DNA from: a virus
Lineage: Duplodnaviria; Heunggongvirae; Uroviricota; Caudoviricetes
Length of the DNA: 11,394 nucleotides
Virus record (IMG/VR): IMGVR_UViG_2585427657_000001
Reading direction: 5' to 3' (one strand)
Shown here: positions 1 through 11,394 of the stretch, piece by piece
Position numbering within the stretch: position 1 is the first letter of the stretch
Layout of the letters: each line of letters starts with the position of its first letter
Notes under the pieces: model-generated
What the model saw: only the letters and a program-made list of their open reading frames with translations
Told to the model about the DNA's origin: nothing
Databases searched by the model: none
Translations under genes and position numbers: made by a program

Positions 1-228
1 ATGCGTGAAGTATGGACAAGCACAGCAGCGAACGAGGAAGGATTCGAGCCGGACGTAATAGAGGCGGCACTTGCCCACGTCGACACCAACGAAGTTAGAC
101 GGGCATACAACCGGAGCAACTACATAGAAAAACGCATCGTGCTGATGCGCTGGTGGGGCGAATTTGTCGAGGCTGCGGCGACGGGCGTAACCCTCGCCAG
201 TGGTAAAAGGGGTATCCGAGCCGTGTAG
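1..228 (+). CDS. int: P4-family tyrosine integrase, C-terminal fragment; the 5' part of the gene lies upstream of the window
   Basis: Translation ...DVIEAALAHVDTNEVRRAYNRSNYIEKRIVLMRWWGEF... resembles the conserved C-terminal catalytic region of P4/CP4-57-type integrases (LAH...VRxAYNR...Y motif). Frame is open to position 1 and stops at 226-228. Confidence 0.8.
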   Translation: MREVWTSTAANEEGFEPDVIEAALAHVDTNEVRRAYNRSNYIEKRIVLMRWWGEFVEAAATGVTLASGKRGIRAV

Positions 229-305
229 CTGTACAGAAAACCAGTAAAAACTACGAAAACCATGTAAAACCGTCGTATAATTGCATCAAATTTAACGACA
301 AGGCC

Positions 306-557
306 GTGAAACATGAAACCGTTAAGATGCAAAAAAATATCAGATGCAATTGCGACGGGCTGCAACTGGCCCTGATGGTTCAGCATGAATTTTGGTCAAC
401 CTACGATCCGGAGGACAGAACGACGGCCCCATCAAAAAAACAGGTAGTAGATTTTCTGGTATCCCGTGGCGCTTCCAGAAATCTGGCGGTAAGTATTGAT
501 AAGGTCGTACGTCCGGCATCTATGAAGATCGGAGGCAGGCCCAAAAAATGGCGGTAA
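306..557 (+). CDS. Hypothetical small protein (83 aa with GTG start at 306; alternative ATG at 327)
   Basis: ORF directly followed by a rho-independent terminator at 567-591. No recognisable motif and start codon uncertain. Confidence 0.3.
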   Translation: MKHETVKMQKNIRCNCDGLQLALMVQHEFWSTYDPEDRTTAPSKKQVVDFLVSRGASRNLAVSIDKVVRPASMKIGGRPKKWR

Positions 558-566
558 CAATCCTGG

Positions 567-591
567 AAGCGGCAGAAATGCCGCTTTTTTT
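567..591 (+). terminator. Rho-independent terminator
   Basis: 8-bp stem AAGCGGCA / TGCCGCTT with GAAA loop, followed by a T-run (TTTTTTT). Confidence 0.55.
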
Positions 592-620
592 ATAATTCCA
601 TTTCAAATCATCAATATAAA

Positions 621-720
621 AACGGTGTATACCGTTTAAAAACGGTGGGAACTGTTTTTACCCATATCCGATGATTTACCGTATTTGTCACCGGAATACA
701 CCGGATTCACAAGGTAAATC
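621..720. promoter_or_regulatory. Repeat-rich region upstream of alpA (candidate operator/promoter)
   Basis: AAACGGT-gtat-ACCGTTT hairpin-like inverted repeat (622-639); direct repeat AAAAACGGTG twice; tandem CACCGGA(A/T)T repeats (689-708); 8-bp inverted repeat GATTTACC (673-680) / GGTAAATC (713-720) ending 3 nt before the alpA start. Confidence 0.3.
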
Positions 721-723
721 ACG

Positions 724-930
724 ATGGAAGCAATCAGAAAAATTATCTTTCGCCAGGAAGTAAAAAAAATTATCCACATCAAGGCAGACAGCACGCTGCA
801 AAGCATGATCAACGCCGGAGAATTTCCGCAGGGTTTTCGCGTTGGTTTACGCCGTCGCGGATGGTATGAGGATGATGTGTTGGCCTGGCAGAAAGAACGC
901 GAACAGGAAGCACGCGGAACGGCTGCTTAA
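724..930 (+). CDS. alpA: AlpA-family DNA-binding regulator (prophage CP4-57 regulatory protein family; excisionase-like HTH)
   Basis: 68-aa product; segment ...STLQSMINAGEFPQGFRVGLRRRGWYEDDVLAWQ... fits the AlpA pattern (S-T-I-Y...G-x-F-P-x-P-x-K-L-G-x-R-x-V-x-W...E-I-x-x-W). Position right after int is typical of P4-like and PICI elements. Confidence 0.75.
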   Translation: MEAIRKIIFRQEVKKIIHIKADSTLQSMINAGEFPQGFRVGLRRRGWYEDDVLAWQKEREQEARGTAA

Positions 931-1114
931 CGGGTATCACAGATATGACAAACACGAAAAAAGCGGCCCCGATATGGAGCCGCCTTTCTGAACAATTAAC
1001 CCGCTGCGCCTTATGTGTATATGATCCCAAACATAAGCACGGGGATGATAGCCGCTATCAAAAAGTAACGGGTATTTTATCAAAAAAGTAACGGGCGGCT
1101 GGTGGGCAATGCAA

Positions 1115-1288
1115 TCAGTCTGGTTCAGTTCGTTGCCATACCTGCAATGAGCGCTTTTCCCTGTATTCTTTAAGGAATTGCTCAAGGGCAAAAGCACATG
1201 GCGCGAATCTTTCTGATTCATGCTCTATCTTTCTGCGCCGTCTTTTCCGTGCCGGTGATAATGTTTTGGTCAATTCTTTATCGGTCAT
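1115..1288 (-). CDS. Hypothetical small basic protein (57 aa, MTDKELTKTLSPARKRRRRK...)
   Basis: Minus-strand ORF about 55 bp downstream of the 1346-1651 regulator gene on the same strand, with an AGGA about 7 nt before the ATG at 1288. No homology recognised. Confidence 0.25.
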   Translation of the reverse strand: MTDKELTKTLSPARKRRRRKIEHESERFAPCAFALEQFLKEYREKRSLQVWQRTEPD

Positions 1289-1345
1289 TGTGTTGTCCTG
1301 CATAGCAATGCGCCGTAATACCTTACACCACGGCGCTGATGGTGA

Positions 1346-1651
1346 TTACTCTGGTTCTTTGGTCTTGCGGCGCTGGAGTTCTTCACGTGCGACAGTGACG
1401 AGCTGCCCGATCTCCTCGGCGGCTTTGATTCCGAGTTTTTCCACCTGCGCCAGTGCATCGTGCGAAGAAATCAGGGGGTTTTCTCCGCTTCCTTCTGCCT
1501 GGCGGCGGGCGATTTCACCGCGCATGGCGGTTACTATGAATCCGGCGTTGCTTTCACCGTCCAGTTTTACGGATTCCATGCCTTCAATAACATCATGCGG
1601 GATCCGAGCTGTCAGTGATTGTGATTTTGCGTTTTTTGAACCTGTAGCCAT
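1346..1651 (-). CDS. Small DNA-binding regulator, ribbon-helix-helix (Arc/MetJ-like) pattern at the N-terminus; candidate island repressor
   Basis: Start ATG at 1651 preceded by GAGAGGA (better than the upstream ATG at 1666). N-terminal SLTARIPHDVIEGMESVKLDGESNAGFIVTAMRGEIARR fits strand-helix-turn-helix of RHH proteins. Divergent from the small-ORF/primase operon. Confidence 0.55.
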   Translation of the reverse strand: MATGSKNAKSQSLTARIPHDVIEGMESVKLDGESNAGFIVTAMRGEIARRQAEGSGENPLISSHDALAQVEKLGIKAAEEIGQLVTVAREELQRRKTKEPE

Positions 1652-1672
1652 CTGTAATCCTCTCAATGAAAG

Positions 1673-1749
1673 TGTAAGACAATATACACATAAAAAGTCT
1701 TACATAAAAGCATTGACATGTAAGCCACCTATAAATAAAGTTACTTACA
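1673..1749. promoter_or_regulatory. Divergent promoter/operator region: two inverted-repeat pairs and a candidate sigma70 promoter
   Basis: Perfect 8-bp inverted repeat TGTAAGAC (1673-1680) / GTCTTACA (1697-1704) with 16-nt spacer; second pair TGTAAG (1719-1724) / CTTACA (1744-1749); TTGACA (1713-1718) -N17- TAAAGT (1736-1741) reading rightward and overlapping the second pair. Confidence 0.45.
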
Positions 1750-1847
1750 CCTTGTTAATGCAAGGTGCAGAAACGACGAAACCCCGCACTGTAGGAGCAG
1801 TAACGGGGCTTCTAACCACCAACGATAGCAAGATTATCGAGGCAGCT

Positions 1848-2048
1848 ATGAGAAATTATACCATACACCCGCAAGGGCGGGACTCGTACAACCTGAATAA
1901 ATACATCTGGCGTTTTATCGCCCTGAGCACGGCACAACCGCGCGTGATTACCATCGAGGCCACCAGCGAACAGGAAGCGCGTCAGCAATCTCCGGCTGGC
2001 TGCGTGATGGTATTTGCTGCCCGTATTCGTCAGGGGGTAGGCTTATGA
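1848..2048 (+). CDS. Hypothetical protein (66 aa), first gene of the small-ORF/primase operon
   Basis: ATG at 1848 with GAGG 6 nt upstream; stop overlaps the next start (ATGA at 2045-2048). The longer ORF 1266-2048 is antisense to the regulator gene in its 5' part and is not supported. Confidence 0.4.
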   Translation: MRNYTIHPQGRDSYNLNKYIWRFIALSTAQPRVITIEATSEQEARQQSPAGCVMVFAARIRQGVGL

Positions 2049-2275
2049 GCCAGGAAATCACACTACAACAGGCAGCAGAACGCGCCCACCAAATCGAAGT
2101 TATTTGCGCACTGGCAGAGGATTACCCTGGCATGATGACCGACAGCGAATCAGGGGCAATCATCGGCTTACTTAAACGCCTTAGCGGTGAGGTCTGCGTA
2201 TTCCTGAGCGATGAACAGGAAAGAAGAACGCTTATTTCTAACGAAAAAAAATGCGGAGGGGTACATGTGCAATAA
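2045..2275 (+). CDS. Hypothetical protein (76 aa)
   Basis: ATGA overlap with the upstream ORF; part of a chain of coupled small ORFs. No homology recognised. Confidence 0.5.
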   Translation: MSQEITLQQAAERAHQIEVICALAEDYPGMMTDSESGAIIGLLKRLSGEVCVFLSDEQERRTLISNEKKCGGVHVQ

Positions 2276-2486
2276 AACCACACCGGACGCAGCAGCCGCC
2301 GCGCTCACTACGCTGATGCACGCGCTTATCGATATTGAATGCACTGCAGAGCTTGCGCAGGGAGAAGAACAGAAAGACCGGACACAGTTCGCCCTGGAAT
2401 GTATCCGATACATCGCAACACGGTCGCTGAATGACGCTAAAAATATTCTTGTTGCTGATTGTGAAAATGGGGGGGGTTATGCGTGA
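2265..2486 (+). CDS. Hypothetical protein (73 aa from ATG 2265)
   Basis: GGAGGGG ending 3 nt before ATG 2265; overlaps neighbours by 11 and 8 nt. The ORF track starts at 2211, but 2265 has the better ribosome-binding site. Confidence 0.45.
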   Translation: MCNKTTPDAAAAALTTLMHALIDIECTAELAQGEEQKDRTQFALECIRYIATRSLNDAKNILVADCENGGGYA

Positions 2487-2700
2487 TGATCGTTTTAATT
2501 CCCTGAAACAGGAATTTTCCGGCGTTCCTGATGATGCGGCTGATGCGCTTTCGTCAATGCCAGAACTTATTAGAGCGGCTTTTTTCTTACTTTCCACGAG
2601 AGAATATAAATCAACGGGGCTTGATGTACTGAATATCGCCGCCGATTATGCTGATTTCGTGACAGAGGTTATTTTAAGAAAAACGACGGACGGGGATTAA
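2479..2700 (+). CDS. Hypothetical protein (73 aa from ATG 2479)
   Basis: G-rich Shine-Dalgarno before ATG 2479; overlaps the upstream ORF stop. The ORF track start at 2431 would overlap the previous gene extensively. Confidence 0.45.
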   Translation: MRDDRFNSLKQEFSGVPDDAADALSSMPELIRAAFFLLSTREYKSTGLDVLNIAADYADFVTEVILRKTTDGD

Positions 2701-2701
2701 T

Positions 2702-2935
2702 ATGCGTGATATTTACCACGAAACAATAGACCGCGCATTTCTTGCACTTTCTCACAGTGAAAACATGCTGGAAATATTGCGCATATGGCTTGAAACACTT
2801 GGCGACAATGAACGCGACAAACAAAAATCAAGAATTGCCACGGCATTAATAACGCTTCTTGAGCCTGTAATAATGGAACTGCAAGAAATAGATCTATTGC
2901 ACGATAGATATAAAGAACAGCACACCGGAGAATAA
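2702..2935 (+). CDS. Hypothetical protein (77 aa)
   Basis: Starts 2 nt after the upstream stop, with GGGGA upstream. No homology recognised. Confidence 0.5.
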   Translation: MRDIYHETIDRAFLALSHSENMLEILRIWLETLGDNERDKQKSRIATALITLLEPVIMELQEIDLLHDRYKEQHTGE

Positions 2936-2940
2936 AAATA

Positions 2941-3240
2941 ATGAAACTTAAATATTCTGGCTTAACTGCCAGTGGCAACACTCACCCTAAATTTACGCGC
3001 GGCGATATTTACCGCGACCAGTACGGCGGCACGGTAATGATTAAGGGCGTGGCGGGACGGTGCGTAACTTACCGCCGTGAAGGTTACGAATATGATTGCG
3101 TGATGCCTGTTTATCAGTTCCGGCGTGATTTTTCTCTGGTACAGACCGCGCCGCATAACGTGCCCACCAGCAACGCCAGGGCACGGGCAAACATCCAGAA
3201 GCTGAAAACCATGATTAACGGATTCAGGGGTAAAAAATGA
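2941..3240 (+). CDS. Hypothetical protein (99 aa), translationally coupled to the primase
   Basis: GGAGAA Shine-Dalgarno before ATG 2941; stop overlaps the primase start (ATGA at 3237-3240). Confidence 0.55.
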   Translation: MKLKYSGLTASGNTHPKFTRGDIYRDQYGGTVMIKGVAGRCVTYRREGYEYDCVMPVYQFRRDFSLVQTAPHNVPTSNARARANIQKLKTMINGFRGKK

Positions 3241-4991
3241 AACTGGCACCGAACGTAAAACAGCAGTCACGCGGCATAAAACACAAAGGAACAGAAGTCA
3301 TTATTTTTGCGGGTAGTGATGCCTGGGCACACGCGAAACAATGGCAGGAACATGATGCGCGTATGGCCGGAGATAATGAGCCTCCTGTGTGGCTTGGGGA
3401 GCAGCAGTTATCAGAACTGGATAAGCTGCAAATTGTGCCGGAAGGCAGAAAATCCGTGCGCATATTCAGGGCCGGATATCTTGCGCCAGTAATGATAAAG
3501 GCGATTGGTCAGAAGCTGGCGGCGGCAGGCGTACAGGATGCAAATTTTTACCCTGATGGTATGCACGGTCAGAAGGTGGAGAACTGGCGCGAATATCTGG
3601 CCCGTGAGCGCCAGAATCTTTCTGATGGTCTGGTCATTGAGCTTCCGGTAAAGCAAAAGGCGCAACTTTCGCAGATGGCGGACAGTGAGCGCGCGCAGCT
3701 GCTTGCCGATCGCTTTGATGGCGTTTGCGTACATCCTGAAAGTGAAATCGTTCACGTATGGCGCGGCGGGGTATGGTGTCCGGTCAGCACAATGGAACTT
3801 AGCCGCGAAATGGTGGCGATCTATTCAGAGCACAGGGCCACTTTCAGCAAGCGCGTAATCAATAACGCCGTGGAAGCGTTAAAAGTTATTGCCGAACCAA
3901 TGGGCGAGCCGTCCGGCGATTTGCTGCCGTTCGCCAATGGTGCGCTTGACCTGAAAACGGGGGAATTTTCCCCGCACACGCCGGAGAACTGGATCACCAC
4001 GCACAACGGCATTGAGTACACGCCACCAGCACCAGGGGAGAACATCCGCGATAACGCGCCAAACTTTCATAAATGGCTTGAGCACGCAGCCGGAAAAGAC
4101 CCGCGCAAGATGATGCGTATATGTGCCGCGCTGTACATGATTATGGCGAACCGGTACGACTGGCAGATGTTTATTGAGGCCACCGGAGACGGCGGGAGCG
4201 GTAAAAGTACATTCACACACATAGCCAGCCTTCTGGCAGGGAAACAAAACACGGTAAGCGCTGAAATGACATCGCTTGATGATGCTGGTGGGCGTGCGCA
4301 GGTTGTCGGGAGTCGTCTTATCGTCCTGGCAGACCAGCCGAAATATACAGGCGAAGGAACGGGCATCAAGAAAATCACGGGCGGCGACCCCGTGGAAATT
4401 AACCCGAAATATGAAAAGCGTTTTACGGCGGTAATCAGGGCGGTGGTGCTGGCAACCAATAACAATCCGATGATATTCACCGAACGGGCCGGAGGTGTGG
4501 CACGTCGTCGGGTGATATTCCGGTTCGATAACATCGTAAGCGAGGCAGAAAAAGACAGGGAGCTACCGGAAAAGATCGCGGCTGAAATCCCTGTCATTAT
4601 CCGCCGCTTGCTGGCGAACTTTGCCGACCCTGAAAAGGCACGGGCTTTACTCATTGAACAGCGTGACGGTGATGAAGCACTGGCAATAAAGCAACAGACG
4701 GATCCGGTTATTGAGTTTTGCCAGTTCCTGAATTTTCTGGAGGAAGCACGCGGCCTGATGATGGGCGGCGGTGGCGATTCAGTGAAGTACACGACCAGAA
4801 ACAGCCTTTACCGCGTCTATCTGGCGTTTATGGCGTACGCAGGCAGGAGCAAACCGCTAAACGTAAATGACTTTGGCAAGGCTATGAAGCCAGCCGCGAA
4901 AGTTTACGGACATGAATATATTACGCGGAAAGTTAAAGGAGTAACGCAGACTAACGCAATAACAACAGACGATTGCGACGCGTTTTTATAA
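3237..4991 (+). CDS. Replication initiator: primase/helicase of the phage-plasmid P4 (alpha) / PICI Pri-Rep type
   Basis: 584-aa protein with Walker A P-loop GDGGSGKST and a following hydrophobic-Asp segment (SRLIVLADQP) typical of D5/P4-alpha-like primase-helicases. Sits between alpA and an iteron array as in satellite replication modules. Confidence 0.8.
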   Translation: MKLAPNVKQQSRGIKHKGTEVIIFAGSDAWAHAKQWQEHDARMAGDNEPPVWLGEQQLSELDKLQIVPEGRKSVRIFRAGYLAPVMIKAIGQKLAAAGVQDANFYPDGMHGQKVENWREYLARERQNLSDGLVIELPVKQKAQLSQMADSERAQLLADRFDGVCVHPESEIVHVWRGGVWCPVSTMELSREMVAIYSEHRATFSKRVINNAVEALKVIAEPMGEPSGDLLPFANGALDLKTGEFSPHTPENWITTHNGIEYTPPAPGENIRDNAPNFHKWLEHAAGKDPRKMMRICAALYMIMANRYDWQMFIEATGDGGSGKSTFTHIASLLAGKQNTVSAEMTSLDDAGGRAQVVGSRLIVLADQPKYTGEGTGIKKITGGDPVEINPKYEKRFTAVIRAVVLATNNNPMIFTERAGGVARRRVIFRFDNIVSEAEKDRELPEKIAAEIPVIIRRLLANFADPEKARALLIEQRDGDEALAIKQQTDPVIEFCQFLNFLEEARGLMMGGGGDSVKYTTRNSLYRVYLAFMAYAGRSKPLNVNDFGKAMKPAAKVYGHEYITRKVKGVTQTNAITTDDCDAFL

Positions 4992-5004
4992 TTTGTTGCA
5001 ATGG

Positions 5005-5232
5005 CTGTCTACCCTGTCTACCTGAGTAAAGAAAAATACATTTAATTCAGTGCATTAAGTTAGGTAGATAGCCTTTTTTTACTGTCTACCCACTATCTAC
5101 CCTCTCTACCTGATTTTACCTGAATCAGACAGGGAGGTAGACACGGGGTAGATAGTGGATAAAAGCACTCTACCCCGCTGAAAGCCGCGCCATTACTGGC
5201 ATGAGGGCCACTAAGGTAGATAAGGTAGACAA
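5005..5232. repeat. Iteron array; candidate replication origin
   Basis: Eleven copies of a 9-mer with core TCTACC (CTGTCTACC, CTATCTACC, CTCTCTACC and complements GGTAGATAG, GGTAGACAC, GGTAGACAA) in both orientations at 5005-5013, 5014-5022, 5063-5071, 5082-5090, 5093-5101, 5102-5110, 5136-5144, 5147-5155, 5166-5174, 5215-5223, 5224-5232, with an AT-rich stretch at 5023-5060, directly downstream of the primase gene. Confidence 0.7.
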
Positions 5233-5279
5233 GGGGAGGCACAACTCAAAACTTTTTAAACGAGGGGGTAAAAATAAAT

Positions 5280-5558
5280 ATGCACACTTCAGGGAAATTT
5301 AATAAATCACTCAAAAAACGCAGAGACAGAACAGAACCGAAATATCGCGCGTTAGACATGACAGAGCACGCTTTAAAGGTGGCAATCAGAACGATAGACC
5401 GACACGTAGGGGAAGGATACGCGAAGGAACATCCCGACCTGATAAGCGCATTCATGACCACAGCAGCGGCAAACTTTGCCACGCTGACAGAACGGGAGAT
5501 TGCCGAAGCGGAACAGGTAACAACCATCAACGTTAAAACCGGAGAGGTGGAATCATGA
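5280..5558 (+). CDS. Hypothetical protein (92 aa)
   Basis: Strong Shine-Dalgarno GAGGGGG before ATG 5280; stop overlaps the next start (ATGA at 5555-5558). No homology recognised. Confidence 0.55.
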   Translation: MHTSGKFNKSLKKRRDRTEPKYRALDMTEHALKVAIRTIDRHVGEGYAKEHPDLISAFMTTAAANFATLTEREIAEAEQVTTINVKTGEVES

Positions 5559-5997
5559 CAGCACAGATAGCCGCTTACGGGCGGCTGGTGGACGACCCGC
5601 AGGTAAAACAGACCAGCAAGGGCACACCGATGACGCTGGCGCGTATGGCGGTCCCCCTTCCGTGCAGCCAGGCAGATGACGGAACGGCGACGATGTGGTT
5701 ATCCGTCCTGGCATTTGGCAGACAGGCCGAAGCACTGGAAAGGCACCGCAAGGGTGAACTCCTGAGCGTGGCGGGCATTTGGTAAGCAGGCCGGGTAACA
5801 TGCAGATCAGCCAGTGGACTGGGCAGAACGGAGAAACGCGGCAGGGCTGGCAGGTTATCGCAGACAGTGTAATCAGTGCGCGAACGGCGCGACTGGGCGG
5901 CAAAAAAGGTCAACAGGGCCAGGCTACTGACGCGCTGAACAGGGCAAAACAACAGGCGGGGAATGATGATCCGTACGGGGATAACATACCGTTTTAA
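5555..5997 (+). pseudogene. ssb: Single-stranded DNA-binding protein (SSB)-like gene interrupted by a frameshift (frame change near 5777-5782)
   Basis: N-terminal ORF (5555-5785) ...TMWLSVLAFGRQAEALERHRKGELLSVAG resembles the SSB OB-fold (E. coli ...[28 protein letters not shown]). The downstream frame (ATG 5800 to 5997) continues with MQISQWTGQNGE... and ends DDPYGDNIPF, like the SSB acidic C-terminal tip (DDDIPF). Adding one T to the TTT run at 5778-5780 restores a continuous reading frame. Confidence 0.5.
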
Positions 5998-6012
5998 GCG
6001 ACGAGTGACAGA

Positions 6013-6035
6013 AGCCGGAGCAATCCGGCTTTTTT
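6013..6035 (+). terminator. Rho-independent terminator after the SSB-like gene
   Basis: Stem AGCCGGA / TCCGGCT with GCAA loop followed by TTTTTT. Confidence 0.6.
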
Positions 6036-6085
6036 ACGGGTCCTCCTGGCGGGGTGGGCCTGAACACGGGGCGGGAGGCGCGGAA
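6036..6085 (+). other. Degenerate cos-like remnant (third copy of the cos-associated repeat)
   Basis: GGGTCCTCCTGGCGGGGTGGGCC...ACGGGGCGGGAGGCGCGG parallels the 8502-8551 segment (GGGTCCTTCCCGGAATATGGACCC GTTACG GGGCGGCGACCT CGCGG), but the cosN 12-mer is mutated (GGGCGGGAGGCG). Confidence 0.4.
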
Positions 6086-6210
6086 AAAAGCGCATTTTTG
6101 TGATTTTATCGTCATCATCATCATGAGCGTAATTTATTGTTTTTAATTGTTTTGATGCAAAAAAGATGATGGTTGTGGTTAATTTTCGTTCGACATCTTT
6201 GCAGGCAGAT

Positions 6211-6275
6211 AGCCGGAGCAATCCGGCTTTTTTAAAAAAAGCCCGATAAGGTCAGAGGTGGCTTATCGGGCTTTT
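6211..6275. terminator. Tandem terminators: a second copy of the AGCCGGAGCAATCCGGCT hairpin, then a hairpin flanked by an A-run and a T-run
   Basis: 6211-6233 is identical to the 6013-6035 hairpin plus T-run; 6234-6275 is AAAAAAA GCCCGATAAG ... CTTATCGGGC TTTT. Confidence 0.55.
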
Positions 6276-6352
6276 GCATATGAGGCTTTTTGGTGCACTG
6301 ACACACATGATCGGGATAATCATTTCATAATTTGCAACGCAACTCAACATCA

Positions 6353-6401
6353 TTGCACAAAATGCAATCATGATTATAATCAGAGCTGGATGAACATCCA
6401 G
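6353..6401 (+). promoter_or_regulatory. Candidate promoter of the capsid operon with overlapping dyad operators
   Basis: TTGCAC (6353-6358) -N16- TATAAT (6375-6380); inverted repeat ATTGCA-caaaa-TGCAAT (6352-6368) over the -35; 16-bp near-palindrome CTGGATG-AA-CATCCAG (6386-6401) at the predicted transcript start; AAGAGGAA ribosome-binding site before ATG 6437. Confidence 0.5.
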
Positions 6402-6436
6402 TTATGATTTTTTAAGTCAAAGAGGAATTTCTTACT

Positions 6437-6643
6437 ATGGCTGAAGAGAAAAAAGGCGGTGTTTCGGTGTACATAAGCCCCGACATCGTGAAGGCGCTCA
6501 AGGAACGCCACCAGCAGAACGTAAAAGCAGGCATTGCGGCAGGACTTGATCCGCTGGCGATGGTTGAGCCGTCAACAGGCTGGCAGGTACGCTCCTATTT
6601 ACGCGCGGCGCTGGGCATAAATCAGACTCATGGGGGTGAATAA
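6437..6643 (+). CDS. Hypothetical protein (68 aa), translationally coupled to the major capsid gene
   Basis: Good Shine-Dalgarno; TAATG stop/start overlap with the capsid gene at 6641-6645. N-terminal VSVYISPDIVKALKERH could be a ribbon-helix-helix motif (weak). Confidence 0.5.
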   Translation: MAEEKKGGVSVYISPDIVKALKERHQQNVKAGIAAGLDPLAMVEPSTGWQVRSYLRAALGINQTHGGE

Positions 6644-7698
6644 TGGCAGTCAAAGCAATGGCACTTAACACACACCAGCTTTTCGCGTACCTGAATCGCG
6701 AGGATATTGCGGAATTTAAATTTAGTCCGCTGTTTACCGCGCTGTTTTTCCCGAACGTGGCGACATTCAACACGCAAAACATCATGCTGGATACCCTGGA
6801 CATTGAAGAAGTCACCATGTCGGCGTTTTGTTCGCCTATGGTGGGTAGCCAGGTTCAGCGCGATAAAGGGTACGAAACCAGCACGATTAAACCTGGCTAC
6901 ATGAAGCCAAAGCACGAAATCGATCCAACGAAAACCATCATGCGCATGGCTGGAGAAGATCCGGCACAGCTTAACGACCCTACCTATCGCCGTATGCGCC
7001 TGATTACTGGCAATATGCGCCGCCAGATAAACGCCATAAAAGCGCGCGTGGAATGGCTGGCGGTAAATGCGGTAACGACCGGAAAAAACATCATTGAGGG
7101 CGAAGGCATAGAGCGCTATGAAATCGACTGGAAGATACCGGAAAAAAACATCATAGAGCAGGCCGACGGGAAAAAATGGTCAGAGCAGGACAAAGAAACC
7201 CACGATCCAATCTATGATATCGAACTATACGCCGATCAGGCTGGTTGCCCCGCAAACGTCATGATTATGGGCGTTGAGGTATGGCGAACGTTACGCAGCT
7301 TTAAAAAATTCCGTGAGCTGTACGATCTTTCCCGTGGTTCAGAGTCCGCCGCAGAGCTGGCCTGTAAAAACCTGGGCGAAGTGGTGAGCTTTAAAGGCTA
7401 TCTGGGCGATATTGCCCTTATCGTCTATTCCGGCAAATACACTGACAGCGACGGCACAGAAAAATATTTCCTTGATCCTGATTTGCTGGTCCTGGGCAAC
7501 ACCAACAACAAAGGGCTGGTGGCCTATGGTGCGATTATGGATCAGGAAGCGGTAAGAACAGGCGCAACGCAAAACATGTACTACCCGAAAAACTGGATTG
7601 AGGACGGCGATCCGGCGATTGAGTACGTGCAGACGCACAGCGCACCGCAGCCGGTTCCGGCAGATATTCGCAAATTTGTTACCGTCAAAATTGCTTAA
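6643..7698 (+). CDS. Major capsid protein, phage lambda gpE family
   Basis: 351 aa; multiple blocks match lambda gpE as recalled: FKFSPLFTALFF (lambda FKFDPLFLRLFF), KPGYMKPKHEIDP (TPGYVKPKHEVNP), DPTYRRMRLITGNMR (DPAYRRRRIIMQNMR), WSEQDKETHDPIYDIELYA (WSKRDKSTYDPTDDIEAYA), LGDIALIVYSGKY (YGDVAIVVYSGQY), YYPKNWIEDGDPA (RYPKNWVTTGDPA), C-terminal FVTVKIA (FVSVQLA). Confidence 0.9.
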   Translation: MAVKAMALNTHQLFAYLNREDIAEFKFSPLFTALFFPNVATFNTQNIMLDTLDIEEVTMSAFCSPMVGSQVQRDKGYETSTIKPGYMKPKHEIDPTKTIMRMAGEDPAQLNDPTYRRMRLITGNMRRQINAIKARVEWLAVNAVTTGKNIIEGEGIERYEIDWKIPEKNIIEQADGKKWSEQDKETHDPIYDIELYADQAGCPANVMIMGVEVWRTLRSFKKFRELYDLSRGSESAAELACKNLGEVVSFKGYLGDIALIVYSGKYTDSDGTEKYFLDPDLLVLGNTNNKGLVAYGAIMDQEAVRTGATQNMYYPKNWIEDGDPAIEYVQTHSAPQPVPADIRKFVTVKIA

Positions 7699-7709
7699 CG
7701 GGGGATTCT

Positions 7710-8045
7710 ATGGACACTCCATACATTGAGTTATTTGCAGGCAGTCAGCAGGTATCCACGACGCTGGTACATTTTGCCGCTGATGCTGGCGTTATTCAGG
7801 AATTTACCCCGCTGATGCTGGCGGACAATGGCGAGTTTAAGCCGTGGGATGGTCAGGAATCTGGCAAGGCTGTTTATCTGACTTCGTACCTCGTGGACAC
7901 GTCAAAGCAGAAATCAGCACAGTGTTACAAGACGGGGATATTCAATATTGCCGCCGTTAACTGGCCTGAGAGCGTCGACACCGATGCGAAAAAATGCGCC
8001 GCCTTTGCGGGTTCTGGCGTATCCGTTCAGCCGCTGGCCCGATAA
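7710..8045 (+). CDS. Head decoration protein, phage lambda gpD family
   Basis: 111 aa; TPLMLADNGEFKPWDG (lambda TPLMLDTSSRKLVAWDG), CYKTGIF...NWPES (FYKSGTF...LWPEA), KKCAAFAGSGVSV (KKRTAFAGTAISI). Size matches gpD (110 aa). Confidence 0.8.
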   Translation: MDTPYIELFAGSQQVSTTLVHFAADAGVIQEFTPLMLADNGEFKPWDGQESGKAVYLTSYLVDTSKQKSAQCYKTGIFNIAAVNWPESVDTDAKKCAAFAGSGVSVQPLAR

Positions 8046-8057
8046 GCAGGGGGAACG

Positions 8058-8471
8058 ATGGCAACGAATGAAAGCATCATGGCGCTACCGCTGGCGAGTA
8101 AATTTAAAGCCGAAGCGCGGGCAATGGCTGACAGAGGTTTATCAACCTACGAGGCCGTATATCAACTCAACAAACTGGAAGAGCAGGACAAGCCGCGCGC
8201 TGATGCGATTATGGCGCTTCATGAGCATAAAGACTATCAGCCGCTGTTGCGTGCAATGGCAAACGTGCCTTGTATCGATGTTGATACGGCTAAAAACATC
8301 CTGAACATGACCATAGAGCAGGAACGCCCGAAGGTTGCACCAGAGCTTACCGCAGCCTTTGAAAACTTTATGGACATGCACAGCCCACAAACCGTATCAG
8401 CTGGCATGGCATACGATGGCAGAAACCCAGGCGATGACGGCGACATCGATCGCATACTGAAAACCATCTGA
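8058..8471 (+). CDS. Hypothetical protein (137 aa), last gene of the capsid operon, directly upstream of cos
   Basis: ORF with AGGGGGA upstream, followed by a terminator at 8478-8500. No motif recognised; position suggests a packaging or morphogenesis accessory role. Confidence 0.55.
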   Translation: MATNESIMALPLASKFKAEARAMADRGLSTYEAVYQLNKLEEQDKPRADAIMALHEHKDYQPLLRAMANVPCIDVDTAKNILNMTIEQERPKVAPELTAAFENFMDMHSPQTVSAGMAYDGRNPGDDGDIDRILKTI

Positions 8472-8477
8472 GACAAG

Positions 8478-8500
8478 GCCGGAGAAATCCGGCTTTTTTT
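8478..8500 (+). terminator. Rho-independent terminator after the capsid operon
   Basis: Stem GCCGGA / TCCGGC with GAAA loop and a 7-T run; variant of the hairpin at 6013-6035 and 6211-6233. Confidence 0.6.
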
Positions 8501-8501
8501 A

Positions 8502-8564
8502 GGGTCCTTCCCGGAATATGGACCCGTTACGGGGCGGCGACCTCGCGGTTTTTCGCTATTTATG
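8502..8564 (+). other. cos site 1: palindrome GGGTCC-N12-GGACCC, then lambda-type cosN (GGGCGGCGACCT at 8532-8543) and lambda-like proximal flank
   Basis: Sequence GTTACG GGGCGGCGACCT CGCGGTTTTTCGCTATTTATGA matches the lambda cohesive-end region as recalled (GTTACG GGGCGGCGACCT CGCGGGTTTTCGCTATTTATGAAAATTTTCCGG). No lambda-like R-site motifs are recognisable downstream. Confidence 0.7.
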
Positions 8565-8637
8565 AGCTTTTTCAGGGGGGTGGTGGTGGTTTTGTTGTTT
8601 GCTCTATCTTTATGAATGAAAAGGGAAAGATGCAAAC

Positions 8638-8675
8638 AATACACCAACCTGAAGCAGTAATTAAGTTGGTGTATT
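8638..8675. promoter_or_regulatory. Perfect 11-bp inverted repeat AATACACCAAC / GTTGGTGTATT (16-nt spacer) between cosN and the terS start; candidate cosB recognition element or operator
   Basis: Seen directly: 8638-8648 and 8665-8675 are exact reverse complements, ending 1 nt before ATG 8677. Confidence 0.4.
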
Positions 8676-8676
8676 A

Positions 8677-9219
8677 ATGAAATCGCACCTGATGAACAAA
8701 AAAAACATGGCGAAAAGCTGCCGTGTAAGTGCGACAGCGTTCGACAAGTGGGGAGTGACTCCCGTTGAACGTAAAGGCCGTGAGGCGTTTTACGATGTTG
8801 CCAGCGTGATAGACAATAGGGTTAACAATGCAATTAGCCAGCTTACAAACGACAAAGGCGATATTGATGATGATGAACTCTTACGAGTCAGGATCAGATT
8901 ACTGACAGCACAGGCGGAGGCGCAGGAACTTAAAAACGAGCGCGATCGCGGTGACGTGATTGATACTGAGTTTTGCCTGTACGCGCTTTCAAAGCTGGCG
9001 AGTCAGATTTCATCAATCATGGACAGCCTCCCGCTTACTATGCAAAGGAGCTTCCCACAGATTACCCCCGCCATGCTGGATAGGCTTAAAAGGGAAGTGG
9101 TTAAAGCCTGTAATGCCAGTGCCAGAGTTGCCGACAACCTCCCACAGATACTGGCTGATTACTTGAAAGAAACAACCGGAAACGTACCGGAAAAGTTGCT
9201 ACAGAAGAAAGGCGAGTAA
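8677..9219 (+). CDS. Small terminase subunit, lambda Nu1 family (start may be ATG 8692, giving MNKK...)
   Basis: LTAQAEAQELKNERDRGDVIDTEFCLYALSKLASQISSIMDSLPLTMQRSFPQI matches lambda Nu1 LTRAQADAQELKNARDSAEVVETAFCTFVLSRIAGEIASILDGLPLSVQRRFPEL; C-terminal LADYLKETTG matches LLSEYIEQSG; N-terminal MNKK matches Nu1 MEVNKK. Gene sits immediately downstream of a cosN, as in lambda. Confidence 0.85.
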   Translation: MKSHLMNKKNMAKSCRVSATAFDKWGVTPVERKGREAFYDVASVIDNRVNNAISQLTNDKGDIDDDELLRVRIRLLTAQAEAQELKNERDRGDVIDTEFCLYALSKLASQISSIMDSLPLTMQRSFPQITPAMLDRLKREVVKACNASARVADNLPQILADYLKETTGNVPEKLLQKKGE

Positions 9220-9239
9220 CAGACGCGCAATTATTGAAC

Positions 9240-9441
9240 AAAACTGAGAAACGACATGAAAGCGTCATAAATCGCCATTTTAGATGATTACCGTGTCGTT
9301 TCTTTTTATTGTGTATCTATTTAAAAACAAATAGTTATGTTCGAGAAGTACCGACATGCTTTTTCCAGAAAAATTTTCATAAACAGATAAAACCCGCGAG
9401 GTCGCCGCCCCGTAACGGGTCCATAATTCCAGGAAGGACCC
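9240..9441 (-). other. cos site 2 (inverted): lambda-type cosN (minus strand of 9399-9410) with lambda-like cosB (R3/I1/R2/R1-like segments) and upstream GGGTCC/GGACCC palindrome
   Basis: Minus strand reads GGGTCCTTCCTGGAATTATGGACCC GTTACG GGGCGGCGACCT CGCGGGTTTTATCTGTTTATGAAAATTTTTCTGG ...ACTTCTCGAACATAACTATTTGTTTTTAAATAGATACAC...AAAGAAACGACACGG...CATGTCGTTTCTCAG, which parallels the recalled lambda left end (TTCTTCGTCATAACTTAATGTTTTTATTTAAAATACC, AAAGGAAACGACAGG, CTGTCGTTTCCTTTCTC). Confidence 0.65.
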
Positions 9442-9475
9442 GACGACACCAGACAATCAGAACGATGGGTGCACA

Positions 9476-9757
9476 ATGACAGAAGCCGAAATACTGGGAT
9501 TAATCCGCCGTGCTGGTGGAATCAGCCAGCAGACTGACGAACAGGCCACGCAGCCGGACAGCGTGACAGCCGAAAATTATGCGCGTGTTGTTGCTGAGGT
9601 GATGCGCCGTGATGGTATCCAGCTTAATGATGTGGATATGCGCAACATACGGATCCGCGTTCTTGAAATGCTGGCCTACAATCGCCGCGTGGCACTGTAT
9701 CGGGAAACGGAGAAAATTACATACCACTGGAAGAAGCCGGAGCGGTTGCGGCGGTAA
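9476..9757 (+). CDS. Hypothetical protein (93 aa)
   Basis: ORF between cos 2 and the att repeats with protein-like composition. Weak ribosome-binding site; no homology recognised. Confidence 0.4.
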   Translation: MTEAEILGLIRRAGGISQQTDEQATQPDSVTAENYARVVAEVMRRDGIQLNDVDMRNIRIRVLEMLAYNRRVALYRETEKITYHWKKPERLRR

Positions 9758-9758
9758 C

Positions 9759-9927
9759 TGGTTGATATTTTCGAAATTCGCCAGCGGCGAACATCGGGGA
9801 AACCAGCCTAACCCGTTGATATTTTCGGGAACCTCAAATTGAGGAGGTCGGAAACATAACCCGTCATATTCTGGATGCTGATAATTACCACGCAGCCCAT
9901 TAAGGCCTAACCCGTTGATTCTTTCGG
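9759..9927 (+). repeat. Direct repeats of a roughly 20-bp motif (CCTAACCCGTTGAT(A/T)(T/C)TTTCGG) at the island/chromosome junction; candidate attR and integrase-binding repeats
   Basis: Copies at 9760-9773 (partial), 9807-9828, 9856-9874 (degenerate) and 9906-9927; the 3' part of the motif (TCTTTCGG) recurs inside the phoQ 3' end at 9941-9948. Confidence 0.5.
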
Positions 9928-9933
9928 ACATAT

Positions 9934-11394
9934 TTATTCATCTTTCGGTGCAGAATGCTGGCGACCAAAAATCACTTCCATCCGCGCACCGCCCAGCATG
10001 CTCTCTCCGGCGACGATTTTACCCTCATATTGCTCGGTGATTTCGCGGGCTACCGCCAGCCCCACACCTTGCCCAGGGCGTAAAGTATCAACCCGTTGAC
10101 CACGGTCGAAAATGACCTCTCGCTTGCTTAATGGAATACCGGGGCCATCATCCTCGACCACAATATAGAGATGCTCGTCGGTTTGCCTTGCAGAAATTTC
10201 GACAAATTCGAGGCAATATTTACAGGCATTATCCAGCACATTACCCATCACCTCGACAAAATCGTTCTGCTCACCAACAAAGCTGATCTCTGGCGAAATA
10301 TCGAGAGAGATATTGACCCCTTTGCGTTGATACACTTTGTTCAGCGCCGAGGTGAGATTGTCCAACAGTGGGGCGACCGGATGCAGCTCGCGGCTAAGCA
10401 ATGTCCCGCCGCGCATACTGGCACGATGCAGGTAGTAGCCAATTTGCTGTGAAATGCGGCTGATTTGCTCCAGCATTACCGGCTCAGCATCACTGACGCT
10501 CATCTTCTCACTACGCAGAGAACGCAGCGTACTTTGCAGCACCGCCAGTGGCGTTTTCAGACTATGGGTCAGGTCGGTGAGCGTCGTACGATATTTGTCG
10601 TAACGTTCGCGTTCACTTTTTAACAGTCGGTTCAGGTTTCGTACCAGACTGGTCAGTTCTCGCGTTGTGGCTGGATTGAGCAATTCACGGTTATGTTCTT
10701 CCAGTTCGCGGACTTCTTTTGCCAGGGCTTCGATGGGGCGTAAACTCCACCAGGCGGCGACCCACAGCAGCGGGATCACTAACAGCAGATTGGCTGAGAG
10801 CACATAGATAAACCAGCTCCAGACCATATAGGAACTTTTTAGCTCCACCGGAATGGTATCCACCACCACAATGGTTAACTTTGGCATCCGCGATGTTGCC
10901 GGGTAGACGTTTACCGCCACCGAGTGGGTCATCTCCGCGTCGTCATCATCTTCCCGCACTTCCTGCAACTGTTGCTGTATCGAATGATCTCCACTCAGCA
11001 AGAGGCTGGTATCGTTAACATCCGCTTCAATTTCATGAAAACCATTCGATTTCAGCCAGTCAGGCTGGATCATCTTCATCAGCCAGGGCACGTCACGTTG
11101 CGCCCATAAAAGCTGCCCGTTCTCATCATAAATTAGTGTCATCGTGGGGCTTTGCTTGTCGATATTTTCGGGTAACTCGACATGCAACTTATTGTTTTCC
11201 CACTTCGCAAGGGTATAGAACAGATTGCTCTCGCCACGTAACAGCCGAAACGTGGTTTTATCGAAACTGACGCTATAACCGATCAGCGCAACCATTCCGT
11301 AGGCAAGCGAAAGCACCAATACTACTGCTGCCGTTGCTAACAGAAAACGTACCCGCAGCGAGAGCGGGAAAAAAAGATGCAGTAATTTTTTCAT
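9934..11394 (-). CDS. phoQ: Sensor histidine kinase PhoQ (PhoP/PhoQ two-component system), complete
   Basis: 486-aa product recognised as E. coli-type PhoQ ([68 protein letters not shown]...; periplasmic acidic patch EDDDDAEM; H-box [14 protein letters not shown]; G-box DDGPGI). Start codon is the last three bases of the window; phoP would lie beyond the right edge. Confidence 0.97.

Follow-up and report, generated by a model that had tools for sequence, protein, structure and literature searches.

The DNA analysed here (the window, 11.4 kb in full) holds an EcCICFT073-type phage-inducible chromosomal island (PICI) adjoining phoQ, the satellite itself occupying ~9.7 kb. An integrase gene, present as its 3' end (1–228), is followed by a gene for an AlpA-type HTH protein (724–930, plus strand), a primase with ori iterons, and capsid and packaging genes. 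This is the gene order that, along with a size of ~10 kb and a specific attachment site, defines Gram-negative PICIs of the EcCICFT073 type. Both the gene order and the phoQ-adjacent chromosomal position are identical to those of EcCICFT073, the model Gram-negative PICI. A 1-kb stretch around the gene described below is 100% identical to the island of E. coli Nissle 1917, and the region is matched in 1,690 of 5,426 complete E. coli genomes, about one third.

Between alpA and the replication genes lies a minus-strand gene (1346–1651) that the ORF list and profile matches assign to a 101-aa protein of the YlcI/YnfO family (phrog_6522), which we call the regulator. Its ATG is placed behind GAGGA (1658–1662), and homologues use the same Met. 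The downstream part of its transcription unit (957–1303) carries a 62-aa ORF (phrog_21027; 1115–1303, minus strand) and ends at a strong intrinsic terminator (989 to 957, minus strand). That terminator looks bidirectional and would face the alpA transcript, so that simple read-through from alpA into the operon is not obvious. The integrase gene and alpA are both on the plus strand, in the direction of the operon, and the regulator opposes them.

The operon reads on the plus strand from 1748, divergently from the regulator and with a shared regulatory region between the two. Its first gene encodes a 66-aa Icd-like protein (1848–2048; NCBIfam NF033153, 69.9 bits; phrog_6196). The remainder (2045–6228) consists of tightly packed small ORFs, DUF4222, a D5_N/DUF5906 primase (3237–4991), ori iterons downstream of the primase (5005–5236) and SSB, after which comes a terminator (6211–6228). 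A scan of the operon upstream of 6211 found neither a second promoter as good as the first nor an intrinsic terminator. Beyond the operon lie genes encoding a capsid protein of lambda E type, a decoration protein of D type and a small terminase of Nu1 type, and phoQ, on the minus strand, ends the gene order of the window.

The first-pass annotation had considered the N terminus of the 101-aa protein compatible with a ribbon-helix-helix (RHH) fold and named structure prediction as a check. The AF2 monomer model (mean pLDDT 82.7) gives RHH topology for a predicted DNA-binding domain of residues 9–54 (1490–1627, minus strand), comprising a β-strand at S12–I17 (SLTARI), helix 1 (19–28), a G32-E33-S34 turn of the G-x-S/T/N type and helix 2 (35–54). 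The strand appears as an extended stretch at 12–18, its pairing with a second strand being beyond the reach of a monomer model, and the predicted structure is similar to solved RHH domains. Residues 9–50 match NCBIfam NF041551 (YlcI_YnfO_N) at 72.6 bits against a cut-off of 30, and RefSeq likewise names the protein as YlcI/YnfO family. The match to phrog_6522 is full-length (E 3.6e-57) and a short form of the protein corresponds to phrog_949, both families being without an assigned function in PHROGs. The 255 homologues are from Enterobacterales.

Links to characterized RHH proteins are faint at the level of sequence. K-S-Q-x-x-x-x-R-I-P-H-D-V of the regulator falls in register with K-M-P-Q-F-N-L-R-W-P-R-E-V of Arc, such that the R-x-P-x-(D/E)-V motif is aligned, with an hhalign probability of 5.6%. 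The RHH family PSK_trans_fac gave weak matches in 19 of 28 members of the regulator's family (best E 0.0011, below the Pfam threshold), and the 101-aa protein itself matched nothing in Pfam above threshold. A PDB profile search contained no RHH protein among its matches; sequence searches for solved structures and a search of phage genomes with the regulator likewise returned nothing specific. We accept the RHH assignment on several weak lines of evidence together with the functional co-variation between protein and DNA sites described below.

Behind the RHH domain, AF2 predicts a long C-terminal helix (residues 59–98; 1358–1477, minus strand) with pLDDT ~95. In an exhaustive profile search this helix was covered by only ~15 of 74 representative clusters, the others matching residues 1–55 only; the protein is therefore composed of two modules. 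The helix is presumed to be an oligomerization or partner-binding domain. A helix-hairpin-helix in this region seems doubtful, as it has only a weak match to Hef (E 0.015) and an invariant Gly74 to recommend it and AF2 predicts a continuous helix.

The intergenic region was said to contain two dyads overlapping the operon promoter. Reading of the sequence and a repeat search located the first, TGTAAGAC (1673–1680) and GTCTTACA (1697–1704) with a 16-nt gap, and the second, TGTAAG (1719–1724) and CTTACA (1744–1749) with a 19-nt gap, both exactly as described. The promoter is also where it was placed: TTGACA (1713–1718) and TAAAGT (1736–1741), 17 nt apart, form the best σ70 match of the island (10/12), which we refer to as P_op (1713–1741, plus strand). 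What changes is how the repeats are grouped. Though real, they are better described as four dimer-sized sites spread across two divergent promoters than as two dyads at one.

The predicted sites are 11-bp pseudo-palindromes of the form GTG-N5-CAC, here GTG-TAAGN-CAC. S1 (GTGTAAGACAA; 1672–1682, plus strand) overlaps the end of the −10 element and the start region of an inferred regulator promoter, P_reg (1681–1709, minus strand), and S2 (ATGTAAGACTT; 1695–1705, minus strand) lies in the P_reg spacer at the edge of its −35 element. S3 (ATGTAAGCCAC; 1718–1728, plus strand) sits directly behind the −35 element of P_op at the start of the spacer, and S4 (GTGTAAGTAAC; 1740–1750, minus strand) overlaps the end of the P_op −10 element and the predicted +1. 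S3 and S4 thus cover the spacer and +1 region of P_op, a geometry typical of a repressor. P_reg is weak and falls under the promoter-scan threshold; its −10 element, TATATT (reverse complement of 1681–1686), was read from the sequence and is paired with a T-rich, weak −35 at ~1704–1709. Site centres are spaced 23, 23 and 22 bp apart, the first dyad being S1 plus S2 and the second S3 plus S4, and the four sites are mirror-symmetric around position 1711, over the two back-to-back promoters. A candidate fifth operator on the minus strand at 1320–1330 (GGTGTAAGGTA) was rejected: it recurs in loci of other classes and lies inside an intercistronic hairpin, and is a chance resemblance.

Over the 11.4 kb, TGTAAG/CTTACA is not exceptionally common (7 copies, 4.3 expected), but four of the seven fall inside 77 bp. 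None of 2,000 dinucleotide-preserving shuffles placed at least four TGTAAG copies within 80 bp; when any hexamer was allowed, 13.5% of shuffles contained at least one such cluster. The arrangement recurs in 45 distinct regulator/promoter regions from E. coli, Shigella, Enterobacter, Klebsiella, Cronobacter, Serratia, Erwinia, Xenorhabdus, Photorhabdus and viral-contig collections, all of which share one architecture. Sites lie ~24, 48, 70 and 94 nt from the regulator ATG in long-form loci, a TTGAC −35 element ~64 nt from the ATG is followed 17–18 nt downstream by a TAnnnT −10 element, and a TATAAT-like hexamer on the opposite strand falls between the first two sites. In related loci this P_reg −10 element is kept between S1 and S2 as TATAAT, TATACT or TATATT. 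By eye, the P_op hexamers are also fixed, with TTGAC (in some loci TTGAA) and TAnnnT at equal spacing.

While the promoters are constant, the five central bases of the sites shift with the β-strand of the regulator, of which there are 17 variants among the 45 regions. SLTARI goes with core TAAGA, LTTVRV and LFTVRV with TGTTT (sites of the LTTVRV class being GTGTGTTTC), QISIRI with TGATT, MTTVRI with TATTT, QLNARF with GTATT or CGATT, ALKARV of CFT073 with GGCCA, RYDVRV with TCGGA and TIAARV with TTCAA; β-strand classes beyond these were also found. Allowing one mismatch, the S3 core was matched 3.08 times per region in other loci sharing the β-strand and 0.31 times in those with a different one, values that are descriptive and not probabilities since the related loci are not phylogenetically independent and the statistics are inflated accordingly. 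Correspondence between β-strand and core holds across genera, the SLTARI core being shared by E. coli and Enterobacter and the LTTVRV/LFTVRV core by E. coli, Xenorhabdus, Photorhabdus and Serratia. Conversely, E. coli islands with near-identical flanks carry different specificity classes.

This pattern is unambiguous, and we regard the co-variation of protein and site as the decisive evidence. Site cores follow β-strand residues 12 and 14 in particular. The hypervariable segment S12–I17 is the candidate specificity determinant, and the co-variation of residues 12–17 with the sites suggests that here, too, β-strand residues set operator specificity, as expected of an RHH protein. It also bears on the idea that AlpA or some host protein binds the repeats, which would then be tied to the RHH gene by genetic linkage only. 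AlpA is a DNA-binding activator whose gene is ~700 bp away, but AlpA is 94–97% identical over three operator classes and unrelated (20–34%) between two loci that have identical regulator and operator. With its alleles uncoupled from operator classes, AlpA cannot be the reader of the sites and was rejected as such. Icd-like proteins are similarly common to several operator classes, the site core being independent of downstream genes. Given that the cores track residues 12 and 14 of the regulator instead, binding of the repeats by another factor is very unlikely.

Natural variation in the length of the protein bears on its second module. Forms of 58–64 aa lack residues 52–93 by a precise in-frame absence, and the regulator of EcCICFT073 is one of these, a 59-aa natural short form that consists of the RHH domain only and has the β-strand ALKARV. 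Short-form loci are without S2, and several have perfectly palindromic sites, for example GTGTCGGACAC, GTGTTCAACAC and CTGGAATCCAG. Absence of S2 and palindromic sites would both fit a C-terminal helix that couples adjacent dimers, by analogy with Mnt. Site orientation is class-dependent, alternating in the window (→ ← → ←) and running → → ← ← in the KNIR classes, and the dimer pairing we propose is uncertain as a result.

The module always occupies the position between alpA and the replication operon, regardless of the type of replicase, and of 90 loci with the leader motif described below, 69 have a divergent RHH-type ORF. The same slot may be held by other short RHH families (for example MSTPLEKRSPPYQMRLPEEF...RGIEPKG), and it therefore behaves as an exchangeable immunity module. 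The neighbouring 62-aa ORF is kept only among E. coli loci; Xenorhabdus, Photorhabdus, Erwinia, Serratia, Klebsiella and Cronobacter have unrelated ORFs or none in its place. Were the regulator the RHH antitoxin of a type II toxin–antitoxin pair with this ORF, the repeats would serve as an autoregulatory operator only. That account fails because the downstream ORF is not conserved, and the pair was rejected as a candidate on these grounds; in addition, the ORF matches no toxin family in Pfam, NCBIfam or PHROGs, and two of the four sites are on the promoter of the divergent operon and not on the regulator's own. We therefore consider a toxin–antitoxin function very improbable.

Taken together, we estimate a probability of roughly 70% that the 101-aa protein is a sequence-specific RHH DNA-binding protein that serves this EcCICFT073-type island as its maintenance (immunity-type) repressor. 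Dimers would insert paired β-strands (residues 12–17) into the major groove of the four 11-bp pseudo-palindromes, and the C-terminal helix would join neighbouring dimers at S1–S2 and S3–S4 to allow cooperative binding. Dimers at S3 and S4 would block the spacer and +1 of the strong promoter that serves the operon from the icd-like gene through primase to SSB, switching replication off. S1 and S2, at the mirror positions of the weak promoter of the regulator, would provide negative autoregulation, and the protein probably represses its own promoter too. The switch might be opened by infection with a helper phage, through an anti-repressor or AlpA-dependent transcription. The fold, site architecture, promoter overlap, protein/site co-variation and conserved module position are derived in silico; from them we infer binding, the repressive effect, dimer pairing, the role of the C-terminal helix and the route of induction.

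Regular phasing of the sites at ~23 bp also brings to mind an architectural nucleoprotein array acting in operon activation, excision, packaging or partition. RHH proteins have such roles (compare TraY, TraM, ParG and ω), and YlcI, the K-12 namesake, is encoded beside the DLP12 cos region, divergently from nohD. Yet in all classes the sites lie exactly on the −10/+1 region and the −35/−10 spacer of both promoters, with which an architectural or activator role fits poorly. The ori iterons at 5005–5236 and the cos-like sequences at 8530 and 9397 are elsewhere in the island, away from the operator sites. An array of this kind thus seems improbable.

The maintenance repressor proposed here has its closest parallel in Mnt and Arc of the phage P22 immI region. 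Common to both systems are an Arc/Mnt-type RHH N terminus with an R-x-P-x-E/D-V motif, divergent orientation relative to the controlled operon, and operators that overlap the promoters of the operon and of the regulator itself; Mnt also has a C-terminal helical extension behind its RHH domain. Sequence similarity to the regulator is nevertheless not significant (hhalign probability <6%). Mnt and Arc use one operator of 17–21 bp, whereas here there are four sites ~23 bp apart, and their operon encodes an antirepressor and belongs to a phage, whereas the one controlled here encodes an Icd-like protein and a primase and belongs to a satellite. CopG, ω and MetJ provide a second model, with cooperative RHH dimers on short repeats over promoters and specificity in the β-strand, as we propose for the regulator. 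Their arrays, however, are built of contiguous 7–13-bp repeats, unlike sites that are separated by about two helical turns and distributed over two back-to-back promoters.

E. coli K-12 YlcI (DLP12) and YnfO (Qin), DUF3950, share the NF041551 N-domain with the regulator and are likewise small, prophage-borne and uncharacterized. YlcI has 64 aa, is without the C-terminal helix and has the cos/nohD packaging region as its neighbour, in a lambdoid prophage, rather than a replication operon. The literature we searched held no functional description of YlcI/YnfO.

An analogy with Stl of the staphylococcal islands, drawn by the first-pass annotation, holds in its logic and no further. Like Stl/Rpr of Gram-positive PICIs (SaPIs), the regulator would be a repressor-type gene divergent from a replication operon, holding the island silent up to the intervention of a helper phage. 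Stl is not known as an RHH protein. The regulator is not a Stl homologue, and whereas Stl is co-oriented with int (PMC6092414) and on the same side, the regulator opposes int and alpA; lack of homology and of co-orientation confines the analogy to logic. All in-silico-testable parts of that earlier interpretation were otherwise borne out, which supports it; that the protein represses, that it controls replication and that a helper phage induces the switch are predictions.

The main uncertainty is the rank of the regulator in the regulatory hierarchy. Induction of Gram-negative PICIs has been reported to proceed via the activator AlpA (PMC6092414). In EcCICFT073, induction requires AlpA, overexpressing AlpA is by itself enough to make replication uncontrolled, and no repressor came to light in that study (PMC6092414). 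As that island is AlpA-driven and has the short form only, the regulator may not be the master switch. It could instead regulate by transient shut-off or fine-tuning, in the manner of Arc or Cro, quiescence and induction being under the control of AlpA, the leader RNA or both. The requirement for AlpA and the effect of its overexpression (PMC6092414) favour such a role, as do the RHH-only short form of EcCICFT073, a strongly conserved leader hairpin between promoter and first gene, and RNA-based immunity in P4- and P1-related satellites (PMC10111431). It is harder to reconcile with a divergent gene that would control its own promoter, an arrangement shared by maintenance repressors such as Mnt, Stl and CI, with sites over the +1 and spacer of a near-consensus promoter, or with a specificity that is split into many classes in the manner of immunity systems. 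On balance we judge a shut-off role unlikely, and maintenance repression remains our preferred explanation.

The 100-nt operon leader folds into three hairpins (fold z = −3.2). Hairpin 1 (CACCTTG/CAAGGTG; 1748–1767, plus strand) is at the predicted 5' end of the transcript and is partly conserved. Hairpin 2 (GAAACCCCG...CGGGGCTTC; 1778–1812) is followed by an invariant UAACCA tail (1813–1818), the whole element spanning 1778–1818 on the plus strand, and its conservation together with the tail exceeds that of the operators. Hairpin 3 (CGATA/TATCG; 1823–1842, plus strand) touches the Shine–Dalgarno GAGG of the Icd-like ORF (1839–1842) and has compensatory changes at four of its five pairs. We also rejected a pseudoknot pairing the hairpin 2 loop with the UCUAA tail, since by eye it is not conserved.

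A leader hairpin ending in UCUAACCA is widespread and covarying, and GGGCNTCTNACCA occurs in exactly one copy per related locus. A pattern scan for hairpin 2 matched at least 120 viral contigs. Among these are GC-rich loci, probably from outside the enterobacteria, which lack a divergent RHH-type ORF upstream and in which the inner stem is wholly different yet paired. Across 61 sequences, 83.7% of cells pair compared with 70.2% in shuffles, and covariation scores 0.257 compared with 0.066; 0 of 500 shuffles came up to either value. This evidence is biased upward because the search pattern imposed the outer GCCC/GGGC and the sequences had passed a fold filter. Sliding the partners by 1–3 columns reduced pairing to at most 48% of cells, and the pair next to the outer GCCC/GGGC varies between A-U, C-G and G-C.

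The position of the leader invites comparison with the C4 antisense RNA–icd–ant system of P1 immI and the CI RNA of P4, in which an immunity element likewise lies just upstream of an icd-type first gene; immunity in P1 immI and P4 is RNA-based, whereas the candidate repressor here is a protein with predicted operators. A structured leader ending in ...ACCA recalls the RNase P-processed C4/CI RNAs. The C4 and isrK models, however, had no match at E up to 10 in 1640–1900 or in the whole window, and in 14 related loci C4 gave a single match, elsewhere in the locus. Rfam has no family for the leader element, judged from the whole window and 14 diverse loci, and a P1 c4/P4 CI-type immunity RNA (RF01695, isrK) was rejected as the family of the leader. 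Sub-threshold Rfam matches such as mir-135 and SprD are chance matches to iterons or hairpins. A stem of ~7 bp with an inner stem-loop and a following ...ACCA resembles a tRNA minihelix or RNase P substrate, and the tail of the element is loosely boxA-like.

In kind, the module is an ordinary RHH repressor–operator system; its interest comes from its position in Gram-negative PICIs, where a repressor has been an open question. A survey of these islands places immunity RNAs in a 'Bro zone' that separates alpA from the replication genes, and makes no mention of the 101-aa protein (PMC10111431). No RHH regulator of PICIs or other satellites was described in the literature searched. In our assessment the regulator is the leading candidate for the repressor 'missing' from Gram-negative phage-inducible islands. 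Its operators can be predicted, as can a recognition code relating β-strand residues 12 and 14 to the 5-bp site core, and it occurs naturally in long and short variants. The model island EcCICFT073 carries this candidate, as do roughly one in three complete E. coli genomes, and it would offer orthogonal repressor–operator pairs with which to engineer delivery vehicles based on PICIs. The leader RNA provides a further lead.

A broader proposal, which we put forward tentatively and think somewhat doubtful as a whole, would join the two leads. The RHH gene and its four operators could be the long-sought immunity/maintenance switch of Gram-negative PICIs, divided into many specificity classes in the way of phage immunity groups and missed so far because small ORFs went unannotated in the model island, itself a short-form one, with the C-terminal helix a possible handle for cooperativity or for helper anti-repressors. 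The UCUAACCA hairpin, in turn, might represent a new class of cis-acting RNA, either a tRNA-minihelix-like RNase P site or a boxA-like antitermination element, providing a second, RNA-level control of icd-type early operons in satellites of many Proteobacteria. In CFT073, the tags of the regulator (C_RS30120) and the Icd-like gene (C_RS30125) are out of series with those of their neighbours, which suggests that both were added by later re-annotation and may explain why both genes were overlooked.

The regulator gene is probably co-transcribed with a 62-aa basic ORF of phrog_21027, a family with no assigned function (window 1115-1303, minus strand). This ORF is near-identical among the E. coli loci, and in other genera is absent or replaced. 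Between the two cistrons, at about 1310-1336, there is a hairpin, GCGCCGT...ACGGCGC. A second, strong hairpin (957-989) separates alpA from the leftward regulator unit; on the minus strand it has a T-run, on the plus strand a weaker tail rich in T. It is likely to be a bidirectional terminator, which would keep alpA transcription apart from the regulator and the operon. In the RefSeq annotation of comparison locus L001, the regulator gene is overlapped by a plus-strand pseudogene labelled 'Icd-like, incomplete' (window 981-1460). This is probably the decayed remnant of a gene of the 'Bro zone', the stretch between alpA and the replication genes in Gram-negative PICIs (PMC10111431), here between alpA and the regulator.

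The leader hairpin immediately 5′ of the Icd-like genes (window 1778-1818) is conserved, covaries and occurs once per locus (also among L002-L144). Its layout is an A-rich segment, CGAAGCCC, a variable stem-loop and GGGCYTC, followed by an invariant UAACCA tail. At least 120 viral contigs carry it, among them GC-rich loci, probably non-enterobacterial, in which no divergent RHH-type ORF lies upstream. The hairpin matches no family in Rfam; a tRNA-minihelix-like or boxA-like nature is possible.

The model island EcCICFT073 encodes a 59-aa form of the regulator consisting of the RHH domain only (L023 8474-8653; NC_004431.1 1380473-1380652), residues 52-93 being absent in frame. The predicted operator core of this island is GTGGGCCACAC, and the predicted operator site S2 is missing there. 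Locus tags of its regulator gene and Icd-like ORF (C_RS30120/30125) are out of series with those of adjoining genes, as if both had been added in a later re-annotation.

The family's namesake, ylcI of E. coli K-12, encodes a 64-aa RHH-like protein, TRNIRFPNQMIEQ... (L024, the DLP12 region, 4252-4446). Here the gene is divergent from nohD with the DLP12 cos region in between, an arrangement which hints that prophage members of the YlcI family serve another function, one perhaps linked to packaging. The same cos region contains GGGCGGCGACCT, which we take to be the lambda cohesive end. In the island, GGGCGGCGACCT is contained in CGGGGCGGCGACCTCG, present as two inverted copies (8530-8545, plus strand; 9397-9412, minus strand), one 5′ of the Nu1-like terS and the other close to the island's right end.

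The presumed origin of replication of the island (5005-5236) lies just 3′ of the stop codon of the primase gene; it holds the iteron RGGTAGAYA eleven times, counting both orientations. These iterons account for matches to mir-135 in Rfam, which are spurious. Four GGCTTTT/AAAAGCC repeats cluster at 6225-6290, directly past the early-operon terminator (6211-6228) and 5′ of the block of capsid genes, in a region that could regulate the late genes.

Follow-up and report, generated by a model that had tools for sequence, protein, structure and literature searches.

Six small genes occupy positions 1848-3240 of the window, the whole 11,394 nucleotide stretch of viral DNA that was analysed. All lie on the plus strand at the coordinates given to them by an earlier sequence-only reading: ORF1 (1848-2048, 66 aa), ORF2 (2045-2275, 76 aa), ORF3 (2265-2486, 73 aa), ORF4 (2479-2700, 73 aa), ORF5 (2702-2935, 77 aa) and ORF6 (2941-3240, 99 aa). 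The overlaps in that reading are likewise correct, with ORF1 and ORF2 sharing an ATGA (2045-2048), ORF2 and ORF3 overlapping by 11 nt (2265-2275), ORF3 and ORF4 overlapping by 8 nt (2479-2486), and ORF6 sharing a second ATGA (3237-3240) with the primase gene. ORF4 and ORF5 are separated by 1 nt and ORF5 and ORF6 by 5 nt, and a purine-rich Shine-Dalgarno sequence is positioned 5-10 nt upstream of each start (about 11 nt for ORF6). That reading is partly right: a block of six translationally coupled genes running into a satellite primase is borne out.

The six ORFs are genuine genes, far beyond what chance would produce. RefSeq/PGAP annotates the same six CDSs at matching coordinates in Nissle 1917 and CFT073, and every one of the six matches a PHROG family (E values of 2e-12 to 1e-42). 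Frame conservation in related islands had been proposed as a check on the block, and it holds across the six islands compared, in which frames and lengths are retained down to 41-56% amino acid identity; dN/dS is mostly 0.2-0.5 in well-diverged pairs of ORFs 1, 3, 4, 5 and 6. Coding on the opposite strand is rejected, as the four longest minus-strand ORFs over the block (81-119 aa) have no PHROG family match. A scan of the plus strand from 1848 to 3240 found no terminator-like site, and the block is therefore read as a single transcription unit.

The gene content and organization around the block place the window in the EcCICFT073 family of phage-inducible chromosomal islands (PICIs). As in other EcCICFT073-type PICIs, int, alpA and pri-rep share one orientation and a putative ori directly follows pri-rep, and the island is small (from before position 1 to about 9928), with capsid-E, head-decoration and TerS-like (Rpp-type) genes and with no tail or lysis genes. 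The window opens within the integrase gene (1-228, the 75 C-terminal residues). The P4/D5-type primase-helicase gene pri-rep (3237-4991, plus strand; TIGR01613, E 8.8e-32, with D5_N, DUF5906 and Pox_D5 domains), translationally coupled to ORF6, codes for a protein identical to its CFT073 counterpart at 582 of 584 positions. The putative ori (5005-5236) contains at least 12 iterons of the form CT(G/A)TCTACC in both orientations, and its position after pri-rep is the published PICI layout (PMC6092414). An Rfam mir-135 match on both strands at 5078-5159 is an artefact of the ori palindrome. Genes for the major capsid protein (6643-7698) and a head-decoration protein (7710-8045) and a TerS-like gene (8677-9219, 180 aa) follow, and we note that the ssb gene in this copy of the island is broken by a 20 bp insertion.

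The block corresponds closely to the early operon in the prototype Gram-negative PICI, which is well studied. EcCICFT073 of strain CFT073 (Fillol-Salom 2018, 2019) has the same gene order and the same roxA/phoQ site, with identical ORF2-4 proteins (100%) and close relatives of ORF1 (62/66 residues), ORF5 (69/77) and ORF6 (90/99), and it shares the capsid-E/head-decoration module, the TerS-like gene and the iteron-containing ori after pri. For EcCICFT073 itself, helper-phage induction, replication and high-frequency transfer via AlpA have been shown (PMC6092414). The window differs from EcCICFT073 in that its left end (the AlpA region and the 75 integrase residues) matches the tRNA-Pro island type of Nissle, its YlcI/YnfO protein is 101 aa rather than 59 aa and the operator repeats differ, a PerC gene is absent, the TerS-like protein is 180 aa rather than 144 aa, and the phoQ junction is shorter by about 380 bp.

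Upstream of the block is a gene for an AlpA-like helix-turn-helix regulator (724-930, plus strand), which matches Phage_AlpA below the gathering score (E 0.0035), has 31% identity to P4 Vis/ORF88 (E 2e-7) and is annotated as an HTH regulator in Nissle; only 16 of 62 residues are shared with the CFT073 AlpA. AlpA is the activator of the PICI cycle, and its over-expression gives pri-dependent replication of EcCICFT073 and switches on a fusion to the third ORF of the island (PMC6092414). A gene of the YlcI/YnfO family (1346-1651, minus strand; NF041551, E 2.2e-20; phrog_6522) is transcribed divergently from the six-ORF operon. Downstream of it in the same leftward operon is a 62-aa ORF (1115-1303, minus strand; phrog_21027, E 1.6e-15) that is unannotated in Nissle, although the 95% identical region of CFT073 has an annotated 57-aa CDS. 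A ribbon-helix-helix fold, conjectured from sequence for the YlcI/YnfO protein and for a 44-aa O157 ORF, was not confirmed by Pfam (at best E 0.15 with RHH_5).

The promoter/operator region of the block (1672-1751, plus strand) contains a -35 hexamer TTGACA (1713-1718) and a -10 hexamer TAAAGT (1736-1741), matching at 10 of 12 positions, and transcription most probably starts at this sigma-70-like promoter (1713-1741) and passes through a structured leader. Island-specific repeats, GTGTAAGAC (1672-1680), GTCTTACA (1697-1704), TGTAAGCC (1719-1726) and CTTACAC (1744-1750), surround and overlap the promoter. The -35 hexamer is conserved among the islands, and each island carries a 9-11 bp repeat of its own at three or four shared positions, such as GTGTAAGAC in the window and GTGGGCCACAC in CFT073. 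In six or seven islands the repeat type follows the YlcI/YnfO allele and not the AlpA allele, and because of this covariation we infer that the YlcI/YnfO protein, a candidate operator-binding regulator, may be the repressor. The 5' leader (1748-1847, plus strand) folds with -32.9 kcal/mol (z = -3.73) and is composed of hairpin 1 (1748-1767), hairpin 2 (1782-1808), a conserved tail CTTCTAACCACCAACGA (1809-1825) and a third hairpin that adjoins the Shine-Dalgarno sequence GAGG (1839-1842). Changes on both sides of the stem are seen in six of the nine pairs of hairpin 2 across seven islands.

The sequence-only reading recognised no motif in any of the six products and left all of them without a function, but the two end genes belong to named families. 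By its family match ORF1 is an Icd-like protein, and so the Icd/Kil-like first gene of the operon (NF033153 over residues 19-62; E 1.4e-19, 69.9 bits where 25 is the curated threshold). Residues 84-131 of the P4 'cI ORF137', its kil/eta part, match the same model (7.7e-21, 73.9 bits). ORF1 has a pI of 10 and a dN/dS of 0.2-0.6, an Icd-like gene always opens the block in the islands compared, and ORF1 is found in 1411 of 5426 genomes. When expressed, P1 Icd and P4 kil block cell division or have toxic effects. The Pfam domain Phage_ASH is missing from the extended reading frame. An Rfam search of the window at E values up to 1 found no C4, isrK or c4-a1b1 RNA upstream of ORF1, and because the same search detects C4 and isrK in P4 and in the sister island L008, antisense-RNA immunity of the C4/CI/IsrK kind is rejected for this island.

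The left operon of P4 (vis, CI RNA, kil/eta, epsilon, orf151, orf106, alpha) has the same overall plan as the window, with an AlpA/Vis-type regulator upstream, an Icd-like first translated gene (NF033153), small ORFs with 8 nt overlaps and then a P4-family primase. The analogy with P4 that had been drawn from position is therefore supported by homology for the first gene, NF033153 being common to ORF1 and P4 kil/eta, but does not extend to epsilon (PF25738), for which there is no homologue. The window also differs from P4 in that it has no C4/CI antisense RNA or isrK-like leader and no DUF5375 homologue, whereas P4 has no significant DUF4222/RgdR match and no YlcI/YnfO gene. Psu, Sid, Delta and PF25738 have no Pfam or PHROG match among the window proteins scanned and C4 RNA is absent; assignment to the P4-like satellite class (psu-delta-sid, epsilon, CI RNA) was set aside, the packaging module being of the capsid-E/decoration/TerS type. 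In the P1 immI operon (c4 RNA, icd, ant1/2) an Icd-family first ORF is coupled to downstream effector genes. The window shares such a first ORF with P1, as judged through the NF033153 family, has no c4 RNA, and has genes after ORF1 that are unrelated to P1 ant.

A further counterpart is the cell-death locus of strain ECOR61 (Silas et al., bioRxiv 10.1101/2023.04.06.535777), which by its published description has six linked genes, with an Icd-like gene followed by overlapping ORFs some 60 aa long and a gene for a DNA primase, although its Icd-like protein is extended at the N-terminus to 121 aa, unlike the 66-aa ORF1. Suppressor insertions at that locus hit two small overlapping ORFs as well as the Icd-like gene. 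All six linked genes, the primase among them, were required to reproduce the cell death that phage orf24 sets off, and this death was lost on removal of the Icd-like gene; the reconstituted effect was described as muted (10.1101/2023.04.06.535777). These suppressor insertions and the requirement for the Icd-like gene are the grounds on which toxic effectors may be proposed for the block. The window has the same architecture, and runaway induction of EcCICFT073 by AlpA lowers viability (PMC6092414), so that the block and primase could be envisaged as an abortive-infection or superinfection-exclusion module, in which the operon responds to a protein from an infecting phage and the Icd-like protein, with help from the small ORFs, kills or arrests the cell. 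We consider this unlikely, in that the reconstituted ECOR61 effect is muted, satellite induction could bring about such toxicity as a side effect, and the block gives no match in PADLOC. PADLOC-DB returned no families at E values up to 0.1 for the six ORFs and four neighbouring proteins, and a known anti-phage defence system is rejected as the identity of the block.

Between the two end genes is a set of acidic proteins. ORF2 (pI 4.8; phrog_1478, E 2.9e-28) has a conserved 'YP' motif in mid-sequence and is identical (100%) in CFT073, Nissle and strain C3. Its homologues in Sakai Sp7 of O157 (ECs1579, 53%), Salmonella phage Fels-1 (STM0898.6n, 41%) and a Klebsiella prophage are of the same length, with 41-53% identity, and it is present in only 260 of the 5426 genomes. 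ORF3 (pI 4.5) matches phrog_5146 and the N-terminal half of phrog_2512, and ORF4 (pI 4.4) matches phrog_24341 and the C-terminal half of phrog_2512 (E about 3e-37). For ORF3 the dN/dS relative to the window is about 0.4-0.5 in three of four comparisons and 0.80 in the fourth, and for diverged pairs of ORF4 it is 0.2-0.3; the two genes are found in 828 and 804 genomes, respectively, of 5426. ORF5 (pI 5.0; phrog_2196, E 8e-42; 813 of 5426 genomes) represents a narrow family with only nine clusters in 1.84 billion representative proteins, so that remote homologues are uninformative; its distant members are ECs1580, an ORF of the Klebsiella capsid-forming PICI (cf-PICI) vB_KppS-Ant and STM0898.5n of Fels-1.

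At the junction of ORF3 and ORF4 a poly-G tract (2469-2476, plus strand) determines whether the genes are separate or joined. A tract of eight residues, as in the window, Nissle, CFT073 and the islands L003, L006 and L007, gives two ORFs, whereas the seven residues of the O157 island L002 give a 154-aa ORF3-ORF4 fusion. The fused form occurs in O157 strain 7409 and is common elsewhere in E. coli, and fusions with ENGGVMRDD and with ENGGGVMRDD both form large protein clusters. AlphaFold2 predicts the fusion to be all-helical, but poorly (mean pLDDT 59), and its resemblance to a Dps/ferritin-like four-helix bundle is not significant (Foldseek against the PDB, E 0.07 or worse). Sequence searches for PDB relatives gave nothing significant for ORF1, ORF2, ORF5, ORF6, the ORF3-4 profile or the YlcI/YnfO protein; a hydrophobin match to ORF2 (E 0.019) is noise, and the suggestion that ORF2-5 are paralogous helical hairpins was discarded (hhalign probabilities of 1.5% or less). 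Searches for homologous proteins returned almost exclusively near-identical E. coli proteins.

Six islands have the Icd-like gene first and the RgdR gene last with one to five other genes between them, and the replication gene 3' of the block may be a primase, a RepA helicase or a primase-like protein. The end genes are present in 1411 and 1457 of the 5426 genomes and the middle genes in 260-828, and from these comparisons ORF2-5 are a swappable cassette of small acidic proteins between two conserved end genes. The block is directly upstream of and translationally coupled to pri-rep, RgdR always directly precedes the initiator gene, and its DNA binding is weak and non-specific, all of which would fit ORF2-5 and RgdR being routine replication genes that act as accessory factors of the initiator (ori remodelling, helicase loading), an outcome for which the sequence-only reading had left room. 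We regard it as very improbable, however, because ORF2-5 come and go independently of the type of initiator and RgdR is constant while the initiator family changes. ORF2-5 occur in islands with a primase, and islands with a RepA helicase carry ORF3-5 or just a beta-rich gene of an unrelated 'family F'; ORF2-5 are all absent from island L008, and ORF2-like and ORF5-like genes are in the early-left operon of the temperate phage Fels-1, distant from its replication genes. A published rep-ori construct also suggests that ORF2-6 are dispensable for replication, supposing that this construct lacks them.

ORF6 is by family membership a small basic protein of the RgdR family (PF13973, DUF4222; E 2.1e-23, 82.1 bits where 27 is the gathering score), with the full model (1-53) aligned to residues 16-68. 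It has a pI of 10.2, is 91% identical to CFT073 C1493 (90/99) and 78% identical to RgdR (ECs1581) of Sakai, always closes the block, next to the replication gene, in the islands compared, and is present in 1457 of 5426 genomes. RgdR (ECs1581 in OI-51 of O157:H7 Sakai/EDL933, and C1493 in CFT073; Flockhart et al. 2012) is, like ORF6, a 99-aa DUF4222 protein with a pI of about 10, residues R20-G21-D22 and K35, and a gene directly before the replication gene. ORF6 has A10 and R45 in place of D10 and H45 of ECs1581, which in Sakai is within a capsid-forming PICI (Sp7 = EcCIEDL933) with a different primase from that of the window. AlphaFold2 predicts a core with a pLDDT of about 92 and a basic C-terminal helix, and the core is modelled as an SH3/Tudor/KOW-like barrel. 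A relationship of P4 orf151 to DUF4222 was not supported (E 0.09 in the pairwise comparison; E 0.11 with an RgdR HMM run on a database of five sequences; no Pfam match), and a search by ORF6 for related loci among genome contigs returned only two.

Both ECs1581 and C1493 have been shown experimentally to alter type III secretion and motility, activating LEE1/type III secretion and repressing motility, the latter seen for C1493 in UPEC (PMC3378721). Strains deleted for rgdR or OI-51 show reduced type III secretion, adhere less and colonise sheep less well, these phenotypes arise at the native level in uninduced O157, and RgdR binds DNA weakly and non-specifically (PMC3378721). It follows that expression of ORF6, at least, does not depend on induction by a helper and, together with a weak internal promoter-like site at 2846-2874, the uninduced phenotypes argue against tight repression of the whole block. 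That the genes are lysogenic-conversion regulators serving the host (virulence, motility) from the integrated island, without a role in the satellite cycle, is suggested by these deletion phenotypes, the motility repression and the PerC/PchE regulators of sister islands, but is very improbable, as such data concern RgdR only, RgdR is kept at the same operon position across PICIs and cf-PICIs and in strains without the LEE pathogenicity island, and ORF2-5 have homologues in phage early operons. The retention of RgdR without LEE, always before a replication gene, points to a primary role in the cycle of the element itself.

A plausible scenario, and one that we consider probable as a whole, is that the six ORFs are co-transcribed and coupled and take up the promoter-proximal end of the early (regulation-replication) operon in EcCICFT073-family PICIs, the PICI counterpart of the P4 left operon. 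In the integrated state the promoter would be repressed by the YlcI/YnfO-type protein of the divergent gene, at the island-specific repeats overlapping it, and a helper phage would turn on AlpA so that the whole block is expressed with the primase. ORF1 would then arrest division or growth, and its translation may sustain downstream transcription, in the manner of P1 Icd and P4 Kil/Eta. C4/CI RNA governs Icd/Kil expression in P1, in P4 and in a number of sister islands, and as the window has no such RNA this coupling logic may not transfer. RgdR could modulate transcription, possibly via RNA polymerase or non-specific nucleic-acid binding, and ORF2-5 would be stoichiometric binders of helper-phage or host proteins, accessory to rather than part of the core replication machinery. 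A role for ORF2-5 in helper manipulation or against phages, as had been proposed from position, may be conjectured from that position and from the indirect precedent of the ECOR61 cell-death locus; the published interference screen of EcCICFT073 covered only genes downstream of ori.

A bolder extension of this scenario, which we put forward only tentatively and as a whole think doubtful, is that the ORF2-5 cassette is an arms-race hot spot neutralising helper or host proteins. The acidic ORF2-5 proteins might be anti-repressors like P4 epsilon, or anti-defence factors, shuffled among PICIs, capsid-forming PICIs and temperate phages via the conserved junction motifs '...HA*/MRD' and '...HVQ*/MCN', with the G7/G8 slippery tract toggling between separate and fused forms. 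YlcI/YnfO would, in addition, be the long-sought master repressor of Gram-negative PICIs, which in 2018 was said to be of unclear existence.

The locus is in itself unremarkable, closely copying an early operon that belongs to the best-studied PICI of Gram-negative bacteria, and its importance is modest: the PICI early operon has never been dissected and RgdR, in a virulence context, is the only product tested. Its Icd-like and RgdR end genes are nevertheless in about a quarter of E. coli genomes, and each of ORF2-5 is in roughly 5-15%. The comparisons provide several handles on the operon, namely the predicted SH3/Tudor/KOW-type barrel of RgdR, a fold also found in bacterial RNA-polymerase-binding modules, the relatives of ORF2 and ORF5 that travel together in phages and satellites, the ORF3/ORF4 pair that is split or fused according to the G-tract, and the candidate repressor-operator pair at the operon promoter. 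Among the other occurrences, we note that the island is also in the probiotic strain Nissle 1917 and that the operon is present in 69 complete E. coli genomes at a coverage of 80% or more.

The gene layout of the window is that of EcCICFT073, the prototype Gram-negative phage-inducible chromosomal island (PICI) of E. coli CFT073, which lies between roxA (ycfD) and phoQ, and in which c1499 encodes a putative capsid protein and c1500 a head decoration protein. An integrase C-terminus (1-228), an AlpA-like regulator gene (724-930), a leftwards YlcI/YnfO-family gene (1346-1651) and six small rightwards ORFs are followed directly by a P4/D5-type primase gene (TIGR01613, D5_N), and the window also contains an ssb gene, a lambda-E-like capsid gene, a head-decoration gene, a TerS-like gene and phoQ. 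Directly 3' of the primase gene are at least 12 copies of CT(G/A)TCTACC in both orientations (5005-5236), presumably the PICI ori; Rfam matches to mir-135 on both strands of this iteron field are spurious products of a palindrome. ORF2, ORF3 and ORF4 are each 100% identical to their counterparts in the CFT073 island, and identical residues number 62/66 in ORF1, 69/77 in ORF5, 90/99 in ORF6 and 582/584 in the primase. This near-identity, together with the shared layout, assigns the six-ORF block (1848-3240) to a known satellite as its early operon; the locus belongs to a characterised satellite family and already has RefSeq annotation, and its novelty is low.

The sequence-only reading had described six chained ORFs feeding into the primase gene, and this arrangement holds. 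ORF1 (1848-2048, 66 aa) and ORF2 (2045-2275, 76 aa) share an ATGA at 2045-2048, ORF2 and ORF3 (2265-2486, 73 aa) overlap by 11 nt (2265-2275), ORF3 and ORF4 (2479-2700, 73 aa) overlap by 8 nt (2479-2486), gaps of 1 nt and 5 nt precede ORF5 (2702-2935, 77 aa) and ORF6 (2941-3240, 99 aa), and an ATGA at 3237-3240 joins ORF6 to the 584-aa primase, all on the plus strand. The six ORFs are genes and not chance ORFs. All have a purine-rich Shine-Dalgarno sequence at the start codon and a PHROG family match (E 2e-12 to 1e-42), and the same six are RefSeq CDSs in CFT073 and in E. coli Nissle 1917, whose island matches the window at 99.5% identity. Conservation across related islands is borne out as well: in six islands (the window, O157 strain 7409, C3, STEC299, APEC17 and 00-3076) frames and lengths hold at amino acid identities as low as 41-56%, and well-diverged pairs of ORF1, 3, 4, 5 and 6 give dN/dS values of 0.2-0.5 (Nei-Gojobori). 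Consensus scans of the block found no terminator-like site on the plus strand and a single, weak promoter-like site (2846-2874), and the four longest overlapping minus-strand ORFs have no family matches. The ORF1 and ORF6 products are basic (pI ~10, net charge +4 and +12, respectively) and those of ORF2-5 acidic (pI 4.4-5.0, net charge -5 to -7).

From position, the block had also been likened to the P4 epsilon, kil and Icd-like genes, with helper manipulation or anti-phage activity as possible roles. This interpretation survives in part: the first gene, ORF1, is homologous (Icd-like, NF033153), but no epsilon (PF25738) homologue is present among the window ORFs, nor is one of P4 orf106 (DUF5375). 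The PHROG label of the ORF1 family, 'transcriptional repressor', probably derives from phage P4, since the old P4 'cI gene product (AA 1-137)' was annotated as such. The N-terminal part of that product (residues 21-84) is the Ash family region, which presumably covers the gene for the CI RNA, and residues 84-131, which would be the kil/eta region, match NF033153 (E 7.7e-21); translation of the P4 left operon begins with kil and eta. A role for ORF1 is suggested by P1 Icd and P4 Kil, whose functions are established, and by the ECOR61 locus. In ECOR61, cell death set off by a phage accessory gene required all six linked genes including the primase, suppressor insertions fell in the Icd-like gene as well as in two small ORFs that overlap, and the effect was lost once the Icd-like gene was removed (Silas et al., bioRxiv 10.1101/2023.04.06.535777).

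Direct functional evidence within the block is limited to relatives of RgdR, to which the literature links DUF4222 (PF13973), the family of ORF6 (82.1 bits against a cut-off of 27). ECs1581 of OI-51/Sp7 (99 aa, pI 10.09, RGD at residues 20-22) activates LEE1 and type III secretion, represses motility, binds DNA weakly and non-specifically, and is functionally interchangeable with its CFT073 orthologue, C1493 (Flockhart et al. 2012, PMC3378721). The ORF6 product likewise has 99 residues, R20-G21-D22 and K35, with a pI of 10.2, and shares 91% identity with C1493 and 78% with ECs1581 of Sakai. Among viral models, the ORF6 model matches solely uncharacterised small phage proteins and DUF1653 proteins. 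Several bacterial members of its SH3/Tudor/KOW-like fold class dock onto RNA polymerase. Purely as a hypothesis, RgdR could do the same, which would accord with the 'co-factor' proposal of Flockhart et al.; this is a common fold, however, and the match scores are modest.

For ORF2-5 there is no match in Pfam, NCBIfam or PADLOC and no significant match in the PDB, and no paralogy is detectable among the four families. ORF2 has equally long homologues: ECs1579 of O157 Sakai is 53% identical and one in Salmonella phage Fels-1 41%, and another is found in a Klebsiella prophage. The ORF5 family is very narrow (9 clusters in 1.84 billion representative proteins), and its distant members include ECs1580 of Sakai Sp7 and proteins of Fels-1 and of a Klebsiella capsid-forming PICI (vB_KppS-Ant); an ORF2-like gene neighbours an ORF5-like one both in Sakai Sp7 and in the Fels-1 early-left operon, and in the latter the two overlap by ATGA. 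ORF3 and ORF4 are the halves of phrog_2512 and are fused into a single 154-aa protein in O157 strain 7409; hundreds of E. coli protein clusters show the same fusion. At their junction a G8 tract (window 2469-2476) gives two ORFs, '...ENGGGYA*' and 'MRDD...', in the window, Nissle, CFT073 and three other loci, and a G7 tract (7218-7224 of the strain 7409 locus, L002) gives the fusion '...ENGGVMRDD...'; fusion cluster P0023 reads ENGGGVMRDD, with one extra glycine, consistent with G10. The tract is possibly phase-variable or frameshift-prone. AlphaFold2 models the fusion as all-helical, at low confidence (pLDDT 59), and the Dps-like structural matches to this model fall short of significance.

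The Icd-like gene is first and RgdR last in all six compared E. coli islands, with one to five small genes between them drawn from ORF2, ORF3, ORF4, ORF5 and a beta-rich 'family F'; RgdR is followed by the gene for a P4-type primase, a RepA-family helicase or a primase-like protein. Modules meet at two stereotyped junctions, '...HA*' over 'ATGCGTGA' (MRD...) and '...HVQ*' over 'ATGTGCAATAA' (MCN...), as would be expected of recombinational shuffling at boundary sequences. It is unlikely that ORF2-5 are dedicated replication factors, since they do not track the initiator type and all are absent from the sister island L008. By blastn against 5,426 complete genomes, ORF1 and ORF6 matched 1411 and 1457, and ORF2, ORF3, ORF4 and ORF5 matched 260, 828, 804 and 813, respectively. 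What interest remains attaches to the four uncharacterised, rapidly shuffled genes, each of which occurs in roughly 5-15% of E. coli genomes, and to the leads on regulation and structure. We note that the roxA/phoQ site is occupied in Sakai by a capsid-forming PICI of the EcCIEDL933 type (Sp7, L013) and in O157 strain 7409 by an EcCICFT073-type PICI, both with an Icd-like ... RgdR block.

The top-scoring promoter in the scanned region (600-5400) is sigma-70-like (1713-1741; TTGACA, 17 nt, TAAAGT), with a -35 conserved across sister islands. The leader of ~100 nt folds into three hairpins (z = -3.7); in hairpin 2 (1782-1808) both-sided changes keep the pairing at 6 of 9 pairs across seven islands, and a near-invariant (C/G)TCTAACCA(C/A)CAACG follows directly. 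Hairpin and tail (1782-1825) have no Rfam match as a C4 RNA; the tail is similar to the CCACCA with which the C4 match in L008 ends. Unlike the window, P4 (L009, 8420-8705) and the sister islands L008 (2761-2946) and L006 (about 2700-2850) have isrK-like and C4/CI-type RNAs directly upstream of the Icd-like gene; the window, CFT073 and O157 strain 7409 have none, and the family therefore has two leader types.

The YlcI/YnfO gene, on the minus strand, diverges from the operon; the gene and the promoter repeats together lie within 1346-1751. Around the promoter, each island has at the same positions three or four copies of its own 9-11-bp motif: GTGTAAGAC in the window and L008, GTGGGCCACAC in CFT073, GTGTTCAACAC in C3, CTGGAATCCAG in APEC17, TGTGATTCA in STEC299 and GGTAATTACC in O157 strain 7409. 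The window copies are GTGTAAGAC (1672-1680), GTCTTACA (1697-1704), TGTAAGCC (1719-1726) and CTTACAC (1744-1750). The motif covaries with the N-terminal 'KSQxxxARxPH' segment of YlcI/YnfO and is independent of the AlpA allele, AlpA being nearly the same in CFT073, C3 and L008. We infer from this covariation that YlcI/YnfO binds the repeats and represses the operon, which makes it a candidate master repressor of Gram-negative PICIs; a ribbon-helix-helix fold read from its sequence is unconfirmed by Pfam. In O157 strain 7409 its place is taken by a 44-aa ORF that lacks annotation (L002 6300-6434, minus strand; MRLPEDFRAQLEEAAKADGDTSLATWIKRVLRKELQQRGIEPKG), divergent from the Icd-like operon and adjoining the GGTAATTACC repeats.

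PICI induction depends on AlpA, which the helper phage turns on, and AlpA over-expression causes pri-dependent runaway replication that is harmful to viability (PMC6092414). Being translationally coupled to pri, the six ORFs should be co-expressed with it. A plausible scenario, which we hold with somewhat better than even confidence, is that the whole block is an AlpA-dependent early operon in which ORF1 would arrest growth or division and couple downstream expression, RgdR would modulate transcription and the primase would replicate the island; that ORF2-5 act as accessory binders of helper or host proteins is a more tentative proposal, and our confidence in gene identity and operon structure is much higher. 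The genes cloned in the published EcCICFT073 interference screen all came from after ori, and ORF1-6 lie outside that set.

Among other features, the window island looks mosaic. Its left end (1-1095, integrase C-terminus and AlpA) matches the Nissle island at tRNA-Pro/yejM, and its right end (9923-9934) abuts phoQ as in EcCICFT073 but lacks the ~380 bp that separate island and phoQ in CFT073; this exact junction is in no complete E. coli genome of the collection searched. Relative to Nissle 1917, a 20-bp insertion (5772-5791) breaks the ssb gene (5555-5997) into two ORFs, and another insertion, of 36 bp at 1061-1096, holds a duplicated AAAAAGTAACGGG. Downstream of the YlcI/YnfO gene, a 62-aa minus-strand ORF (1115-1303; phrog_21027, E 1.6e-15), for which CFT073 has an annotation and Nissle none, is probably a genuine gene. 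The 137-aa protein at 8058-8471 (phrog_1999) weakly resembles head-maturation proteases in their C-terminal part (phrog_53, E 2.7e-9) and may be scaffold-like.

Follow-up and report, generated by a model that had tools for sequence, protein, structure and literature searches.

Terminator-fused cos sites of two phage families as probable module joints around the capsid operon of an E. coli PICI

The capsid operon of a phage-inducible chromosomal island (PICI) in E. coli lies between two copies of a terminator hairpin, each abutting a cos-like sequence, and this raises the question of how such a pair of sites came to flank the capsid genes. The cos of phage lambda is made up of cosQ, cosN and a cosB with the arrangement R3-I1-R2-R1. 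An earlier interpretation, made from the sequence alone (the sequence-only reading), held that the capsid operon was inserted at a lambda-type cos with duplication of the terminator and cos, and that the upstream copy was then mutated to inactivity. As a whole, the locus is best explained, with a probability of roughly 0.7, by separate cos sites of two phage families, each fused to a terminator and serving as joints between modules.

An island related to EcCICFT073

The window, by which we mean the whole stretch of DNA analysed (IMGVR_UViG_2585427657_000001, 11,394 nt), is a PICI of ~10 kb adjoining phoQ in E. coli. It has the gene order int-alpA-icd-primase-ori-ssb, the length, the single gene direction and the packaging genes at the 3′ end that characterize Gram-negative PICIs. 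The island of Nissle 1917 is 99.5% identical to it and that of CFT073 is syntenic, and by sequence comparison it can be identified as a sibling of the EcCICFT073 family, not as EcCICFT073 itself. Assignment of the window to EcCICFT073, with the gene at 8677-9219 as rppA, was ruled out by comparisons with the CFT073 sequence and the PDB. EcCICFT073 (Fillol-Salom 2018, 2019; Murialdo & Feiss 2022) is of the same family and shares the phoQ site, a capsid block that is 93-98% identical, the T3 hairpin with a lambda-type cosQ and cosN after the capsid operon, and an inverted second cos before the 93-aa ORF. It differs in two places: the slot of the window's full-length Nu1-type terS is occupied by rppA (144 aa), and PerC stands in place of the upstream cos. 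EcCICFT073 accordingly has two cos sites, the window three. Induction and transfer by helper phage have been demonstrated for EcCICFT073 only (PMC6092414), and the function of its cos1 and cos2 has been described, with cos1 proven by experiment (PMC6092414, PMC6739421). In the literature consulted, we found no mention of a cos of another family upstream of the capsid genes.

Table 1. Coordinates of features around the capsid operon (window numbering)
Feature	Position	Strand	Details
T1, intrinsic terminator after ssb	5998..6037	+	hairpin GCCGGAGCAATCCGGC 6014-6029, T-run 6030-6035
Upstream cos, VT1-Sakai/Stx-phage type (by alignment)	6038..6200	+	cosQ GGGTCCT 6038-6044; cosN-like GGGCGGGAGGCG 6069-6080
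Upstream cos, putative cosB part	R3-position CAT×4 within 6110-6127 (run 6113-6124); A/T tract ~6128-6160; inverted GATGATGGTTGTGGTT 6165-6180		
T2, further exact copy of hairpin and T-run	6211..6234 (hairpin 6212-6233)	+	directly at capsid block border
Large A-run/hairpin/T-run, bidirectional terminator-like	6235..6277	.	left border of conserved capsid block
Putative promoter/operator region of capsid operon	6278..6436	+	TTGCAC...TATAAT by eye; repeated TTGCAA/ATGCAAT motifs
Capsid operon	6437..8471	+	68-aa ORF 6437-6643; 137-aa ORF 8058-8471
Lambda E-like major capsid protein	6643-7698	+	Pfam Phage_cap_E 3e-52; PHROG major head family
Lambda D-like decoration protein	7710-8045	+	Pfam HDPD 6e-17; PHROG head decoration family
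T3, terminator after capsid operon	8472..8501	+	hairpin GCCGGAGAAATCCGGC 8478-8493, T-run 8494-8500
Downstream cos, lambda/21 type (cos1 equivalent, by position)	8502..8676	+	cosQ 8502-8508; cosN GGGCGGCGACCT 8532-8543
Small-terminase homologue, Nu1 family, 180 aa	8677..9219	+	Pfam Phage_Nu1 2e-23
Inverted cos, lambda type (cos2 equivalent)	9300..9441	-	phage-21/CFT073-prophage-like cosB
93-aa ORF	9476..9757	+	phrog_1561 1e-55; conserved at the right end in every island of the family

The third hairpin (6212) and the third, inverted cos (9441-9370) in Table 1 did not figure in the sequence-only reading. Rfam and tRNA scans of the window returned nothing relevant, and short ORFs over 5924-6221 were discarded as genes, being without support and overlapping DNA that is noncoding in phages. 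The 137-aa ORF of the capsid operon has its PHROG match in the C-terminal portion of a family of head maturation proteases. A scan of genome contigs with the capsid protein gave no match.

The hairpin GCCGGAG-NAA-TCCGGC, with its T-run and GGGTCCT, is present at 6014-6044 and 8478-8508. T1, T3 and the combination of T2 with the large hairpin are predicted to be intrinsic terminators, each directly after a stop codon, with folding energies of -18.6 kcal/mol (z -3.9) for T1, -14.6 kcal/mol for T3, which is kept in all E/D-type islands, and -36.4 kcal/mol (z -5.3) for the large hairpin folded with T2. Of the three hairpins, a promoter/terminator scan called T2 only; it called no promoter for the capsid genes, and we therefore relied on folding and sequence reading. 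The capsid promoter is putative because the consensus scan called none at 6278-6436, a region that is 97-100% conserved among sibling islands. T2 is a 24-nt indel private to the window in the upstream-cos context; neither Nissle, nor any E. coli genome with the upstream-cos junction, nor any of 18 IMG/VR islands has it there, and in CFT073-type islands it is present after PerC. One genome record (at least 99%) considered as a second carrier of T2 in the upstream-cos context proved to be a split match, and no genome has T2 there. In the fetched loci, this type of hairpin occurs 77 times and is fused to cosQ in 62 cases; 38 copies are directly after ssb and 21 directly after p137, in both settings abutting cosQ. 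None was found in 38 phage-context loci.

The downstream cos immediately precedes the island terS. Its cosN agrees with that of lambda at 12/12 positions, the distance from cosQ to the nick is 30 nt, and its cosB is island-specific, with GGTGGTGGTGG at bp 48-58; three alternative sequences follow this cosN among sibling islands. By position, it is the counterpart of the published cos1 of EcCICFT073 (PMC6092414, PMC6739421). The 180-aa TerS shares 35% identity with lambda Nu1 across 179 aa and had no match to RppC in the PDB. It is thus a Nu1 homologue and not an Rpp protein (139-154 aa, RppC-like, encoded next to cos), and the 144-aa gene in the same slot of L012/CFT073 matches RppC at 5e-31. 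The exact lambda cosN occurs in the window both at 8532-8543 and in the inverted copy. The latter (9441-9370) forms an inverted repeat with 8502-8572; it shares 88-94% identity with the 8502 copy and, over 165 nt, 72-75% with the lambda and CFT073-prophage cos sites. The 93-aa ORF stands after the last cos in every island architecture compared.

The two flanking copies compared

The sequence-only reading had paired 6011-6085 with 8477-8551 as direct repeats of about 75 bp. This pairing is 2 nt out of register (ungapped identity 22/75; the true offset is 2464), and the claim stands for the hairpin, T-run and GGGTCCT but is weaker for the remainder, which is 54% identical. The solid repeat is limited to 6014-6044 vs 8478-8508 (36/38 identical in local alignment). 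Past GGGTCCT, the local score of 18 compares with 17.4 ± 2.4 in 500 dinucleotide shuffles, and there is no significant pairwise likeness. The motif GGGTCCT-N20-26-CGGGGCGG occurs three times in the window (6038+, 8502+ and 9441-) vs 0 in 200 shuffles, and at all three places GGGTCCT stands 30-31 nt before the left nick position. This spacing, in both direct copies, and the exact 12-nt end of the downstream copy are shared with lambda. Unlike in lambda, the GGGCGG-to-CGCGG stretch of the upstream copy is 2 nt shorter, and neither direct copy has the lambda R sequences. The cosN-like 12-mer that had been noticed in the upstream copy is indeed there, and GGGCGGGAGGCG matches the lambda cohesive end GGGCGGCGACCT at 7/12 positions.

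The upstream site can be identified by alignment as an entire cos region from a different family of lambdoid phages, that of VT1-Sakai and the Stx phages, whose heads are built with a fusion of protease and capsid protein. Over ~165 nt, it shares 88-92% identity with the Rz-cos-terS region of these phages and with the one cos that L002 islands have (over 165 nt: Stx2_95 91%, VT1-Sakai 88%, L002 92%; downstream copy 54%, lambda 54%). Nine phage records contain a match to it at 87-91% over 170 nt, in every case in the Rz-terS interval, and the phage homology stops at 6200. Homologues between Rz and terS were found in VT1-Sakai, Stx2_95 and ~50 viral contigs, and Rz-cos-TerS-TerL synteny occurs in 51 phage-context copies with a GGGCGGGCGG-type cosN core. 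An alignment of eight cos regions separates a lambda group from a VT1/mEp460 group. Islands of the L002/L094 type still have a VT1-Sakai-type cos right after ssb.

The likeness to VT1-Sakai (Sp15) and Stx-converting phages (88-91% over ~165 nt) includes cosQ, the cosN type, the CAT repeat, the A/T tract and the inverted GATGATGG. In these phages a GATAAYCATTATCA palindrome comes before the cos, which is located between Rz and terS, whereas in the window the cos follows ssb and the hairpin, carries a private cosN change and is followed by lambda E/D-type capsid genes, not by terS. The CAT repeat occupies the R3 position, and the inverted GATGATGG element and A/T tract align with lambda I1, a putative cosB by alignment. 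TerS class and the motif at the R3 position covary: CATCATCATCAT is paired with a TerS at least 97% identical to VT1-Sakai (18/18), and CACCATCACCACCA with the 68-78% class (32). Two other candidate cohesive ends were rejected. A resemblance of 6069-6092 to the P2/P4 19-nt end requires two indels and was dropped after the VT1-Sakai match, and the end deduced from the start of the mEp460_4F5 record lies 4 nt upstream of the lambda-equivalent position, with the core 3 nt off mEp460, and is unreliable.

The flanking copies are thus best identified as two cos sites, one from each of two phage families and both joined to a common type of terminator hairpin, and therefore not as a duplication with one decayed copy. 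The CAT×4 and the TTATTGTTTTTAATTG tract, taken earlier for part of a degenerate lambda-like region, are present in the upstream copy but are native VT1-Sakai-type sequence, not degenerate. Relative to the phage consensus, the site differs at only 4/133 phage-invariant vs 14/32 phage-variable columns (Fisher p = 1e-8), which argues against a mutated duplicate and is a sign of constraint on the upstream copy.

Block borders and module exchange at cos

Among 5426 complete E. coli genomes, the capsid block is present in 589 and the upstream cos in only 164, including Nissle 1917 and ATCC 25922. About 72% of the capsid-block genomes (~425), EcCICFT073 among them, have the upstream hairpin only, without a cos-like copy, a distribution that runs directly counter to the sequence-only reading. 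The left breakpoint of the block, previously placed at the upstream repeat (6011), was found at 6205-6235, and homology with islands without the upstream cos starts at 6235-6277 or at T2. A synthetic "empty" ssb-T1-cos1-terS query had no contiguous match in the 5426 genomes.

Sibling islands share the left half of the upstream site, and the sequence switches inside cosN; the window and L086/L071, for example, are identical from ssb to GGGCGGG and divergent afterwards. This left half (terminator, cosQ, spacer and cosN start) is a backbone common to siblings with other right halves, which places the crossovers inside cosN. In a sister lineage with a protease-capsid fusion gene, two direct, near-identical cos sites surround the capsid gene, and the capsid-less islands L094/L146 of this lineage have one hybrid cos, its left part corresponding to the upstream copy and its right part to the downstream copy; here, a single copy in an empty site, as expected for a cassette, does occur. 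In island lineage L117, the upstream place is taken by a cos 91% identical to mEp460, with the matching cosN in its downstream copy. The shared left half, the three alternative sequences after the downstream cosN, the counts of 589 vs 164 and the hybrid cos together suggest that terminator-fused cos sites are joints of module exchange. Of the earlier cassette proposal, an exchangeable capsid module with cos joints is thus retained, and duplication is given up for this island. Replication, capsid and terminase modules may be exchanged at these cos and terminator joints, by homologous or cos-cut-stimulated recombination, both between islands and with helper phages. Swapping of modules at cos joints, with helpers and among islands, would explain the recurring layout of two direct cos sites around the capsid module, as well as the hybrid single-cos islands.

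Competing explanations and significance of the upstream site

Duplication of a lambda-type cos with inactivation of the upstream copy is barely credible for the window: the near identity of hairpin, T-run and cosQ in both copies agrees with it, as do the cos pair and the hybrid cos of the sister lineage, but beyond cosQ each copy is ~90% identical to a different phage family, the supposedly mutated features are common to 19 phage copies, the capsid block is widespread without the upstream cos and the empty junction was found in 0/5426 genomes. A decoy, in which an intact cosB titrates VT1-Sakai-class TerS and an altered cosN blocks cutting, is very improbable. The cosB part of the upstream site is the best conserved, with the changes in cosN and cosQ, and interference with the packaging of helpers is known for this island family (PMC6739421), but we found no precedent in the literature consulted, one site per island copy would make a weak sink, and a working cos fits the same conservation pattern.

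The chances fall just short of even that helper terminases of the VT1-Sakai class can still package DNA from the upstream site, and the island would then have a second range of helpers; if they cannot, the site would be a conserved leftover of module exchange. Packaging could then follow two routes, a lambda/21-type route via the island's own TerS at cos1 and a VT1-Sakai/Stx route directly at the upstream cos. The odds lean against the site being a non-functional remnant of an ancestral island that used a VT1-Sakai-type cos directly after ssb, to which a lambda-type block of capsid, cos and terS was later joined, the old cos persisting only through a co-spreading recombination block. Consistent with such a remnant, A at 6076 is a private C-to-A change at a phage-invariant position, found in island-sized contigs only (17/17) and never in phage context, and 3/19 sibling islands have a mutated cosQ (GGGTTCT, GGGGCCT), a change seen in none of the downstream copies. 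The upstream-cos sequence occurs once only in most host genomes, so these have no resident phage with a matching cos, and 72% of islands with the same capsid block do without it. Diversity across the region is lowest in the cosB part (0.011 vs 0.02-0.12 in flanking genes, 19 sibling islands), but low diversity spans the ssb 3′ end through T1 to the promoter and so could reflect a shared recent recombination block, not selection. Against a remnant, the 19 islands have no indels or truncation in the upstream cos despite flanking-gene divergence of up to 21%, substitutions avoid phage-invariant positions, and the mEp460-like cos of L117 at the same place, with its matched downstream cosN, is hard to explain by passive decay. 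A more ambitious proposal combines a working cos of second specificity, so that two unrelated terminase families package one island, with terminator-fused cos sites as swap joints operating by cos cutting or cos-end joining; we regard this combination as tentative, with the odds leaning against it.

P4, SaPIbov4 and SaPIbov5 are likewise satellites packaged through helper-type cos, and two cos sites in one satellite have been reported for SaPIbov4 (PMC6092414). Unlike in P4 and the SaPIs, the cos sites of the window come from different phage families, are terminator-fused and mark module boundaries. Annotation pipelines and the published two-cos picture, which is based on EcCICFT073, miss the upstream cos found in 164/5426 E. 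coli genomes. By hijacking the packaging of phages, PICIs disseminate genes for virulence and defence, and the cos sites of an island decide which phages can mobilize it. With a working upstream cos, Shiga-toxin-type lambdoid phages could move the island, besides those of the lambda/21 type. If cos sites are exchange joints, they would offer a testable route by which satellites and helpers evolve as mosaics and would explain the gain and loss of capsid genes.

Two cos sites of different lambdoid families

The sequence-only reading described direct repeats of about 75 bp on either side of the capsid genes, with a mutated upstream cos and a capsid operon inserted as a cassette at cos with duplication. 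The repeat stands for the GCCGGAG-NAA-TCCGGC hairpin, the T-run and GGGTCCT, which are nearly identical in the two copies (36/38), but beyond GGGTCCT identity is 54% over 165 nt and the local alignment score (18) is no better than in shuffles (17.4 ± 2.4). The repeat coordinates were 2 nt out of register, where ungapped identity is 22/75. The cosN-like 12-mer, the CAT×4 run and the TTATTGTTTTTAATTG tract are all present. The cos-like arrangement is not due to chance, because the window contains GGGTCCT-N20-26-CGGGGCGG three times and none of 200 shuffles contains it.

A search of phage genomes with window positions 6020-6205 identified nine phage records, VT1-Sakai and several Stx2-converting phages, that match at 87-91% over 170 nt. 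In these phages the match is flanked by the lysis gene Rz and the gene for the small terminase, the cos position of lambdoid phages. A multiple alignment sorts the cos regions into two groups: lambda falls with both lambda-type copies of the window, and VT1-Sakai, Stx2_95 and mEp460 fall with the upstream copy and the single cos found in L002-type islands. When IMG/VR was scanned for exact patterns, the cosN region had the phage form in 62 contigs and the mEp460 form in 67, many of them phage-sized with Rz-cos-TerS-TerL-(protease-capsid fusion) synteny. In these phages the R3-position motif and the TerS class covary: the motif is CATCATCATCAT in 18/18 phage copies whose TerS is at least 97% identical to that of VT1-Sakai, and CACCATCACCACCA in 32 phage copies whose TerS is 68-78% identical. 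Compared with 19 phage copies of the corresponding class, the island sequence deviates at 4/133 phage-invariant and 14/32 variable columns (Fisher p = 1e-8). Given the phage matches and the few changes at invariant columns, what had been taken for a mutated cosN and a degenerate lambda-like region with a CAT×4 run is the cos sequence native to a different lambdoid family. Each repeat is a cos site joined to a stereotyped terminator; the two sites belong to different families, and the upstream copy did not arise as a duplicate of the downstream one that then decayed.

Besides the terminator hairpins after ssb (T1) and after the capsid operon (T3), a third exact copy (T2), absent from the earlier reading, borders the capsid block. 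Folding predicts stable stem-loops followed by U-runs for all three, directly after stop codons. The fetched comparison loci contain 77 hairpin copies, 62 of which are fused directly to cosQ (38 follow ssb and 21 the 137-aa ORF). The hairpin is island-specific, with none in 38 phage-context loci. Compared with Nissle 1917, T2 is a clean insertion of 24 nt, and no other island with the upstream cos carries it (18 IMG/VR contigs and 121+ E. coli genomes); in CFT073-type islands a T2-type hairpin follows PerC.

The island and its downstream cos sites

The window carries an island of the EcCICFT073 family (PMC6092414, PMC6739421), which belongs to the Gram-negative phage-inducible chromosomal islands (PICIs). 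Nissle 1917, ATCC 25922 and other E. coli carry a ~10-kb island 99.5% identical to window positions 19-9928, with genes for an integrase, an HTH regulator, Icd-like proteins, DUF4222, a primase, ssb, a major capsid protein, a head decoration protein, a 137-aa ORF, a "terminase small subunit" and a 93-aa ORF, in that order. Protein families back the calls of a lambda E-like capsid protein, a lambda D-like decoration protein and a Nu1-family small terminase. The 137-aa ORF, labelled "head-tail connector" in sources, may be a Nu3-like scaffold. The sequence of the CFT073 island rules out that the window is EcCICFT073 itself, which has PerC in the slot of the upstream repeat and rppA (144 aa, E = 5e-31 to the RppC structure) in that of the full-length Nu1 homologue. 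The latter has 180 aa and 35% identity to lambda Nu1 over 179 aa, and structure comparison found no RppC match for it.

Coordinates of features in the window
Feature	Position	Strand	Remark
Insertion after HTH regulator gene	1061-1096		36 nt relative to Nissle 1917 (AAAAGTAACGGG... repeated)
Direct 21-nt repeats just 3' of primase gene	5005-5025, 5093-5113		CTGTCTACCCTGTCTACCTGA; inverted repeat 5087-5161
Insertion in ssb	5772-5791		20 nt; splits gene into ORFs 5555-5785 and 5779-5997
T1 hairpin to GGGTCCT	6014-6044		
Upstream cos, GGGTCCT	6038	+	
CosN-like 12-mer	6069-6080		
CAT×4 run	6113-6124		
T2 hairpin	6212-6233		insertion 6211-6234
Large hairpin	6235		
TTGCAA/TTGCAC/ATGCAAT repeats	6280-6400		5' of capsid operon
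137-aa ORF after decoration gene	8058-8471		resembles C-terminal part of head maturation protease family (phrog_53 positions 494-567)
T3 hairpin to GGGTCCT	8478-8508		
Downstream cos, GGGTCCT	8502	+	inverted-repeat arm 8502-8572
Downstream cosN	about 8548		
R3 position of downstream cos	8579-8589		GGTGGTGGTGG
Inverted cos	9441-9370	-	
CosB of inverted cos	9300-9394	-	phage-21-type R3 ATGTCGGTACTTC and A/T tract
23-mer repeats, island right end	9752-9927		GCCTAACCCGTTGATATTTTCGG type, three copies; fourth at 11149
phoQ (right flank)	9934-11394	-	99.8-100% identical to CFT073

In the downstream copy, cosQ stands at the lambda distance (30 nt) and the cohesive-end sequence is exactly that of lambda. 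The copy lies in the position of cos1 in EcCICFT073, an island in which experiments showed that cos1 and the inverted cos2 mediate transfer by lambda and phi80 (PMC6092414, PMC6739421). An inverted third cos, also absent from the earlier reading, forms a ~70-nt inverted repeat with the downstream cos, flanking the terS-like gene. Its cosB resembles that of the CFT073 prophage (75% identity over 165 nt). For EcCICFT073, the literature states that no phage cosB could be recognised. At the R3 position cos1 of EcCICFT073 (L160 7611-7623) has the reverse complement motif CACCACCACCAC, unlike the window, and cargo differs in parallel, with terS in the window and rppA in EcCICFT073.

Past the downstream cosN, sibling islands continue into three alternative sequences and have as cargo terS, or rppA in either orientation. 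Because siblings diverge there, the conserved capsid unit extends from the large hairpin to this cosN. Between the inverted cos sites, rppA is forward in CFT073 and L018 and reverse in L012, so this segment appears to be invertible or swappable.

Several smaller features accompany these modules. Against both the Nissle and the CFT073 allele, ssb has 20 extra nt that resemble the CFT073-type allele of a segment ~60 nt upstream; either the gene is a pseudogene or this is a scar of assembly or recombination. The few differences from Nissle at 8500-8522 and 9393 are CFT073-type alleles sited at hairpin/cos repeats, and from 9929 on the flanking phoQ is CFT073-like. Overall the island resembles a Nissle-type one, sited at phoQ, that carries small patches of CFT073 type. 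The repeats after the primase gene lie where the replication origin is expected, and the 23-mers may be integrase arm or att-related sites. The repeats around a promoter-like TTGCAC-N16/17-TATAAT suggest operators, since this region is 97-100% conserved among siblings.

Module exchange at cos joints

Among 5426 complete E. coli genomes, 589 have the capsid block with the downstream cos, 164 have the upstream cos joined to the capsid block, and none has an "empty" ssb-T1-cos1-terS junction. Where the upstream cos is lacking (e.g. L003, L012, CFT073), homology begins at 6205-6212 and PerC or other small genes fill the slot. Segment 6025-6200 also stands alone, as the sole cos, in islands whose capsid gene is of another kind, a ClpP-like protease/capsid fusion; in one of them, L002, it directly follows the fusion gene and precedes the 93-aa ORF. 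Across a table of 160 loci the recurrent layout is ssb, an upstream cos, a capsid module (E/D type or protease-capsid fusion), a downstream cos, a terS-like gene or rpp, and the 93-aa ORF. L011-type islands have two direct cos sites ~2.5 kb apart flanking the fusion gene, and the capsid-less L094 and L146 have a single cos with the left part of the L011 upstream copy and the right part of its downstream copy. From ssb through T1, cosQ and the spacer to GGGCGGG, the window does not differ from L086/L071; beyond that motif, cosB classes and capsid modules are different. L117-type islands combine the same E/D block with an upstream cos 91% identical to that of phage mEp460 and a downstream cos whose 12-mer is changed to the mEp460 type.

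Breakpoints in this island family fall in cosN and at hairpins. Modules may be exchanged at these joints by recombination. Terminase double-strand cuts at cos stimulate recombination in lambda. Identical cohesive ends of two cos-bounded DNAs could anneal, leaving an insert with a direct cos site on each side. The proposed capsid cassette at cos thus captures the family-level pattern (L011 versus L094/L146), but not the history of the window's island, with its two cos families.

Role of the upstream cos

We hypothesize, with a probability of roughly 45%, that the upstream cos is a working packaging site of second specificity. This reading, drawn from sequence comparison, is favored by its full length in 19/19 sibling islands, though flanking genes differ by up to 21%, by a cosB part with the lowest diversity in the region (0.011), and by substitutions that avoid phage-invariant positions. 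The L117 lineage, moreover, keeps another cos in this position, one that likewise matches a phage, and islands with near-identical primase are embedded beside the cos-terS of VT1-Sakai-class prophages (L066). The somewhat less probable alternative of a conserved relic must accommodate these observations, and against function stand an A at the phage-invariant position 6076 seen only in islands (17/17 contigs), a mutated cosQ in 3/19 siblings, the absence of a phage with matching cos from most host genomes, low diversity extending over a larger block than the cosB part, and the lack of the upstream cos in most islands with the window's capsid block. Another role, such as a decoy, seems unlikely.

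Family islands are embedded between terS and terL of VT1-Sakai/mEp460-type prophages at L031/L076, L066, L088, L091, L110, L134 and L151, in keeping with a 2022 preprint on "helper-embedded satellites". Cos sites in PICIs, the presence of two in one island, Rpp (packaging redirection) and island TerS are already known. Neither a cos of another phage family 5' of capsid genes nor a recurring direct-cos bracket with hybrid single-cos derivatives was found in PMC6092414, PMC6739421, PMC9026076 or preprints. The finding is relevant to research on satellites and on lambda packaging.

Follow-up and report, generated by a model that had tools for sequence, protein, structure and literature searches.

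We analysed an 11,394-nucleotide stretch of DNA (virus record IMGVR_UViG_2585427657_000001), referred to as the window, which holds a satellite island running from the 3' end of an integrase gene to phoQ (Table 1). Its late part encodes a major capsid protein (E') and a head decoration protein (D'). E' matches the Pfam family Phage_cap_E (PF03864; E=3e-52, residues 27-349) and is 44% identical to lambda gpE over 328 aa (E=7e-95), with the same length and an end-to-end alignment. It is also 97% identical to c1499, for which a crystal structure exists (PDB 3BQW). D' matches Pfam HDPD (PF02924; E=6e-17, residues 8-103), shares 36% identity with lambda gpD over 76 aa (E=3e-13) and matches gpD and SHP-family entries in the PDB at about 1e-9 to 1e-12. 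A previous sequence-only reading of this DNA had proposed gpE- and gpD-like genes here, and both open reading frames proved exact. It had further remarked that the coat gene precedes the decoration gene, the reverse of lambda, and this was borne out by the window ORFs and by comparison with lambda and the other phages examined, in all of which D comes before E.

Table 1. Features of the satellite island, in window coordinates.
Feature	Position	Strand	Details
Integrase gene, 3' end	1..228	+	99.5% match to the end of the annotated Nissle 1917 island integrase
AlpA-type regulator	724..930	+	PHROG 66, E=5.5e-7; PHROG 2790, E=3e-6
Primase-helicase (pri-rep)	3237..4991	+	Pfam D5_N, DUF5906, Pox_D5; PHROG 864, E=3e-175
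Probable replication origin, iteron-rich, 3' of pri	5005..5235	.	CTGTCTACC / GGTAGA(T/C)A repeats and an inverted repeat
SSB gene in two ORFs	5555..5997	+	Pfam SSB and PHROG 44 match each half
Two terminator-like hairpins closing the replication region, 5' of the module	6212..6275	+	GCCGGAGCAATCCGGCTTTTTT at 6212; 14-bp perfect hairpin at 6237-6275
Conserved, putative control region 5' of orf68	6300..6436	+	Near-invariant in five island variants; perfect palindrome ATTGCAcaaaaTGCAAT 6352-6368; TATAAT 6375-6380; hairpin and T-run 6384-6412; ribosome-binding site
orf68 (c1498 family)	6437..6643	+	68 aa; PHROG 3255, E=1e-36
Satellite major capsid protein E' (c1499 family)	6643..7698	+	351 aa; HK97 fold
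Satellite head decoration protein D' (c1500 family)	7710..8045	+	111 aa
Short Nu3-type scaffolding protein (c1501 family)	8058..8471	+	137 aa; PHROG/hhalign
Terminator-like hairpin closing the module	8478..8499	+	Third copy of GCCGGAG(A/C)AATCCGGCTTTTTT
cos1	8502..8676	+	cosN GGGCGGCGACCT at 8532-8543, exact; then island-specific cosB up to the TerS start
Full-length Nu1-type TerS, at the position of RppA in EcCICFT073	8677..9219	+	180 aa; Pfam Phage_Nu1, E=2e-23
cos2, inverted, cosB more lambda-like	9370..9441	-	Exact cosN at 9399-9410
orf93, conserved last gene	9476..9757	+	PHROG 1561, E=1e-55
attR core, overlapping the phoQ stop codon	9926..9935	+	GGACATATTT, single exact match

The sequence-only reading had seen only small flanking ORFs beside E' and D', which was incomplete: the 137-aa ORF encodes a Nu3-type scaffold, and a Nu1-type TerS gene lies beyond it. 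The 137-aa protein carries two IMxL...PGM/VP...AKxLL repeats and a FExFMxxHSP tail, and retains the C-terminal region common to lambda gpC and gpNu3. It matches the C-terminus of PHROG 53 (E=2.7e-9) and, reciprocally, residues 117-200 of lambda Nu3 match PHROG 1999, the family of the 137-aa ORF itself (E=2.7e-26). An hhalign comparison with a 195-aa Nu3-type scaffold (P0009) gave a probability of 96.6% (E=5e-10). Direct comparison with lambda Nu3 was weak by both BLASTP and hhalign (E=0.06 and 0.014), and the assignment is based on the reciprocal PHROG profile matches together with the intermediate scaffold. Neither tblastn against 50,697 phage records nor phmmer against the PDB returned a match to this protein, and an exhaustive HMMER search recovered 9 representatives only, suggesting that the family is very narrow. 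The family member c1501 is likewise 137 aa long.

Upstream of the coat gene lies orf68, whose stop codon overlaps the coat start (TAATG). The orf68 family is confined to enterobacteria, with every copy annotated as hypothetical, and the protein had no match in Pfam, NCBIfam or PADLOC. Its AF2 model consists of two helices (pLDDT 75). By eye it resembled a ribbon-helix-helix protein, a candidate that we dropped when a Foldseek search of the PDB returned no match with E under 2. The conserved segment 5' of orf68 is kept even in the one of the five variants that diverges farther 5', and it includes a hairpin with a fold z of -2.9. A sigma-70 consensus scan of the + strand from 5900 to 9950 gave no promoter, and searching the complete window with Rfam gave no credible RNA family. 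The conservation of this segment suggests that it may be a promoter-like control region for the genes downstream. The element GCCGGAGCAATCCGGCTTTTTT recurs at 6014, 6212 and 8478. Together, orf68, coat, decoration and Nu3-type scaffold genes form a compact operon enclosed by terminator-like hairpins, which we refer to as the module.

Upstream of the module lies the replication region. The AlpA-type regulator also matches Pfam Phage_AlpA, at a score under the curated cutoff (E=0.0035), and the probable origin agrees in position with the published PICI ori. Alignment to the unbroken ssb genes of Nissle and CFT073 shows that an insertion of 20 bp, at about 5775-5794, splits the window gene; since ssb is broken, the window copy of the island may not be fully functional.

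Downstream of the module, the first 35 or so nucleotides of cos1 equal the lambda left end and the sequence diverges beyond them. The layout of cos1 resembles that of the EcCICFT073 cos1, and cos function in EcCICFT073 is backed by experimental data. The two cos sites together make a 56-nt inverted repeat. The TerS gene between them is a homolog of lambda Nu1 (35% identity), the alignment covering residues 6-166 of 180 and including the C-terminal part, and the protein has no detectable similarity to RppA (E=1.4). Rpp proteins (RppA/B/C) form heterodimers with the helper TerS; the gene between the cos sites here is a Nu1 homolog and not a 144-153-aa Rpp. The last gene, orf93, recurs in three other islands (CFT073, O157 and Z1323), and its dN/dS is 0.11-0.34.

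We looked in the window for portal, protease and terL genes, whose presence the sequence-only reading had taken as the mark of a standard capsid-forming island, and found none between int and phoQ. Six-frame tblastn of the whole window with lambda Nu1, A, W, B, C, Nu3, D, E, FI, FII, Z and U was significant for Nu1, D and E only, with no match to A, B, the protease part of C, W or FII, and Pfam and PHROG scans placed no portal, protease, adaptor/connector or TerL domain in any window ORF. The earlier claim that portal, scaffold, protease and TerL are all lacking thus held for three of them and failed for the scaffold, which is present as the 137-aa Nu3-type protein. Its corollary, that the island depends on a helper, likewise stood in part: portal, TerL and tail genes are missing, but the island has its own TerS with cos sites. 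With a Nu1-like TerS, cos and a scaffold-type protein of its own, the island would not need the helper TerS and perhaps not the helper scaffold.

Judged by gene content and att core against the EcCICFT073-family and SatelliteFinder PICI model, the island belongs to the classical cos-type Gram-negative PICIs of the EcCICFT073 family and occupies the att site that EcCICFT073 uses next to phoQ; the N-terminus of int, attL and the left end of the island lie outside the window. It has the int 3' end with the att core, an AlpA-type regulator co-oriented with int, a primase with an iteron origin, a coat homolog (Phage_cap_E), terS (Phage_Nu1) and two cosN sites, and six-frame tblastn with Pfam and PHROG scans found no tail, holin, portal, connector or TerL gene. 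About 9.9 kb separate the end of int from attR, and related complete islands measure 11.3-11.4 kb, within the 8-15 kb size class. The body of the island is of the EcCIATCC25922/Nissle type: positions 19-9928 are 99.5% identical in nucleotides to the E. coli Nissle 1917/ATCC 25922 island, and the four-gene modules are 100% identical. The two have the same TerS, but the EcCIATCC25922/Nissle island has an unbroken ssb and lies at yejM-tRNA-Pro, with another att core.

The prototype of Gram-negative cos PICIs, EcCICFT073 (PMC6092414, PMC6739421), shares with the window island the att core GGACATATTT beside phoQ (the core listed at ycfD-phoQ in PMC6092414, Table S1). The gene order is also common to both: int, alpA, pri, ori, ssb, c1498, c1499, c1500, c1501, cos1, a packaging-specificity gene, cos2 and orf93. 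Amino-acid identity is 97% for the coat, 97% for the decoration protein, 93% for the 137-aa protein and 94% for orf68. However, EcCICFT073 carries the 144-aa RppA (c1503) between its cos sites where the window island has its 180-aa full-length Nu1-type TerS, its ssb is intact, and it has a PerC-like gene that the window island lacks. Helper-dependent induction, replication and high-frequency transfer have been experimentally demonstrated for EcCICFT073 alone, and the TerS-type islands IHE3034 and 18098 were mobilised poorly or not at all in the sole reported test. The observation of coat and decoration genes in the island is thus correct yet already known, as the island type is well described in E. 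coli. Nor does the island depart from PICIs, as had been suggested, since its family is the prototype of the Gram-negative ones and both a capsid-morphogenesis gene and terS are counted as core components of Proteobacterial PICIs.

Of 5426 complete E. coli genomes, 597 carry the four-gene module at 93-100% nucleotide identity, mostly at chromosomal sites as in the window island, and all four genes were annotated intact among the copies listed or inspected. The dN/dS of the coat gene was 0.13-0.18 in close and distant comparisons alike, indicating that this gene is under purifying selection. Between two PICI lineages the coat proteins share 55% identity, but their best identities to any of the 50,697 phage records are no more than 47% and 42%; for the decoration protein, identity is 54% between the PICI lineages and at most 43% to any phage record. 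The coat and decoration genes thus form a satellite-specific clade. The E-then-D order is kept in both lineages, across five genera. The second lineage has E' and D' without the Nu3-like gene and orf68, suggesting that a scaffold homolog is not obligatory for the role of E' and D'. A scan of genome contigs returned 4 loci, which illustrate the second lineage and the helper-embedded cases and are not a census; in the latter (loci L010 and L011), PICIs inserted at about codon 80 of the helper E gene carry a related E'-D' pair. Phage records of about 20 kb with 45% coat identity (vB_EcoM-569R10), considered as possible packaged satellites, turned out to be ordinary fragments with the C/Nu3-D-E order.

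The helper-embedded PICIs raise the possibility that the module consists of captured helper late genes, carried as baggage or as a backup for relatives inside helper E, with no present role in a chromosomal island. PICIs are documented to take up late genes into their 'late zone', and deletions of c1499 or c1500 gave no phenotype, both as this explanation would have it. However, the divergence from phages (coat identity at most 47%, against 55% between the satellite lineages) means that capture was not recent, and a coat dN/dS of about 0.15, the presence of the module in 597 genomes mostly at chromosomal sites, and a gene order unlike that of every phage examined all speak against idle cargo. 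We therefore regard the baggage explanation as unlikely, though worth keeping in view, and consider E', D' and the Nu3-like protein to be probably real structural proteins maintained by selection.

What these proteins do can be approached through EcCICFT073, whose module is 93-97% identical to that of the window. EcCICFT073 is moved by lambdoid helpers via its cos site. The sequence-only reading had proposed that the satellite remodels capsid size with its own coat protein; in the form weighed here, E', D' and the Nu3-like protein would build capsids of T<7 that take one 11-kb genome and exclude that of the helper. A set of coat, cement and truncated scaffold with a phage-scaffold-like C-terminus does recall SaPI1 CpmB and SaPIbov5 Ccm, and PmCI172, a PICI with a coat homolog, makes small capsids. 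The published experiments run counter to it. Deletion of c1499 or c1500 left both interference and transfer unchanged, islands in which c1498-c1501 were swapped for cargo still transferred well, so that neither the coat and decoration genes nor this block as a whole is required for transfer, and DNA packaged with lambda as helper was phage-sized. With the native helper, a tetA-enlarged island gave no PICI-monomer DNA band. We had considered c1501::tetA (2018) as a disruption of the scaffold gene, but the Table S6 primers place the cassette after the c1501 stop codon and ahead of the terminator, leaving the module coding sequences intact. The original authors and later reviewers concluded that the DNA goes into full-size heads. 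Further, the equal length and end-to-end alignment of E' and gpE argue against a small shell, and by rough volume scaling an 11-kb unit would fit T=3 only and not T=4. On the side of small capsids, the lambda and phi80 lysogens of the published Table 1 carried a c1499::cat island, in which the coat gene is missing, so that the published size tests used coat-deleted (c1499::cat) or tetA-enlarged islands and not ones both intact and size-neutral. As far as these tests on coat-deleted or tetA-enlarged islands go, small capsids appear not to be supported, and we consider them quite improbable.

The same experiments bear on whether the module interferes with the helper. E', the Nu3-like protein or both could poison helper procapsid assembly, for instance through competition with gpNu3/gpC at the coat-binding site; the Nu3-like protein keeps the region common to gpC and gpNu3, and interference with capsid assembly is common among satellites. 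Yet deletion of c1499 or c1500 gave no recovery of lambda plaques. Among pBAD18 clones of the genes 3' of ori, only c1503 (rppA) inhibited lambda or phi80, and the single deletion of rppA restored plating almost fully. A decoration protein, moreover, has no obvious poisoning role. We consider an interference device very improbable.

Rather, we see this operon as the late ('encapsidation') module of a cos-type PICI in which E', D' and the Nu3-like protein most likely provide redundant, normal-size shells, a reading that we favour by somewhat more than an even chance. For packaging specificity, the island TerS would bind its own cosB at cos1, and its conserved C-terminal part would recruit a gpA-type TerL from the helper. 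About four 11-kb units would then fill one normal lambda-size head. The three structural proteins of the module would assemble, or co-assemble, into normal-size lambda-type shells on the helper portal and protease. Such satellite-owned shells would be redundant with the helper coat under laboratory conditions and would not be a capsid-size device. The only known role of the lambda decoration protein is on the expanded, DNA-filled shell; given this role and the joint retention of E' and D', we argue that E' probably forms real heads. Since deleting c1499 or c1500 produced no phenotype, the redundant normal-size shells are what we infer. It is also conceivable, though we think it unlikely, that the module is a working 'half capsid kit' which, once the helper is induced, builds satellite-owned shells on the helper portal and protease, of normal size or, with some helpers or in TerS-type islands like that of the window, small. 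On this view, the negative findings in print would stem from redundancy with the helper coat and from marked islands that were coat-deleted or altered in size.

As a discovery, the coat and decoration genes carry little weight: lambda-like homologs in the EcCICFT073 family were published in 2018, the structure of the coat protein has been in the PDB (3BQW), and Proteobacterial PICIs as usually defined include capsid and terS genes. The pair nevertheless occurs in about a tenth of complete E. coli genomes under purifying selection, and it has evolved inside satellites for a long time, being farther from every sequenced phage than the satellite lineages are from each other. To this we add the identification of the 137-aa gene as a short Nu3-type scaffold, so that the module comprises coat, cement and scaffold, and the point that the published size tests rest on islands that were not both intact and size-neutral.

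Comparison with other systems places the island more closely. P4-like satellites share with it only AlpA, primase and int, in kind, and the Sid, Psu and Delta families were absent from the ORFs scanned with Pfam and PHROG. With lambda it shares the coat (44%), decoration protein (36%) and TerS (35%), the C-terminal region of the scaffold at profile level, and cosN with the adjacent 35 or so nucleotides, whereas cosB differs. The window order is E-D-Nu3'-cos-Nu1', against cos-Nu1-A-W-B-C/Nu3-D-E in lambda, such that the head genes lie on the other side of cos, and the scaffold is 137 aa and not nested in a protease gene, as compared with 201 aa for lambda Nu3. A coat homolog in a satellite already has a precedent in Ccm of SaPIbov5 (PMC8569155), likewise a cos-type satellite without portal or TerL. 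Ccm, a homolog of the major capsid protein of its helper, sits at pentons, converts prolate heads into small T=4 ones and interferes with the helper; with the EcCICFT073-family coat, in contrast, studies with coat-deleted or tetA-enlarged islands found no size change and no interference. The cf-PICIs (e.g., EcCIEDL933) have the same int-alpA-pri backbone with an HK97-fold coat and TerS of their own, although the coat and TerS genes of PICIs and cf-PICIs fall in separate clades. To these the cf-PICIs add genes that the window lacks, namely protease, portal, head-tail adaptor/connector, HNH and TerL, and they make their own small capsids. Were the module indeed a half capsid kit, these common islands would be intermediate between classical PICIs and cf-PICIs.

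Our searches identified the two central genes of the four-ORF block as homologs of the lambda shell genes. The 351-aa product of the coat gene (E') matches Pfam Phage_cap_E (e-value = 3e−52), PHROG 29 'major head protein' (e-value = 8e−110) and lambda gpE (identity = 44% over 328 residues, e-value = 7e−95), and the 111-aa decoration protein (D') matches Pfam HDPD (e-value = 6e−17), gpD (identity = 36% over 76 residues, e-value = 3e−13) and solved gpD and SHP-type decoration proteins. Pfam, PHROG and alignments thus confirm the gpE-like and gpD-like genes called by the sequence-only reading, whose estimate of roughly 40-50% identity holds for the coat protein. PDB entry 3BQW ('putative capsid protein of prophage', 351 aa), which is in use as a molecular-replacement model and fold representative, is 97% identical to the window coat. 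The order is E then D, as had been noted, the opposite of the D then E found in lambda, in an unrelated myovirus fragment whose head module is of the lambda type and in the lambdoid prophages around related islands. The reported lack of portal, protease and TerL also stands: a six-frame tblastn search of the window with twelve lambda head and tail proteins matched Nu1, D and E alone, and domain and family scans of all window ORFs found no portal, protease, TerL or connector domains.

The 137-aa ORF downstream (c1501 in CFT073) matches PHROG 53, the gpC protease/Nu3 family, at its very C-terminal end (positions 494-567 of 583; e-value = 2.7e−9), and in the reverse direction residues 117-200 of lambda Nu3 match PHROG 1999, the family of the ORF itself (e-value = 2.7e−26). 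A 195-aa Nu3-type scaffold (P0009), which came from an exhaustive HMMER search and has strong scores to lambda Nu3 and 'head scaffolding' PHROGs, aligns with the 137-aa family in hhalign (probability 96.6%, e-value = 5e−10) through two 'IMxL..(E)..L(A)..(V/P)PGM/I..xAKxLL' repeats and a common 'FExFMxxHSPxxVxAG' tail. The pairwise match of the ORF to lambda Nu3 alone is weak and tblastn of the protein against phage genomes gave no match, so the assignment is made at the profile level, where reciprocal matches point to a short Nu3-type scaffolding protein. The name 'phage head-tail connector protein' that NCBI at times gives it echoes, in our reading, the old 'preconnector' name of gpC/Nu3. With this ORF and a Nu1 homolog added to E' and D', the island has genes for the coat, the cement, a scaffold and the small terminase, and none for portal, protease, large terminase, adaptors or tail. 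The earlier inventory had the shell genes right and missed both the scaffold role of the 137-aa ORF and the Nu1-type TerS with its two cosN sites.

The window extends from the last 228 nt of the integrase gene to phoQ, and all island genes of note lie on the + strand. It contains no tRNA gene, and the Rfam scan gave no credible match.

Principal features of the island and its right-hand flank
Feature	Position	Strand	Remark
AlpA-type regulator	724-930	+	
Several small ORFs after the AlpA gene, one a DUF4222 protein		+	
D5-type primase-helicase	3237-4991	+	
Iteron-rich stretch, probable island origin of replication	about 5005-5235		directly 3' of primase gene; CTGTCTACC / GGTAGAT(A/C) units in both orientations and a 16-nt inverted repeat
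SSB gene, two ORFs	5555-5997	+	
orf68, coat, decoration and 137-aa ORFs	6437-8471	+	
Coat gene (E')	6643-7698	+	
Decoration gene (D')	7710-8045	+	
Predicted Nu3-type short scaffolding protein, 137 aa	8058-8471	+	reciprocal profile matches
cos1	8502-8572	+	island-specific cosB
cosN 12-mer of cos1	8532-8543	+	exact
Nu1-type small terminase (TerS)	8677-9219	+	
cos2	9370-9441	-	lambda-like cosB
cosN 12-mer of cos2	9399-9410	-	exact
Conserved 93-aa ORF	9476-9757	+	
att core GGACATATTT, 10 nt	9926-9935		one occurrence; overlaps phoQ stop codon
phoQ	9934-11394	-	

The small terminase is a full-length Nu1 homolog (identity = 35% over essentially the whole protein, C-terminal part included, e-value = 2e−34), and its gene is flanked by the two cosN 12-mers in inverted orientation. 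The cos1 site matches the lambda left end exactly over about 35 nt, beyond which the two diverge; cos2 is the more lambda-like, its cosB region still aligning with lambda over about 170 nt. TerS-type islands are common at the phoQ site, O157:H7 and O145 strains being examples; the two tried in 2018 (IHE3034 and 18098) gave poor or zero transfer. Just inside attR lie three direct copies of GCCTAACCCGTTGAT(A/T)TTTTCGG (9752-9774, 9806-9828 and 9905-9927, the last abutting the att core), which may be arm-type sites for integrase or excisionase. The SSB gene is split by a 20-bp insertion (GCATTTGGTAAGCAGGCCGG) at about 5775-5794, whose sequence is similar to a stretch 64 nt upstream in its CFT073 allele; the Nissle gene, identical apart from this, is without it, and the SSB gene of an unrelated island (L006) is also annotated as frameshifted.

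Within the block, the stop codon of orf68 and the start codon of the coat gene overlap (TAATG), and the next two intergenic intervals measure 11 and 12 nt. A terminator-like hairpin, GCCGGAG(C/A)AATCCGGCTTTTTT, occurs three times: at 6014-6035, where it closes the ssb region, at 6212-6233, also upstream, and at 8478-8499, 7 nt past the 137-aa ORF. Bracketed by these copies, the module has the appearance of a transcription unit of its own. Five island variants barely differ over the 140 nt before orf68, and one of them diverges just upstream of this stretch. A simple scan found no consensus sigma-70 promoter on the + strand in 5900-9950; the 6300-6436 region holds a perfect palindrome (ATTGCAcaaaaTGCAAT, 6352-6368) with a weaker copy at 6322-6338, a TATAAT (6375-6380), and a stable hairpin with a T-run (6384-6412) between this -10 element and the ribosome-binding site. 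This region could be an operator combined with an attenuator or antitermination target, through which the module would be regulated. The orf68 gene is restricted to enterobacteria, and its AF2 model has two helices with no significant fold match.

Of 5426 complete E. coli genomes, 597 carry the full module at 93-100% nucleotide identity, with all four genes annotated intact in the copies listed or opened. Coat dN/dS (Nei-Gojobori) is 0.13-0.18 in shallow and deep comparisons alike; decoration and scaffold values range from 0.06 to 0.7 and are not firm, since close pairs have so few substitutions. A second satellite lineage (E. coli Z1323CEC0007, Kluyvera, Superficieibacter, Cedecea and Kosakonia) keeps E then D and is without orf68. 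In its loci L006 (E. coli Z1323CEC0007, 7839-10683), L008 and L009, the pair is followed, in place of the scaffold homolog, by an AlpA/excisionase-like HTH protein (114 aa, about 70% conserved across four genera) and a 69-aa ORF. The two lineages (coat 55%, decoration 54% identity) are closer to each other than to any of 50,697 phage records (best matches 47% and 42% for the coats, 43% for decoration), so the E'-D' pair is a clade of long residence in satellites and was not captured recently from a helper. The Cedecea and Kosakonia loci are helper-embedded PICIs within the helper's own E gene, an arrangement described by Tommasini et al. Both (Cedecea sp. S5-13, 2936-14224; Kosakonia sp. S29, 2632-14492) are 'capE'-type insertions at about codon 80-82 of the prophage major capsid gene and carry the second-lineage pair. 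Such loci are consistent with the genes being baggage, or a backup for helper-embedded relatives, but this does not agree with a pair that is old, under selection and abundant at chromosomal sites.

The feature was known before as part of the best-studied family of Gram-negative PICIs. CFT073 has the same gene order and site (amino-acid identity: coat 97%, decoration 97%, 137-aa protein 93%, orf68 94%), and Fillol-Salom et al. 2018 (PMC6092414) described and tested c1499 as a putative capsid protein and c1500 as a head decoration protein. Deletion of either neither relieved lambda interference nor changed transfer by the resident prophage (PMC6092414). When genes 3' of ori were cloned singly in a 2019 study, c1503 (RppA) was the sole inhibitor of lambda and phi80, and islands with the c1498-c1501 block swapped for cas9 or melA still give transducing lysates with phi80. 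In the prototype, transfer does not require the coat-decoration-scaffold operon, and interference does not stem from it; poisoning of helper assembly by the module is disfavoured by these deletion and single-gene expression tests.

The sequence-only reading suggested capsid remodelling by the island's own coat protein, for example to a smaller size. The lambda and phi80 lysogens of the published Table 1 carried c1499::cat and were without the coat gene, and the native-helper test used a tetA island with the module intact and the genome enlarged, which leaves this reading some room. However, packaged DNA is phage-sized with lambda, coat-less islands transfer at undiminished frequency, and with the native helper the PICI-monomer band was absent. 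By our own rough volume scaling, a single unit of 11 kb would call for T=3 and not T=4. We therefore disfavour small-capsid remodelling; the earlier observation was correct, and its interpretation held in part as a description but not as to mechanism or novelty.

The island is a PICI of the cos type that has a cos1/cosB and TerS of its own as well as a coat-decoration-scaffold operon. Its TerS would bind cos1 and recruit a lambda-type TerL, and a head of lambda size would be full with about four units of 11.3 kb (about 45 kb, or 93% of the lambda length). E', D' and the Nu3-like protein would be selected structural proteins. Since the only known action of a decoration protein is on the expanded, filled shell, the retained pair most likely forms, or joins, normal-size heads on the helper's portal, a function that would be redundant with helper gpE and gpD in laboratory tests. 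We infer that such redundant, normal-size shells fit purifying selection, absence of phenotype and phage-sized DNA together.

Reviews and later papers note that EcCICFT073 has a capsid homolog yet is packaged in full-size heads; a capsid gene, not needed for transfer, occurs in 21 of 29 reference Gram-negative PICIs, and SatelliteFinder counts 'capsid morphogenesis' and terS among five core PICI components. To this our analysis adds the assignment of the 137-aa gene to the Nu3 type, the recognition of a satellite-specific clade, and the dN/dS data on selection. Across the whole island, the best match is the Nissle 1917 / ATCC 25922 island, listed as EcCIATCC25922 (99.5% over 19-9928, four-gene module 100% identical). 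These near-identical bodies occupy two att sites: the Nissle/ATCC 25922 island lies at yejM-tRNA-Pro, and the window copy ends in the phoQ-site core, given for EcCICFT073 at ycfD-phoQ (Table S1, PMC6092414). The published cos1 and cos2 of EcCICFT073 match the island's pair, but what they bracket differs: there the 144-aa RppA, and here, in the same place and with no detectable similarity to it, the 180-aa TerS.

Follow-up and report, generated by a model that had tools for sequence, protein, structure and literature searches.

A Nu1-type small terminase gene between two inverted lambda-type cos sites in a PICI of Escherichia coli Nissle 1917

E. coli Nissle 1917 carries a PICI of the EcCICFT073 family in which a full-length Nu1-type small terminase gene (terS) is enclosed by two facing lambda-type cos sites whose cosB regions are of different types. 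We consider that this region is probably a dual-specificity packaging cassette in which TerS takes the place of Rpp. The inverted layout of the cos pair has already been published for EcCICFT073, and the Nissle island is a TerS-carrying variant of it. What is added here to the EcCICFT073 work is the mosaic TerS, the N15-like motif at cos1, the phage-type cosB at cos2, the match of the EcCICFT073 cos2 to phage PhiR12, and the counts of inverted cassettes. We describe the anatomy of the region, its homologies and conservation, the polymorphism in its orientation and the modular way in which its cosB regions are combined.

Anatomy of the cassette

The window (the whole stretch of 11,394 nucleotides that was analysed, IMG/VR record IMGVR_UViG_2585427657_000001) comes from Nissle 1917, and its genes run int, alpA-like, DUF4222, primase, SSB, E-like capsid, D-like decoration, 137-aa ORF, cassette and 93-aa ORF. 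Compared side by side, this is the gene order of EcCICFT073, and it is also the order expected of Gram-negative cos PICIs of that type (int, alpA, primase, capsid and cos within about 10-15 kb). An intact copy of the island with a full integrase lies at tRNA-Pro/yejM in the Nissle assembly CP022686. The island lacks terL, and the adjacent large terminase gene that would accompany a Nu1-type TerS is missing; TerL therefore has to come from a helper.

The features of the region are collected in Table 1. The exact lambda cosN sequence, GGGCGGCGACCT, occurs once on each strand, and a third copy with one mismatch lies within the primase gene (4379-4390); 0.05 such matches are expected by chance, and three were reached in none of 200 shuffles. 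Each of the two exact copies is accompanied by the cosQ sequence GGGTCCTT and an I2-like spacer, giving the helper-like pair of cos sites that is characteristic of EcCICFT073-type PICIs. The original prediction of an inverted repeat of about 50 bp and about 95% identity is close to what we measured, 94.1% (48/51) between 8502-8551 and 9391-9441, and the repeat continues at lower identity to about 71 nt (8502-8572 and 9370-9441; 63/72, 87.5%). In CP022686 the arms show a single difference across the first ~53 nt. All of the positions given in the original prediction were recovered when the elements were located again. An assembly artefact as the origin of the inverted repeat was ruled out by its presence in hundreds of independent genomes.

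Table 1. Features of the cassette and its flanks in the window (bp distances are counted from the cosN of the same site)
Feature	Position	Strand	Evidence or remarks
137-aa ORF	8058..8471	+	PHROG 1999, E 4e-65; C-terminal part of PHROG 53 head maturation protease, E 2.7e-9
Terminator-like hairpin and T-run GCCGGAGAAATCCGGCTTTTTTT	8478..8500	+	Read directly from the sequence
Left repeat arm (cos1 core)	8502..8572	+	cosQ 8502-8509, cosN 8532-8543, I2-like spacer 8544-8572
cos1 private cosB (predicted)	8579..8675	+	Repeats R3', R2', R1'
R3'	8579-8602		GGTGGTGGTGGTTTTGTTGTTTGC; bp 48-71
R2'	8632-8649		Inverted copy; bp 101-118
R1'	8665-8675		Direct copy; bp 134-144
terS, 180 aa, full-length Nu1-type small terminase	8677..9219	+	Pfam Phage_Nu1 and PHROG 57
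cos2 helper-type cosB	9244..9358	-	Repeats R3, R2, R1
R1	9244-9261		bp 150-167
R2	9291-9305		Inverted; bp 106-120
R3	9342-9358		bp 53-69
Right repeat arm (cos2 core)	9370..9441	-	I2-like spacer 9370-9398, cosN 9399-9410, cosQ 9434-9441
93-aa ORF, function unassigned	9476..9757	+	PHROG 1561, E 1e-55

TerS and the two cosB regions

The Nu1-like gene that had been predicted between the cos sites encodes a genuine member of the family: its product scores 83 bits against Pfam Phage_Nu1 (PF07471; cut-off 30), matches PHROG 57 (terminase small subunit) over residues 1-174 (E 3e-53), and aligns with the TerS proteins of lambda, PhiR5_1 and N15 to both ends. The gene has dN/dS values of 0.09-0.23 among five islands. 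Among 50,697 phage records the nearest protein is N15 gp1 (46%), and the similarity is unevenly distributed: over residues 1-52 the identity is 59% with N15 gp1 vs 29-31% with lambda-like Nu1 proteins, and over residues 96-166 it is 56% with PhiR5_1 Nu1 vs 35-41% with the others. Judged by these identities, TerS is a mosaic in which the DNA-binding domain is N15-like and the C-terminus PhiR5_1-like. The possibility that it is a variant of Rpp was ruled out by its length, its C-terminal domain and its identity to RppA of only 18%. Comparison with solved structures gave chance matches only. A scan of a species-representative genome collection with the single TerS protein yielded no confirmed relative; the relatives in other genera described below were found through contig look-ups of the exact protein.

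The core of cos1 is 81-93% identical to the cos cores of lambda, PhiR5_1, phage 4 and PhiR12, and the similarity to phages is confined to this cosQ-cosN core. Its cosB is 45-55% identical to those of the same four phages, which is the baseline for unrelated sequence, and it contains no lambda R motifs, as originally predicted. It does contain three repeats of its own (R3', R2' and R1'). The perfect 11-bp inverted repeat that had been pointed out ahead of the Nu1-like gene is present (8638-8648 and 8665-8675) and falls within R2' and R1', and it reads better as this pair of repeats. We rejected a conserved regulatory hairpin at this place, since the PM4-5 and JNE islands have a degraded right arm but retain the left arm and R3'.

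The cos1 cosB carries the motif GGTGGT...GTTGTTGTT at bp ~50-69, which is kept in TerS satellites of E. coli, Enterobacter and Citrobacter, though the flanks have diverged in the latter two genera. Its counterpart in N15 is the R3 motif GTTGTTGTTT (bp 51-60); the N15 R3 site has been placed at bp 48-60 from cosN (PMC9026076). The island thus has, alongside its TerS, a predicted R3-type site near bp 48-65, identified by sequence match. The two arrangements differ in that N15 has a variant cosN (GGGCGGCGTCCG), one R site and a gene 1 that starts at bp 89, whereas in the island the motif lies ~9 bp farther from cosN and has the additional inverted and direct copies, and terS starts at bp 146. The cos1 cosB co-varies with the type of TerS that the island encodes. 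A private cosB at cos1, as the original prediction had it, accords with both the baseline identity to lambdoid cosB regions and the adjoining full-length TerS.

In contrast to cos1, which shares only cosQ, the identical cosN and an I2-like spacer with lambda, cos2 (9244-9441) is a phage-type site that also has three R repeats, with cosQ ~30 bp upstream of cosN. Its alignment with lambda cos spans 151 nt (74.5%, E 7e-16); the alignment with PhiR5_1 cos is closer still (84%, E 2e-36). Over cosB it shares 70% identity with PhiR5_1, 68% with phage 4, the resident prophage, and 61% with lambda (baseline 45-52%), and its repeats lie within ~2 bp of the lambda positions (about bp 53-70, 108-124 and 149-166), which bears out the prediction that it retains lambda-like R3, R2 and R1 segments. 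For the IHF site I1 there is a loose match only, in a consensus scan that also missed the I1 of lambda itself. The 17-nt R3 core, TGTCGGTACTTCTCGAA, is the same as that of the lambdoid prophage resident in Nissle and CFT073. Where a phage would have its Nu1 gene after this cosB, cos2 has no cognate Nu1 and instead stands tail to tail with the island gene: the terS stop codon ends at cos2 bp 192, and lambda Nu1 would start at bp 191.

The type of cosB at cos2 varies among related islands. In the O157 and JNE islands terS and the cos1 cosB are kept, and all three R repeats of cos2 are jointly of an AGATCC type. The EcCICFT073 cos2 matches the cos of PhiR12 phages, situated between the Rz and Nu1 genes, at 93.3% identity over 179 nt. 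Within each cos2 type the three R repeats are mutually consistent.

Two packaging routes and the role of cos2

EcCICFT073 is the closest system for which experiments are available. In its locus (our L006), a plus-strand cosN at 15559, rppA at 15660-16094 and a minus-strand cosN at 16309 follow one another, with a 77-nt inverted repeat, and these cos1 and cos2 sites match the published sequences. Placed on a plasmid, cos1 or cos2 each confers transfer; in the island, deletion of cos1 lowers transfer, deletion of cos2 raises it and deletion of both abolishes it (PMC6092414, PMC6739421). The rise after deletion of cos2 was seen with both lambda and phi80 as helpers (PMC6092414). The cosB of cos1 is recognised by a complex of RppA and TerS, and the reason for having two cos sites was raised by the authors without an answer (Fillol-Salom 2018, 2019; PMC6092414, PMC6739421).

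The two islands belong to the same family and share the gene order and the inverted, facing cos pair around a packaging-specificity gene, with a private-cosB cos1 at the start of that gene and cos2 past its stop. They differ in the gene itself, which encodes a 144-aa Rpp adaptor in EcCICFT073; what follows cos1 in the Nissle island is not an Rpp, and is instead the 180-aa Nu1-type TerS with a C-terminal part of predicted TerL-binding type. They differ also in the cosB regions, which at cos1 are of CACCACCACCAC type in EcCICFT073 and N15-like in the Nissle island, and at cos2 PhiR12-like in the former and PhiR5_1/phage 4-like in the latter.

By analogy with the experiments on EcCICFT073, we infer that the Nissle island could be packaged through either of its sites. 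The repeat arms would be the parts that any lambda-type cos shares with the large terminase of the helper (cosQ, cosN and I2), and the cassette between them would hold two different cosB specificities. At cos1, the island TerS would bind the N15 R3-like repeats through its N15-like winged-helix domain and its PhiR5_1-like C-terminal part would recruit the helper large terminase, leading to cleavage at cosN and rightward packaging. At cos2, a near-complete helper phage cos would allow the helper TerS-TerL to start packaging in the opposite, leftward direction. Either route would yield whole island genomes from concatemers, because a wrongly oriented cos would not be used for termination. These are the two possibilities, own TerS at cos1 or helper Nu1 at cos2, that the original prediction put forward, and the cosB comparisons support them at the level of sequence; the pairing of each protein with its cosB is conjectural, as are cutting at the two cosN sites and an advantage from having both routes.

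Several findings count against two working routes. Over its C-terminal part TerS shares only 35% identity with the TerS of the resident prophage, and the R2 and R1 repeats of cos2 are not the same as those of that prophage. No sigma-70 promoter-like site for terS was found in a scan of 8300-9800. We know of no helper for the TerS-type PICIs of E. coli. In EcCICFT073 the gain in transfer after deletion of cos2 means that this site is not beneficial with lambda and phi80 as helpers, and the existence of relatives with a single cos (nine loci; TerS satellites of this kind occur in Enterobacter and Citrobacter and in E. coli HZDC01) means that cos2 is dispensable for the terS module.

The last two points, together with the fact that cos2 ends just where a phage Nu1 gene would begin, which has the look of a recombination scar, could also indicate that cos2 is a near-neutral relic of recombination with a helper phage, fused tail to tail to the specificity gene, so that only cos1 and TerS matter for spread. 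We regard this as unlikely, if worth keeping in mind. All the dual-cos islands examined have kept cosQ, cosN and I2 intact, the R repeats of each cos2 type agree with one another, the EcCICFT073 cos2 closely matches the cos of an extant phage, and the R3 core of the Nissle cos2 is that of a co-resident prophage; moreover, the EcCICFT073 cos2 supports plasmid transfer, and the residual transfer of that island is lost only when both sites are deleted.

It is very doubtful that cos2 serves mainly as a decoy that draws the helper terminase, lowering helper packaging by titration or by cuts, with transfer through cos2 being secondary. The helper-type cosB does match real phage cos sites, and PICIs of the EcCICFT073 family interfere strongly with helper packaging via the terminase (PMC6739421). 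However, the interference by EcCICFT073 maps to the binding of TerS by Rpp, for which no DNA site is needed, and one cos per island genome would be a weak sink; sequence by itself does not tell a decoy from a genuine initiation site.

If the dual-specificity reading holds, the TerS-bearing island offers specificities that can be read, with one site apparently matched to its own N15-like TerS and the other apparently copied from lambdoid phages. The question of why there are two cos sites could thereby be put to the test with defined helpers, such as PhiR12-type phages in the case of the EcCICFT073 cos2. A complete TerS at the exact position of Rpp is what descent of Rpp from such a TerS would predict. 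The specificities also bear on which prophages could mobilise islands out of a live-therapeutic strain.

Inversion, modularity and distribution

Of 5426 complete E. coli genomes, 595 contain the interior of the cassette at a coverage of at least 80%, so that about one tenth carry the TerS-bearing island type, O157:H7 strains and the probiotic Nissle 1917 among them. The junctions of the terS cassette are in the native orientation in 494 genomes and inverted in 5, and the rppA cassette is inverted in 15 further genomes; the inversion was confirmed by annotation and alignments, with the exchange point within the cosQ-cosN core. Rearrangement mediated by the repeats, which the original prediction offered as an alternative, has thus taken place in natural genomes. 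By junction identity and insertion site the inverted genomes form three groups, two with terS and one with rppA (12 of the 15 rppA genomes listed), which fits about three inherited events and not frequent switching; the junction identities suggest clonal inheritance of the inverted form. The cosB regions also occur in other combinations, as in the Ch1 island, where an Rpp-type cos1 is combined with an N15-type cosB at cos2. Under the dual-specificity model, the arms, being nearly identical, would occasionally recombine, either inverting the cassette or exchanging blocks of cosB with phages and other islands. Our literature searches returned nothing on cassette inversion, or giving any later treatment of PICI cosB, beyond the papers cited here.

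The presence of both orientations in nature, for terS and rppA cassettes alike and with exchange within the core, is what an invertible switch of the Hin/Gin/Cin type would give, and one might imagine a programmed switch in which flipping regulates terS or rpp expression or the polarity of packaging, perhaps driven by the terminase. If both cosN sites were cut, the freed cassette would have the same left-type cohesive end on either side and, from the chemistry of cos, could re-anneal in both orientations. We think this highly improbable: the inverted form is rare and falls into the few inherited groups just described, there is no invertase gene in or beside the cassette, ordinary homologous recombination over a repeat of ~50-70 nt yields the same product, and both cos sites are complete after inversion, so that no functional change is evident. 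A related idea, which we hold only tentatively and think improbable, is that the inverted cos pair is a recombinase-free device for exchange and inversion, in which the helper terminase releases the cassette for flipping or for replacement by the cassette of a co-replicating phage or island; the specificities (TerS or Rpp with two cosB regions) would then be shuffled as a unit, and one island could serve two classes of helper.

TerS-encoding PICIs such as EcCIIHE3034 and EcCI18098 have been reported (PMC6092414), and the island of PMV-1, which the 2018 supplement (PMC6092414) equates with EcCIIHE3034, contains a cassette stretch that agrees with the window at 99.7% identity; the 2018 primer for IHE3034 matches window positions 9231-9273. 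EcCIIHE3034 and EcCI18098 differ from the Nissle island in their chromosomal site, cspD-clpS. Transfer of EcCIIHE3034 after induction with mitomycin C was near zero (Table 1 of PMC6092414), which again speaks against two working routes; its transfer marker was located inside what we identify here as the cosB of cos2. We found no description in the literature of the cos sites or the helper of either element.

The Enterobacter and Citrobacter satellites with a related TerS also encode E- and D-like proteins, and their cos1-type site shares the cosB motif. Like the helper-embedded 11capE type, they are located within the capsid gene of a lambdoid prophage; they have one cos and other replication genes than the Nissle island. 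The published 11capE is said to be without terS (bioRxiv 10.1101/2022.07.18.500453). The SaPIs offer a parallel in that a satellite's own TerS redirects the helper large terminase (pac SaPIs) or helper cos sites are carried, as in SaPIbov5 and in SaPIbov4, for which PMC6092414 cites two putative cos sites. They are, however, Gram-positive elements with no sequence kinship to the present island, and the cases with TerS use headful (pac) packaging, with no lambda-type cosB logic.

The 137-aa ORF closes the capsid block of the island before cos1, at a place that matches EcCICFT073, and its product is similar to the C-terminal, scaffold-like part of lambda-type head proteases. At the junction of the backbone and the left repeat arm is the terminator-like hairpin, for which a consensus scan made no call; it remains on the backbone side in islands with an inverted cassette. 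The 93-aa ORF, the first backbone gene past cos2, is conserved in EcCICFT073, and inversion of the cassette leaves its orientation unchanged.

Two facing cos sites around a small terminase gene

The window is a satellite island identical (100%) to part of the E. coli Nissle 1917 assembly CP007799, and it shares its gene order with EcCICFT073, which serves as the model PICI of Gram-negative bacteria. Along the window come an integrase fragment, a regulator resembling AlpA, Icd-like genes, DUF4222, a primase of the D5/P4 type and SSB, followed by a lambda E-like major capsid gene, a D-like decoration gene, an ORF of 137 aa that looks like the scaffold end of a head protease, terS, an ORF of 93 aa and, last, phoQ. 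Both exact lambda cosN sequences of the original prediction were found where it placed them (0.05 matches expected by chance), one in a plus-strand site left of terS (cos1) and one in a minus-strand site to its right (cos2). The predicted inverted repeat of about 50 bp is also present (arms 8502-8551 and 9391-9441, matching at 48/51 positions) and is in fact longer, with 63 of 72 positions identical; the cosQ core GGGTCCTT opens both arms, and terS is the sole substantial ORF between them. A third cosN-like sequence, with one mismatch, lies within the primase gene and is also kept in the related islands L002, L006 (EcCICFT073) and L008; it has no cosQ or cosB context around it and is probably a coding coincidence.

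Coordinates of the cassette and of related features (bp positions are counted from the cosN of the site named)
Feature	Record	Position	Strand or orientation	Sequence or remark
Integrase fragment	window	1-228		cut to 210 nt
cosN-like site in primase gene	window	4379-4390		GGGCGGCGACCC
SSB gene	window	5555-5997		two ORFs
Capsid block	window	6437-8471
Inverted repeat, left arm	window	8502-8572
cosN of cos1	window	8532-8543	plus	GGGCGGCGACCT
cos1 repeat	window	bp 48-71		GGTGGTGGTGGTTTTGTTGTTTGC
cos1 repeat, second copy	window	bp 101-118	inverted	GGTGGTGGTGGTTTTGTTGTTTGC type
cos1 repeat, third copy	window	bp 134-144	direct	GGTGGTGGTGGTTTTGTTGTTTGC type
terS	window	8677-9219
Inverted repeat, right arm	window	9370-9441
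cosN of cos2	window	9399-9410	minus	GGGCGGCGACCT
cos2 R repeat	window	bp 53-69		TGTCG(G/T)T core
cos2 R repeat	window	bp 106-120	inverted	TGTCG(G/T)T core
cos2 R repeat	window	bp 150-167		TGTCG(G/T)T core
Right-end repeats	window	9752-9927	direct	GCCTAACCCGTTGATATTTTCGG type
phoQ junction	window	9928-9934
cosN of cos1	EcCICFT073 (L006)	15559	plus
rppA	EcCICFT073 (L006)	15660-16094
cos2	EcCICFT073 (L006)	16095-16345
cosN of cos2	EcCICFT073 (L006)	16309	minus
Phage cos	PhiR12_1 (L019)	1501-1679
Cassette with two cosB types	E. coli Ch1 island (L022)	1604-2434
TerS in satellites	Enterobacter/Citrobacter contigs (L010-L017)	about 5850-6513

The gene had rightly been called Nu1-like: its product scores 83 bits against Pfam Phage_Nu1 (cut-off 30), matches PHROG 57 (small terminase) over its full length (E 3e-53), and aligns end to end with the Nu1 proteins of lambda (35% identity) and PhiR5_1 (41%), both alignments covering the C-terminal part, which binds the large subunit. 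It is a complete small terminase; that it might be an Rpp is ruled out by these end-to-end alignments together with its 18% identity to RppA in a multiple alignment. The protein is a mosaic. Its closest relative among 50,697 phage records is N15 gp1 (46%), to which the DNA-binding domain (residues 1-52) is 59% identical, against about 30% for lambda-type Nu1 proteins, while residues 96-166 are 56% identical to PhiR5_1 Nu1 and 35-41% to the others. Five island copies of terS gave dN/dS values of 0.09-0.23, indicating purifying selection.

Private and phage-like cosB regions

Outside the common core, the cosB of cos1 is 45-55% identical to lambdoid cosB regions, the level of unrelated cosB pairs, and so resembles none of those compared, in keeping with the private cosB that had been proposed. 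It holds three copies of one repeat, the second and third of which make up the perfect 11-bp inverted repeat that had been noticed immediately 5' of the terS start codon. The N15 counterpart, GTTGTTGTTT at bp 51-60, falls inside the interval (bp 48-60) assigned to R3 by mutagenesis (PMC9026076). Judged by sequence, cos1 has the core features of a lambda-type cos with a cosB that is N15-like, not lambda-like. The motif also lies 5' of 58-60% identical TerS genes in Enterobacter and Citrobacter satellites and is present in E. coli HZDC01, which has a different cosN, and the sequence around it has diverged in all of these elements; the motif thus travels with this TerS type, and this co-occurrence is the main evidence for cos1 as the candidate cognate site of the island TerS. 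The Enterobacter and Citrobacter satellites are inserted into the major capsid gene of lambdoid prophages, have a single cos1-type site, carry an AAA_25-type replication protein in place of the D5-type primase, and have FRG and DUF3892 cargo.

From cosN onwards, cos2 shows 74.5% identity to lambda cos over 151 nt (E 7e-16), which supports the predicted likeness, and 84% to PhiR5_1 cos (E 2e-36). Its cosB is 70% identical to that of PhiR5_1, 61% to that of lambda and 68% to that of the resident lambdoid prophage, which CFT073 and Nissle both harbour. The expected R3, R2 and R1 segments are there as three repeats at lambda spacing, within about 2 bp of their lambda positions, and over its 17 nt the R3 core matches the resident prophage exactly; Nissle and CFT073 do not differ in the cos of that prophage. 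Of the features of lambda cos with a clear reading, only a Nu1 gene directly after the site is absent from cos2; the last base of the terS stop codon is bp 192 of cos2, and lambda Nu1 begins at bp 191. For I1, a consensus scan gave no more than a loose match and missed the I1 of lambda itself.

EcCICFT073 has the same facing pair in a 77-nt inverted repeat around rppA, and the sequences fetched are those printed as cos1 and cos2 in the 2019 supplement. Each of its sites gives phage-mediated transfer of a plasmid (Fillol-Salom 2018, PMC6092414), and transfer of the island is lowered by deletion of cos1, raised by deletion of cos2 and abolished by deletion of both (PMC6092414). The inverted pair is therefore a family trait that has been experimentally tested in a sister island, although no statement on the orientation of the pair was found in the searchable text or supplements of these papers. 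The window matches this family in gene order and cos architecture but has TerS in the place of Rpp; the EcCICFT073 cos1 cosB is recognised by a complex of RppA and helper TerS (PMC6739421).

No phage cosB was identifiable in EcCICFT073 in the 2018 and 2019 papers (PMC6092414, PMC6739421). We find that its cos2 matches the cos of the PhiR12 phages, which lies between their Rz and Nu1 genes, at 93.3% identity over 179 nt, the ATGTCCGGTT repeats included; PhiR12-type phages are thus candidate cos2-specific helpers. In the O157 and JNE181771 islands, terS and cosB1 are retained (97% identity), with all three cos2 repeats jointly swapped for an AGATCC-type repeat. The E. coli Ch1 island pairs an Rpp-type cos1 with an N15-type cosB at cos2, and its two inverted cosN copies share a G-to-T variant, GGGCGTCGACCT, which suggests either that one arm has converted the other or that both have adapted to a helper carrying this cosN. 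The phage-like cos2 pattern thus holds beyond the Nissle island.

The IHE3034 and 18098 islands are reported to "encode TerS" (PMC6092414), and in the PMV-1 island (the same element as IHE3034's in the 2018 paper) the cassette stretch is 99.7% identical to the window. The 2018 primer for marking IHE3034 matches window 9231-9273, which puts the cat marker between R1 and R2 of cos2, so that the poor transfer reported may not reflect the intact element. Dual cos sites and the existence of TerS islands are already published; in the literature searched, we found no description of both specificities of the TerS variant, the phage identity of cos2, the modular cosB combinations or the inversion polymorphism. 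These results do not overturn the known picture; they offer a direct handle on a question that the field itself calls open.

Cassette inversion and a possible mode of packaging

Rearrangement through the inverted repeats, offered originally as an alternative, does occur in natural genomes. We built the junction expected from recombination across the repeat and searched for it in complete genomes: the inverted terS junction was present at full length in five (the native junction in 494), and the inverted rppA junction in 15. The PM4-5 and JNE181771 annotations place terS and the capsid genes on opposite strands, and alignment puts the exchange point inside the cosQ-cosN core. The one inverted rppA genome examined has an identical RppA, located at the same site beside phoQ but encoded on the other strand. 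By identity and insertion site, the inverted terS genomes split into two groups, and the inverted rppA cases among the matches listed have one common junction identity; we read this as about three events, each in independently sequenced genomes. Junctions, annotation and grouping together show that the inversion is real, rare and stable; that the pair is a programmed switch is the least probable of the readings considered. Since inversion joins each backbone cosQ-cosN half to the other cosB, both sites remain complete.

It seems likely, if far from certain, that the pair is a working packaging cassette of dual specificity. Island TerS would bind cosB1 and recruit the helper large terminase for cleavage of cosN1 and rightward packaging, and leftward packaging could be started at cos2 by the holoenzyme of the helper itself. 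As established for lambda, a cos met from the cosB side is not a terminator, so termination would be expected where the concatemer next repeats the site used for the start. Several points count against a dual-specificity cassette: TerS-type islands have no known helper, the presence of cos2 is detrimental to EcCICFT073 with lambda and phi80, single-cos relatives exist, and a scan of 8300-9800 found no sigma-70-like promoter for terS. That cos2 is instead a neutral relic of recombination we think unlikely, and that cos2 serves as a terminase decoy, as had also been suggested, a good deal more so.

The island copy and its assembly

Assembly CP007799 is error-prone (5.44 Mb versus about 5.05 Mb), has obvious duplication artefacts and is alone in having a contiguous island-phoQ junction; the island as it stands in the window is probably one of its products. 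Better Nissle assemblies place the same island (99.5% identity) next to yejM, at tRNA-Pro, and there its integrase is complete. No such doubt attaches to the cassette: CP022686 carries its interior at 100% identity, and 595 of the 5426 complete E. coli genomes have it at a coverage of at least 80%, strains of O157:H7, O55:H7 and O145:H28 among them. In CP007799 the cos region of a prophage near the island occurs four times, in identical copies, within 6.5 kb. The SSB gene, split in the window and marked in CP007799 as having a frameshift and an internal stop, is whole (423 nt) in CP022686, and the split likely reflects a sequencing error.

The capsid block encodes lambda E-like, D-like and scaffold-like (protease C-terminus) proteins, and the island has no portal, protease or large terminase gene; deletion of the E and D homologues of EcCICFT073 left both transfer and interference unchanged (PMC6092414). 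The right end of the island carries a set of three direct repeats, each about 23 nt long and spaced by 54 and 99 nt. The last one reaches as far as the match to other genomes, which breaks off at 9928; these could be attachment-site or recombinase arm-type repeats.

Follow-up and report, generated by a model that had tools for sequence, protein, structure and literature searches.

The perfect 11-bp inverted repeat which directly precedes the small terminase gene (terS) of the satellite island analysed here can be best explained as the R2- and R1-equivalent pair of a tripartite cosB, lambda-style in its layout and similar to those of phage N15 and the Monarch prophages, which would be read at the cos1 site by the TerS protein encoded by the island; we estimate the probability of this interpretation at roughly 0.6. 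To judge from the comparison of related sequences, the main determinant of specificity is more likely a separate block placed at the R3 position (block A) than the palindrome. The same comparison indicates that the palindrome itself is probably not the functional unit, as its right arm is unconserved and its left arm shows no compensating change.

The window, i.e. the whole stretch of 11,394 nucleotides that was analysed, is a PICI-type satellite island of roughly 10 kb adjoining phoQ (Table 1). A 99.5% identical island is located in the strain Nissle 1917 at the tRNA-Pro gene, beside yejM, and islands equally similar to the window are carried by ATCC 25922 and other strains; in O157:H7, a similar island (96.8% identity over a 0.9-kb cos-terS query) lies beside phoQ. 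In some related islands, a gene of an AlpA-like helix-turn-helix protein is found directly upstream of cos, and there are related islands which carry Rpp where the window island has a full-length Nu1-like TerS. PICI satellites carry virulence and defence genes from one enterobacterium to another. To our knowledge, detailed understanding of the way in which PICIs are packaged in place of the helper phage is limited to the Rpp mechanism, and in the literature that was searched we found no study of packaging specificity, or of cosB, in islands with the TerS-type cos1. In a survey published in 2018, some E. coli PICIs were described as encoding TerS, and two marked TerS-encoding islands were not mobilised by resident prophages (PMC6092414), an observation which weighs against the interpretation given above.

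Conserved blocks between cosN and terS

The anatomy of the cos-terS region, as observed directly, is summarised in Table 1, in which base 8532 of the window is taken as bp 1 of the left cohesive end, so that terS starts at bp 146.

Table 1. Positions of the cos1 elements, of terS and of other island features in the window
Feature	Position	Strand	Remarks
D5-type primase	3237-4991		
lambda-E-type major capsid protein	6643-7698		
Head-decoration protein	7710-8045		
137-aa protein	8058-8471		
cosQ-like heptamer GGGTCCT of cos1	8502-8508	+	read from the sequence; kept in all related islands; inside the lambda-like phage cos match
cosN cohesive-end sequence, GGGCGGCGACCT	8532-8543	+	lambda-identical
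Block A, TGGTGGTGGTTTTGTTGTT	8581-8599	+	bp 50-68; candidate R3-equivalent; 14/19 columns invariant
Weak IHF-like site, candidate I1	8605-8617	-	in the A/T-rich spacer between blocks A and B; window copy ATTCATAAAGATA
Block B (left arm), CAATACACCAAC	8636-8648	-	bp 105-117; candidate R2-equivalent, inverted relative to block A; 7/13 columns invariant
Left arm of the repeat, AATACACCAAC	8638-8648		bp 107-117 from the left cohesive end
Right arm of the repeat, GTTGGTGTATT	8665-8675	+	bp 134-144; candidate R1-equivalent; perfect complement of 8638-8648
terS	8677-9219	+	180-aa Nu1-family small terminase subunit; Pfam Phage_Nu1, 2.3e-23
cos2, second, inverted cosQ-cosN copy	9370-9445	-	its cosB at about 9290-9370 on the minus strand, lambda-like
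phoQ	9934-11394	-	neighbour of the island insertion

The original prediction pointed to a perfect inverted repeat at the place where lambda has its R sites, and in both respects it was correct. A repeat search confirmed that the two arms are 100% complementary and lie 16 nt apart, and their positions correspond to those of R2 (bp 109-124) and R1 (bp 151-166) in lambda, which together form a perfect 16-bp inverted repeat as well (PMC9026076). Only 1 nt separates the end of the right arm from the terS ATG; the coordinate 8692, at which the element had been assumed to end, is the second in-frame ATG of terS and lies outside the repeat. Shuffling of the 11.4-kb window at the mononucleotide level gave an expectation of 0.077 perfect inverted repeats per window (arms of 11 nt or more, loop of 3-40 nt), while the real window contains three loci of this kind, hence the repeat is not a chance feature. 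For the 145-bp interval between cosN and the ATG, the chance expectation is about 0.001. A search without mismatches revealed no further exact copy of the repeat motif in the window.

The cos-terS intergenic alignment comprised 18 loci, 12 of which belong to the Escherichia lineage (the window, L002-L005, L012 and L045-L050), the remaining ones coming from Enterobacter, an Enterobacteriaceae metagenome, Citrobacter, Kosakonia and Superficieibacter, with TerS proteins 54-59% identical; invariant columns were counted in 11 islands of three genera. A search for related loci with the single TerS protein found nothing. The alignment-based search gained only the Kosakonia and Superficieibacter loci and two distant ones, the rest of its matches being lambda-type terS genes (about 35%) in prophages or assembly contigs.

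The conservation pattern is a direct observation. Beyond cosQ and cosN, two blocks, A and B, are conserved in otherwise diverged DNA of five genera (Escherichia, Enterobacter, Citrobacter, Kosakonia and Superficieibacter). Block A, to which the original prediction did not point, has the consensus TGGTGGTGGT(T/G)TTGTTGTT; it is the most conserved non-coding block, and was also found in the Kosakonia and Superficieibacter loci and in those with a TerS of 42% identity (L015 and L016), the latter having block A only. Block B, which corresponds to the left arm, has the consensus CAATACACC(A/C)AC, and two more columns of the 11-nt arm, besides the invariant ones, are conserved at a level of at least 90%. 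Elsewhere, invariant columns amount to 7/36 in the spacer, 1/16 in the loop and 0/11 in the right arm. All 18 loci have the starts of blocks A and B 56 nt apart, while the distance from block B to the ATG varies between 39 and 44 nt. This concentration of conservation on block A and the left arm, combined with a fixed spacing between them and a variable one towards the gene, supports the interpretation of the region as a tripartite cosB.

The spacer between the two blocks consists in 69% of A+T. At the position homologous to I1, other genera have AATCAGTAGGATA, AATCATATATTTA or AATCATACTGATA, with one or two mismatches to WATCAANNNNTTR; the 13-mer of the window differs from it, by eye, at three positions, which places it outside the cut-off of at most two mismatches. 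Similarity between block A and the arms reaches 9-11 of 13 positions in this G/T-rich region, and across the loci it was mostly non-significant relative to shuffles. Block B can thus not be taken as a proven inverted copy of block A; such a relationship is a hypothesis which leans on the comparison with the R3 site of N15.

Variation of the right arm contrasts with the constancy of the left one. About 39% of E. coli alleles have a degenerate right arm, and other genera lack it. At its position, other E. coli alleles have GTGGGGGTATT, GTGGGGATATT, GTTGTGGTATC, GTTGGGATATT or GTAGATGTATT, which retain complementarity to the essentially unchanged left arm at 7-9 of 11 positions, always in the same place. 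Outside Escherichia, this position is occupied by CAGAGGTnAAAATG, an ordinary ribosome-binding site, whose pairing with the left arm does not exceed noise; in the window, the right arm overlaps the weak Shine-Dalgarno sequence of terS, GGTG. A count of pairs in 10 E. coli alleles gave no compensatory change and 6 of 11 pairs that were simply broken. Since the right arm varies while the DNA-binding domain of TerS is constant, this arm may be no TerS site at all. It looks like a dispensable or degenerating member of the trio, which in this allele group is still fully complementary to the left one.

Among 5426 complete E. coli genomes, 766 contain the 65-nt region that surrounds the repeat; O157:H7, Nissle 1917 and ATCC 25922 are represented in this set. 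Identity to the window was found in 110 of these carriers, 361 fall into the band of 95-99% identity, and 295 have diverged alleles. All 18 sampled entries of the 95-99% band (O157:H7, O55:H7 and unserotyped strains) have three mismatches (95.4%). In the one allele of this band that was inspected (L005) the three mismatches fall outside the arms, and for this reason the repeat is probably perfect across the band. This would give an estimated 471 carriers of the perfect repeat (110 + 361), in a sampling dominated by O157:H7.

TerS, its candidate sites and the exchange of cosB

The island TerS is colinear with lambda Nu1 (35% identity over residues 6-166, E = 2e-34), and the closest phage TerS is gp1 of N15, with 46% identity. 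Homology of the DNA-binding domain is directly apparent from the alignments: conservation within the family is highest in residues 1-45, and the core AFDKWGV of the recognition helix, like the wing PVE(R/K)xGRE, is common to the island TerS and N15 gp1, while lambda has RTIQNWQE instead. Within the recognition helix, two residues differ between the island protein (SATAFDKWGV) and that of N15 (SVQAFDKWGV). Phage TerS alignments begin at residue 6, which would be compatible with a start of terS at ATG 8692. This start was rejected, as M6 is replaced by leucine in other genera; the ATG at 8677 and the Shine-Dalgarno sequence upstream of it are conserved there, and we assign the start of terS to this codon. 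Structural comparisons were less informative. The profile of the TerS family matched best, and weakly (E = 0.005), the lambda TerS chain of the RppC-TerS complex (6HN7), a single-sequence search of PDB with the island TerS found no terminase, and the AlphaFold2 model, built from an 11-sequence alignment, was too poor for use (pLDDT 54.6).

In lambda TerS, the C-terminal 30-40 residues bind TerL (PMC9026076). The C-terminal region of the island protein retains the lambda-like pattern LPL..QR.FP....L.. ...P..L..Y, which makes recruitment of the helper TerL plausible, as far as can be inferred from the sequence.

In N15, the R3 site, GAGGTTGTTGTT, was mapped genetically to bp 48-59, scrambling of GTTGTT (bp 54-59) decreased the phage yield about 100-fold, and one essential R3 together with a non-essential inverted rR2 was found to suffice (PMC4669245). 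We scanned the cosN-to-ATG interval of the window with the N15 R3 core, GGTTGTTGTTT, at a threshold of at least 8/11. Matches occurred only in block A (+), the left arm (-) and the right arm (+), as 6 overlapping hits in 3 sites against 0.8 expected. Block A and the reverse complement of the left arm, GGTTGGTGTAT, match the core at 9/11 positions each, and the right arm, AGTTGGTGTAT, at 8/11. The earlier statement that the motif of the repeat is unrelated to the lambda R site holds with respect to lambda, but the arms resemble R3 of N15. The orientation of the three matches (+, -, +) is that of R3, R2 and R1 in lambda, which supports the assignment of the region to a tripartite cosB. One observation argues against it, namely the distance from cosN, which is 9 bp longer for the best match in block A than for R3 in N15. 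At this displaced place the window matches the full-length GAGGTTGTTGTT at 9/12 positions (10/12 in other genera), and at the equidistant one at 7/12 (by eye). In lambda, the spacing between cosN and R3 is critical.

Similarity of the cos1 region to phages was seen directly to be restricted to cosQ and cosN. Matches to phage DNA of the INPHARED collection span positions 8502-8577 of the window and end roughly at bp 45 after cosN; the cosB of cos1 is shared by no phage record in this collection. The second cos site of the island presents another picture. Cos2 includes a 56-nt inverted repeat with positions 8517-8572 (88% complementary), and similarity of its cosB to lambda-like phages, at 74-84% identity, continues through the I1- and R2-like region. 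The cosB of cos1 is private in that it is absent from the INPHARED phages, but its specificity is not wholly so: the recognition helix of TerS and the R-like motif are of the N15/Monarch type (PMC4669245).

The window island and that of E. coli 042 are 93-94% identical on both sides (capsid E, the decoration protein and the flanks). In place of window positions 8574-9363, however, the 042 island has another cosB, followed by an Rpp of 144 aa in which R21, T22, T23, R25, W27 and K29 occur as in RppA. BLASTP detected no similarity between the island TerS and this Rpp (E = 1.4). The breakpoint of the swap lies at about bp 42 after cosN. The closely similar flanks around different contents imply that cosB and its reader protein were exchanged as one cassette. 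Such exchange as a unit would be expected if both elements form a specificity pair, as Rpp and cos1 were demonstrated to do (PMC6739421). The swap of a cosB-terS for a cosB-rpp unit, and the contrast between the cosB of cos1, unshared with phages, and that of cos2, which is phage-like, both support the interpretation of the cos1 region as a tripartite cosB. A further part of the original prediction, that the repeat could set island-specific terminase recognition, agrees with the position of an unshared cosB upstream of the island TerS and with conservation of the left arm; it does not extend readily to the right arm, in which no column is invariant.

In the mechanism which we propose, the elements would follow one another rightward from cosN as block A (R3), the A/T-rich spacer with the weak IHF-like site, the left arm (R2, inverted), the right arm (R1, direct) and terS. 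Block A would act as the main R3-type determinant, the left arm as a conserved second site, and the right arm as a weakly constrained third one. The N15-type winged-helix domain of the island TerS would bind GGTTG(G/T)TGT-like sites, and a TerS dimer would connect R3 with R2 over a bend of the DNA, in the manner of the lambda model. Its lambda-like C-terminal half would then recruit the helper TerL, cosN would be nicked, and the island DNA would be packaged in preference to that of the helper. Binding of TerS to each of the blocks, and any role of the right arm, are parts of this scheme that we infer from sequence comparison.

Alternative roles of the inverted repeat

The arms might act in RNA rather than in DNA, by pairing in the terS leader, burying GGUG and gating synthesis of TerS. 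Such a control hairpin over the start codon had also been suggested in the original prediction; we consider it unlikely to account for the repeat, and it could coexist with a role of the arms as DNA sites. Fold prediction supported it thermodynamically in this allele group (-14.5 kcal/mol in the window, with z = -3.5 relative to dinucleotide shuffles; z = -2.8 for the allele of O157), and the right arm lies over the ribosome-binding region. However, no hairpin was predicted for the E. coli alleles LH50c (z = +1.1) and 23CRST050 (z = +1.6), it is reduced to weaker, non-significant partial pairings in A5 (z = -0.3) and L012 (z = -1.5), and in other genera none of the predicted hairpins uses these arms. 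Covariation did not support it either, as the broken pairs described above are accompanied by no compensatory change. Moreover, the hairpin leaves unexplained why the left arm is conserved where the right one is not, no promoter-like site was found upstream of terS, and an Rfam scan of positions 8400-9500 gave nothing near threshold. The modelled structure is stable only in this allele group, i.e. in the window and O157 alleles, and is probably a secondary effect.

The asymmetric conservation of the arms could instead mean that the left arm functions alone, in the way of an inverted accessory R site such as rR2 of N15; the right arm would then be an accident or a decayed remnant of R1, serving at present as no more than the ribosome-binding region. 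In line with this possibility, N15 manages with its essential R3 and non-essential inverted rR2 (PMC4669245), L015 and L016 have just block A, and in relatives the right arm drifts toward G-rich, Shine-Dalgarno-like sequences, such as GTGGGGG and GAGGT. On the other hand, a match at 11/11 positions is very unlikely to arise by chance in an interval of this length, the partial complementarity retained at the same position in all E. coli alleles suggests an ancestral repeat and not an accident, and an estimated 471 of the 766 E. coli carriers, in a sample rich in O157:H7, keep the repeat perfect. We therefore regard sole function of the left arm as rather doubtful. It is very improbable that a dimeric transcription factor, for instance a regulator encoded upstream in the island, uses the repeat as its operator and controls terS transcription from there. 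A perfect palindrome right upstream of a gene invites this explanation, as does the AlpA-like helix-turn-helix gene which precedes cos in some related islands. Nevertheless, other genera keep the AlpA-like gene but have no palindrome, perfection of the repeat does not follow the kind of gene upstream, as L047 and L049 share the hypothetical upstream gene of the window and yet have a degenerate right arm, the centres of the half-sites are separated by 27 bp, an unusual distance for a helix-turn-helix dimer, and no sigma-70-like promoter was found in positions 8380-9400. An intrinsic terminator was rejected, as the repeat is not followed by a T-run; the only terminator-like match in the scan of positions 8380-9400 was the cosN sequence itself.

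Relation to known cosB regions and biological meaning

If the repeat is considered as part of a tripartite cosB, it resembles lambda in several points. A cosN identical to that of lambda lies immediately to the left of the island cosB, and a terS of the Nu1 family follows it. The R3 position is occupied by a conserved site (bp 50-68 versus 50-65 in lambda) and the R2 position by an inverted one (bp 105-117 versus 109-124), with A/T-rich DNA between them, and the third, direct site perfectly mirrors the second, as R1 does R2 in lambda. The differences are that the R-like sequence of the island is unrelated to the lambda CGTTTCC core, that the IHF-like site is weak in the window, and that the sites are more closely spaced, with centre-to-centre distances of about 52 bp (59 in lambda) between R3 and R2 and 27 bp (42 in lambda) between R2 and R1. 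The short distance between the arms and the poor IHF-like site count against the proposed interpretation. The R1-equivalent abuts the start codon, while lambda R1 lies 25 bp upstream of it.

The AFDKWGV core and the wing are shared with N15, and block A contains GTTGTTGTT, similar to the R3 site of that phage, GAGGTTGTTGTT. In the Monarch group of N15-like prophages, N15-type R sites are laid out in the order R3-I1-R2-R1 (Feiss et al. 2015, PMC4669245). This is the arrangement which we propose for the island cosB, and the Monarch group is its closest published analogue, likened to it by description only. The element in the window is, however, a satellite island and not a prophage.

For cos1 of the Rpp type, packaging specificity conferred on the island by its cosB was demonstrated experimentally (Fillol-Salom et al. 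2019, PMC6739421), and this provides a precedent for an island cosB served by its own reader. The EcCICFT073-type PICIs have the same backbone, cosQ and cosN as the window island, two cos sites each, and an island-specific cosB directly upstream of an island-encoded specificity protein. This protein is, in the window, a 180-aa TerS with a C-terminal region of the TerL-binding type, versus a 144-aa Rpp; an Rpp of 139-154 aa next to cos, which defines the Rpp type, is absent from the window island. A (GGT)n/(ACC)n motif occurs at the R3 position in both types, in the Rpp-type cos1 on the strand opposite to that of the TerS type. A single R site was proposed for the Rpp-type cosB (Murialdo and Feiss 2022, PMC9026076), while the window island has two or three candidates.

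One could extend these observations to a picture in which cosB and its reader, of either TerS or Rpp type, form interchangeable cassettes between two inverted cosQ-cosN copies, the R1-equivalent serves both as a DNA site for TerS and as a brake acting through the mRNA hairpin, and the strand flip of (GGT)n/(ACC)n records the origin of one type of site from the other, in either direction. We find this picture as a whole quite improbable; if the dual role were true, the dosage of terminase would be coupled to packaging.

The element is a lambda/N15-type cosB residing in a satellite island, and its conserved unit is not the palindrome itself. The repeat is a feature to be expected in a lambda-like cosB and introduces no new principle. 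The findings nevertheless bear on the question considered by Murialdo and Feiss, i.e. how many R sites are needed by the cosB of a satellite, and they supply concrete candidates for mutagenesis, namely block A and the two arms. The predicted specificity of the N15/Monarch type also suggests which helpers could mobilise islands of the TerS type.

Sequence at the R3 position and in the terS helix

In the TerS-type island, the position corresponding to R3 of lambda cosB is occupied by (GGT)4 on the top strand (window 8579-8590, bp 48-59 counted from cosN), and in the Rpp-type island of E. coli 042 (L044) by ACCACCACC at bp 55-63 (L044 2687-2695), an interval proposed by Murialdo and Feiss (PMC9026076) as the R3-PICI core. 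Both islands thus carry the identical triplet motif, although on opposite strands. The Rpp-type sequence surrounding the triplets, GTGACACCACCACC, is by reading also similar to the left arm of the window's inverted repeat, ACACCAACC.

Differences between allele groups involve both candidate TerS sites and the protein itself. In the main E. coli alleles, terS helix residues 18-19 are S-A, block A (the candidate R3 equivalent) has T at 8590 (GGTTTTG), and block B (the left arm, candidate R2 equivalent) has A at 8646 (ACCAAC); in the Escherichia-lineage allele L012 and in other genera, the residues are G-V or G-L, and the blocks have G (GGTGTTG) and C (ACCCAC), respectively. Judging from these alignments, it is possible that the two residues and the two bases changed in a concerted manner. 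However, the differences may represent one evolutionary event, and they therefore argue only weakly for protein-site co-evolution.

Hairpins and inverted repeats

A terminator-like hairpin, read from the sequence and absent from the output of the terminator scan, lies between the 137-aa ORF and cosQ, and terS would therefore need either read-through or an unrecognised promoter.

Second cos site, terminator-like hairpin and other inverted repeats in the window
Feature	Position	Strand	Description
cos2, second cos site	9230-9445	minus	inverted relative to cos1
Terminator-like hairpin	8478-8500		GCCGGAGAAATCCGGC followed by T7; directly 3' of the 137-aa ORF, just upstream of cosQ
Perfect palindrome	6237-6279		14-nt arms; intergenic, upstream of a 68-aa ORF and the capsid gene
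Perfect inverted repeat	6845-6900		11-nt pair; within the capsid gene

The second cos site and cassette exchange

The cosQ-cosN copy of cos2 forms with 8517-8572, in the cos site upstream of terS, a 56-nt inverted repeat (88%), and the site is directed into the terS 3' end. The cosB of cos2 resembles that of lambda and has I1-like ACATAACTATTTGTTTTTAAATAGATAC, R2-like AAAGAAACGACACGG and R1-like CATGTCGTTTCTCAG elements; identity of cos2 to lambda-like phages is 74-84%, the match running through I1 and R2.

In the Enterobacter and Enterobacteriaceae islands L006-L009, a truncated Phage_cap_E gene lies downstream of the island terS, and a Packaging_FI gene comes next. Apparently, these islands have inserted within the capsid gene of a helper prophage, which would be the helper-embedded PICI configuration described in PMC10111431.

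Comparison of window 8574-9363 with L044 2675-3336 revealed that, in the E. coli 042 island, another cosB and an RppA-like gene (144 aa) take the place of cosB and terS, while the rest of the island is 93-94% identical to that of the window. Since the swapped cassette is bordered by the two inverted cosQ-cosN copies, this arrangement suggests that cosB-terS and cosB-rpp cassettes are exchanged by recombination at cos.

Follow-up and report, generated by a model that had tools for sequence, protein, structure and literature searches.

Two questions are raised by the island in this stretch of DNA: what the short repeats at its right edge represent, and how the island came to lie beside phoQ. The window, i.e., the whole stretch of 11,394 nucleotides that was analysed (IMG/VR record IMGVR_UViG_2585427657_000001), ends in phoQ, and the initial annotation had rightly located the island edge immediately 3' of this gene. 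It had explained the repeats as copies of an att core overlapping the phoQ 3' end combined with integrase-binding repeats, or as scars of serial integration. The evidence makes it probable that the repeats are the island's own mosaic array, that the island is a truncated Nissle-type copy at roxA/phoQ, and that the match of TCTTTCGG to phoQ is due to chance.

The satellite island beside phoQ

On sequence comparison, the island is a truncated copy of a known family of E. coli phage satellites and has lost its integrase. The following features of the island and its right neighbor are relevant (strand given where assigned):

19..9928, plus strand: PICI body of the EcCICFT073-like cos type, Nissle 1917 type; missing are the attL arm, the greater part of int, and some 430 bp at the right end
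3237-4991: D5-type primase
5005-5234: tandem repeats after the primase (ori repeats)
6643-7698: lambda E-like capsid protein
7710-8045: lambda D-like decoration protein
8530..8541, plus strand: cosN of the first cos copy, GGGCGGCGACCT, from the alignment of the two inverted cos copies
8677-9219: Nu1-like TerS, 180 aa
9399..9410, minus strand: cosN of the second, inverted cos copy, from the same alignment
9476..9757, plus strand: last late gene of the island, encoding a 93-aa protein (phrog_1561, a PHROG of unknown function); the array starts at its stop codon
9934..11394, minus strand: phoQ, intact ORF of 486 aa, stop codon at 9934-9936, C-terminus ...PKDE

The prototype of the Gram-negative cos-type PICIs is EcCICFT073 from E. 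coli CFT073 (Fillol-Salom et al. 2018, PMC6092414; 2019, PMC6739421), for which two cos sites are on record (PMC6092414). Islands of this type measure about 10-15 kb, with an integrase at one end, a replication module of primase and ori repeats, cos site(s), and neither tail nor lysis genes. The window fits this description, with 95-100% DNA identity to the CFT073 and Nissle islands, but its integrase persists only as a remnant; packaging and structural genes are limited to those for capsid, decoration protein, and TerS. EcCICFT073 occupies the identical roxA/phoQ locus, and its genes are arranged alike, with ori repeats beside a D5-type primase, genes similar to lambda E and D, a pair of inverted cos sites, the gene for the 93-aa protein in last place, and units 1-4 of the array; DNA identity is 95-96% across most of the interior. 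It differs from the window in its intact 409-aa integrase, in the presence of attL and attR with a GGACATATTT core and arm-type sites, in an extra 377 bp that separate unit 4 from the core, and in encoding RppA (144 aa) at the position of the Nu1-like TerS. Moreover, the integrase remnant of the window is of the tRNA-Pro type, whereas the integrase of CFT073 is of another type.

Identity to the tRNA-Pro island of Nissle 1917 (L003, positions 3451-13279) is 99.4-100% across window positions 19-9928, and positions 19-1060 are 100% identical to L003 3451-4492. In this PICI, which Nissle 1917 and ATCC 25922 carry in the yejM-narP region, all four repeat units match those of the window, up to ...TCTTTCGGA. 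Unlike the window copy, the Nissle island is intact, with a full 413-aa integrase and an attR derived from the 3' end of tRNA-Pro, and its right end is about 430 bp longer, comprising the rest of the array, a Chi site, a terminator, and TAGTTATACG arm sites. It lies at a different locus (tRNA-Pro), the phoQ site of Nissle being empty, and it lacks both the insertions of 36, 1, 20, and 24 nt and the cos changes of the window. The phoQ gene of the window is 100% identical to that of Nissle, ATCC 25922, ABU 83972, and other CFT073 assemblies.

The 93-aa protein of the last late gene had no match in sequence searches of Pfam and PDB. Its AlphaFold2 model consists of three helices with a pLDDT of 69, which was judged too weak for a fold search. 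The family is narrow, with 41 representatives among clusters at 50% identity, and its sole PHROG family is of unknown function. A search with this protein for a copy located at phoQ returned 10 places, none of them at phoQ.

The array is independent of integrase and integration site

The repeats that follow the 93-aa gene can be divided into four units:

9752..9805, plus strand: unit 1, motif CGGTAACTGGTTGATATTTTCGA at 9752-9774, including the ORF stop TAA at 9755-9757; palindrome TTCGCCagcGGCGAA at 9777-9791
9806..9854, plus strand: unit 2, motif GCCTAACCCGTTGATATTTTCGG at 9806-9828; palindrome CCTCAaatTGAGG at 9832-9844
9855..9904, plus strand: unit 3, decayed, CATAACCCGTCATATTCTGGA at 9855-9875 with a degenerate palindrome, read from the sequence
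9905..9927, plus strand: unit 4, truncated, motif GCCTAACCCGTTGATTCTTTCGG only; the palindrome and everything to its right are missing

An ungapped repeat finder reported three copies of a 23-mer, with start-to-start spacings of 54 and 99 bp; relative to the reference copy (9806-9828), those at 9752-9774 and 9905-9927 are 74% and 91% identical. The pattern AACCCGTTGATWYTTTCGG with up to three mismatches matches three times, compared with 0.01 matches expected from shuffles. Four copies about 50 bp apart had been proposed, of which two strong copies and a weaker one are real; the fourth (9855-9875) was overstated and is one decayed unit that lies at the expected position of about 50 bp, agrees by eye at about 16 of 22 positions with a 1-nt gap, and is not reported by the repeat tools. 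Tandem Repeats Finder did not report the array. Relatives carry the palindrome TGGTCATAATGACCA at the position of unit 3, and beyond the motif of unit 4, Nissle continues with ...TCTTTCGGAAACAGCCATTGGCG... and CFT073 with ...GATTCTTCCACAATCCCCCATTGGGGG....

The array has the same anatomy across the satellite family. It always begins at the stop codon of the 93-aa last late gene, and each unit consists of a motif of about 20 nt, (C/G)(G/C)TAAC-N3-YTGAT-ATTYYCG, and a perfect palindrome of 13-15 bp at a constant distance behind it; since TAA and TGA were fixed in the regular expression used to gather the units, their conservation is partly circular. The 55 distinct arrays surveyed contain 0-7 units each, spaced 48-54 bp apart with peaks at 48, 52, and 54 bp. 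There are 38 distinct unit variants with 31 distinct palindromes, and a perfect stem of at least 5 bp is present at a constant offset in 79% of them, compared with 6% after shuffling. The palindromes covary, with changes on both sides at 5 of the 6 stem positions; 85% of the cells are paired, against 62.5% in shuffles (none of 500 reached 85%), and sliding the alignment by 1-3 columns reduces pairing to 30-50%. In the approximately 200 kb scanned, units are confined to one place and one strand. Among 50,697 phage records, none matched a long array (L006), and an Rfam scan of the entire window returned only chance miRNA matches in the ori repeats and none at E<=1 in the array region.

Identical copies of the repeats occur in islands located at tRNA-Pro (L003), cspD/clpS (L093, L096, L097), and phoQ (CFT073), and variant units are found at phoQ (ERL05-0623), tqsA/mdtJ (L009), tRNA-Ile (L008), and the lambda portal gene B (L010). 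Where the island is intact, a Chi site and an intrinsic terminator come after the array, and the integrase-specific P arm and the att core lie beyond these. A tRNA-Pro island (L003) and a cspD/clpS island (L093) have the same right end for about 410 bp beyond the ORF stop; they differ only from the start of the arm-type sites onward. Because the same repeats are present at unrelated sites together with different integrases, they are neither att copies nor integrase-specific arm sites nor scars left by successive integrations at phoQ.

Genuine phoQ-site islands have a different sequence as their att core:

9926..9935, no strand assigned: GGACATATTT, overlapping the phoQ stop codon by 2 nt

This core was derived from the attL and attR of CFT073 and ERL05-0623 by comparison with the empty sites of K-12 and Nissle; for the window, the corresponding empty site would read ...GTATGGACATATTTATTC. 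It is present at both ends of the islands in CFT073 and ERL05-0623 and once in the empty site, and it occurs a single time in the window. The 20-bp motif and TCTTTCGG are both absent from the left end of the window (1-40) and from the attL of CFT073 and ERL05-0623; the motif is also absent from the empty phoQ sites of K-12 and Nissle. Arm-type sites are present as two copies of GGTGTAGTTAAT in the phoQ, tqsA, and cspD types and as two copies of TAGTTATACG in the tRNA-Pro type, and a search of the window found neither. Such sites lie on both arms, within about 150 bp of the core, and depend on the integrase, but the 20-bp motif does not change with the integrase type and is located outside the module that is exchanged; nor does the window have an intact cognate integrase beside an attL.

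In view of these results, the explanation of the repeats as att-core copies, arm-type sites, or serial-integration scars is exceedingly improbable. It draws on the location of the repeats at the island edge, on their absence from island-free phoQ loci, and on the recurrence of TCTTTCGG 14 bp inside phoQ. The observation that the last 8 bp of a repeat recur in the final codons of phoQ was accurate, TCTTTCGG occurring exactly twice in the window (9920-9927 and 9941-9948, the latter corresponding to the phoQ codons ...PKD). However, the link drawn between the repeats and phoQ does not hold: TCTTTCGG is present in the phoQ of island-free K-12, and it is found also in repeat 4 of the Nissle tRNA-Pro island, far from phoQ. 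By this evidence, the match to the last codons of phoQ is a coincidence. Against the explanation stands also that the same repeats, including unit 4 with its TCTTTCGG, accompany other integrases in the tRNA-Pro and cspD/clpS islands, and that the true arm-type sites, two copies of GGTGTAGTTAAT or TAGTTATACG, are absent from the window. In CFT073, the repeats are about 380-550 bp away from the core, and unit 4 lacks TCGG. The initial annotation itself had named att cores mapping elsewhere as evidence against its proposal, and in two independent phoQ-site islands the core is indeed GGACATATTT. For annotation practice, this means that repeats at the edge of an island need not be att sites; in this case, another 10-mer is the core, and the repeats stay with the island irrespective of its integrase.

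Junctions of the island remnant

The left end of the window combines chromosomal and island DNA:

1..18, no strand assigned: chromosomal roxA-phoQ intergenic DNA (left half of attB region) with GGACA at its end; matches the Nissle and CFT073 empty sites at 18 of 18 positions
1..228, plus strand: chimeric ORF of 75 aa (integrase remnant), in which a chromosomal ATG and five further codons are fused in frame to the last approximately 70 codons of int; island sequence starts at 19

At empty sites, the left flank reads ...ATGCGTGAAGTATGGACA/TATTT. The int gene of the Nissle island spans positions 2419-3660 of L003, and its first 344 codons are missing from the copy in the window; the PHROG integrase matches to the 75-aa ORF concern only the C-terminus, and the exact sequence of the chimeric protein is not on record. 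On the right side, chromosomal homology resumes at 9926-9929 (island-free genomes align from window position 9926), and the island DNA ends inside unit 4, abutting the chromosomal GGACATATTT. The pentamer GGACA is the only sequence common to both junctions (5-bp overlap).

Judging from these alignments, both junctions are non-att. Since int is cut to its last approximately 70 codons and the right arm is missing, the island did not arrive through a normal att x att event. The proposal of integration at the phoQ end applies to genuine islands, whose core touches the phoQ stop codon, but not to the copy in the window. Excision would depend on attL and attR cores and an integrase; the window has neither an attL arm nor a P arm, and its int is truncated; the prediction for this remnant is that it does not excise. 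Conservative recombination and microhomology deletion were considered for the non-att junctions, but no scheme yields the extra CA.

Sequences that mark the copy in the window are the following:

Junction k-mers: GTATGGACAAGCACAGC and TCTTTCGGACATATTT
1061-1096 (36 nt), 5222 (1 nt), 5772-5791 (20 nt), and 6211-6234 (24 nt): insertions
8500-8522 and 9393: changes that alter both cos sites

A second public assembly, an independent IMG/VR record (L101/L017) that is otherwise 100% Nissle-like, has the same right junction. Relative to this copy, the window has insertions of 1, 20, and 24 nt, and relative to Nissle, additionally that of 36 nt. The 24-nt insertion is a copy of a hairpin found elsewhere in the island of relatives.

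The abrupt junctions might also reflect a misassembly or an engineered or edited sequence rather than biology. Several observations agree with an artefact: the 31-mer across the right junction has no match in 5,426 complete E. coli genomes, in the GTDB species-representative genomes, or in the JGI metagenomes; the left junction was not found in IMG/VR and is seen in the window alone; and the 20- and 36-nt insertions and the cos changes are unique to the window among about 100 relatives. The independent record with the same right junction speaks against this explanation, and an overlap of 5 bp would be too short to produce a chimera in a de Bruijn graph; an artefact is quite improbable.

The capture of an integrase-less satellite at the attB of another satellite, if this is what occurred, would be a route by which such elements become fixed in the chromosome. 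The copy in the window should be a locked-in remnant beside phoPQ that retains two cos sites and the genes for capsid and small terminase; phoQ itself is intact. Such a remnant could still interfere with helper phages or be packaged by them, although its excision is not expected. The reading in which the array is an undescribed functional cis element with a structure-specific reader and, separately, the integrase-less satellite was captured at the attB of another satellite via GGACA is possible but rather doubtful.

Possible roles of the array and comparison with known systems

The strictly Watson-Crick palindromes point to an element that acts at the level of DNA rather than RNA. If the array is a functional cis element private to this satellite family, their free variation in sequence would suggest a structure-specific reader that recognizes a cruciform or a single-strand hairpin during replication, packaging, or module exchange. 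A limited search of the literature found no description of the array or of the phoQ att site. If functional, the array would represent a new cis element in the well-studied EcCICFT073 family.

The motifs themselves resemble binding sites of IHF. The IHF consensus WATCAANNNNTTR has four matches in the window, compared with 0.59 expected, three of which lie in the repeats, all on the minus strand:

9755-9767, minus strand: IHF consensus match in unit 1
9809-9821, minus strand: IHF consensus match in unit 2
9908-9920, minus strand: IHF consensus match in unit 4

The A/T tract 5' of the consensus core is present, with AAAATA or AAGA preceding it, and units 1 and 2 differ mainly at the N positions of the consensus. 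With the motifs as bottom-strand IHF sites, the array would be a spacer of phased, protein-bent DNA that separates the packaging module from attP. Our leading, albeit tentative, guess is such an architectural DNA element bent by IHF. In the collection of arrays, which is anchored on TAA...TGA, at least one perfect IHF consensus is present in 41 of the 55 distinct arrays, 14 have none, and 7 lack units altogether; many units read CTGAT, CTGAG, or CTGAA in place of TTGAT. The 14 arrays without a perfect consensus and the 7 without units imply that the array is dispensable or that its reader is not IHF.

A role of the array as RNA seems unlikely. As the 3' untranslated tail of the late operon, its hairpins would block 3' exonucleases or yield small RNAs, like REP elements, and it does lie on the coding strand, downstream of the last stop codon and upstream of an intrinsic terminator (AAAAACCACGAATATGGGGTTTTTG, at about +318 in Nissle), with hairpins maintained by compensatory changes. 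A structured RNA would show strong covariation, which is the case, but one-sided intermediates of the G-U type are lacking, and many dyads have centers of 0-2 nt that an RNA hairpin could not close. Moreover, the plus strand does not exceed the minus strand in stability (22 of 38 arrays; the difference averages -2.7 kcal/mol), the array of the window folds no better than shuffles (z = -0.67), no Rfam family matches, and the conserved 20-nt motif would remain unexplained; a DNA dyad fits these observations better. It is distinctly unlikely that the array is functionless, i.e., a by-product of recombination or duplication at the end of the late module. The units start with a copy of the last codons of the ORF (CGGCGGTAA), the 3' end of the ORF is repeated in units, such as GACGGCGGTAACT in two relatives (L039 and L040), with a stutter in another (L078), and the arrays are highly mosaic, with 0-7 units per island and none in some. 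Yet a by-product would hardly retain perfect palindromes, of 31 different sequences, at one constant offset, nor a motif in a single orientation at a single locus.

Plasmid partition loci, such as parC/ParR and sopC/SopB, typically have an array of direct repeats beside a small gene. The units could accordingly be sites for a protein of the island (the 93-aa protein or the Nu1-like TerS/Rpp) in a centromere-like or packaging-accessory array, given that array and 93-aa gene always occur together and that the first unit overlaps the stop codon of the gene. This explanation is very improbable; the 93-aa protein has no recognizable DNA-binding domain (only the low-scoring three-helix model), the array is located on the side of cosQ, with over 350 bp to the nearer cosN, and the cosB sides of both cos sites face terS, and the palindromes are too varied for one sequence-specific dimer.

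Other classes of repeats do not account for the array. It has no match to the REP/BIME consensus and is not dispersed, occurring only behind the 93-aa gene in the approximately 200 kb scanned. For cosB R-sites, it is too distant from cos and on the wrong side. Its sequence is unlike that of the repeats at 5005-5234, which excludes P4-like crr or ori iterons. The RYYYAAC of integron attC is present but not its inverse partner, the core GTTG of Ter/Tus sites is missing, and intrinsic terminators would require a U tract, which is absent on either strand. A scan of positions 9200-10100 found no promoters and two weak terminator-like matches, which correspond to cosN and the end of the ORF.

The reading as IHF-bent DNA invites comparison with phage lambda. 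Like the IHF sites of lambda-type attP (H1, H2, and H') and I1 of cosB, three of the units fit WATCAANNNNTTR exactly, with a 5' A/T tract, and they lie in non-coding DNA between the packaging module and attP. However, the units are 380-600 bp away from the core in intact islands, outside any normal intasome, and the P arms of the phoQ and tqsA types have a separate site with the IHF consensus (AATCAATGGNTTG) about 40 bp from the core. With respect to the nearer cos, the units are on the side of cosQ. Further differences from the lambda sites are that each unit is coupled to a palindrome and that many stray from the consensus.

The BIME-1 or RIP elements of E. coli consist of REP palindromic units that flank an IHF site. 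Like the array, they form extragenic mosaics at operon 3' ends, in which short palindromes are combined with an IHF-consensus motif in variable copy number. However, the array shares no sequence similarity with REP and has no Rfam or other match. Its units are direct tandem repeats rather than alternating inverted palindromic units, its palindromes of 13-15 bp are far shorter than REP units, and it is limited to one position in one family of mobile elements.

Repeats and the att site at phoQ

The initial annotation described four repeat copies beside phoQ and interpreted them as an att core at the phoQ 3' end with integrase-binding repeats, or as scars of serial integration. Three copies were reported by a repeat finder (74%, 100%, and 91% identity; spacing 54 and 99 bp), whereas the third in order is weak and was recognized only by eye. 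A 19-nt degenerate pattern yielded three matches against 0.01 expected. The first two units are complete, the third has decayed, and the fourth breaks off after its motif.

Repeat units between the 93-aa ORF and phoQ
9752-9774: unit 1 motif CGGTAACTGGTTGATATTTTCGA, including the TAA stop (9755-9757) of the 93-aa ORF
9806-9828: unit 2 motif GCCTAACCCGTTGATATTTTCGG
9855-9875: unit 3 motif CATAACCCGTCATATTCTGGA, decayed, seen by eye only
9905-9927: unit 4 motif GCCTAACCCGTTGATTCTTTCGG
Directly after the unit 4 motif, into phoQ: ACATATTTATTCATCTTTCGG; phoQ on the minus strand, stop codon 9934-9936

The island's right edge had been located correctly next to phoQ, and the recurrence of TCTTTCGG in this gene was confirmed (copies starting at 9920 and 9941). 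The att core itself, however, is GGACATATTT (9926-9935), the block of identity that emerges when attL and attR of Escherichia coli CFT073 and of an unrelated 15-kb capsid-forming phage-inducible chromosomal island (PICI) in ERL05-0623, which occupies the same site with the same attL and attR, are compared with the empty sites of K-12 and Nissle 1917. The core overlaps 2 nt of the phoQ stop codon, and the ORF stays intact.

Sequences at the phoQ att site
CFT073 attL: ...GTGAAGTATGGACATATTTTATCAATT...
CFT073 attR: ...GTGATAAAAGGACATATTTATTCATC...
K-12 empty site: ...GTATGGGCATATTTATTCATC...
Nissle empty site: ...GTATGGACATATTTATTCATC...

Islands at the phoQ site carry a doubled arm motif, GGTGTAGTTAAT, in both arms: the P-arm pair lies about 75 bp from the core, the pair upstream of int at about 130 bp. 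They also have an IHF-consensus site about 40 bp from the core. The doubled arm motif reported for a related integrase clade (PMC10111431) is in agreement. The tRNA-Pro-type island has other arm repeats (two copies of TAGTTATACG). Neither motif was found in the window, which argues against the repeats being integrase-binding sites.

The tRNA-Pro island of Nissle 1917 carries all four repeats base for base through ...GATTCTTTCGGA, followed by AACAGCCATTGG..., and island-free K-12 phoQ has its own TCTTTCGG. The octamer thus lies within unit 4 itself and does not link the repeats to phoQ. Islands at cspD/clpS, whose integrase is different again, encode an identical 93-aa protein followed by the same array, and variant arrays are present in relatives at tqsA/mdtJ, at tRNA-Ile, and within a lambda portal gene; the repeats are thus not copies of the att core. 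The right ends of a tRNA-Pro and a cspD/clpS island (L003 and L093) are the same for about 410 bp beyond the ORF stop and diverge only at the start of the arm-type sites, indicating that the array belongs to a conserved late module and not to the exchangeable integration module.

Two relatives have unusual locations or structures. One (L010; NZ_CP176484.1, locus 1782-2700), with an array of three units with differing palindromes, resides within a lambdoid prophage, in its portal gene (homologue of lambda B), a case of the helper-embedded satellites described in PMC10111431. Another (L098; GCA_016653155.1, WNIN01000001.1, locus 14-10960) has a CFT073-type integrase of 409 aa and an AlpA of 62 aa at its left end, but a tRNA-Pro-type arm and narP flank at its right end. 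The combination resembles the product of homologous recombination between two resident satellites and would imply a rearrangement of the chromosome.

Identity and junctions of the island

The island belongs to the EcCICFT073 family of cos-type PICIs and survives in the window as a truncated remnant. Positions 19-9928 are 99.4-100% identical to the tRNA-Pro island (yejM/narP) of Nissle 1917 and many relatives, and phoQ (9926-11394) is 100% identical to that of Nissle 1917, ATCC 25922, ABU 83972, and several CFT073 assemblies; the family member of CFT073 itself sits exactly between roxA and phoQ. Gene content comprises a D5-type primase followed by origin repeats, a lambda E-like capsid and D-like decoration protein, a Nu1-like small terminase, and, as the last gene, that of the 93-aa protein. 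EcCICFT073 was published with two cos sites and RppA (PMC6092414, PMC6739421); the cos pair of the window matches its cos1/cos2, but CFT073 has RppA where the window's island encodes TerS.

Tandem short repeats (CTGTCTACC, ACTATCTACCC, AGACACGGAGGT, TAAGGTAGA) cluster at 5005-5234 directly 3' of the primase gene, the position expected for a PICI replication origin; miRNA-model matches in these repeats were weak and attributed to chance. Inverted cos copies at 8470-8600 and 9360-9475 flank the small terminase gene (8677-9219), sharing about 70 bp (cosQ-like plus cosN) and diverging on the cosB side. All 10 Chi sites (GCTGGTGG) in the window fall within the island, and none in phoQ. Shuffled sequences would contain 0.33, and at the E. 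coli chromosomal average roughly two would be expected; the intact Nissle island has 13. This abundance could provide RecBCD protection of linear or rolling-circle satellite DNA.

cosN and Chi sites
~8530-8541, plus strand: cosN GGGCGGCGACCT
9399-9410, minus strand: cosN GGGCGGCGACCT
149, 1098, 4284, 5584, 7515, 9512, plus strand: Chi
1960, 3164, 4023, 6508, minus strand: Chi

Junctions and insertions
Left junction, GTATGGACA / AGCACAGC: 18 nt of chromosomal intergenic DNA fused in frame to codon 345 of the tRNA-Pro-type integrase
Right junction, ...GATTCTTTCGGA / CATATTT: middle of unit 4 joined to the chromosomal core, GGA common to both partners
Missing piece: rest of the array, a Chi site, terminator, P arm, core, P' arm, int codons 1-344
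1061-1096 (36 nt), 5222 (1 nt), 5772-5791 (20 nt), 6211-6234 (24 nt): insertions

In the circular form of the island, the missing DNA (about 1.7 kb) is a single uninterrupted segment. Lacking integrase and att arms, the copy in the window should be fixed in place. GGACA is present on both flanks of the insert, at 14-18 and at 9926-9930, and it is after this pentamer that the Nissle empty site is split. No simple conservative or microhomology event was found that yields both junctions. At the left, an ATG in the chromosomal intergenic DNA leads in frame into the last ~70 integrase codons, creating a 75-aa chimeric ORF (1-228) whose exact product has no record in a large gene index.

A search of 5,426 complete E. 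coli genomes gave no instance of the right junction, the best matches all having 378 extra bp, and it is likewise absent from GTDB species-representative genomes and JGI metagenomes. An identical right junction in one other IMG/VR record (IMGVR_UViG_2872693482_000001, spanning window positions 1346-11394), whose sequence before the junction is 100% Nissle-like, means that it has been seen independently; the left junction is found in the window only. The four insertions distinguish the window from a Nissle island that is identical otherwise and, from position 1346 onward, also from the second record, and changes cluster within both cos copies (8500-8522 and 9393). The 24-nt insertion duplicates a hairpin (AGCCGGAGCAATCCGGCTTTTTTA) that the Nissle island has at another position, about 200 bp upstream (29-nt match). 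Among about 100 related loci, none has the 36-nt insertion, the 20-nt insertion, or the cos variants. These differences may reflect natural variation, editing, or error.

Anatomy of the array

A survey of 61 + 10 related loci provided 55 distinct sequences downstream of the 93-aa gene. Arrays contain 0-7 units with spacing peaks at 48, 52, and 54 bp, and are part of the right end of the EcCICFT073-like family. Each unit consists of the motif (C/G)(G/C)TAAC-N3-YTGAT-ATTYYCG, a perfect palindrome at fixed offset (5-11 bp per arm, 2-4-nt center), and usually GTCGG or GGCTG. The first unit overlaps the ORF stop codon in every case, and the last codons (CGGCGGTAA) are often repeated in later units.

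The 38 distinct units contain 31 different palindromes (e.g., CCTCAattTGAGG, GCGCAaaaaTGCGC, CCCCCattGGGGG, TTCGCCagcGGCGAA, TTCCACAgacTGTGGAA), and in 79% the stem at the fixed offset is perfect over 5 bp or more (6% in shuffles). Among 16 in-register units, used for the formal pair count, five of six stem positions changed on both sides, with no one-sided (G-U type) changes; 85% of the cells were paired (62.5% in shuffles; 0 of 500 as high), decreasing to 30-50% when slid by 1-3 columns. In about 200 kb scanned, units occurred only at the array position and on one strand. Searches of phage records and Rfam gave no match to the array, and the literature searched contained no description of it. 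Some relatives (L011, L018-L020, L029, L100) have no units 3' of the 93-aa gene; four spaced GTGAC motifs (GTGACGGAGAGTGACAACCAGTGACACGCCGTGAC) precede the P arm instead, possibly another protein-binding array.

Possible roles of the array

The bottom-strand sequences of units 1, 2, and 4 (TATCAACCAGTTA, TATCAACGGGTTA, and AATCAACGGGTTA, respectively) all follow an A/T tract and match the IHF consensus, WATCAANNNNTTR, exactly; units 1 and 2 differ mostly at the N positions of the consensus. The entire window has four such matches (0.59 expected). The leading interpretation of the sequence, possible rather than probable, is that of an array of putative IHF sites, whose bends would be in phase given a spacing of about five helical turns. 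Across the family, however, numerous units depart from the consensus; no perfect match is present in 14 of 55 arrays, and seven have no unit. The fourth match in the window, TATCAACCCGTTG, lies in phoQ (10086-10099) and shares a 10-mer (AACCCGTTGA) with units 2 and 4, a coincidence of the core gene because K-12 phoQ has the same 10-mer.

The location between stop codon and terminator in intact islands would also allow the array to act at the RNA level, as a 3' tail. This possibility fits less well with the absence of wobble intermediates and of strand asymmetry (22/38), with dyad centers too short for RNA loops, and with folding that shows no excess stability (z = -0.67). A role of the neighboring 93-aa protein in binding the array is not supported, as this protein has no recognizable domain and its weak structural model is all-helical. 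A pure by-product of recombination would leave the maintained palindromes without explanation.

The outcome is a corrected annotation, a candidate cis element that is possibly functional, and an odd junction. The array is most closely analogous to the IHF sites found in attP and cos and to the REP/IHF mosaics of E. coli (BIME-1/RIP), but it belongs to neither by sequence or arrangement.
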